From NCBI RefSeq assembly GCF_001272835.1, contig NZ_CP010546.1, forward strand, positions 785,208 through 817,207: a stretch of DNA of 32,000 bases, in the 5' to 3' direction. The notes under the pieces are model-generated. The model was not told the origin of the DNA and ran no database searches. It saw nothing but the letters and a program-made list of their open reading frames with translations. Positions within the stretch are counted from its first letter, which is position 1, and each line of letters begins with the position of its first letter. The position numbers and the translations under genes are program-made. Positions 1-32,000 of the stretch are shown one piece after another. Source of the stretch: Mycoplasmoides pneumoniae FH (GTDB lineage Bacteria; Bacillota_I; Bacilli_A; Mycoplasmatales; Mycoplasmoidaceae).

Positions 1-17
1 AATCTTATTTTTACCAA
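1..17 (-). CDS. rpsP: 30S ribosomal protein S16, first 6 codons only (gene runs off the left edge)
   Basis: Minus strand reads TTG GTA AAA ATA AGA TT = (M)VKIRL, the conserved S16 N-terminus. AAGGAG (24-29) lies 6 nt upstream. Position next to the MG447-like transporter fits the remembered MG446 rpsP order. Too short for certainty. Confidence 0.5.
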
Positions 18-46
18 TCAAGTCTCCTTTTAAAATAAAGCGGATA

Positions 47-54
47 ATTATACA
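47..54 (-). promoter_or_regulatory. extended -10 box TGTATAAT upstream of rpsP
   Basis: Reverse complement of 47-54 is TGTATAAT (TGn + TATAAT). It lies about 30 nt upstream of the TTG start at 17 and just downstream of the real TAG stop (81-83) of the preceding gene. Confidence 0.4.
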
Positions 55-80
55 TTGCCGTTAGGTAGTTTTACCTAACT

Positions 81-1730
81 CTAAGAATAGCGCTCAATGA
101 ACTGGACAATCCGACTCTTATGTTTTTGAGCGAAGTATTTATCCATAAAGAAGTGGATGTGTACTTGGCCAATCAAAACGTTAATCAATCCAGCCAGAGC
201 AGCGTTAGCCGTTAATAACCAGATAAAGATTTCAATGTTTTTTGTTTGTAAGGTAATTGCTTGAAAGATAAACAACAAGGGTACAAAAACAATAACCCCT
301 TGCATTAAGGAAACTATTCACGAATACAACACCCGGTTGGTATTTTGGAAGTACTGTTGACTGGTAGCGCCAATGGCCACAAAGAACACTTGCGCTTGCA
401 CAATTAAGGAAAACTGATTAGCGAGCATTAAGGTAGCTGCACTTGTATCAAACAGGTGCACTAGGATTTCTTTGCCCAATCCAACTGCCAGAATTAAATA
501 CAGCAAAGCAGCAAATACCAAACACACTAACAACGTATAAACATTAATCCTTTTAATGTCAGCCAACTGGCCCTGACCAAACTTGTAGGATACCACTGTC
601 CGCACCCCTTGGAGAACACCAAAGATGGCGGCTGAAGTTAGGTTAGCAATTGCAATGGGTCCCGTTAGTAACACCAAGTAAAAGGTATCACTTTGGTCCG
701 TAAGCGTTTTGGTCAAATTCACCAAAAAGCTTTCGTAAAAGGTGTTGAGAATTGAGAGCGAACCATTACGGAAAAAGGAGGCTAACCCCACCATTGAAAT
801 GACCAAAAAGAGGTTAAAACTAACCCGTTTAAAGGAAAAGTCCCTCAACGAAAGGTAGGTTAAACCACGTTTATTTAAACTAATAAGGTACACCACATAA
901 GCCATAAAGGTAATGAAGTAAACCAAAATCGCAGCCACCGCGGAGCCCACAACCCCTAAAGTGGAAAAACGCACTAACAAGAAAACAAACAGGACGTTCA
1001 GTAAGTTCGATAAAGGAGGCACAATTGCAATAAACAGTTGCCGGCCCTCTGATTGGCCTAAGTAAAAAAACAAGCGGCTCAACATCGGTATGATGTTAAA
1101 GCCAATCAAAATGTAAACGTACTCTGAACCAATCGCAACCGCCTTTTCGTTAAAGAAGTGTTGAAACTGATCCGCTACTTGCACGTGGTGTTGTTCATCG
1201 ACTTTATCCAAGTTAAACTGCAACCACTCTTTGGCAATCGCTAGCACAATAATTTGGGTCACTAGGGCAAATAAGGTAGTGGAAACTAACCCGGTATTCC
1301 AAGCATCCTTAATCTTTTTCTCATCACCCTTACCAATGGTTTTGGAAAAGATCACCCCCGTACCCAACGGCACAAAGATGGTAATGGCGTTGAGAATGAC
1401 TACAATTGGCTGGCTAATATTTAAGACTGTTTTGACTAATTGACTAGCTGTTAGTTCCGTGTGGTTGGGAATGTCCCCACCCTTATAAAACGCGGATGCT
1501 TTAAATTCCTCAATTAAGGCCTGGTCAGTAAAGATTGAATCGGGATTAAGTGGTCCATGCGGGACAAACTTAATCACCATAATTTGGTCCACAAAGACAT
1601 AAGCAGCGGAAAACAGCGCAAAGAAAAAAGTCGGAATAGCAAAGCGCAAGATCGTTAGAAACAGTCTTTTCGATTCAAAGGATTTTTGGATGAGGACTTG
1701 CTTCGCTAGACGATCTTGTTGGCTATTCAC
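81..1730 (-). CDS. polytopic membrane transporter, MOP/MATE-like (MG447-like), 549 aa
   Basis: Track ORFs 318-1730 and 81-305 are in the same frame and joined by TGA at 318-320. The real stop is TAG at 81-83. Many hydrophobic segments run the whole length. The family call is by general resemblance and synteny only. Confidence 0.8.
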
Positions 1731-2186
1731 TTAGTTAGATTCCTTAAATAATTTGAGGTATTCACCATACCCCGCCGATTCCATTTCCGCAAACGGAATG
1801 AACTTTAGAGCAGCGGAGTTAATGCAGTAACGCAAACCACCATGCTCTTCGGGACCATCACGAAAGACGTGCCCTAGGTGGCTGTTGGAGTTTTTGGCGC
1901 GTACTTCGGTGCGGATCATCCCGTGTGATTCATCGCGGTAGTTAGCAATTAAGTCTTGACTAATTGGTTTGGTAAACGCTGGTCAACCACAACCGGATTT
2001 GAACTTATCAGTTGAGATAAACAACGGTTCACCGGACGTAATGTCAACGTAAATACCCTTTTCGTAATGGCGGTTATATTCATTAGTATAGGGCGGTTCG
2101 GTGTGTGCGTTTTGGGTAACGTCGTACTGTAGTTTAGTTAAGGTCCGCTTTAGTTCCCCGTCACTCTTTTTTTGGTACTTACTCAT
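1731..2186 (-). CDS. msrB: peptide-methionine (R)-S-oxide reductase MsrB, 151 aa
   Basis: Track ORFs 1983-2186 and 1731-1919 are in the same frame and joined by TGA at 1983-1985, which gives GCG-W-PAF. Catalytic RYCINS and HLGHVF motifs are present. Confidence 0.93.
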
Positions 2187-2854
2187 GCACTGAATTTTTC
2201 ACTATTATTTAAGTAAACATCAAGGAAACTTTTGCCTATTTTGATGTGCGACTTAATTTCAATTATACCCTGATTTTTAGGTTTTAAATGGAGCTCTTTT
2301 TCCGAACAGAGCATTCCCATGGAATCATACCCCGCAATTTTAGCCTTCTTGATAATCGTGCCATCAGGTAAAACACCACCAACATGGACTAAAACAGTTT
2401 TAAGGCCAACCCGAACATTATCCGCCCCACACACGACATCCAAGGACTTATTGGAACCAGTGTTGACCTTACACCTTTTCAAATGAGTGTTGGGAATCGG
2501 AATGGCCGAAATGACCTCACAAACCACAAAGGGTACCTTTTTGGCTAAGGGTGTTAAATCATAGTTCAACAGCTCACTAATCTTTTTGACCAACTTCAAA
2601 GAAGGGTAATTCAACCCTGCGGTAAAGTGATGGGAAATTAATCCCCTGCGAAAGCTCTTTTTAATGTCAAAGAAGTTAAACCCAGCAATCTCATTGGCTT
2701 CATTGACAAAGAAGCTAAAGTTCTGGTTCTTTTCTTGGCGCAAAGTAGCTTGCGTGCGGCTACCAATTAAACCAAACATACAGTTCTTAAGTGTTTTCTT
2801 GGGACAAAAAATGGTGATAAAGTCCTGAGAAATATCAAAAAAACCGTAACGCAT
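2150..2854 (-). CDS. YtpR-like tRNA-binding (Trbp111/PheT N-terminal OB-fold) protein, 234 aa
   Basis: The C-terminal half ([26 protein letters not shown]...[17 protein letters not shown]) resembles the tRNA-binding OB domain of PheT/CsaA. The track ORF ends at TGA 2183-2185. Under table 4 it reads on ([11 protein letters not shown]) to TAA at 2150-2152. Confidence 0.8.
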
Positions 2855-2860
2855 TGTTAA

Positions 2861-3733
2861 CTATTCGCCTTGCAGCACAATTACATAGCTGTTCAATCCC
2901 GTGTGGGTACAAATGACCGGGGACAGTAAGCTCTGTTCTATATTAATGGAATGATCCAACAGTTTATCAAACTCTTGGACTAAATTAGTGTTGGTCTGTT
3001 CGTCAAAGACGGTGGTAAGAAAGGCACCCCGTTTCAGTTTAGCGGAGTGTTTTAACAGCTGTTTCTTTAAAAACTTGACTGCTAGCTTATGCGCATCATG
3101 AGTCGAACGCGCTTTATCAAAGAACTGTAACTTACCATTTTCACCTAAAAAACTAATCAGTAAGTGAAACTTTAAGCTCTTGATAATAAAGGATTTAAGA
3201 TTGGAAAGCCGCCCGCCTGCCACTAGTGGTTTGGTATCAGTGACAAACAACACTGCGGCCGTTTTCTTGCGGTACTGCTCCACAAAGCGATCCAAGCCTT
3301 CCCTGGAATAAGGATTGGTATTCAACCAACCCTTAATGTCATTGATTAGCCAATCAATGATCATTTCCACCGCTCTGGCATCCAATACATGGAACTTCGA
3401 AGCGTAATCCTTTTCAACTAACTTCCAGTTCGCGTACGAAGCGGAGATTTCCTTATCAATCGGAATGCCGATAATCAGGTCATACTGCTCCACTAGTTCA
3501 CTCACCTTAGCGCGCACTATTTCTTCAGTAGTTTGCGATGTGGAGAACTTCACTCCCTTCGGAGCGTTAGCCATCTTGTCCGTGAGGGTTTTTAAATCAA
3601 TGTCAAACCCCGAACTAAAGGTGGTTTCAGCTTCAGGAGTTGATTCAATGATGAAAAGCGGTAGCACATACAGATGTTGTGCCTGGCTTTCCTTGAGGTT
3701 ACTAACAGAGTCAACTAAGAATGCGACTCTCAC
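2861..3733 (-). CDS. DegV-family (fatty-acid binding) protein, 290 aa
   Basis: Uninterrupted ORF with a real TAG stop. The N-terminus (M)[12 protein letters not shown] is typical of DegV proteins. The GTG start shares its G with the tuf TAG stop (TAGTG). Position matches the remembered MG450. Confidence 0.8.
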
Positions 3734-4917
3734 TATTCAAGCACTTCCGTGACTGAACCAGCACCAACCGTTCGACCACCTTCACGGATGGAGAACTTAC
3801 TACCTTTTTCACAAGCAATTGGTGCAATTAGTTCAACTGTAATCGAGGTATTGTCACCTGGTAGCACCATTTCGGTGTTTTCTGGTAGGGAAATCGAACC
3901 AGTAACGTCTGTAGTACGGAAGTAGAATTGGGGACGGTAACCGTTTAAGAAACCGGTGTGACGACCACCTTCTTCCTTCTTTAAAGCATAGATTTCCGCT
4001 TTAAATTTCTTGTGCGGTTTAATCGAACCTGGTTTAGCTAACACTTGACCACGTTCCACTTCTTTACGGTCCACACCACGGAGTAATACCCCAGCGTTGT
4101 CCCCAGCCATTGCTGAATCAAGTTCCTTTTTGAACATTTCGATTCCGGTAACAACTGCTTTACGGATTGGACGTAAACCAACGATTTCAATTTCTTGACC
4201 TACTTTCAATTCACCACGTTCAACCCGACCGGTAACCACGGTACCACGGCCAGTAATCGTCATGGTGTCTTCGATTGCCAACAAGAAGGGTTTGTCCACT
4301 TCACGTTCAGGAGTTGGAATCCATTCATCAACTGCATTCATTAAATCATGGATCTTAGCTTCCCACTTAGGATCACCTTCAAGCGCTTTAAGTGCAGAAC
4401 CATAAATAATAGGGGTGTTCTTGCCATCAAAGCCGTAAGAAGTTAATAAGTCACGTACCTCTTCTGCTACTAACTCTTGCACTTCTTCATCAGTTGCAAT
4501 GTCACACTTGTTTAGGAACACTACCATGCGTGGCACACCCACTTGGCGGGCCAACAAAATGTGTTCACGGGTTTGGGGCATAACACTGTCAGTTGCTGAA
4601 ACTACTAGAATGGCACCATCCATTTGTGCAGCACCAGTAATCATGTTCTTAATGTAGTCAGCGTGTCCTGGACAGTCAACGTGAGCATAGTGACGCTTGT
4701 CAGAGGAGTACTCCACGTGAGCGGAGTTAATCGTAATTCCCCGTGCTTTTTCTTCCGGAGCCTTATCGATTTGGTCGTAACGAGTAGCAGCTGATTTACC
4801 TTCTTTTGCTAATACAGTACAAATAGCTGCTGTTAAAGTTGTTTTACCGTGGTCAATGTGGCCAATAGTACCTACATTAACGTGGGGTTTAGATCGGTCA
4901 AATTTCTCTCTTGCCAT
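3733..4917 (-). CDS. tuf: translation elongation factor Tu, 394 aa
   Basis: Full-length ORF with [17 protein letters not shown] and NKCD GTPase motifs. Confidence 0.98.
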
Positions 4918-4937
4918 GTGTTTGAATTACGTCTCTA

Positions 4938-4945
4938 ATTTTACA
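4938..4945 (-). promoter_or_regulatory. extended -10 box TGTAAAAT upstream of tuf
   Basis: Reverse complement of 4938-4945 is TGTAAAAT, 20 nt upstream of the tuf ATG (4915-4917), in the divergent intergenic region. Confidence 0.35.
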
Positions 4946-4974
4946 TAAGTTTGAGATAAAGCTGTAGAGAGGCT

Positions 4975-4980
4975 TATAAT
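4975..4980 (+). promoter_or_regulatory. -10 box TATAAT upstream of the membrane protein/galU unit
   Basis: Perfect TATAAT 21 nt upstream of ATG 5002. Confidence 0.35.
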
Positions 4981-5001
4981 TCTTGGAGTAGTGTAATTCA
5001 T

Positions 5002-5757
5002 ATGGAGCAAAATAATTGCAAAATCAGAACTTGATTTGCCAAACTGGCGTTAGCACAAAAGGTCTTCTTGGGGGTAATTCCCTTATTTTTTATTTGTTTT
5101 GTTTTTGTAATTGCTGACATTGTCATCAGTTTGCAAAATAAAGGCCACATTATAGAAGAGATAGATAAGTTTACTAACCAGAGCAATGTTATGTTGCTCA
5201 TTTATGCATGTTGGTATGTAAGCAAACCAAAGAGCCATTATCTCAAGAACCAGCAGTTCTTTTTGAGTGCCTTTGCTTACATCATCTTTACTTTTTTAGG
5301 CTACAACGTCATTTTGGCGGCTTCACAACAAGCTTACAGTGATAAGGATGCTTATTCCTTGGCAAGTTCTGTCTTTCTCCATGTGTTGGCACCAATTGCT
5401 TTCTTGGTTGCAGGTATAGTTAAGATGAAAACGGACAAGGATGTAACCTTTAATCATTTTTGAAAAAGTTTGGGTTACTTCATGATCTATCCCTTAGTGT
5501 ATGGGTTGTACTTAGCGACCATTCCTTATGTAAGGGGTCATTATGTGAGTGATGATGGTAAGTCTACTACCTATGTGGTTTATGGGGAGATTACCAACAC
5601 CAAGGATAACCCGATCGTCGCTTGACCAGTAGTAATTTGTTTCCTTTTCATTTACTTTCCCTTGAGCTTCTTAGCGGTTTATGCCTTGCAATGTAAGTTA
5701 TTGAATAGACCTCTAAAAGCACAATTTAAGTGTGCAACCAATAAATGCCCAAAATAA
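5002..5757 (+). CDS. integral membrane protein (MG452-like), 251 aa
   Basis: The table-4 reading starts at ATG 5002 and passes in-frame TGA codons at 5032, 5461 and 5623. It ends at TAA 5755-5757 and overlaps the galU start by 13 nt. Several hydrophobic helices are present. The track shows only the 5068-5463 fragment. Confidence 0.75.
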
Positions 5758-6620
5758 GAAAAGCCGTTATTCCCGCAGCCGGACTGGGTACCAGATTACT
5801 CCCAGCCACTAAGGCCATTCCCAAAGAGATGTTGCCCTTAGTCAATAAACCCACAATTCAGTACATTGTGGAAGAAGCAGTAGCGAGTGGCATTAAGGAA
5901 ATCCTAGTAATTGTGTCTTCTAAAAAGGAAGCGATTATTGACCACTTTGACTATGACTTTATCTTGGAAAATGCTTTACTCCAAAAGCACAAAGATCAAG
6001 AACACCAAGAAATTAAGGATATTGCCAACTTAGCGCACATTTACTTTGTCCGCCAAAAACACCAACACGGTTTAGGAGATGCCATTTTGCACGCCAAGTC
6101 GTTTGTTGGTAACGAAGACTTTGCCGTCCTTTTAGGTGATGATGTCGTGTTTGGTGAACAACCGGCATTAGCACAATGTATTCAAGCTTATGAACAAACA
6201 GATTGTCAGGTAATAGGCGTGCAAGAAGTGCCCCATGACCAGGTCAACAAGTATGGCATAGTAACCCCTGAAGCTAATTGACAAAAACAAGCGTTAGTCA
6301 AAATTTTGGGCATGGTGGAAAAACCAGCTGTCAACGAAGCCAAGAGCAACCTAGCCATTTTGAGCCGTTACATCCTTAAACCCAGTATTTTTACAGCTCT
6401 TAAACAAGTACCGTTTGGTGTTGGAGGTGAGTTACAGTTGACTGATGGGTTGAACTATTGTTTACAGCAAGGGGAACCCTTCTTTGCCAAGCACTTTGGT
6501 GGTACCCGGTTTGATGTCGGTACTAAAAATGGTTTTATTAAAGCGAACCTGTACACGGCTTTAAAAACCGATGCCATTACTAAGGATGAAGTCTTGGCCA
6601 TCCTCAAGGAATTTGTTTAA
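5745..6620 (+). CDS. galU: UTP-glucose-1-phosphate uridylyltransferase, 291 aa
   Basis: Track ORFs 5745-6281 and 6306-6620 are in the same frame and joined by TGA at 6279-6281. N-terminal AAGLGTRLLPATKAIPKEMLP motif. Confidence 0.93.
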
Positions 6621-6629
6621 ACAATTTGC

Positions 6630-7052
6630 TTAAAGCTTGGCACCGTTCAAGGTTAAACCCAAGAAGTTTTCTGGTTTAATTAAACGGCTAAACGGACACA
6701 TGGCATGCGCTGCCGTAATGACTGTTTGCGCTGTGGTTTGGTCCACGCCCGTAATCGCTAATTCAACACCGGCTTTAATGTGGAACAGACCGTCCTGGTC
6801 ATGCAGTTCGACACTAACACCCACAATAGGTTGAGTAGCTAATTGCAGTTGGTGCTGTTGTAAAACCACACGCACAGCTTGCGAAAAACAACCAGCATAA
6901 GCTGAAGCAAACAGCTGTTCGGGGTTGTTTTTGTCCTGGTGAGTAGCACCAGGTTTAGGAAATGCTAAACTAACGGTAAAACCATCAACGGTTTGGACAA
7001 CGCCTTCCCTGCCGGCGCTAGCGTGTGCTGTTGTTTTGTAAATTACTGCCAT
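6630..7052 (-). CDS. OsmC/Ohr-family peroxiredoxin-like protein, 140 aa
   Basis: Two conserved Cys contexts (AGCFSQA and AMCPFS), as in the Ohr/OsmC family. Real TAA stop. Confidence 0.85.
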   Translation of the reverse strand: MAVIYKTTAHASAGREGVVQTVDGFTVSLAFPKPGATHQDKNNPEQLFASAYAGCFSQAVRVVLQQHQLQLATQPIVGVSVELHDQDGLFHIKAGVELAITGVDQTTAQTVITAAHAMCPFSRLIKPENFLGLTLNGAKL

Positions 7053-7077
7053 TGTTACTGATATTATATTTAGAAAG

Positions 7078-8277
7078 ATGACAAAAGATCTCCTAGCACT
7101 TTTAAAAGAACGGGGCTTATTTGTACAAGCTAACTTTGAAAAGGAATTAAAGCAATTATTAAACCAAGGATCATTTGCTTTCTATGTTGGCTTTGACCCC
7201 ACAGCACCCTCACTCCATATTGGCAACTATGTGCTGCTCCATGTAGCACAAATCTTCCAAGCAATGGGTCATATTCCCCACGTCTTGTTGGGTAGTGGGA
7301 CGGCTTTAATAGGTGATCCTACTGGCAGAATGGAACTGCGCCAGATGATGAGTCGTGAAACAATTGCCGAAAATACGCGCAACATTAAAAAACAAATTAG
7401 GCGCTTTTTGGGTAGTAATGTAGTGTTTTGCCAAAACGAGACCTGGTTAAAGAAACTCAATTACATTGAGGTCATCAGGGAATTGGGACCCTGCTTTTCG
7501 GTCAACAAGATGTTAGCGACCGATGCCTTTAGTGCTCGTTGGGAACGCGGTTTAACGTTGATGGAATTGAACTACATGGTATTACAGGCCTATGACTTCT
7601 ATTATTTAAACCAAAAGTATGGGGTGCAACTGCAAATAGGGGGCAGTGACCAGTGGGCTAATATCCTAGCGGGGGCTGATTTAATTAGACGCAAAACCCA
7701 AAAACAGGTGTACGGCATGACCACTAACTTATTAGTGAAAGCTAATGGGGAAAAGATGGGTAAGAGTGCTAGTGGAGCTTTATGGTTAGATCCACAAAAG
7801 ACCAGTCCGTATGACTTCTACCAGTATTGGATTAACCTTGATGATGCTAGTTTGCAAAAGGTTTTCCTTATGCTCACTAAATTAGATACCAAGGCAATTG
7901 AAACCCTCTGCAACTTGAAGGGCGCTGCCATTAAGGAGGCCAAGGCAAAACTAGCCTTCGAGTTAACTGACGCTATTCATGGTACCAAGGCAGCTTTAGC
8001 CGCCCAAGCGAAAAGTGCCCGAATCTTTGCCTTTCAACCTGATACTGAAACCAAAACCGTGCGAGCTGGCACCAGGTTAGTGGATGTGATTGTTGATTTA
8101 GGTTTAGTTGTATCCAGATCAGAAGCGCGCCGGGTGATTCAGCAAGGTGGTTTAACGATTAACCAAGAAAAAGTGACTGATGTGGAAATGGTCCTACAAG
8201 CGAGTTCCCAACCACTAGTGATTGGTAAGGGCAAAAAGCGTTTTGTAACGGTGCAAGTGATAGCTAACACCAAATAA
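7078..8277 (+). CDS. tyrS: tyrosine-tRNA ligase, 399 aa
   Basis: HIGH-type motif (PSLHIGN), KMSKS-type motif (EKMGKS) and a C-terminal S4-like domain (SRSEARRVIQQGG). Confidence 0.96.
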   Translation: MTKDLLALLKERGLFVQANFEKELKQLLNQGSFAFYVGFDPTAPSLHIGNYVLLHVAQIFQAMGHIPHVLLGSGTALIGDPTGRMELRQMMSRETIAENTRNIKKQIRRFLGSNVVFCQNETWLKKLNYIEVIRELGPCFSVNKMLATDAFSARWERGLTLMELNYMVLQAYDFYYLNQKYGVQLQIGGSDQWANILAGADLIRRKTQKQVYGMTTNLLVKANGEKMGKSASGALWLDPQKTSPYDFYQYWINLDDASLQKVFLMLTKLDTKAIETLCNLKGAAIKEAKAKLAFELTDAIHGTKAALAAQAKSARIFAFQPDTETKTVRAGTRLVDVIVDLGLVVSRSEARRVIQQGGLTINQEKVTDVEMVLQASSQPLVIGKGKKRFVTVQVIANTK

Positions 8278-8316
8278 AAAACCATCTTTGAGAGTGGTCT
8301 TTTAATGAACTTAGTG

Positions 8317-9354
8317 TTATTTCTTAGCCTTCTTCGCTTTAACTGGTTTGCGCTTGGAATTGGTTGTGGGTTCAGTAACTTCAGCCACAACTGTTGTTTC
8401 TGTTGCACTGGTAGTTTCAGCGTTGTTGAAATCACCAATGAGTTTGGTCTTTAACAGTTCCACTACCTTATGGAATGAATCTAAGGTAGCAGCGTCATAA
8501 CCAGCTTGACGGGTAATATTGAGTTCTAAATCACCCACAGCTTCCTCCATTCTTAAAGAAGTATCCATGAAGGTAATCGGTACACTCATCATGAGGTAAG
8601 TGTGTGTGGTATTGTTGTAAACGTTAAAGTTAGCATACACATTAACCGGGTTAAACAACACCTGCTTTATCATCTCCTTATCTAACTGATTAAAGTTAAA
8701 ACTAGCGTCTTTTTCAGTGTAGAGCAAAACGTTGTTCTGGCGGTTACTTTCAGTTAAAGATTCGTAAAAACCAGTGTTAATTAAGGGGAAATCGCTTTTA
8801 GTTAAGAACCAGTGTTGGTCACTAACAGCATCAATAATAGCGACTAAGCAAGCCACCTTTTCATTTTTGGAAGTACTTCTCTTAATGGCACTTAACTTAG
8901 CAAAGTTAAGCGTTTGACCATTCTTGTACTGTACCTTAAATTGCTTGGGAACTAACTCAAAGTTATAGATGGTAGCAGGGTAAAAAGTCGGTAGAATATC
9001 CGCACTAATTGGACCTTTTTCAAACAATTCAAATTGCTCAAACTGCTTGTTGTTTGCCATCTTTTGTAACCACAAATCAGTACGATCTTGACGGTTGACC
9101 AAATGAATTAACTGACTGCGTTTGTACAAAGCTACAAAGTTAATCACAAAGCTCAACAGCAAGGTAAACCCGCCTAAGGCAATTAGGAAAAGAGCTGCCA
9201 CTTTAGGAACAATTGAACCCTGACCAACATAGCTGTAAATCCCTAAAGAAAGGGCAATTAAAGCAAAGACACCACAAAAACCAACAACTCTTGTAAATTT
9301 ATTGAACTTTTCAGGTGTTAAAAAGAACTTTTGAAAACGAGTTAGCTCTGGCAT
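8317..9354 (-). CDS. conserved hypothetical membrane protein (MG456-like), 345 aa
   Basis: I start it at ATG 9352-9354 (MPELTRFQKFF...), not at the track's TTG at 9468. It has two N-terminal hydrophobic helices, a soluble domain and a Lys-rich tail (KRKPVKAKKAKK). Confidence 0.75.
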   Translation of the reverse strand: MPELTRFQKFFLTPEKFNKFTRVVGFCGVFALIALSLGIYSYVGQGSIVPKVAALFLIALGGFTLLLSFVINFVALYKRSQLIHLVNRQDRTDLWLQKMANNKQFEQFELFEKGPISADILPTFYPATIYNFELVPKQFKVQYKNGQTLNFAKLSAIKRSTSKNEKVACLVAIIDAVSDQHWFLTKSDFPLINTGFYESLTESNRQNNVLLYTEKDASFNFNQLDKEMIKQVLFNPVNVYANFNVYNNTTHTYLMMSVPITFMDTSLRMEEAVGDLELNITRQAGYDAATLDSFHKVVELLKTKLIGDFNNAETTSATETTVVAEVTEPTTNSKRKPVKAKKAKK

Positions 9355-9923
9355 GCGTATATAAAAGATTGTAAGAAAAGATAAGTTAAACACAACGCTG
9401 GAGTTGTTTGCCCTACAGAACGTTTCCCTAAAAACTGCGCCTTGCCAAACTGCGCCCGGGTTTGACAAAGCCGTTCATACAGTTCAACTAACACCCCATC
9501 GAGCTGCTTGTACTGCCTTTTGGTGCGGTTTACTAATTGCAAGAAGCTTTTACAAAAGTAATACAACAAATCCCACACCCGTTTGTGACCTAAAGTAATT
9601 GCTTTAGTTTGTATCAATTTTTCGGTGTGTTTAACAAGGGTTTTCACCACGGTAATCACATCCTTGTTTTCTTCTAACAACAGGTATTCTACAGCCTCCC
9701 ACCAAGTTAGCACAGCATTGGTTTCACAACCCAACAAGTTGGAGTGTTGCTTTAAGACTGCAATAAAGTTTTGCGGGGTTTTACCAACATCGTTGAGGGT
9801 GGTAAAACACTGAAAGCTATAGGTGCCCAAATCGGGTTGCAAGTGGTTGAGCTGCTTTTGCAAGTGCGCGAGGTTAACTAGGAGCTGATCGACAAAACTA
9901 GCAAACTTAACTGTTTGTTTCAC
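9342..9923 (-). CDS. hypothetical protein, 193 codons, no ATG in frame (speculative)
   Basis: The open frame fills the 550-bp gap between the ftsH stop (9907) and the next gene's ATG (9354). The only possible starts are GTG/TTG. The TAA stop at 9342-9344 overlaps the downstream ATG by 13 nt. I recognise no family motif. Confidence 0.35.
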   Translation of the reverse strand: MKQTVKFASFVDQLLVNLAHLQKQLNHLQPDLGTYSFQCFTTLNDVGKTPQNFIAVLKQHSNLLGCETNAVLTWWEAVEYLLLEENKDVITVVKTLVKHTEKLIQTKAITLGHKRVWDLLYYFCKSFLQLVNRTKRQYKQLDGVLVELYERLCQTRAQFGKAQFLGKRSVGQTTPALCLTYLFLQSFIYACQS

Positions 9924-12036
9924 TGTCTTTTTCTGTATCCTTCTCAGTCTTCTTATTTAACTTAGCTTCCTTGGCTTCTGCCTTTTGTTTGGCTTGCTGT
10001 TCTTGCTTTTGCGCTAGGATCTCTGGAGGGAGTTTAGTGTGTTCGTGAATGTAATCGATGTCACTCTTTAAGATGGTTTCGGCAATCAACAAGGCTTCAA
10101 CTAACAATTCCAACTCCTTACGGTTCGTTTTAATAATGGTACGTGCCTTCTTGTACTGTTCTTCAATAATGGCGTTAATCTCAAAGTCAATATCCTTTGC
10201 TGTTTGCTCAGAGAACAGTTTGGTACCTGGTGGGACGGTACCTTGACTAGGTACATATTGCACTTGCCCTAACTTGGACATTCCTAACTGGGTAACCATG
10301 GCACGGGCAATATTGGTCGCCTTATAAAAGTCCGAGGAAGCGCCAGTGGTAATTTCTAGGGGACCGTAAATTTCTTCCTCTGCAGCACGGCCGCCCATGG
10401 CTGTAGCAATCATCGCTAACAAGTCAGATTTACGCTTTAAATTGAGATCGCCACTCTTAGGGGTTGACAAGGTATAACCACCCGCTTGACCCCGGGGAAT
10501 AATGGTAATCTTTTGCACTTCATCGTTACTGTGAACATGGAGGCCAACCAAAGCATGACCTGCTTCGTGGTAGGCCACTAGTTTACGATCAGCATCACTG
10601 ACCACCCGAGATTTTTTGGCAGGACCAGCTATGACCCGGTCAATGGCTTCATCAATGTCGTTCATGTTGATCGTGGTCCGGTTATCACGGACTGCTAACA
10701 GGGTAGCTTCATTAATGACGTTTTCCAATTGAGCCCCACTAAAACCAGGGGTACGTTTAGCAACATCCAATAAGCTAATCTTGGAAGACAAGTTCTTGTT
10801 CTTGGCGTGCACTTGTAAGATGCCTTCGCGTTCCTTAATGTCGGGAAGGTTAATCTGGATGTGACGATCAAACCGACCTGGGCGTAATAACGCATCATCA
10901 AGGACATCCAAGCGGTTGGTAGCAGCCATCACCACAACACCAGTGCGGCTAGTAAACCCATCCATTTCCGCTAACAGTTGGTTTAAGGTTTGTTCGACCA
11001 CCGAGTAGGAGGACAACTCCACGCGACCCCGTTTAGAACCAACCGAGTCAATTTCATCGATGAAGATAATACATGGGGCCGCTTTCTTAGCCTTATTGAA
11101 CAAGTCCCGTACCCGTTTGGCGCCCACACCAACCAGCATATCTTCAAAGCCAGAACCCGTGGACTGGAAGAAAGGCACACCAGCTTCACCAGCAACAGCT
11201 TTCGCTAACAGCGTTTTACCCGTACCAGGAGGGCCGTAAAGAATAACACCGCGTGGGGAACGAGCGCCCATTTGGGCATACTTCAAGGGGTTTTTGAGGT
11301 AATCAACAATTTCCAGTAACTCGTGTTTTTCTTCTTGGAGTCCCGCAATGTTGTCAAACCTCACCGAAGACTTTGCGAGTTTAGCTTGGGTCTTACCAAT
11401 TGAGAAGATGTTGTCCTCCTCACTGCGACCACCACCAGAGATACCGCGAGCAGAACGTCAAAAGAGTAAGAAGAAAATGACAAAGATAATAATTGGTAGT
11501 AGGCCAAAGAAGATGTTGAGCACATCACGTGCTCTCGTATCAGGAGCAACAAAGGTACCGATGTCATGGAGACCTTTAATAGAAGCTAATTCAGTGCCAT
11601 TGTTACTTTTTTGGTCTTGGGTCATCATTCCATTAACTATGGCCTTTCCAGTTGACTGATTAATCGAGAGGTTTGCTATATTAAAGATAGTTTCCCCACT
11701 ACCATTAGTAGCTTTGTGGGCAGTTACTACTATGGGATTTATCCCTTGGAAACTAATGGAAACCTGCAGAATGTCATCGGTGACATAGGTGGAATTATTA
11801 ATTCTTTGGAAGGTGTGTTTGCCTGATAAGCCTTTGATTTGAGCCGAAAGTGTAGTTCCACTAAGCTCCCACTTTTCAATTACAGCCGTGGTAGCCCTTG
11901 GCATTAGGATATAAACCAAAATACCAATAATAATGGCTAGGATAACCACTCACCAAAAAATCTTTCACGCTGTGCGTTTGGGAAACTGCGGTTTTTCGCT
12001 CGTAGTCGCCTCGTTAAGTCCTTTATTTTTTTTCAT
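9907..12036 (-). CDS. ftsH: ATP-dependent zinc metalloprotease FtsH, 709 aa
   Basis: Same-frame fragments are joined across TGA at 11458-60, 11950-52 and 11965-67. ATG at 12034-12036. Walker A GPPGTGKT, Walker B IIFIDEID, zinc site HEAGHA, N-terminal TM helices and a Lys/Glu-rich tail. Confidence 0.97.
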
Positions 12037-12196
12037 TTGTTGTTGTTTGTTGGGTGATTTGACTGGTTTTTATTCTAACAACACTAAGGGTAACTAATAC
12101 ACCCACTGCTGCAAAACCAGCCAAAGTTAGAAAGGTAATTAAGATGATTTTTTTGTGCTTTTTTACCAGGGAAACCAACACACTAAACCATCGCAT
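12023..12196 (-). CDS. candidate 57-aa single-pass membrane peptide (speculative, absent from the track)
   Basis: ATG 12194-12196 to TAA 12023-12025. Peptide: [57 protein letters not shown]. It fills the 180-nt hpt-ftsH gap and overlaps the ftsH ATG by 14 nt. Confidence 0.3.
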   Translation of the reverse strand: MRWFSVLVSLVKKHKKIILITFLTLAGFAAVGVLVTLSVVRIKTSQITQQTTTNEKK

Positions 12197-12216
12197 AAAA
12201 TTCTAAATAGCGCGAC

Positions 12217-12744
12217 TTAATTATCTTCAGGATCAAAGACACCAACATAGGGTAAATTGCGATAAAAGCCCTGGTAGTCTAACCCAAAACCAACCAAGAA
12301 TTCGTCTTGGTTTTTAAAGCAAGAATAGTCCACCTTAATGTCAGCTTCCCTGGGTTTGAGCTTTTCAATGAAGCTCACTAAGATCACACTTTTGGCCTTT
12401 CGGGTGTGGAGTAAGTCCAATACTAATTTAATAGAACGACCACTGTCGATTATGTCTTCTATTAAAAGAATGTCCTTGCCTTTAGGGTCATGGGACATAT
12501 CTAGGACAATCTTCGGTGCTTCTTGTTGGCGACTGCCACCATGGTAAGAAGCGACTGCCACAAAGTCCAGTTGTAAATCAAAGGTAAACTGACTAATAAG
12601 TTTGCCCAAAAAGGGAATACAACCCTTCAAGATCCCTAATACTATGACCTGTTTACCAGCAAAATGTTCATTACACCATTTGAGCGCAGCGTTACAACCC
12701 GCTTCAACCTGTTTTTGATCAATGATGATAGATTTAATGCCCAT
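12217..12744 (-). CDS. hpt: hypoxanthine-guanine phosphoribosyltransferase, 175 aa
   Basis: PRPP-binding motif LLIEDIIDSGRS. I start it at ATG 12742-12744 (MGIKSIIID), which overlaps the upstream TAA by 1 nt (TAATG). The track's longer start lies inside the upstream gene. Confidence 0.92.
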   Translation of the reverse strand: MGIKSIIIDQKQVEAGCNAALKWCNEHFAGKQVIVLGILKGCIPFLGKLISQFTFDLQLDFVAVASYHGGSRQQEAPKIVLDMSHDPKGKDILLIEDIIDSGRSIKLVLDLLHTRKAKSVILVSFIEKLKPREADIKVDYSCFKNQDEFLVGFGLDYQGFYRNLPYVGVFDPEDN

Positions 12745-13253
12745 TACTTTAATCTTTGTCGTTCCACTAACACGACCGCTAAACAACTAATTTCATTCGA
12801 ATTCAACGGTTCACGTACCTTGAGGTTAATTGTCAGTTCGGTAATCCGTAAAGCCGTACAAATAAAGTCAAAGATGGCATGCTTATAGTCATCCATCTTT
12901 TGTTGTGAGGGAATTTCTAAGGTGATATCAATGTTATTGATGTACCAGTTCTTGCGAATAAAGTTGTAAGTCCGTGCCAAAATACGGGGCGCTTCTTTAC
13001 GCGGATTACCCTTTAAAGGGATCTGGGTTTTTTCTTTATTGAAGACAATTTGTCCATCACCTAAGGCAGTAGCACCAAATAAAGCATCAGCTACTGCTAG
13101 CTGGATAACGTCACTGGCGTCATCACTAGCATCGTGGTCATAAATGTACTTGGAATCTTCTATTTCCACCCCACCTATTCAAAATTTATTCTTCTGTTCT
13201 GCTCTCGGTTTAATGCGGTATTTTTTCTTACCTAGGCCAACTCTAAACTGCAT
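12744..13253 (-). CDS. IspF (YgbB)-like protein with degenerate active site (MG459-like), 169 aa
   Basis: The table-4 reading starts at ATG 13251-13253 and passes TGA at 13179-81. It aligns by eye along the whole length of E. coli IspF (IGGV.I, SD..SDV...A..DAL.GA.ALGD, N.D.T). The metal-ligand positions are substituted. Confidence 0.7.
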
Positions 13254-13267
13254 CGTGGTATCTGTTA

Positions 13268-13273
13268 ATTATA
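13268..13273 (-). promoter_or_regulatory. -10 box TATAAT upstream of the IspF-like/hpt/ftsH cluster
   Basis: Reverse complement of 13268-13273 is TATAAT, 14 nt upstream of ATG 13253, implying a short leader or near-leaderless transcript. Confidence 0.35.
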
Positions 13274-13393
13274 CTTTTGCCCACCCCCTTTTCCTTTTAT
13301 GTTGAGAGCTAAAAAAGACAAAGCTTGGCAGCAGGTTTTATTTAGATCAAATCTCAATTGGGAACAGTAAATGATTGGTGGCTTAAACCAAAT

Positions 13394-13399
13394 TAAAAT
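13394..13399 (+). promoter_or_regulatory. -10 box TAAAAT upstream of ldh
   Basis: TAAAAT lies 25 nt upstream of ATG 13425 in the divergent intergenic region. Confidence 0.3.
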
Positions 13400-13424
13400 G
13401 AAGGCAAGCTTGAATAAATTAGTT

Positions 13425-14363
13425 ATGAAGAGTCTTAAAGTAGCACTCATTGGTTCTGGTGCAGTGGGCACCAGCTTTCTCTACGCTGCTATGAGCCGTG
13501 GTTTAGCGAGTGAATACATGGTTATCGACATTAACGAAAAATCCCAAGTAGGGAATGTTTTTGACCTCCAAGATGCTGTACCATCATCACCGCAATACAG
13601 TAAGGTAATTGCTGGTGATTACAAACAACTCAAAGATTACGACTTTATCTTTATTGGTGCTGGTCGACCCCAAAAGCAAGGTGGGGAAACCCGGTTACAA
13701 CTCCTTGAAGGTAATGTCGAAATTATGAAGAACATTGCCAAAGCCGTGAAGGAATCGGGCTTTAAGGGCATTACCTTAATTGCTTCCAACCCAGTCGACA
13801 TTATGGCTTACACCTATTTAAAGGTAACGGGGTTTGAACCGAATAAGGTAATTGGTTCTGGAACCTTACTAGACAGCGCCCGGTTAAAGTTTGCGATTGC
13901 TGAAAAATACGGTATGAGCAGCAGGGATGTCCAAGCATATGTGTTAGGTGAACACGGGGATAGTTCAGTAAGTATTATTTCCTCCGCTAAGATTGCTGGC
14001 TTACCACTCAAACACTTCTCGAAAGCAAGTGATATAGAAAAAGAATTTGCTGAAATTGACCACTTTATTCGCCGTCGAGCTTATGAAATCATCGAACGCA
14101 AAGGAGCCACCTTTTATGGCATCGGGGAAGCAACTGCCGAAGTAGCAGAATTAATTCTCCGCGACACTAAAGAAGTACGAGTAGTAGCATCGTTAATTAA
14201 TGGCCAATATGGTGCTAAAGATGTAATGTTTGGCACCCCTTGTGTCTTGGGACGCAATGGTGTGGAAAAGATCTTGGAAATTGAATTGTCTGCTACAGAA
14301 AAAGCAGGCTTGGACAAATCAATCCAAGTATTGAAGGACAACATTAAGTTAGCTAAACTATAA
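13425..14363 (+). CDS. ldh: L-lactate dehydrogenase, 312 aa
   Basis: MKSLKVALIGSGAVG Rossmann N-terminus and catalytic-loop GEHGDS. The start is chosen at the ATG that gives the canonical spacing before GxGxxG. In-frame upstream starts at 13371 and 13398 are possible but less typical. Confidence 0.93.
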   Translation: MKSLKVALIGSGAVGTSFLYAAMSRGLASEYMVIDINEKSQVGNVFDLQDAVPSSPQYSKVIAGDYKQLKDYDFIFIGAGRPQKQGGETRLQLLEGNVEIMKNIAKAVKESGFKGITLIASNPVDIMAYTYLKVTGFEPNKVIGSGTLLDSARLKFAIAEKYGMSSRDVQAYVLGEHGDSSVSIISSAKIAGLPLKHFSKASDIEKEFAEIDHFIRRRAYEIIERKGATFYGIGEATAEVAELILRDTKEVRVVASLINGQYGAKDVMFGTPCVLGRNGVEKILEIELSATEKAGLDKSIQVLKDNIKLAKL

Positions 14364-14407
14364 GAATTAGTTTAACTGTAGACATAAATAAACTAGTTAA
14401 CTACTAG

Positions 14408-14455
14408 AACAAAACAAGCATGCTGACCCATTGGGGTTGATGTGCTTGTTTTGTT
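14408..14455 (+). terminator. ldh terminator hairpin
   Basis: AACAAAACAAGCA (14408-14420) pairs perfectly with TGCTTGTTTTGTT (14443-14455). The 3' arm and flank are T-rich. It begins 45 nt after the ldh stop. Confidence 0.7.
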
Positions 14456-14656
14456 TATTAAAAAATAGGCAAACTTTTTGGCGTATTTGTCAAATTCATT
14501 CAATTTATTAAGTGGGAGCAGGAAGACCGACTTTTGTTGAAAGTTTTTGCTGCTCCCGGCCAACTAGAAAAATATTTAAATTCATACATCTTAGTGTTTA
14601 CAACTCAAACTAATATTCTTCGTTAGTTTTCAATATCGTTAAAAAATATTTTTTAG

Positions 14657-14690
14657 CCGTCTGCTTGTCAACTTGAGCAGATGGTTTTTT
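14657..14690 (+). terminator. orphan plus-strand intrinsic terminator
   Basis: CCGTCTGCT (14657-65) pairs with AGCAGATGG (14676-84): 9 bp including one G-T pair, with a 10-nt loop, followed by TTTTTT (14685-90). The T-run exists only in the plus orientation. Confidence 0.6.
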
Positions 14691-14707
14691 ATTTATTTGA
14701 AAAGAAT

Positions 14708-14753
14708 AAAAATACCAGCAACTCAACCTTAAAGATTAAATGCTGGTATTTTT
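14708..14753 (-). terminator. bidirectional hairpin downstream of DUF16 copy 1
   Basis: AAAAATACCAGCA (14708-20) pairs with TGCTGGTATTTTT (14741-53) around a 20-nt loop. It lies 15 nt beyond the TAA at 14768-70. Confidence 0.6.
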
Positions 14754-14767
14754 AGTTTGAGTTGGAA

Positions 14768-15073
14768 TTATTTAGATTCCAATTTGTCTATACGTTTGCC
14801 AAAGTCTATTAAGGTATTGTTAATTGATTCCAGGCTTTTAAGCACAAGACTTTCAAAGCGATCCATGCGGGCGTTCATTGCTTCACCCTGAATTCGAAAG
14901 CCTTCTCTAACTTCTATTTGGAATTCTTTAAATTCTGCCTTAGTAACATATCTTTGATCAAACTCAACTAAAAGCTCTTGTTTAAAAACTTCTAGTTTTT
15001 TGTCCAATTGTTTATGGGTTACGTATCCGCTTTTGCCTTTTTCCATATGGTTTAAATTGCCATAAAAGCCCAT
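14768..15073 (-). CDS. DUF16/UPF0134-family coiled-coil protein, copy 1 (at least 101 aa)
   Basis: It carries the family motif YVTKAEFKEF and heptad-rich C-terminus (...IDKLESK) that I recall for the M. pneumoniae DUF16 multigene family. The frame stays open upstream through a TGA (15104-06) to 15196, but with no ATG. ATT (15176-78) or TTG (15182-84) behind AGGAGG could be the real start. Confidence 0.7.
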   Translation of the reverse strand: MGFYGNLNHMEKGKSGYVTHKQLDKKLEVFKQELLVEFDQRYVTKAEFKEFQIEVREGFRIQGEAMNARMDRFESLVLKSLESINNTLIDFGKRIDKLESK

Positions 15074-15371
15074 GTTATAGCTACCATCAGATAGATCTTC
15101 GATTCAGGCCTTTGCTGTTTTAATCTTATCTTTTTTCAAATTTCTTTTGAACAAAGTAATTGAAATTTCGCGTTTAATGGTCAAAACCTCCTTTCTTTAC
15201 AGGATTTAAAAAAACAGAAAGCTTTATATGAGTGTTGGGCCAAATTTAAAGAGGGTCCAATTTTTCAAAAAATGTTAATCATTTCTTTTAAGCTCCTTTA
15301 CTAAATAAATGGAAGCGGTTATTTAGAAGTACCAAGAAAATGAATTTTTAAATAGAAATCTGTAAAGAATG

Positions 15372-15412
15372 AAAATACCAACAGCTAACTGAATGTTAAC
15401 TGTTGGCGTTTT
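15372..15412 (-). terminator. hairpin downstream of DUF16 copy 2 (paralog of 14708-14753)
   Basis: AAAATACCAACAG (15372-84) pairs with CTGTTGGCGTTTT (15400-12) with one mismatch and one wobble. The 5' arm is nearly identical to that of the copy-1 hairpin. Confidence 0.45.
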
Positions 15413-15426
15413 CTGTTGAAGAAATG

Positions 15427-15759
15427 TTATTTCTTGTATTCAAGCCTATCTAAACGTTCGTTGATGGCTTGAAGGCTCTGAAGCACAACTTTAAAAGTTT
15501 CTCTAACTTCTACTTTGAAGTCTCTCAACTCCGCTTCAATGTTTGCGAACCTTCGATCAACCATGACCTTGTATTCCTCAAACTCTTTCCGGGTAACGTA
15601 CTATGTTTTTGGCTTTTTCACTTTTCGTTGCCAACGTTCCTTAATTATAACATCAAAAGTTCCGTCTGGCAACGGAATCCAATTTGATTTTAATTCAAGA
15701 ACCTCACACTGACTTCTAAACTTCTTGTATTCCCTTTCGGAATATCATTTGTTATTCAA
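15427..15759 (-). pseudogene. DUF16/UPF0134-family paralog, copy 2, interrupted by an in-frame TAG
   Basis: The reading runs from TTG 15757-59 (8 nt after GGGGG): (M)NNKWYSEREYKKF...DGTFDVIIKERWQRKVKKPKT, then TAG (15601-03), then YVTRKEFEEYKVMVDRRF...LDRLEYKK, then TAA (15427-29). TAG is a stop in table 4 as well. Confidence 0.6.
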
Positions 15760-15979
15760 AGTCAAAACCCCCTTTCTTACTTAAGTAATTAGAAAAAGAA
15801 GTAGACACTACCGAATTCCTTTTAGAAACAACAAATGTTGATGCGAGAACCAACGCAACAGATGCCTTTGCAAACGCGAAAGACTTATGCCCATAAGGGC
15901 TAATAAAAATGAGTTCATATGAGATTAAAGGGAGTTTTTACACTACCCAAGGTAATTAAATAGTGTTAAAGAACAATAT

Positions 15980-16260
15980 AAAAGCCACCCGAAGGGTGGC
16001 TTTTCCATATACACAGAAAGCGAACTAAATAAATAGGTTGTCCCATTCCGCTAACTGCAGTTTTATTATAAAAGAAATAACTAACCTTCGGAGTGGCTTT
16101 CTTTCTATACTGAGCAGGAGGCGACTAAAATAGTTGAATAATTCTGTCTACTGCAATCTAGTTATAAAAAACTCACCTAAAAGGTAGTTATTAACACCAA
16201 AAAAGCTTTTTAGAAGCTTTCTTAGTTTCAATTAAATAAACTCAGTGAATTAATTAAGCT
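15980..16260. repeat. degenerate tandem repeat, 2-3 units of about 90-97 bp, first unit starting with a perfect hairpin
   Basis: Unit A starts at 15980, unit B near 16077, and a weak unit C near 16167. Shared blocks are G.GTGGCTTT, GCGA.CTAAA, CTA.CTGCA and T.TTATAAAA. The unit A hairpin is AAAAGCCACCC-GAA-GGGTGGCTTTT (15980-16004). Unit B keeps only the 3' arm plus CC-TTCG-G. Confidence 0.55.
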
Positions 16261-16339
16261 TAACCAACTAACTTAGGCTTTTTCTTGAAGATAACGTTTA
16301 AGTATCAACTTCATGGTTTTGAATATCTTCTATCAATGC

Positions 16340-17617
16340 TTAAAGGCGGTAGAAAACGTTAGCCCACTTGTACAGTGCATTTTCAAAGAACAGTTCATTA
16401 CTACGCTTTACCAACATACTGATTTCACTGAGGTTAGTGTGCTTGTTTTGCATAGTTTTAATTTTGAGCTCATTCTTATGACTACTTCAACCCTCATAAA
16501 AGCCCTTAAACTGATTGTTAAACTTCGTAATAAAGTACTTAGCATCCTTGTACTTGCTCGCCTGTTTTTCAAAGTCTAAGTCCCTCTGTTCCTTGGTTTC
16601 GTAAAACTTAATTTCGAACTTCAAACTGTTTAAATAACTGTCCAACAACTTCTTTAAGATCTTGTCCTTGGTGGTTTGGTACAAGTTAACAAAGAACGAT
16701 TGGAACACATAGTCATCTAACTTAACAAACGCTGGCAGCATCTTTTTGTCAAAGTGTTCGTTCTTGAGTAGTGGTAAGCACACCTGTTCTAAGGTTTTAT
16801 AACCGTTGAAGTCAAACTGGTTTTTGTCCACTAAGTCCTTAATTCGTTGAAAGACAAACCAAAGGTTTAACTCGGTGGAAATACTCCTGCCATCGCTGTA
16901 GATTGATTGGTACATGTGGTGCCGGGTAATTAAGAAGTTTTCAATTAAGGGCAAGCACTTATCCTTAAAGAAGATTTCGTAAATCCCCTTGACCTTGACA
17001 CAGTCCATCTCCTTAATAATCGTTTGGTAATCTATCAAGGAATGACTGGTACCCGTAAAGTAGGAATCGCGCAACAGGTAATCCATCCGGTCAGCATCCA
17101 AGTCAGATGAAATTAACTGGCGCATCCAGTAGTTGGATGGCTTTAACTCCTTGTTTTCATCAATTAAAGCAGCTACTAGTTTAGGATCAATCTGGTTCGC
17201 CTTTAAGATTGATTTAATCGGTTCACTGTTGACAAATAAGGTTGTAACTTCTTCGTGGATAAACAGCTCCTTCTTAAAGTTAGGGGCTTTGGCAAAGTAA
17301 ATCTCAAAGGCATGGGAATGCGGTGCATGACCAATGTCGTGCAGTAATCCCGCTACTAACACCGTTTGCTTTTTGTTTTCATTAATCGGAGCAAACGCGG
17401 GGGTGTTTAAGATCCGCCTTAACAGTTCATAAACCCCCAAGGAGTGGGAATAACGCGTGTGCACGCCCCCCGGATAAAAATGAAAGTTAATTCCTAGCTG
17501 CTTAATGTTACGTAAACGGCGAAACGCTTCCGTTTCCACCAACTCATACATCCACTTAGTTTGTTGGTCAAACAGCACTTCCCCTAAAATGGGATCTTTA
17601 AAAAAGATTTGTTGCAT
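16340..17617 (-). CDS. HD-domain phosphohydrolase, SAMHD1/EF1143-like putative dNTP triphosphohydrolase (MG461-like), 425 aa
   Basis: Motifs [20 protein letters not shown] and [11 protein letters not shown]. The track ORF ends at TGA 16487-89. Table 4 adds 49 residues and ends at TAA 16340-42. Confidence 0.85.
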
Positions 17618-19052
17618 GAATAAATTCTTGAAGCAGCGCTAATACCTGAGTCTTACCGTGCAGCACCATGATGCCCGCCAAATCAGGACCATGCTCTTTG
17701 TTGGTAAAGATCAACCGTAGTGGCATAAACAGCTTTTTGCCCTTCAGATTAAACTGTTCACCAATTTGGGTTAAGGTACTTTTGACATTGTCCTTCGTCC
17801 AATCAGGTAGGGCTTGGAGTTGTTCACTCAGTTGTTGTAGGGCTGGTTGGAGCTCTTTGAAGAGTTCACGGTGCTTAACACTTAAATGCTGCACCCCTAA
17901 CTTGGGGGCAAAGGTTTCCTTAATCAGTTGGTTAATTTCAATGCCAAACGCTAGTTGGTTTTTGAACAACAGACTGACTTCTTTGCGCTTGTCCTTGAGG
18001 TAATCAAAGTCAATCGTTAAGTAGTTATCAATAAAGTTAAAGTAGGCATTATCACTCAACTCCTTAATGTAGTGCGCATTAATTCACTGGAGTTTCTTAA
18101 TGTCAAAGAAAGCGGGGGCGCCCACTACTCGATTGACCGTAAAGCTTTCAATTAGTTGGTTGATGGTAAAAAACTCGCGGTTAAAGTCCGAATTTCAACC
18201 CAGTAAGGCCAAGAAGTTTACCACCGCTTCTGGTAGGTAACCCTCTTGTTTGAACTGTTCAATGAACTGGATCGTTTTGGTATCACGCTTAGACAGTTTC
18301 TTGCCACTCTTGTCGACTATCACCGATAAATGACCAAAGCGGGGAATCTTTTGATAGCCTAAGGCTTGGTTAATTGCTAGTTGGTAAGCGGTGTTGGAAA
18401 TGTGTTCCGCCCCCCGCAACACATCGGTAATTTCCATGTCATGGTCATCAATGACTACGGCAAAGTTATACGTGGCAATGCCATTGGCCTTCAATAAAAC
18501 AATATCGGTGAGGGAGTTCCCGGGAATAGTAATCTTGCCCCGAACCTGGTCGTTTCAGGCAAACTCAGCGTCCTGGTTAATCTTTAAGCGAATCGTGAAG
18601 GGTACTTGGTTGTCTAAGTTTGTTTGAATGTGCTTGGAGTGTAAGTTGCGACACGTTCCCAAATACTTCGGGGTTTGGTGGTGTTCTAAAGCCAATTGGC
18701 GTTCGTGTTCTAACTTTTCTTTAGTACAGAAACAACGGTAGGCCAAACCCTTGCCCACAAGTTCATAAGCTAGTTTTTTGTAGGTAGCCAACTTTTGACT
18801 TTGGATGTAAGGCCCATAATTACCCGGGTTGTAAATTGATTCATCGGGAATAATTCCTAACCAGCGCAAGTTTTCTAGTTGTGATTCAATTCCCCCTTCC
18901 ACATTGCGCTCAGTGTCAGTGTCCTCAATCCGGATAATAAACTCGCCGTTAAAGTGTTTTGCTAACAAGAAGTTAAAGATAGCAGTACGCGCACCCCCAA
19001 CATGAAGGTAACCGGTAGGGGAAGGGGCATAACGGGTTCTAATCTTTTCCAT
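17598..19052 (-). CDS. gltX: glutamate-tRNA ligase, 484 aa
   Basis: Three same-frame track ORFs (17598-18059, 18195-18494, 18555-19052) are joined across TGA codons. [15 protein letters not shown] (HIGH region) and KLSKR (KMSKS). Confidence 0.96.
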
Positions 19053-19830
19053 CGCTTAAATGTGGTTTAAGGCTAAGATACAAACGAAACAACTGGGTCG
19101 GGGTTAACTCTTGGGCTCTAACCGTTGCCGCCAAGTCCTGTTGTTGTAAAACATTAGTTAACAAGGTGGGTGGGAGAAGCTGCTTGAGGTTATTGACTAA
19201 CAGCTTGCGGCGCTGGTGAAAACACTGTTTTAAGAACCGGCCAAAATGAGCTTCATAGGCTACTTGGGGTTTCTTTTTTAACAACATTAACACCGAATCC
19301 ACTTGGGGCTTGGGCTTAAAAGCAACCTTATCAATTTTAAAAACTGATTTAATTTGCAAATGGTATTGGCAAAACACACCAAAGGCACTATAGTTAGGCG
19401 AATTTACCGGTGCTACTAACCTTTGACCAAACTCCCACTGGCACACCAGCACAAATTGTTGTAGTTTGGAAGCCAAAAAGTTAGCAATCAAAGGGGAGCT
19501 AATACTGTAGGGAATGTTGCCACAAAGCAAAGGTATAGTGTCAGGAAAATACTGATCCAAGTTTTGTTTTAAGGCATCACCAATGGTTAGTTGTTCTTCA
19601 GTTAAGATTTCGTTGACCAAGAGGTATTCCGCTAAGCGTTTATCCAACTCTATGCCATGGTATGGTAGTTGTAACTTGAGTAAAGCCTTGGTTAACGCTC
19701 CCTTACCCGGCCCCACTTCAATTAAGGCCGTTGGGTTGAGACTCTTAATTAACCGACAGGTTTTGGCAATTACACTCTGGTCAACCGTAAAGTTTTGCCC
19801 TAATTTGCGTGAAGGATAAAAACTATTCAC
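19039..19830 (-). CDS. rsmA: 16S rRNA (adenine1518/1519-N6)-dimethyltransferase RsmA/KsgA, 263 aa
   Basis: LGQNF N-terminal motif, SAM-binding VGPGKGALT and NIPY. GTG start at 19828-30. Overlaps the gltX start by 14 nt. Confidence 0.9.
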
Positions 19831-20980
19831 GTTCTAACATTTGTTCTAATTTGGAATACGTTAACCGTCTTCTGGTACGCCTTTTAACAATAAAGAGGTG
19901 GGTTAGATAAGACTGGAGTAAGGTAAACAAGGCATTTAAGAACCAGTACACACCCACACCAGCGGCACTAAAAGCCGTAATAACAGCAAACACAAAGTAG
20001 AAAATTAACTGCATTCGCTTTGTTTTATTGAGCTGTTCAATGCTCTTTTGCGAATGCGCTTTAGCATTCTCATTGCGTTTGCTAGCCCAAATTTGGGGCA
20101 ACTTTTGCGAGATAAATTGCACTGGTAAAACAATGATTAAGAAGATAATAAAGGTTCACCCGGTACTGGTAAAGTTCGAGAAGATTTCCGTTAACGGTAC
20201 CTTAGATAAGTCCCAGAAGTTAAACAGGATAATCGCTTTAATTGGTCTTAAAGTCGTGACAATCCGGTAAATAATGAGGAAGATGGGTAAGGTAACAAAG
20301 ACCTGAACAAAGGAAGCAGAAGACTTAATGTTGTGCTTCTTGTACAAGGACATGATCTCCATCTGGCGGTTGCGTTTGCTCTGTAAGTCCAACGCCCCTT
20401 TGTACTTGGCATTAATTTCTGCTAATTTGCCCTGGACCTCGTTCATTTTTTCTAACGCCAGCGTGGAGTTGAGGGTAATCACTATGGTAATTAACCGTAC
20501 TAGGAACAACAACACAATCAAAGACAAGATCATGTTGAAGCCCAATTCCGGACCGCTACCTAGAGGAACCCTGGTAGCGTACATAATCGGCAACACTATT
20601 TGCGATGCTGGTCAGACAAACCAACCATAAAAGGGACCATACGCTAAGGTATAGTCACTAAAGGTAAAGTAGGGCCCCACATTATTGGACTGCAAGTCAT
20701 ACCGGTAGTCCCCCGTAGTACCAAAGTTATAACCAATTTCTAACCCCGAACCTAACAGTTGGTTGGTTCCCGTTCAGGGCTGTGCTAGGGTTTGGGTACA
20801 ACCCCATAAACCTACTATGGTTAAAAAGATAAAGATCGCTACTTTAAGGACTTTAAAGATAATGCCCCAGGCCTTTTTGAGATTTTTGAGGCCGTTCTTT
20901 TCGTTAACAACGGCCGCTGATCAAAAAGGGTTAAAGGTGGTTTTGAGCTCTTTATGCTTCTTATTTAGGTTTAGGGGCAT
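19823..20980 (-). CDS. yidC: membrane protein insertase YidC/Oxa1 family, 385 aa
   Basis: Track ORFs 19823-20122 and 20156-20596 plus an upstream segment are joined across TGA at 20156, 20612, 20774 and 20921. ATG at 20978-80. Multi-TM with a basic C-terminal tail. Classic rpmH-rnpA-yidC order. Confidence 0.88.
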
Positions 20981-21317
20981 CGAGTTCTTGGAGCTTTTGG
21001 CAAAGGTTTAAAAAGATCGTTTGCTTTTCTTTAAATGTTAATTCAAGGAAGCCTTGATTAATAATAACCAAAACATCAACAGCGTTTAAATTGCAAAACT
21101 GTTCCCGCATGATCGCTTTAACTTGCCGTCGAATTAAGTTGCGCTCAACCGCTAACTTGTATTTGGTCTTTGATATCGAAACCGCTGCCCTTCAAGTGCG
21201 GACGCGGTTCGGCATAAAGTAGGCCATCAAAAAGGTCGAGAAGAAGCGTCTTTTACTCCTTAGAAGGGCAGCAAATACTTTACGATCACGGAGGTGGTGC
21301 TTGGTCTTAGCGCTCAC
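20961..21317 (-). CDS. rnpA: ribonuclease P protein component, about 118 aa
   Basis: Not in the track because of a non-ATG start and an internal TGA. From GTG 21315-17 it reads [15 protein letters not shown]...[19 protein letters not shown]...; RNLIRRQ is the RNR-type motif. TAA at 20961-63. The start codon is uncertain. Confidence 0.8.
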
Positions 21318-21453
21318 TGGATACGGTGAGTTGGGCGCGTTGTTTTTTTCTTCTTAACTTCAATACTTTACGACCAGAAGCAGTGGCCATGCGAGCTAAA
21401 AAGCCATGGGTTTTTGCTCGCTTTAATTTACTTGGTTGATATGTACGTTTCAT
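21307..21453 (-). CDS. rpmH: 50S ribosomal protein L34, 48 aa
   Basis: Too short to appear in the track. [48 protein letters not shown] is the canonical L34 sequence. Confidence 0.95.
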
Positions 21454-21468
21454 GATACAGCGCTAAGT

Positions 21469-21474
21469 ATTATA
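21469..21474 (-). promoter_or_regulatory. -10 box TATAAT upstream of rpmH
   Basis: Reverse complement of 21469-21474 is TATAAT, 15 nt upstream of the rpmH ATG and directly after the TAG of the upstream ATPase gene. Confidence 0.4.
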
Positions 21475-21475
21475 A

Positions 21476-22495
21476 CTAAGATAAAGGACGCACCAATTCG
21501 TTAGACACTATCTTACCATCGGAGATCTTAATGATCCTGTTAGCGATCCGCGTTAACGTTTCATCGTGGGTCACCATTAGAATAGTTTGCTTATATTCCT
21601 TATTGATTGCTTGTAATAAGGCAATAATGTTTTCGGCTGAATTACTGTCTAAAGCCCCCGTAGGTTCGTCACAGAGCAACAAGCGCGGTTCTTTAATAAT
21701 GGCACGGGCAATCGCCACCCGTTGCTTTTGACCCCCCGACATCTCGTACGGAAACTTGTACAAGATTTCCTTAATGTCGAGTTTAGCCGCTAACTCCTCG
21801 ATGTCTAAGTGGCGTTGTTCTTTAGGAATTAGGTTTTGCGAGATGGCAATGTTGTCATACGCACTTAAGAGTTCTATGAGGTTATAGCGTTGGTACACAT
21901 AACCCAGGTTTAACTTGCGGTAAGTTAAGAGCTGTTCGGTGGTACATTTTTCCAAGGGACAATTGGCCACCACACAGCTGCCCAAAGAAATTGAGTCATA
22001 ACCGCCTATTAGGTTTAAAAGGGTAGTTTTCCCCGAACCTGATGGACCTAAAATAATCACAATTTCCCCATAACCGATTTCTAGAGAAACATCGGATAAG
22101 ATAGCAATCTGTTCCTTGGAGTCCTCCCCGTGAACGTGCTTTCACATCTTGTCAATCGAGATCACCATCCCTTGTTTTTGCTCGACATAAGGAGTGCGGT
22201 AGGGGGCTTCCAGTTTTTCCTTTCACTGGGAGATCAACCCACCCTGCTTTTTCGGTTTTTTGGGTTTAGGTGCCTTGGTGGTCTTCGTGGGTTTAACTTG
22301 TTCCGGTTTAACTGCTTTCGCCTTCGGTTCCTTAACTTTTTTCACCTTAGCGGGTTTGGCCTTCTTTGTTTTCTTGTCTGATGCTAAATAATACTCAAAG
22401 GTGGCCTTAAAGCTGTTGGCCTTAACGTTTTCTAATATATCAACACACTCGTCCCAGACAAGTTCTTTCTCGGTTTTCTTTTCTGTATCTTTCAT
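21476..22495 (-). CDS. ABC transporter ATP-binding protein with Lys/Pro/Ala-rich N-terminal extension (MG467-like), 339 aa
   Basis: Track ORFs 22223-22495 and 21476-22060 are in the same frame and joined across TGA at 22223-25 and 22142-44. Walker A GPSGSGKTT, signature [14 protein letters not shown], Walker B LLLCDEPTGALD. Confidence 0.9.
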
Positions 22496-22496
22496 C

Positions 22497-25400
22497 CTAG
22501 AAGCCCTCCTTTAGTTCCGCTGAACGCAGTTTAATTCAGAAGTAAGAACCTATTACAAAGATGGTAGCACCAAACAGGACTATCCCCACCATGTAAGGTA
22601 AGAATTCAAACACGTTGGTTAAAAAGACCTGGGCAACCCCAAAGACTAGGGCTTGTACTCCTACTAGTAACCCAGCTAAGATAGCAATCGAGATTAATAA
22701 CGAAAGTACAAAAGCGGGAATAAAGAAGCACAAGAGACTAACTAAGTTTTGACTATCTTTGTAACCAATCGATTTTAAGGAAATAAAGATCCGTTTCATT
22801 TCCTCTAACATCGAGATCCCCAAGACCACACAGGTAATAAAGATAAAGGGAATAATGGTGCCCAACAAGAACCCATCAACTTGGTTCACGGTATTAAACA
22901 ACACCTCAGCATTATTCCTGATAATTTGAGCACTAGCACCAGCGGCATCTAATTTGAGAGCTGGCACCATGATGTTATCGCCAAAGATACCTCTAGCACC
23001 ACTAGCTAATGATTGAGTTGAAGATCATTCGCTCGTATATTTTTCGATAACCTTTTTTCTGAGGTTTTCATAGGTCATGCTATCCACACCATTCTCACCC
23101 TTTTCCTTAGCCAACTGCTTTAAGATATCCGGATCACTTGGTAAGATTGAGGTAATAATCTTGTTTTCCTTACCCTTAACGAGGTTAGTAAAGTTATTAC
23201 CAAAATCCGTAAAGTTACCCCAGACACCAATGTTGGAGTTAAGTACTAGCGCTTTACTTACCAAAGAAGGGTTGAGTTCCTTGGAGAAGACCCCGTTAAA
23301 GGGAACATAACCAGTTGGCTTGACGTACTCAATCTTGTACTTGTCTTTGGTGGTAGAAGAGGTACTTCCACCCCCACAAGAGCCACCGCCAGACGAAGTA
23401 CCACCGCTATCATCGGTGGATTGGCCGTCCTTCACCACATCCTTAATGACCCCGCGGCCATCAAAGCCATTGAGCTTTAACAAGCGGTTGGCAATGTTTT
23501 GGTTAATATACAACTCTTGGCCAAAGGCATCGGTAGATACCCCGACAACCCGGAACTTCACGGTTGGTGTTTTAGGTGGGCTCTTTAAGAACTTCTCTGA
23601 ATAGCGGGTCGCAGTGTTCTTGGGTTGAATAAAGATGAAGTCCCCGATCTTGGTGTTATTAGCGTACTGAAAGCCAGCGTTGACAATGACATTCATCTCA
23701 CTGTCAGAGCTAATTAAGCTCCTCAAGGAGTTACCACCGCTGTCAGTGAGGTTGACAAACTTGGAATCGGGACTAATTCCCGTTAAGGTGTAAGGGGAAT
23801 CAGGATTCAACTCGGTTTCCTTAAAACCAAATGGTCCTTGAACATAGGTGTATGTCTCCTCTATTTGTGGATCAACCGGGACAATCCCGTACGTTAACTT
23901 CGAGTCTTGGTAGGACAACTCCGGATCACCATAGACCTTAGTAAGGAATTTAAGGAATTGTTCGTTAAATTTAACTCCACCAGGATTGAAGACGTTAATC
24001 TGGGTTAATACCCTAGCGGCATCCAACTGAATAAAGTTAGTCCGAGGGTTGCGGGTTAAGAAACCATTATTGTTGAGGTTATTAAAGTAGTCATCAGTAA
24101 GAACCGCAATTAAAAACTGGTCACTGGAAGCCGATAACAATTGGGTAATTTGTTTAGGAATGGACTTCTCGACAATTTCCCACGGGTTAATGTTGGCACC
24201 ACCAACGCGAATTGGGAAGTCAATGAGCCACTTCGACAACGAAGCATGACGGAAGAAGTTTTCGTCAGTGTTTAATTGTTGGGCACCACCAAAACTTGGG
24301 AGAAGGAGGTTACCGAGTTCGATTTCCTTACCATTATGCTTGATTGGGTTTCCGCCCCTATCACTAATCTTTAACTCTTTGAGGTTGTATGGGTGTTCTT
24401 TGTCGTTGCCTTGCTGTTGTTGCTGCTGTTGCTGTTGCTGAATTTGATCACCCTTATCTTTATACAAGGCCTTAATCCCCAAACTATCATCAGTTTGACC
24501 AAACCGGGAGTAGGGTTGGATTGCATACCAGCCGGATTGTTCTGTGGGGGTTTGCAAGTTCAACCTATAGTTAAAGTTGCGGTTTAAAACGGTGTTGGAC
24601 TGCGCTGCCCCAAACTTTTGCGGGATGGTACCGGCAATCCCAATTAAAAGCAGGGCAATCGAACTTAACCCCACATAGGTAAATAACCGCGATAACCGGG
24701 AAATAATCAAGGACACCCGGAATTTACCCAAGGGAGTCATGGTGTAACTCTTGCGCTTTAATAAGTGCAAGAAGACCGAGAACTTGGTTTCATTACCCTG
24801 GTCAATCAGGACATTAACCGGTTTACTAAAGAGCTGTTTAAAGGCTATTCAGCTAATAAACTGGAAGATCACAAAGATCAACAGCATTGATCCAAAGAAG
24901 GAAATCCAGTTAAAGCTGTTGGCCGGTAGGGCTATAAACCAATACCTGGAGATAATCCCCTTAACTTGTCTTTCTAAAAGGAAGGCAAATAAGACCCCAA
25001 AGAAGGATGAGGCCAAGGCTACTATGCCGGCAAACACACTCATGCCGGCAATAAACTTGGCTGTGGAGAACCCACCAGCGCGGATAATTGAGAACTCCGT
25101 TTGGTTCTTCTTAATAAAAGACTTAATTAAGAGAATGGTGAGGTATAAGGCCAAGATGGATAAGAAGGCCGCAATGACCACACTGGCAATGGCTAAATAG
25201 TTCTGCACTAAGTCCGGGAAATAGTTCCGGGCTGTAGTTAAGTACTGGAACTTGGAGATGTCCTTAACGTTAAAGGCGAGATCACTGTCAGGGACGTTGA
25301 GATAGCCCTTTAACTTAGAGGCCACCACCTGGATCGGATCTTGGCCAGGGAACTTCGCTTTAATGTCATCCGACTTAAAGGCGTAGTAGTTCTCCTCACT

Positions 25401-28145
25401 AGCAGCAGGCACAGCAAACAAGACACTGCGGTATCCCTGCTCATTGAGAAAGATTAAGCCTTCATCCTGGGAGTTGGGCAGCGGTGAGTTTGTGGACAAT
25501 ACCGGATAACCGGTTTCTACCGACTCCCCAACCCCTAGAATGGCAAAGGTTAACCCGTTAATTGAGAACTTGTATTTGTCCGGTAAGTCATTTAACCAGT
25601 TGGGTAAATTCTTCGGGTTTTCTAACGCTTCTTTTCAGGAGTATTCCCCTTCTAAAGGTAATACTTCCTTGTCGTGTTTAAATAACCATTGCTGGGATAC
25701 CACCGCACCGTGGGCTTCCGGGGTTTGGACTACCAAGGACTGTTGGTCGGTGGGTAGTGTTAACGGGTTAACCCCGTTTTTAAAGATAATCGGGATATCT
25801 AACTTTTGGCGGTTAGTTACTACCAGTTCATTCGGATCTTGAAACTCCGGGGTAAAGTAACTCAATAAAGCAACATAGTTGTTAGCGGCTTTACTCTTAC
25901 CTGTATCATCTAAAGCCTCAAAGCCTTTTTTATCTAATGTAGACCACTGCTTAATGGCATTGGTTAAGGTATCAGGAATACTGGAAGCCTCGGGGAGTTG
26001 GGCTTGGGCTAAGATGTTAGCTAGTTTGGGGTAGATTTGGAATTTGGTAGAAGTACTCTTAGTATCACCAGTTGAAGAGGAGCTGGAGGAAGAAGATGCA
26101 TCTGCTAACTGGGTTAAAGAGTCCGTTGTGCCTTGCGTAGTTTTGGCTGCTGCTTTTTTCTTTTCATCTGTTTGAGTAGGCTTAAACTCATACTCAACCT
26201 TTTCCAAGAAGCCTTCACTGTTACTCTTGCCCCCATATACCATGTCTAAAGGATTGCTTTTTTCCTTGGCAAGCCAAGACTTAAAGTCAATCCCTTCAAT
26301 AATAGAAAGGTCGTTGTACTTCTGGGAATCCTTATTGGAGACCAAGAAGGAAGCGGATTCTTCGGAGCTAACATTGGTAGCAATCGCTAAGTTTTGCCGG
26401 GAAAACTCCAATTCCTTTAAGGCTTTCGCCTTTAAGAAGGCATCGCGGTATTTTTCTAATAACGCGGTGACCTTCTTCACCAGGTCTTCCTGGAAGATGC
26501 TTTTTCATTGGTGTAAAAGGGCAGCATAAACGTTATTTAAATTCTTTTGCGGAGTGTGGTTTTCGGTGCCAATTTTGTCGAATTCAGTTTGGACATCACT
26601 AAAAGTTGGATCTTTTACACCGTCATCTGCACTACTTTCCTGCTTATCTTGTTGTTGCTGAGCCAACGCAACGTTCGTTTGTTGTAATTGCGGCTTGAAA
26701 GAAACAGAAGAGCGAAGTGCAATCAAGCTAGAGGGATTGCTCTGAGTGCCAGACTTAGCATCGCCTGATTGTGTACTAAAAATCGTATTCTTATCACTAT
26801 TACTAAACCCCGGTAAAGAATCTAAGATCGTTTCCTTTTCGGCTTTAACCTTATTTTTGAGCCAGTCCTTATTGATGTTAAGCTCAAACGATTTGAGGCT
26901 ATTAATCTTCTTCTTGAGGTTATAGTCACCAAAGGAAGAACCGCTAGAAATAGTTTCTGCTTGCTTTTCTAATCAGTCAAATTCTTCCTTATCTAAATGA
27001 GATAACTTACTTGTATCTAAAGTAAAAGTTAAGGAGAAAGATTGTTTTTCTTTTTCCTCTTTTTCTTTTTGGAAGACCTCTATTATTTCTTTAAAGGGAT
27101 TAGTCTCTAACCAAAACTGGGAACCCGGACTAATCGGGAGCACAATAGGTACATTAGCGTACAGATTGGGAAACCAGTTAGCAGCTTCTTGCCCTCCGGT
27201 AAATAGATAAGAGGTACTTAGTTTACTGGTTTCGCTTTCTCCACTGCTACTACCAGCTTGAGTTTCATCACTTTTAAACCAAACTTTGTCTTTATTATTG
27301 GTAGTGTATTGTTCTTCTACATTACTATCTTTTTTGGGCTCCTCGTTATTTGTGGTTTCTTTAGCATCAGTCATCTTGGCCTGAGCTGCTAACGGTTGTA
27401 AAACTGTTGTGGCACTACTCGCTTGCTTGATTTCTGATTCTTTTTTAGTAGTTTTCTTATCCTCACCCTTCCCTTTATCACCAGGAAAGCGAGCAATCCC
27501 AGCGCGCAGGGGAATCCCATCCAGAATTAAACCATCGACAAAGTAACCTAAAAGGTTACCTTCTTTGTCATAAATCAGGTTTTGGGGATCGGAAACCGTA
27601 TTTTGGTTTAAGTTATTACTTTCTTGATCGGTTCCAGTAAAAGAATAGGTATTTTGAAAGGAAACAGCTAAACCCTTATAGATCCGTTTTTCGGCAATGT
27701 TGGCTTCCCCGTAAGCTTTCAAAATGCCTCTTTTACGAGCTAAAAAGAGTTTGTCTTTATCGTTAACATCACCTTTTCGTGGGTTATTATCTGATGATTT
27801 GGTGGTTGAATCTTTCTTTTCAGAATCACTCCCAAAATCAGATTCTTGGTAGGGCCAGATAAAGTTAATCTTCTTTTCGGTTAACTTGATTTTGGAAAAA
27901 TGTCTTTTTTCTTCTTTAAGTTCCGTTTTATACACCGGACTACTTTCTTTAAAGATAGCCGGTGCTACTATGTCAGAAGAATTCGTTTTTTGAACAAGGG
28001 CAGTATAAGTATTAACAAGGTTATTACTTAACTGAAGAATCGACGTTTCCAGGAAGATAATGCTGAAAAGGACGAAAATAATCCCAAAAAGTAAAAAGAA
28101 GAACTTTTTGAGTGACTTAAAGATCTGTTTAAAAAACGAAAACAT
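22497..28145 (-). CDS. giant tandem FtsX/MacB-type ABC permease (MG468-like), 1882 aa
   Basis: Six same-frame track ORFs are joined across TGA at 26973, 26505, 25635, 24849, 23025 and 22536. I checked the five gaps between the six fragments by hand and found no TAA or TAG. Real stop TAG at 22497-99. The layout is TM + large loop + 3 TM, twice. Confidence 0.9.
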
Positions 28146-28150
28146 TTAGT

Positions 28151-29005
28151 TTAAACTCAGTTAATTTCGTTAATAGTCTTGGGTCTTTGGTTAAGATAAT
28201 CAGCCACAATCTTGCCATCGTGGATCTTAATGACCCGTTTAGCTAGCTCCACAATCTTTTCATTGTGGGTAACTAATACTATAGTAGTGCCCTTATCGCG
28301 GTTATACTCCACAAAGAACTGGAGGATCTTTTTGGAAATATCCACGTTAACAGCACCAGTTGGCTCATCACCAAATAAAATACGCGGCTCTTTGATTAGT
28401 GCCCGCGCAATTGCTACCCGTTGTTGTTGTCCCCCAGAGAGCTTGGTAATCTTTTTATTACGGTGCTCTTTGAGCTCCAACCGCTCTAACAGCTCTTCCA
28501 AATTGTTGTTATGGCGCTTTTTAAAGGGAACTGCCAGTTTAATGTTGTCATCAACGTTCAGATCCCTTAAAAGGCCATACTGTTGGAATATATAACCTAC
28601 GTTTTTATTCCGTAGTGATGTTAATTGGGCATCATTACAACAAATAGTACTCCTACCACACACAAAACTCACCCCGCTAGTAGGTCGGTCTAGGGCGGAG
28701 ATTAAAGAGAGTAAACTAGTCTTACCAGAACCAGATTTACCCAAAATAACCACAAACTCCCCAGGGGCAATTTTGAGATCAATGTGATCACAGATTAACT
28801 GGTTTGTGATCCCATTGGTCACTGCCTTACAAACGCCCTTGAACAAAACATCGTAATGTTTAGCCTCAGGGTCTTTGTAGTGCCGTCTTTTAGGGTGCTT
28901 CTTATTTAACTTAACGATTAGCTTTGACGCTTTTTTACTTTGACAAAAATCGGGTCATTGCAAACAATAATCGAGGCTTCGTTTATTTTTAGCATTTAAA
29001 GACAT
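28151..29005 (-). CDS. ABC transporter ATP-binding protein with basic N-terminal extension (MG468.1-like), 284 aa
   Basis: ATG 29003-05, passing TGA at 28955-57 and 28157-59, to TAA 28151-53. Walker [10 protein letters not shown], signature [14 protein letters not shown], Walker [13 protein letters not shown]. Confidence 0.88.
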
Positions 29006-29061
29006 TGAAACATGTCAGGTTTAACAACGGGACAGGCCAGTTTCAATTAAACACTTAAAGA

Positions 29062-29067
29062 ATTATA
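29062..29067 (-). promoter_or_regulatory. -10 box TATAAT upstream of the ABC operon
   Basis: Reverse complement of 29062-29067 is TATAAT, in the 68-bp spacer after the dnaA stop and about 57 nt upstream of ATG 29005. Confidence 0.3.
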
Positions 29068-29073
29068 AAAGGA

Positions 29074-30393
29074 CTAAATTACCAAGGAAGTGATAATGTC
29101 TTGGAGGGAGTCGTCCTTCTCAATCATTTTAGCAACCCTTTTAACTGCAGCCACCACTGTAGAGTGGTTCCTTTTAAAAATTTTGCCTATTTGTTGGAAC
29201 TGCATCTTGTACTTTTCCCTTAAAAGATAGTTACAAACGTCACGAACACGAACTAACTCTGCTTTACGGTTCTCAGACAAAACACTGTCCACCGGTACAT
29301 TAAAGCGGCGGCAAACGTTTTCTATTAATAAATAAGGATCAAAGCTCTTTTTGTGGAACTTCTCAAATTCCTCAAACAGGATTTCCTTTAGATTGTCGTT
29401 GTTAATCAGGTTTTGCTTAGTTGTTTTGACATAAAACAGCAACTTAGTCGCAATCCCGTTTAAAGAACGAACATCGTTACCAGATATTTGCGCTGCCTTT
29501 TCGCGTGCTTCATTGGTAATTTGGATGTTGGGATCCTTTTCTTTGAGCTTAACGGCCAAAATTTCACACAGGGAGCTCAAATTGTGTTTTTCAATCTTTA
29601 ACAAGAGTCCCGATTTAAAGCGTGATACCATCCGTGGATCGATGTTGGCCAACTCATCGGGGGTTTTATCGGACACAAACACAATTTGCTTGCCCTTACT
29701 TACTAAGTTATTAAAGATGGAAAAGAGGATCTCTAAGGTTTTTTCCTTTTTCCCGAAGATCTGAGTATCGTCAATTAAGAGTAAATCCAATGACTCGTAA
29801 GCAGCCTTGAGCTTTTCAATGCCTTGATCCTTGTCCTTTTGGTAAAAGGCATTGACAACCTCCTGGGCAAAGTCACTCGATACCACATACTTTACCTTAG
29901 CGTTGGGAAAGTGGAAGAACTTATCATTCCCAATCGCTTGGAGTAAGTGGGTTTTACCCAGACCAGTCTCCCCATAGATAAATAAGGGGGAGAAATCAGC
30001 GTCCTGAGTTTCGCTAATCCGTACACCCGCTTCATAAACCCGGCGGTTGCCATCACCAACCACAAAGTTTTTAAAGGTAAAGTTTTTGCTTAGCCCCGAA
30101 CTTTGGTAAAGCGTTTCGCGGTTATCTTCCTCTAGTTTGGCTAAATTGATAAAGAAGTCCTGTTCGTTGACAAACCGAACTGCTCTAATGTCATCGTACA
30201 GTTTGCTAGCTAACCCGACAATATCAGGGTTGCTATTGAGGGTTTCACGGGCAAACTCATTGTCCACAATCACAAAAAGGACATTATTTTTTAAAGCAAA
30301 CCGTTTAAGATTCTTAATGTACTTGTCATAAAAACCTAAAGTAGTTTCGTATTGCTTTTTTAAAAGAAGTTTAAAAGCACTAAATTGTTCCAT
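29074..30393 (-). CDS. dnaA: chromosomal replication initiator DnaA, 439 aa
   Basis: AAA+ Walker A GETGLGKTHLL, Walker B LLLIDDTQ and a C-terminal DNA-binding region (HSTVVAAVKRV). The ATG overlaps the upstream TAA by 1 nt. Confidence 0.96.
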   Translation of the reverse strand: MEQFSAFKLLLKKQYETTLGFYDKYIKNLKRFALKNNVLFVIVDNEFARETLNSNPDIVGLASKLYDDIRAVRFVNEQDFFINLAKLEEDNRETLYQSSGLSKNFTFKNFVVGDGNRRVYEAGVRISETQDADFSPLFIYGETGLGKTHLLQAIGNDKFFHFPNAKVKYVVSSDFAQEVVNAFYQKDKDQGIEKLKAAYESLDLLLIDDTQIFGKKEKTLEILFSIFNNLVSKGKQIVFVSDKTPDELANIDPRMVSRFKSGLLLKIEKHNLSSLCEILAVKLKEKDPNIQITNEAREKAAQISGNDVRSLNGIATKLLFYVKTTKQNLINNDNLKEILFEEFEKFHKKSFDPYLLIENVCRRFNVPVDSVLSENRKAELVRVRDVCNYLLREKYKMQFQQIGKIFKRNHSTVVAAVKRVAKMIEKDDSLQDIITSLVI

Positions 30394-31145
30394 TACTCTT
30401 CTATTACCTGATCAAGAATCATCGTTAAGATCCGCGAAATCGGAATGTTAACCGCTTTAGCATAACGCTTAACCTTATTCCAAACACGGGTACTCGTATA
30501 AAAGTGCACCCCGGTGGTTAAGCGTTCTTGCCGTTCTAAGGGAATAATACCGGGCACTTTCGCCTTTGGTGGTGGTAGATTTTCTTCTTCCTGCAATTTA
30601 TTAGATGGGCGAGTAGTCTGCTTAACTTGTGGCTGTTCAACCGCTGGTTGTGGTTCTGGTTGGGGAACAGGTTCCACAATTGGTTGCGTAGCCTCCACCT
30701 GAATATTAGATGTAGCTACTGGTTGTTGATTAAAGTTAGTGGTTGTAGGTTGTTGAAACTCATTTAAGTGCACTTCTGCAGTTTGGTGAACTGGTTGGGT
30801 TGGAACCTGATTATTAAAGTTAGTTGGTTCTGATTGCGGTTGCACATTAACTGGTTGGGTTGAAGTTTGTGGTTCTTGTTTGGGAAACTGGTTAAAGGAT
30901 TTCACAAACTCATCGCCAAACTTGAGTAATGGTCCAAAATCAAACTGGGGCATGTCCTTAGAAAAGAACTTTCTGTCTTGACTAGATTGATTTGCTTTAG
31001 TTTGGTTAGTTAGATCATGTTGGGGTTGGACAACCGGTTCTAGTTTTAATTGTTGTTCTACCTTTTTAACTTCTTGAACAGTTTCTGCATCATCTTCATC
31101 CTGAGCTAGGTCAAAGAAGAAGCGTTTCTTTTTACTGATGGCCAT
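30393..31145 (-). CDS. hypothetical Gln/Pro-rich protein with RHH-like C-terminus, 250 aa
   Basis: Uninterrupted ORF between soj and dnaA with overlaps on both sides (14 nt and 1 nt). Basic N-terminus MAISKKKRFFFDL, a long Q/P/N-rich middle, and the C-terminus TTGVHFYTSTRVWNKVKRYAKAVNIPISRILTMILDQVIEE. Confidence 0.75.
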   Translation of the reverse strand: MAISKKKRFFFDLAQDEDDAETVQEVKKVEQQLKLEPVVQPQHDLTNQTKANQSSQDRKFFSKDMPQFDFGPLLKFGDEFVKSFNQFPKQEPQTSTQPVNVQPQSEPTNFNNQVPTQPVHQTAEVHLNEFQQPTTTNFNQQPVATSNIQVEATQPIVEPVPQPEPQPAVEQPQVKQTTRPSNKLQEEENLPPPKAKVPGIIPLERQERLTTGVHFYTSTRVWNKVKRYAKAVNIPISRILTMILDQVIEE

Positions 31146-31944
31146 GGTTGACTAGGTTAAGAATTTCTTTAGTAATCTCTAAATATTCAGTTTGGTACTT
31201 CTTGTTGGATGTTGGTGATACCAAAGAGATAGGTAACTTTTCATAACCAACAGCAGCAGATGACTTAGATGTTAAAGATACAAAGTGTTCTGAAAAAGCA
31301 ACGTTGTTCTTGTGCGCTTTTGATTTCACCAACTCAATCACATCATTGTGTAATCTGGTGCGCATATTGACCTTGGTTGGTACCAAAATGGTTTTTAAGT
31401 TGGGGTTCTTTTCCTTAAAAGTATCAATCGTTTCGACAATCCGCATTAAACCCAACATAGAGTATTGATCAGGTTCAAACGGGATCACAATCACATCAGA
31501 GAGGCTCATGGCTGTGGAGACCAAGGTAGCCATGTTAGGCGGTGTGTCTAGTAAAACAAAGTCATACCTGCGGGTGAGTTGTTTAACTATTTCCGCAATA
31601 TCAGAAGCCTTGTACTTTTTGCGAGCAATATCAATGTCCGCAAAATTTAACTCAAAGTTACAAGGCAAAATGTCTAGTCCTTCATAAACGGGCAACAAAC
31701 AGTCATCAATTTCAATTGAACTGTTGGCGCCGTTAAACTTAGGCACTTTTAACAAAATATCAATTAAGGTGTTATTTAATCTTTCTGGATTTTGTCCAAA
31801 AGAGGCTGAAACGTTGCCCTGACCATCAAGGTCTAAAATAACTTTCCGTTGTTCAGGGCACAACTTTACAAGCGAACCAGCAACGTTAGTGGCCATGGTT
31901 GTTTTTAAAACGCCACCTTTGTTATTAACAAAAGAAATAATCAT
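31132..31944 (-). CDS. soj: ParA/Soj-family partition ATPase, 270 aa
   Basis: Deviant Walker A NKGGVLKTT, then DLDGQGN and VLLDTPP motifs. Confidence 0.93.
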   Translation of the reverse strand: MIISFVNNKGGVLKTTMATNVAGSLVKLCPEQRKVILDLDGQGNVSASFGQNPERLNNTLIDILLKVPKFNGANSSIEIDDCLLPVYEGLDILPCNFELNFADIDIARKKYKASDIAEIVKQLTRRYDFVLLDTPPNMATLVSTAMSLSDVIVIPFEPDQYSMLGLMRIVETIDTFKEKNPNLKTILVPTKVNMRTRLHNDVIELVKSKAHKNNVAFSEHFVSLTSKSSAAVGYEKLPISLVSPTSNKKYQTEYLEITKEILNLVNHGHQ

Positions 31945-31968
31945 ATGCGCGCGTATAAGTTTGCTTAA

Positions 31969-31974
31969 ATTCTA
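31969..31974 (-). promoter_or_regulatory. -10 box TAGAAT upstream of soj
   Basis: Reverse complement of 31969-31974 is TAGAAT, 24 nt upstream of the soj ATG. Only 56 nt of upstream sequence is visible. Confidence 0.3.
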
Positions 31975-32000
31975 ATATTTATTTAGTATTATTCCGGTAT

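What the first reader, a model, noticed from the sequence alone, without database searches (positions are those of the whole stretch)
30393..31944. soj-ORF250-dnaA operon: an RHH-like protein may be the missing centromere-binding partner of an orphan ParA
Seen: soj (deviant Walker A KGGVLKT), a 250-codon ORF and dnaA lie head to tail. The overlaps are 14 nt (soj stop 31132, ORF250 ATG 31145) and 1 nt (TAATG at 30393), so dnaA has no promoter space of its own. The last ~44 residues of ORF250 (TTGVHFYTS / TRVWNKVKRYAKAVN / IP / ISRILTMILDQVIEE) follow the strand-helix-turn-helix pattern and length of ribbon-helix-helix proteins. The N-terminus is a short basic peptide (SKKKRFFFDL) followed by an acidic stretch. 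The middle is Q/P/N-rich low complexity with a repeated TNFN(N/Q)Q motif. Known: type Ib ParA ATPases work with small RHH partners (ParG, omega) whose flexible basic N-tails stimulate the ATPase. As far as I recall, the pneumoniae-group mycoplasmas encode Soj but no Spo0J/ParB. Inference: ORF250 may be a ParG-like adaptor, and coupling it to dnaA would link segregation and initiation.
Basis: partly seen in the sequence, partly recalled or inferred. Interest (0 to 1): 0.7.

Follow-up and report, generated by a model that had tools for sequence, protein, structure and literature searches.

The report
Candidate missing centromere protein of Mycoplasma
The unnamed gene between soj and dnaA in Mycoplasma pneumoniae most likely encodes the DNA-binding partner that this ParB-less bacterium uses with its Soj ATPase to segregate its chromosome, and its probable binding sites form a phased repeat array just upstream of soj.

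Summary

ORF250 is a real protein, seen by mass spectrometry at about 100 copies per cell. It founds an unannotated family with no Pfam model. I found the family directly downstream of soj in 9 Mycoplasmoides-type loci plus the window, and a sister form in 8 Malacoplasma, MAG and metagenome loci.

All members have three parts:
- a conserved N-terminal peptide, [KR]2-4..F.DL[SA].[DE];
- a variable disordered linker;
- a C-terminal domain of about 45 aa, strand-helix-turn-helix.

The sister form passes the Pfam RHH_1 threshold. ORF250's own domain gives only sub-threshold but consistent RHH signals.

New here: ARTAYT palindromes repeat every 11 bp in arrays upstream of soj. M. pneumoniae has 17 exact copies in 746 nt, and two of them lie in the window. 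Loci with the sister form carry TTAYRTAA repeats instead, so repeat and reading strand change together.

The best reading is a ParG/omega/SegB-like centromere-binding protein for a chromosomal Soj. DNA binding, Soj contact and ATPase stimulation are untested. The link to dnaA is specific to the Mycoplasmoides lineage.

The parts
31132..31944 (-). soj / MPN688, a ParA-type ATPase with deviant Walker A KGGVLKT and the presumed motor partner
   Evidence: Its closest solved relatives are chromosomal Soj/ParA proteins: 8ray at 4.8e-22, T. thermophilus Soj at 8e-15, H. pylori Soj at 2e-14. ParF and delta score only about 2e-6. About 593 copies per cell, fitness class F2.
30393..31145 (-). ORF250 / MPN687, the proposed centromere-binding protein (whole gene including stop)
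   Evidence: It is seen by mass spectrometry at about 102 copies per cell and is in fitness class F2.
31089..31145 (-). N-terminal peptide, residues 1-19 (MAISKKKRFFFDLAQDEDD), the inferred Soj-docking and ATPase-activating motif
   Evidence: F10, D12, L13 and D16 are invariant and K6 is nearly invariant across 15 family members. The same [KR]n-F-x-DL-[SA]-x-[DE] motif occurs in the sister family, whose C-domain is very different. AlphaFold2 predicts it disordered, pLDDT about 55.
30528..31088 (-). Disordered Q/P/N-rich linker, residues 20-206. It includes the FDFGPL..KSF motif (residues 68-84, 30894-30944), which is shared only with the closest relative
   Evidence: pLDDT is below 50 almost throughout. 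Length and composition are not conserved: whole proteins run from 127 to 287 aa.
30396..30527 (-). C-terminal RHH-like domain, residues 207-250: putative strand 210-218 (TTGVHFYTS), helix A 219-232, turn, helix B 236-249
   Evidence: AlphaFold2 predicts two helices at pLDDT about 90, preceded by an extended segment. The top Foldseek hits are RHH proteins (MazE, YiiF, AvtR, MatP, CopG, VapB, ParD; rmsd about 1.2 A over 30 residues), but none is significant. Sub-threshold Pfam hits: DUF6364 (unknown function) in 12 of 15 members, CopG_antitoxin in 12 of 15, plus RHH_3 and RHH_5. hhalign gives P=9e-4 against CopG and P=4e-4 against the sister family.
29074..30393 (-). dnaA / MPN686, the third gene of the operon, whose start overlaps the ORF250 stop (TAATG)
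   Evidence: The operon assignment and essential (E) class come. Terminator-carrying transposons are tolerated over less of MPN687 than promoter-carrying ones (N_T 15.7% against N_P 59.9%), which suggests a polar effect on dnaA.
31974..31979 (.). Promoter-proximal iteron AATATT, a palindromic ARTAYT core
   Evidence: It is 11 nt from the next copy and abuts the -10 box. The array continues beyond the window end in L017.
31985..31990 (.). Second iteron, AATACT on the minus strand (AGTATT on the plus strand)
   Evidence: Only 39 ARTAYT hexamers occur in the whole 32-kb window (1.2 per kb), and two of them fall in these last 56 nt.
31996..32000 (.). Cut-off third unit (..ATACC, part of TAATACC) at the window edge
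   Evidence: L017 position 5588 equals window position 32000. The phased units AATACC/GGTATT run from L017 5523 to 5616.
31966..31976 (-). soj promoter -10 element (TAGAAT at 31974-31969), overlapped by the proximal iteron
   Evidence: The published Pribnow annotation TATA1430, 816323-816333 with TSS00567, is assigned to MPN688. I converted it with the offset 784357.

Best explanation
ORF250 (MPN687) is the centromere-binding protein of a chromosomal partition system that has no ParB.

Proposed mechanism:
1. The C-terminal 45 residues fold as a ribbon-helix-helix and dimerise.
2. The two-stranded ribbon exposes G212, H214, Y216 and S218. It reads the palindromic core ARTAYT (TAATAYTA in M. pneumoniae).
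3. That core repeats once per 11 bp, about one helical turn, across the dnaN-soj spacer. This spacer also holds oriC. M. pneumoniae has 17 exact cores plus AATACC/GGTATT variant units.
4. Many dimers therefore line up on one face of the DNA and form a partition complex next to the origin.
5. A long disordered linker carries the conserved N-terminal peptide KKKRFFFDLAQDEDD. I infer that this peptide docks on DNA-bound Soj-ATP dimers and triggers ATP hydrolysis, as the N-terminal tails of ParG, omega and SegB do.
6. The last iterons abut the -10 box of the soj promoter. The same complex probably represses soj-MPN687-dnaA.

What is shown and what is inferred:
- Shown: the gene order, the family and its conserved parts, the expression of the protein, the repeat arrays, and their change in step with the protein subfamily.
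- Inferred: the RHH dimer, binding to the repeats, the Soj contact, the ATPase activation and the autoregulation.
For: (a) The family and where it sits.
- A profile of the C-domain found 13 further small proteins that carry the domain at their extreme C-terminus.
- Named members come from M. pirum, amphoriforme, testudinis, alvi and gallisepticum, and an M. imitans locus was found by the genome scan. All the named proteins are annotated 'hypothetical'.
- In all 9 fetched group A loci that keep dnaA downstream (L001-L009), the order is soj-X-dnaA with gaps of 3-39 nt or short overlaps.

(b) The gene follows soj, not dnaA.
- In L010, dnaA is inverted behind rpsO but X still follows soj.
- A Soj with 41-47% identity is also followed at once by an ORF of the same design in Malacoplasma penetrans, three MAGs, one unnamed contig and three metagenome contigs. 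None of these is near dnaA.

(c) The RHH fold.
- The ORF in L012 passes the Pfam RHH_1 threshold (25.2 bits against 20.5, E=1.5e-5).
- The top PDB sequence hits of the sister (group B) profile include CopG and ParG. They rank first, second and fourth of five and are not significant (E 0.6-0.9).
- ORF250's family aligns to the group B profile over 46 ungapped columns (P=4.1e-4) and to CopG (P=9e-4).
- AlphaFold2 and Foldseek agree with this.

(d) The repeats in group A.
- ARTAYT occurs at 14-33 per kb in the 700 nt upstream of soj, against 1.5-5.5 per kb in the rest of each locus. Phase coherence modulo 11 reaches 0.88.
- The top autocorrelation lags are 11, 22, 33 and 44, with z up to 7.4.
- Windows with strong lag-11 identity lie almost only upstream of soj.
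- Tandem Repeats Finder independently reports periods of 11, 22, 33 and 44.
- M. pneumoniae itself has 17 copies in the 746-nt spacer, 12 consecutive 11-bp units, and top lags of 11 and 22.

(e) The repeats change with the protein.
- Group B proteins have the strand KTNIYLK, and their loci are poor in ARTAYT upstream of soj (1.4-2.9 per kb). They carry 3-11 copies of TTAYRTAA (AATTACGTAATT) there instead.
- In eight of the nine group A loci there is no TTAYRTAA upstream of soj (L009 has two).

(f) Context from the literature.
- M. pneumoniae lacks ParB/Spo0J, yet SMC sits at oriC (PMC6721554).
- soj and MPN687 are both non-essential fitness genes.
- About 100 copies of the protein would give about 50 dimers.
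- ParG, omega and SegB are RHH proteins whose N-terminal tails activate their ParA partners (PMC8682754).
Against: - No RHH comparison for ORF250 itself reaches a curated or significant threshold. Pfam finds nothing for ORF250. Foldseek E-values are 1 or worse. The PDB sequence search is empty.
- The monomer model cannot show the ribbon, and the strand segment has pLDDT of only about 65.
- DNA binding, the Soj contact and ATPase stimulation were not tested and could not be modelled here.
- In Mycoplasmoides the arrays lie inside the region that acts as oriC. They could serve replication rather than partition.
- The linker of about 190 residues is far longer than the roughly 30-residue tails of ParG and omega.
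- One soj locus, L014, has no such ORF downstream.
- Part of the fitness cost of insertions in MPN687 looks polar on dnaA.
- The absence of ParB rests on published statements, not on a scan of my own.
Confidence: 0.62

Rival explanations
1. MPN687 is only a transcription factor. In this reading it is an RHH autorepressor of the soj-MPN687-dnaA operon, like CopG, Arc or Mnt. It sets DnaA and Soj levels and has no mechanical role in segregation and no contact with Soj.
For: The proximal iterons abut the -10 box of the soj promoter. Many RHH proteins are simple repressors, and the sub-threshold hits include CopG-type families. dnaA is co-transcribed.
Against: A repressor does not need 17 or more phased sites spread over about 400 bp. 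It also does not need a conserved N-terminal peptide on a long flexible linker. That peptide is the most conserved feature shared by two subfamilies whose DNA-binding domains and target repeats differ, and their only constant neighbour is soj. In ParG and omega, repression and partition coexist, so this rival is really a subset of the main explanation.
Confidence: 0.15
2. MPN687 is an oriC-binding regulator of replication initiation. It coats phased repeats inside oriC to help or block DnaA assembly or unwinding, and its N-terminal peptide contacts DnaA or another replisome protein rather than Soj.
For: In Mycoplasmoides the arrays sit in the dnaN-soj spacer, which supports plasmid replication (PMC12494982; PMC3835672). 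The gene is translationally coupled to dnaA in M. pneumoniae and its closest relative. Insertions in MPN687 decline faster over passages than insertions in soj.
Against: In L010 and in all eight group B loci the gene and its repeats stay with soj while dnaA is elsewhere. The repeats do not resemble DnaA boxes. The faster decline is at least partly a polar effect on dnaA.
Confidence: 0.12
3. The repeats and the protein are unrelated. The 11-bp phased AT-rich arrays would be intrinsically bent DNA or sites for a nucleoid protein, and MPN687 would be a mostly disordered protein with some other role, such as a scaffold or an antitoxin-like remnant.
For: Binding was not tested. These genomes are AT-rich and such spacers are repeat-prone. 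The weak hits include antitoxin families such as CcdA and CopG_antitoxin.
Against: The repeat motif switches reciprocally with the protein subfamily in 9 group A loci plus M. pneumoniae itself and in 6 informative group B loci. The arrays are confined to the soj upstream region within loci of 10-12 kb. No toxin gene is adjacent, and the constant neighbour is soj.
Confidence: 0.06

Closest known systems
ParF-ParG-parH of plasmid TP228 (type Ib partition)
   Same: A small ParA is followed by a protein with a C-terminal RHH and a flexible basic N-terminal tail that activates the ATPase. Repeated sites lie upstream of the operon and also mediate autoregulation (PMC8682754; the details of parH are from my own knowledge).
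   Different: There is no detectable sequence relationship (hhalign P=0.085; no ParG Pfam hit). The system here is chromosomal, not on a plasmid. The linker is about 190 residues instead of about 30. The Soj is closer to chromosomal Soj proteins than to ParF.
delta-omega of pSM19035 (Firmicutes plasmid)
   Same: The RHH dimers of omega coat arrays of short contiguous repeats upstream of promoters. Omega is both a global repressor and the centromere-binding protein, and its N-terminus stimulates the ParA protein delta (own knowledge).
   Different: Omega reads 7-bp heptads, whereas here the sites are 6-8-bp palindromes spaced 11 bp apart. Delta is a distant relative of this Soj (2.7e-6). There is no sequence similarity to omega.
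SegA-SegB of Sulfolobus (archaeal chromosome segregation)
   Same: A chromosome-encoded ParA/Soj-like ATPase is paired with an RHH site-specific DNA-binding protein instead of ParB. SegB residues 1-21 are unstructured and stimulate the SegA ATPase. Many dimers build a higher-order complex on the DNA (PMC8682754). A PDB entry named only 'SOJ protein (Soj)' (7dut), which I take to be SegA from memory, matches M. pneumoniae Soj at 1.3e-13.
   Different: SegAB is archaeal, and SegB binds a few imperfect palindromes rather than a long phased array. I found no sequence relationship between SegB and MPN687.
ParR-parC of plasmids R1 and pSK41 (type II partition)
   Same: The centromere is built from tandem iterons phased at one helical turn, 11 bp in R1. 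RHH dimers coat them and they flank or overlap the operon promoter (own knowledge; ParR is cited as an RHH centromere-binding protein).
   Different: The motor there is the actin-like ParM, not a Walker ParA. ParR contacts ParM through its C-terminus, not through an N-terminal peptide.
Canonical chromosomal ParB/Spo0J-parS
   Same: Same job and same place: it partners a Soj-type ATPase, is encoded directly downstream of it, has sites clustered next to oriC, and carries an N-terminal ParA-activating peptide.
   Different: There is no ParB N-terminal (CTPase) domain, no HTH and no match to ParB models. The 16-bp parS is replaced by short phased iterons. Spreading or clamping driven by CTP is not expected.

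Membership tests
Ribbon-helix-helix superfamily (Pfam RHH_1/CopG and related) | A sequence match to a curated RHH model above its gathering score | tested here: not met
   ORF250 has no Pfam family at all. Other group A members give only sub-threshold hits: CopG_antitoxin best 6.7e-3, RHH_3 5.6e-3, RHH_5 0.02, and also DUF6364 (unknown function) best 2.5e-4. The group B protein in L012 does pass RHH_1, 25.2 against 20.5 bits.
Ribbon-helix-helix superfamily (Pfam RHH_1/CopG and related) | A strand-helix-turn-helix unit of about 45 residues with the G/N-x-S/T turn at the start of helix B | tested here: met
   AlphaFold2 predicts helices 219-232 and 236-249 at pLDDT about 90, after an extended segment. 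The turn is N233-I-P-I-S237, with N233 nearly invariant and S237 invariant. The domain aligns in register with CopG and with group B. Top Foldseek hits are RHH proteins at rmsd 0.8-1.3 A over about 30 residues, though not significant.
Ribbon-helix-helix superfamily (Pfam RHH_1/CopG and related) | An obligate dimer with an antiparallel two-stranded ribbon that enters the major groove | not testable with these tools
Type Ib partition centromere-binding proteins (ParG/omega-like, defined by function) | Encoded immediately downstream of, and co-transcribed with, a small Walker-type ParA | tested here: met
   The overlap with soj is 14 nt. The same adjacency holds in 18 other loci.
Type Ib partition centromere-binding proteins (ParG/omega-like, defined by function) | Arrays of short repeats near the operon promoter that act as centromere and operator | tested here: inconclusive
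   The arrays exist, are phased, are specific to the soj upstream region and change with the protein subfamily. Binding was not tested.
Type Ib partition centromere-binding proteins (ParG/omega-like, defined by function) | A flexible N-terminal tail with basic residues that stimulates the ParA ATPase | not testable with these tools
   A conserved, disordered, basic N-terminal peptide is present. Its interaction and activity need biochemistry or multimer modelling.
ParG family (sequence family of TP228 ParG) | Detectable sequence homology to ParG | tested here: not met
   There is no Pfam hit to a ParG model. The group B profile lists ParG 1p94 only at E=0.89.
ParB/Spo0J family | A ParB N-terminal domain, an HTH and a dimerisation domain | tested here: not met
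   No Pfam or NCBIfam match of this kind was found for ORF250 or any family member.
ParA/Soj family (the neighbouring gene) | Deviant Walker A with the signature lysine (xKGGxxK[ST]) and the ParA/MinD fold | tested here: met
   The motif is NNKGGVLKTT. Pfam gives AAA_31 at 2.9e-36 and CbiA at 1.6e-13. The closest solved structures are Soj/ParA proteins.

The most novel reading that the evidence does not exclude
Mycoplasmoidales replaced ParB-parS with an RHH protein and a helically phased iteron centromere placed in or beside oriC. This would be the first chromosomal type-Ib-like partition system described in bacteria. In Mycoplasmoides the same complex sits on the promoter that drives dnaA. 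Occupancy of the centromere would then set initiator synthesis and couple segregation to replication initiation. The complex could also be the unknown factor that places SMC-ScpAB at the origin in these ParB-less minimal cells.
Probability: 0.25. Interest if true: 0.9.

Novelty: new variant of a known kind. Interest (0 to 1): 0.78.

Why it matters
M. pneumoniae and M. genitalium are reference organisms for minimal cells and whole-cell models. They are described as having Soj but no ParB, and it is not known what marks their origin for segregation or recruits SMC there (PMC6721554; PMC7022226).

This work names a specific expressed protein, specific residues (K5-R8, F10, D12, L13; H214, Y216) and a specific DNA array as candidates. 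The question can now be tested directly with tools that already exist for M. pneumoniae.

ParA-plus-RHH partition is known from plasmids and from archaeal SegAB. This finding would extend it to bacterial chromosomes. It would also give a name and a function to a family now annotated only as 'hypothetical' or 'unique hypothetical'.

The paired change of protein strand and repeat motif (GxHxY with ARTAYT, KxNxYxK with TTAYRTAA) offers a natural specificity swap for experiments.

Tried and rejected
- Direct annotation failed. Pfam and NCBIfam give nothing for ORF250. PDB sequence searches with two profiles give nothing meaningful.
- The first homologue search found only the protein itself and one relative. 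The exhaustive profile search was needed to find the family.
- Multi-repeat proteins such as P0003, P0015 and P0017 matched the profile through a '..VPLYRFYN..G.HFYT' repeat. I set these aside as motif-level matches unrelated to the C-terminal domain.
- Membership of the ParG sequence family was rejected.
- An antitoxin reading, prompted by weak CcdA and CopG_antitoxin hits, was rejected. There is no adjacent toxin gene, the constant neighbour is soj, and the protein has a long N-terminal extension.
- Plasmid comparison: the plasmid ParAs nearest to Soj (Bacillus, Rossellomorea, Spiroplasma) are followed by small hypothetical ORFs. The Bacillus and Rossellomorea ones have a basic N-terminus and an N-rich linker, and all three have an RHH-like C-terminal pattern. 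Sequence similarity to ORF250's family is not significant (P=0.08-0.2) and they have no Pfam hit. I treat this only as a resemblance in architecture.
- L014 has a soj with no such ORF downstream and no remnant by tblastn.
- Literature searches for MPN687, and for an RHH or centromere-binding protein in Mycoplasma, found no prior description. 'Short repeats' in the M. gallisepticum dnaN-soj region are mentioned only as an oriC feature.

Full report
**1. The observation**

The window is Mycoplasma (Mycoplasmoides) pneumoniae. ORF250 is 100% identical to an annotated M. pneumoniae hypothetical protein. The coordinates map onto MPN686-MPN688 of strain M129 with an offset of 784357.

On the minus strand lie:
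- soj, 31944-31132, 270 aa, with the motif NNKGGVLKTT;
- ORF250 (MPN687), 31145-30393, 250 aa;
- dnaA, 30393-29074, 439 aa.

A simple scan finds no promoter-like or terminator-like site on the minus strand between the three genes.

A 2025 transposon study (PMC12494982) provides several facts:
- It lists the three genes as one operon.
- It classes dnaA as essential and both soj and MPN687 as non-essential fitness genes (F2).
- It records MPN687 in 111 mass-spectrometry experiments with 11 unique peptides, at about 102 copies per cell. Soj is at about 593 and DnaA at about 283.
- Terminator-carrying transposons are tolerated over much less of MPN687 than promoter-carrying ones (15.7% against 59.9% from the N-terminus). 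I read this as a polar effect on dnaA. It fits co-transcription.

**2. ORF250 belongs to an unrecognised family**

Pfam, NCBIfam and PDB sequence searches gave nothing for ORF250. A word-indexed homologue search found only one relative, a 217-aa protein on a contig with the order soj-X-dnaA and overlaps of 11 nt and 1 nt. I presume it is M. genitalium.

The two proteins share three regions:
- the N-terminus (M..KKKRFFFDLAQD[DE]D);
- a short FDFGPL..KSF motif;
- the last 60 residues, at 77% identity.

The Q/P/N-rich middle is not conserved.

An exhaustive profile search with the C-terminal 65 residues found 13 more small proteins of 127-216 aa. Each has the domain at its very C-terminus. Named members come from M. 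pirum, amphoriforme, testudinis, alvi and gallisepticum, and an M. imitans locus came from the genome scan. All the named proteins are annotated 'hypothetical' or 'unique hypothetical'.

In the 15-sequence alignment:
- F10, D12, L13 and D16 are invariant in the N-terminal peptide, whose consensus is KKRKxFVDLSDD.
- L209, H214, F215, Y216, R220, K224, S237, T241, I243, D245 and I248 are invariant in the C-domain.
- The linker varies freely in length and composition.

**3. The gene follows soj**

In the nine fetched loci of this type that keep dnaA downstream (L001-L009), the order is dnaN(-) ... soj - X - dnaA, with tiny gaps or overlaps. In the most divergent member, L010, dnaA is inverted behind rpsO, yet X still follows soj.

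I then examined Soj homologues at 41-47% identity from outside Mycoplasmoides. In each of the following, soj is followed at once by an ORF of 176-287 aa, and dnaA is not nearby:
- Malacoplasma penetrans HF-2;
- a Mycoplasma sp. MAG;
- a Bacilli MAG;
- a Mycoplasmoidaceae MAG;
- one unnamed contig;
- three metagenome contigs.

These 'group B' proteins have the same design:
- an N-terminal M..KK[FR]KFxFTDL[SA]D[DE];
- a low-complexity linker;
- a C-terminal EKLEVKTNIYLK...T[NG]ESRSSIINKL[IL]E.

One soj locus, L014, has no such ORF and no remnant of one.

**4. The C-terminal domain is most likely a ribbon-helix-helix**

For group B:
- The L012 protein passes the Pfam RHH_1 gathering score (25.2 against 20.5 bits, E=1.5e-5, residues 137-170 on model positions 2-35).
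- Among 177,635 PDB sequences, three of the five hits of the group B profile (ranks 1, 2 and 4) are CopG (twice) and ParG. They are aligned over the strand and both helices, at non-significant E-values of 0.6-0.9.

For ORF250's own group, the evidence is consistent, but each item on its own is weak:
- AlphaFold2 with the family alignment predicts disorder everywhere except helices 219-232 and 236-249 (pLDDT about 90). An extended segment precedes them. A monomer cannot form the inter-subunit ribbon.
- The top Foldseek hits in PDB and BFVD are mostly RHH proteins: MazE-mt9, YiiF, AvtR, MatP, CopG, VapB, ParD and a phage 'MatP C-terminal RHH domain'. Rmsd is 0.8-1.3 A over about 30 residues, but all E-values are 1 or worse.
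- Twelve of 15 members give sub-threshold Pfam hits to DUF6364 (unknown function) and to CopG_antitoxin. Some also hit RHH_3 or RHH_5. These place helix A, the turn and helix B on the matching part of the CopG_antitoxin and RHH_5 models.
- hhalign gives P=9e-4 against CopG.
- hhalign gives P=4.1e-4 against group B, over 46 ungapped columns in register.

By the usual RHH alternation, the outward-facing strand residues would be G212, H214, Y216 and S218 in group A, and K, N, Y and K in group B. That assignment is an inference. The family is not a sequence relative of ParG (P=0.085) and has no ParB features.

**5. Phased repeat arrays upstream of soj**

This goes beyond the original finding. The dnaN-soj spacers of group A loci contain arrays whose copy spacings are multiples of 11 nt.

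Written in rows of 11, the arrays show a fixed core:
- up to about 30 consecutive units in M. testudinis (TTAAAGTATTA...);
- 16 in M. pirum;
- two blocks of about 10 in M. amphoriforme;
- about 14 plus about 9 in the M. genitalium-like locus.

The core is ARTAYT (AATATT, AGTATT/AATACT), a degenerate palindrome.

The numbers:
- The top autocorrelation lags are 11, 22, 33 and 44, with z up to 7.4 against Markov shuffles.
- Within loci of 10-12 kb, windows with at least 55% identity at lag 11 occur almost only upstream of soj.
- ARTAYT density is 14-33 per kb in the 700 nt upstream of soj, against 1.5-5.5 per kb elsewhere. Phase coherence modulo 11 reaches 0.88.
- Tandem Repeats Finder independently reports periods of 11, 22, 33 and 44.

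For M. pneumoniae itself, the window stops 56 nt upstream of soj. A 5.9-kb M. pneumoniae NCTC10119 fragment, filed as 'plasmid 2' (NZ_LR214946.1, L017), overlaps the window end exactly. Its 746-nt spacer shows:
- 17 ARTAYT copies (22.8 per kb);
- top lags of 11 and 22;
- 12 consecutive 11-bp units with the core TAATAYTA;
- a promoter-proximal run with AATACC/GGTATT variants that reaches into the window.

Inside the window the units are AATACT at 31990-31985, AATATT at 31979-31974 and a cut-off unit at 32000-31996. The whole 32-kb window has only 39 ARTAYT hexamers and no other lag-11 block. The proximal iteron abuts the published -10 element of the soj promoter (TAGAAT, 31974-31969).

**6. Repeat and protein change together**

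Group B loci are poor in ARTAYT upstream of soj (1.4-2.9 per kb). They carry 3-11 copies there of the palindrome TTAYRTAA (AATTACGTAATT, or 12-bp tandem CTAATTRRTTAC). These copies account for 37-89% of all copies in each locus.

Eight of the nine group A loci have no TTAYRTAA upstream of soj, and L009 has two. In group B the arrays accompany soj-X even though no replication gene is adjacent.

This reciprocal pattern is the strongest argument that the repeats are the protein's binding sites. It also argues that they belong to the soj module rather than to oriC as such.

**7. Mechanism proposed**

RHH dimers of MPN687 occupy the phased palindromes, one per helical turn, and build a multi-dimer complex beside the origin. 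The disordered linkers display many copies of the N-terminal peptide. The peptide engages DNA-bound Soj-ATP and triggers hydrolysis, which gives ParA-type directed movement. The promoter-proximal sites repress soj-MPN687-dnaA.

About 100 protein copies would give about 50 dimers.

This Soj is of the chromosomal type. Its best PDB matches are ParA/Soj proteins such as T. thermophilus and H. pylori Soj, and 7dut ('SOJ protein'). ParF and delta are far more distant. It therefore looks like a Soj that exchanged ParB for an RHH partner.

The published precedents are ParG, omega and archaeal SegB. All three are RHH proteins whose unstructured N-termini stimulate their ParA (PMC8682754). The 11-bp iteron layout recalls R1 parC, which I cite from my own knowledge.

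Only the sequence-level facts are shown here. Binding, the Soj contact, ATPase activation and repression are inferred.

**8. Rival explanations**

- A pure autorepressor does not explain the size of the arrays or the conserved N-terminal peptide.
- An oriC or DnaA regulator fits the Mycoplasmoides gene order but not L010 or group B.
- Unrelated repeats are hard to reconcile with the paired change of repeat and protein.
- An antitoxin remnant is unlikely because there is no adjacent toxin gene.

**9. Novelty**

No paper in the searchable library mentions MPN687 or an RHH or centromere-binding protein in Mycoplasma. Reviews state that par genes, or ParB, are missing. 'Short repeats' in the M. 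gallisepticum dnaN-soj region are noted only as part of oriC.

The kind of system, ParA plus an RHH partner, is known from plasmids and archaea. What is new is:
- a bacterial chromosomal version in a ParB-less lineage;
- a new protein family;
- a phased iteron centromere in or beside oriC;
- in Mycoplasmoides, fusion to the dnaA transcription unit.

**10. Verdict**

I put about 0.6 on the full mechanism. The RHH and DNA-binding part is more likely than that, and the Soj-activating peptide less so.

Noticed in passing
window 31945-32000, and L017 4898-5643: An 11-bp phased array of ARTAYT palindromes fills the dnaN-soj spacer of M. pneumoniae. There are 17 copies, including 12 consecutive units at L017 5281-5412. 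Only its last 2.5 units lie inside the window. In several species lag 22 is stronger than lag 11, which suggests that the real unit is a pair of alternating 11-bp sites.
   Followed up: yes
L017 (NZ_LR214946.1, 5892 bp): The record named 'M. pneumoniae NCTC10119 plasmid 2' is a chromosomal fragment (dnaN, dnaJ-like genes, the oriC spacer and the start of soj). It appears to contain an inverted duplicate of the spacer, because ARTAYT clusters occur at both 424-679 and 5197-5609. It looks like an assembly artefact rather than a plasmid.
   Followed up: partly
window 26973-28846: The table-11 ORF list cuts genes at TGA, which codes for tryptophan in Mycoplasma. The 229-aa ORF at 28157-28846 is the tail of the 284-aa MPN685 ABC ATPase. 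The 390-aa ORF at 26973-28145 is a piece of the 5.6-kb MPN684 permease (coordinates). Loci from relatives need table 4, as searches showed.
   Followed up: partly
window 30894-30944 (ORF250 residues 68-84): The motif FDFGPLLKFGDEFVKSF is conserved with the closest relative (FDFGPLSAFEKTFPKSF) but absent from all other family members. Its function is unknown.
   Followed up: no
L010 6001-8149 and L014 113-3100: Two contigs of uncultured relatives have soj ... rpsO followed by an inverted dnaA. L010 keeps X after soj. L014 has a 553-nt gap with no ORF and no remnant of X, which suggests a loss.
   Followed up: partly
L011 5672-6157, L015 3517-3996, L018 1889-2124: In three group B loci, including Malacoplasma penetrans, a SpoU-type RNA methyltransferase gene follows soj-X directly. 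The reason for this conserved trio is unknown.
   Followed up: no
L023 2270-2641, L024 2247-2651, L022 2340-2618: Plasmid ParAs closest to Soj (Bacillus velezensis, Rossellomorea, Spiroplasma ixodetis) are followed by small 'hypothetical' ORFs. The Bacillus and Rossellomorea ones have a basic N-terminus with a phenylalanine and an N-rich linker, and all three have an RHH-like C-terminal pattern (e.g. KPTGIYFEKNVLKALKKLA). The architecture matches MPN687, but the sequence similarity is not significant.
   Followed up: partly
P0003, P0015, P0017 and similar hits: Large repeat proteins carrying many copies of '..VPLYRFYNP..G.HFYT..' matched the PGIIPLER..GVHFYTS stretch of the query profile. This is probably a chance resemblance at motif level to a beta-rich repeat.
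   Followed up: no
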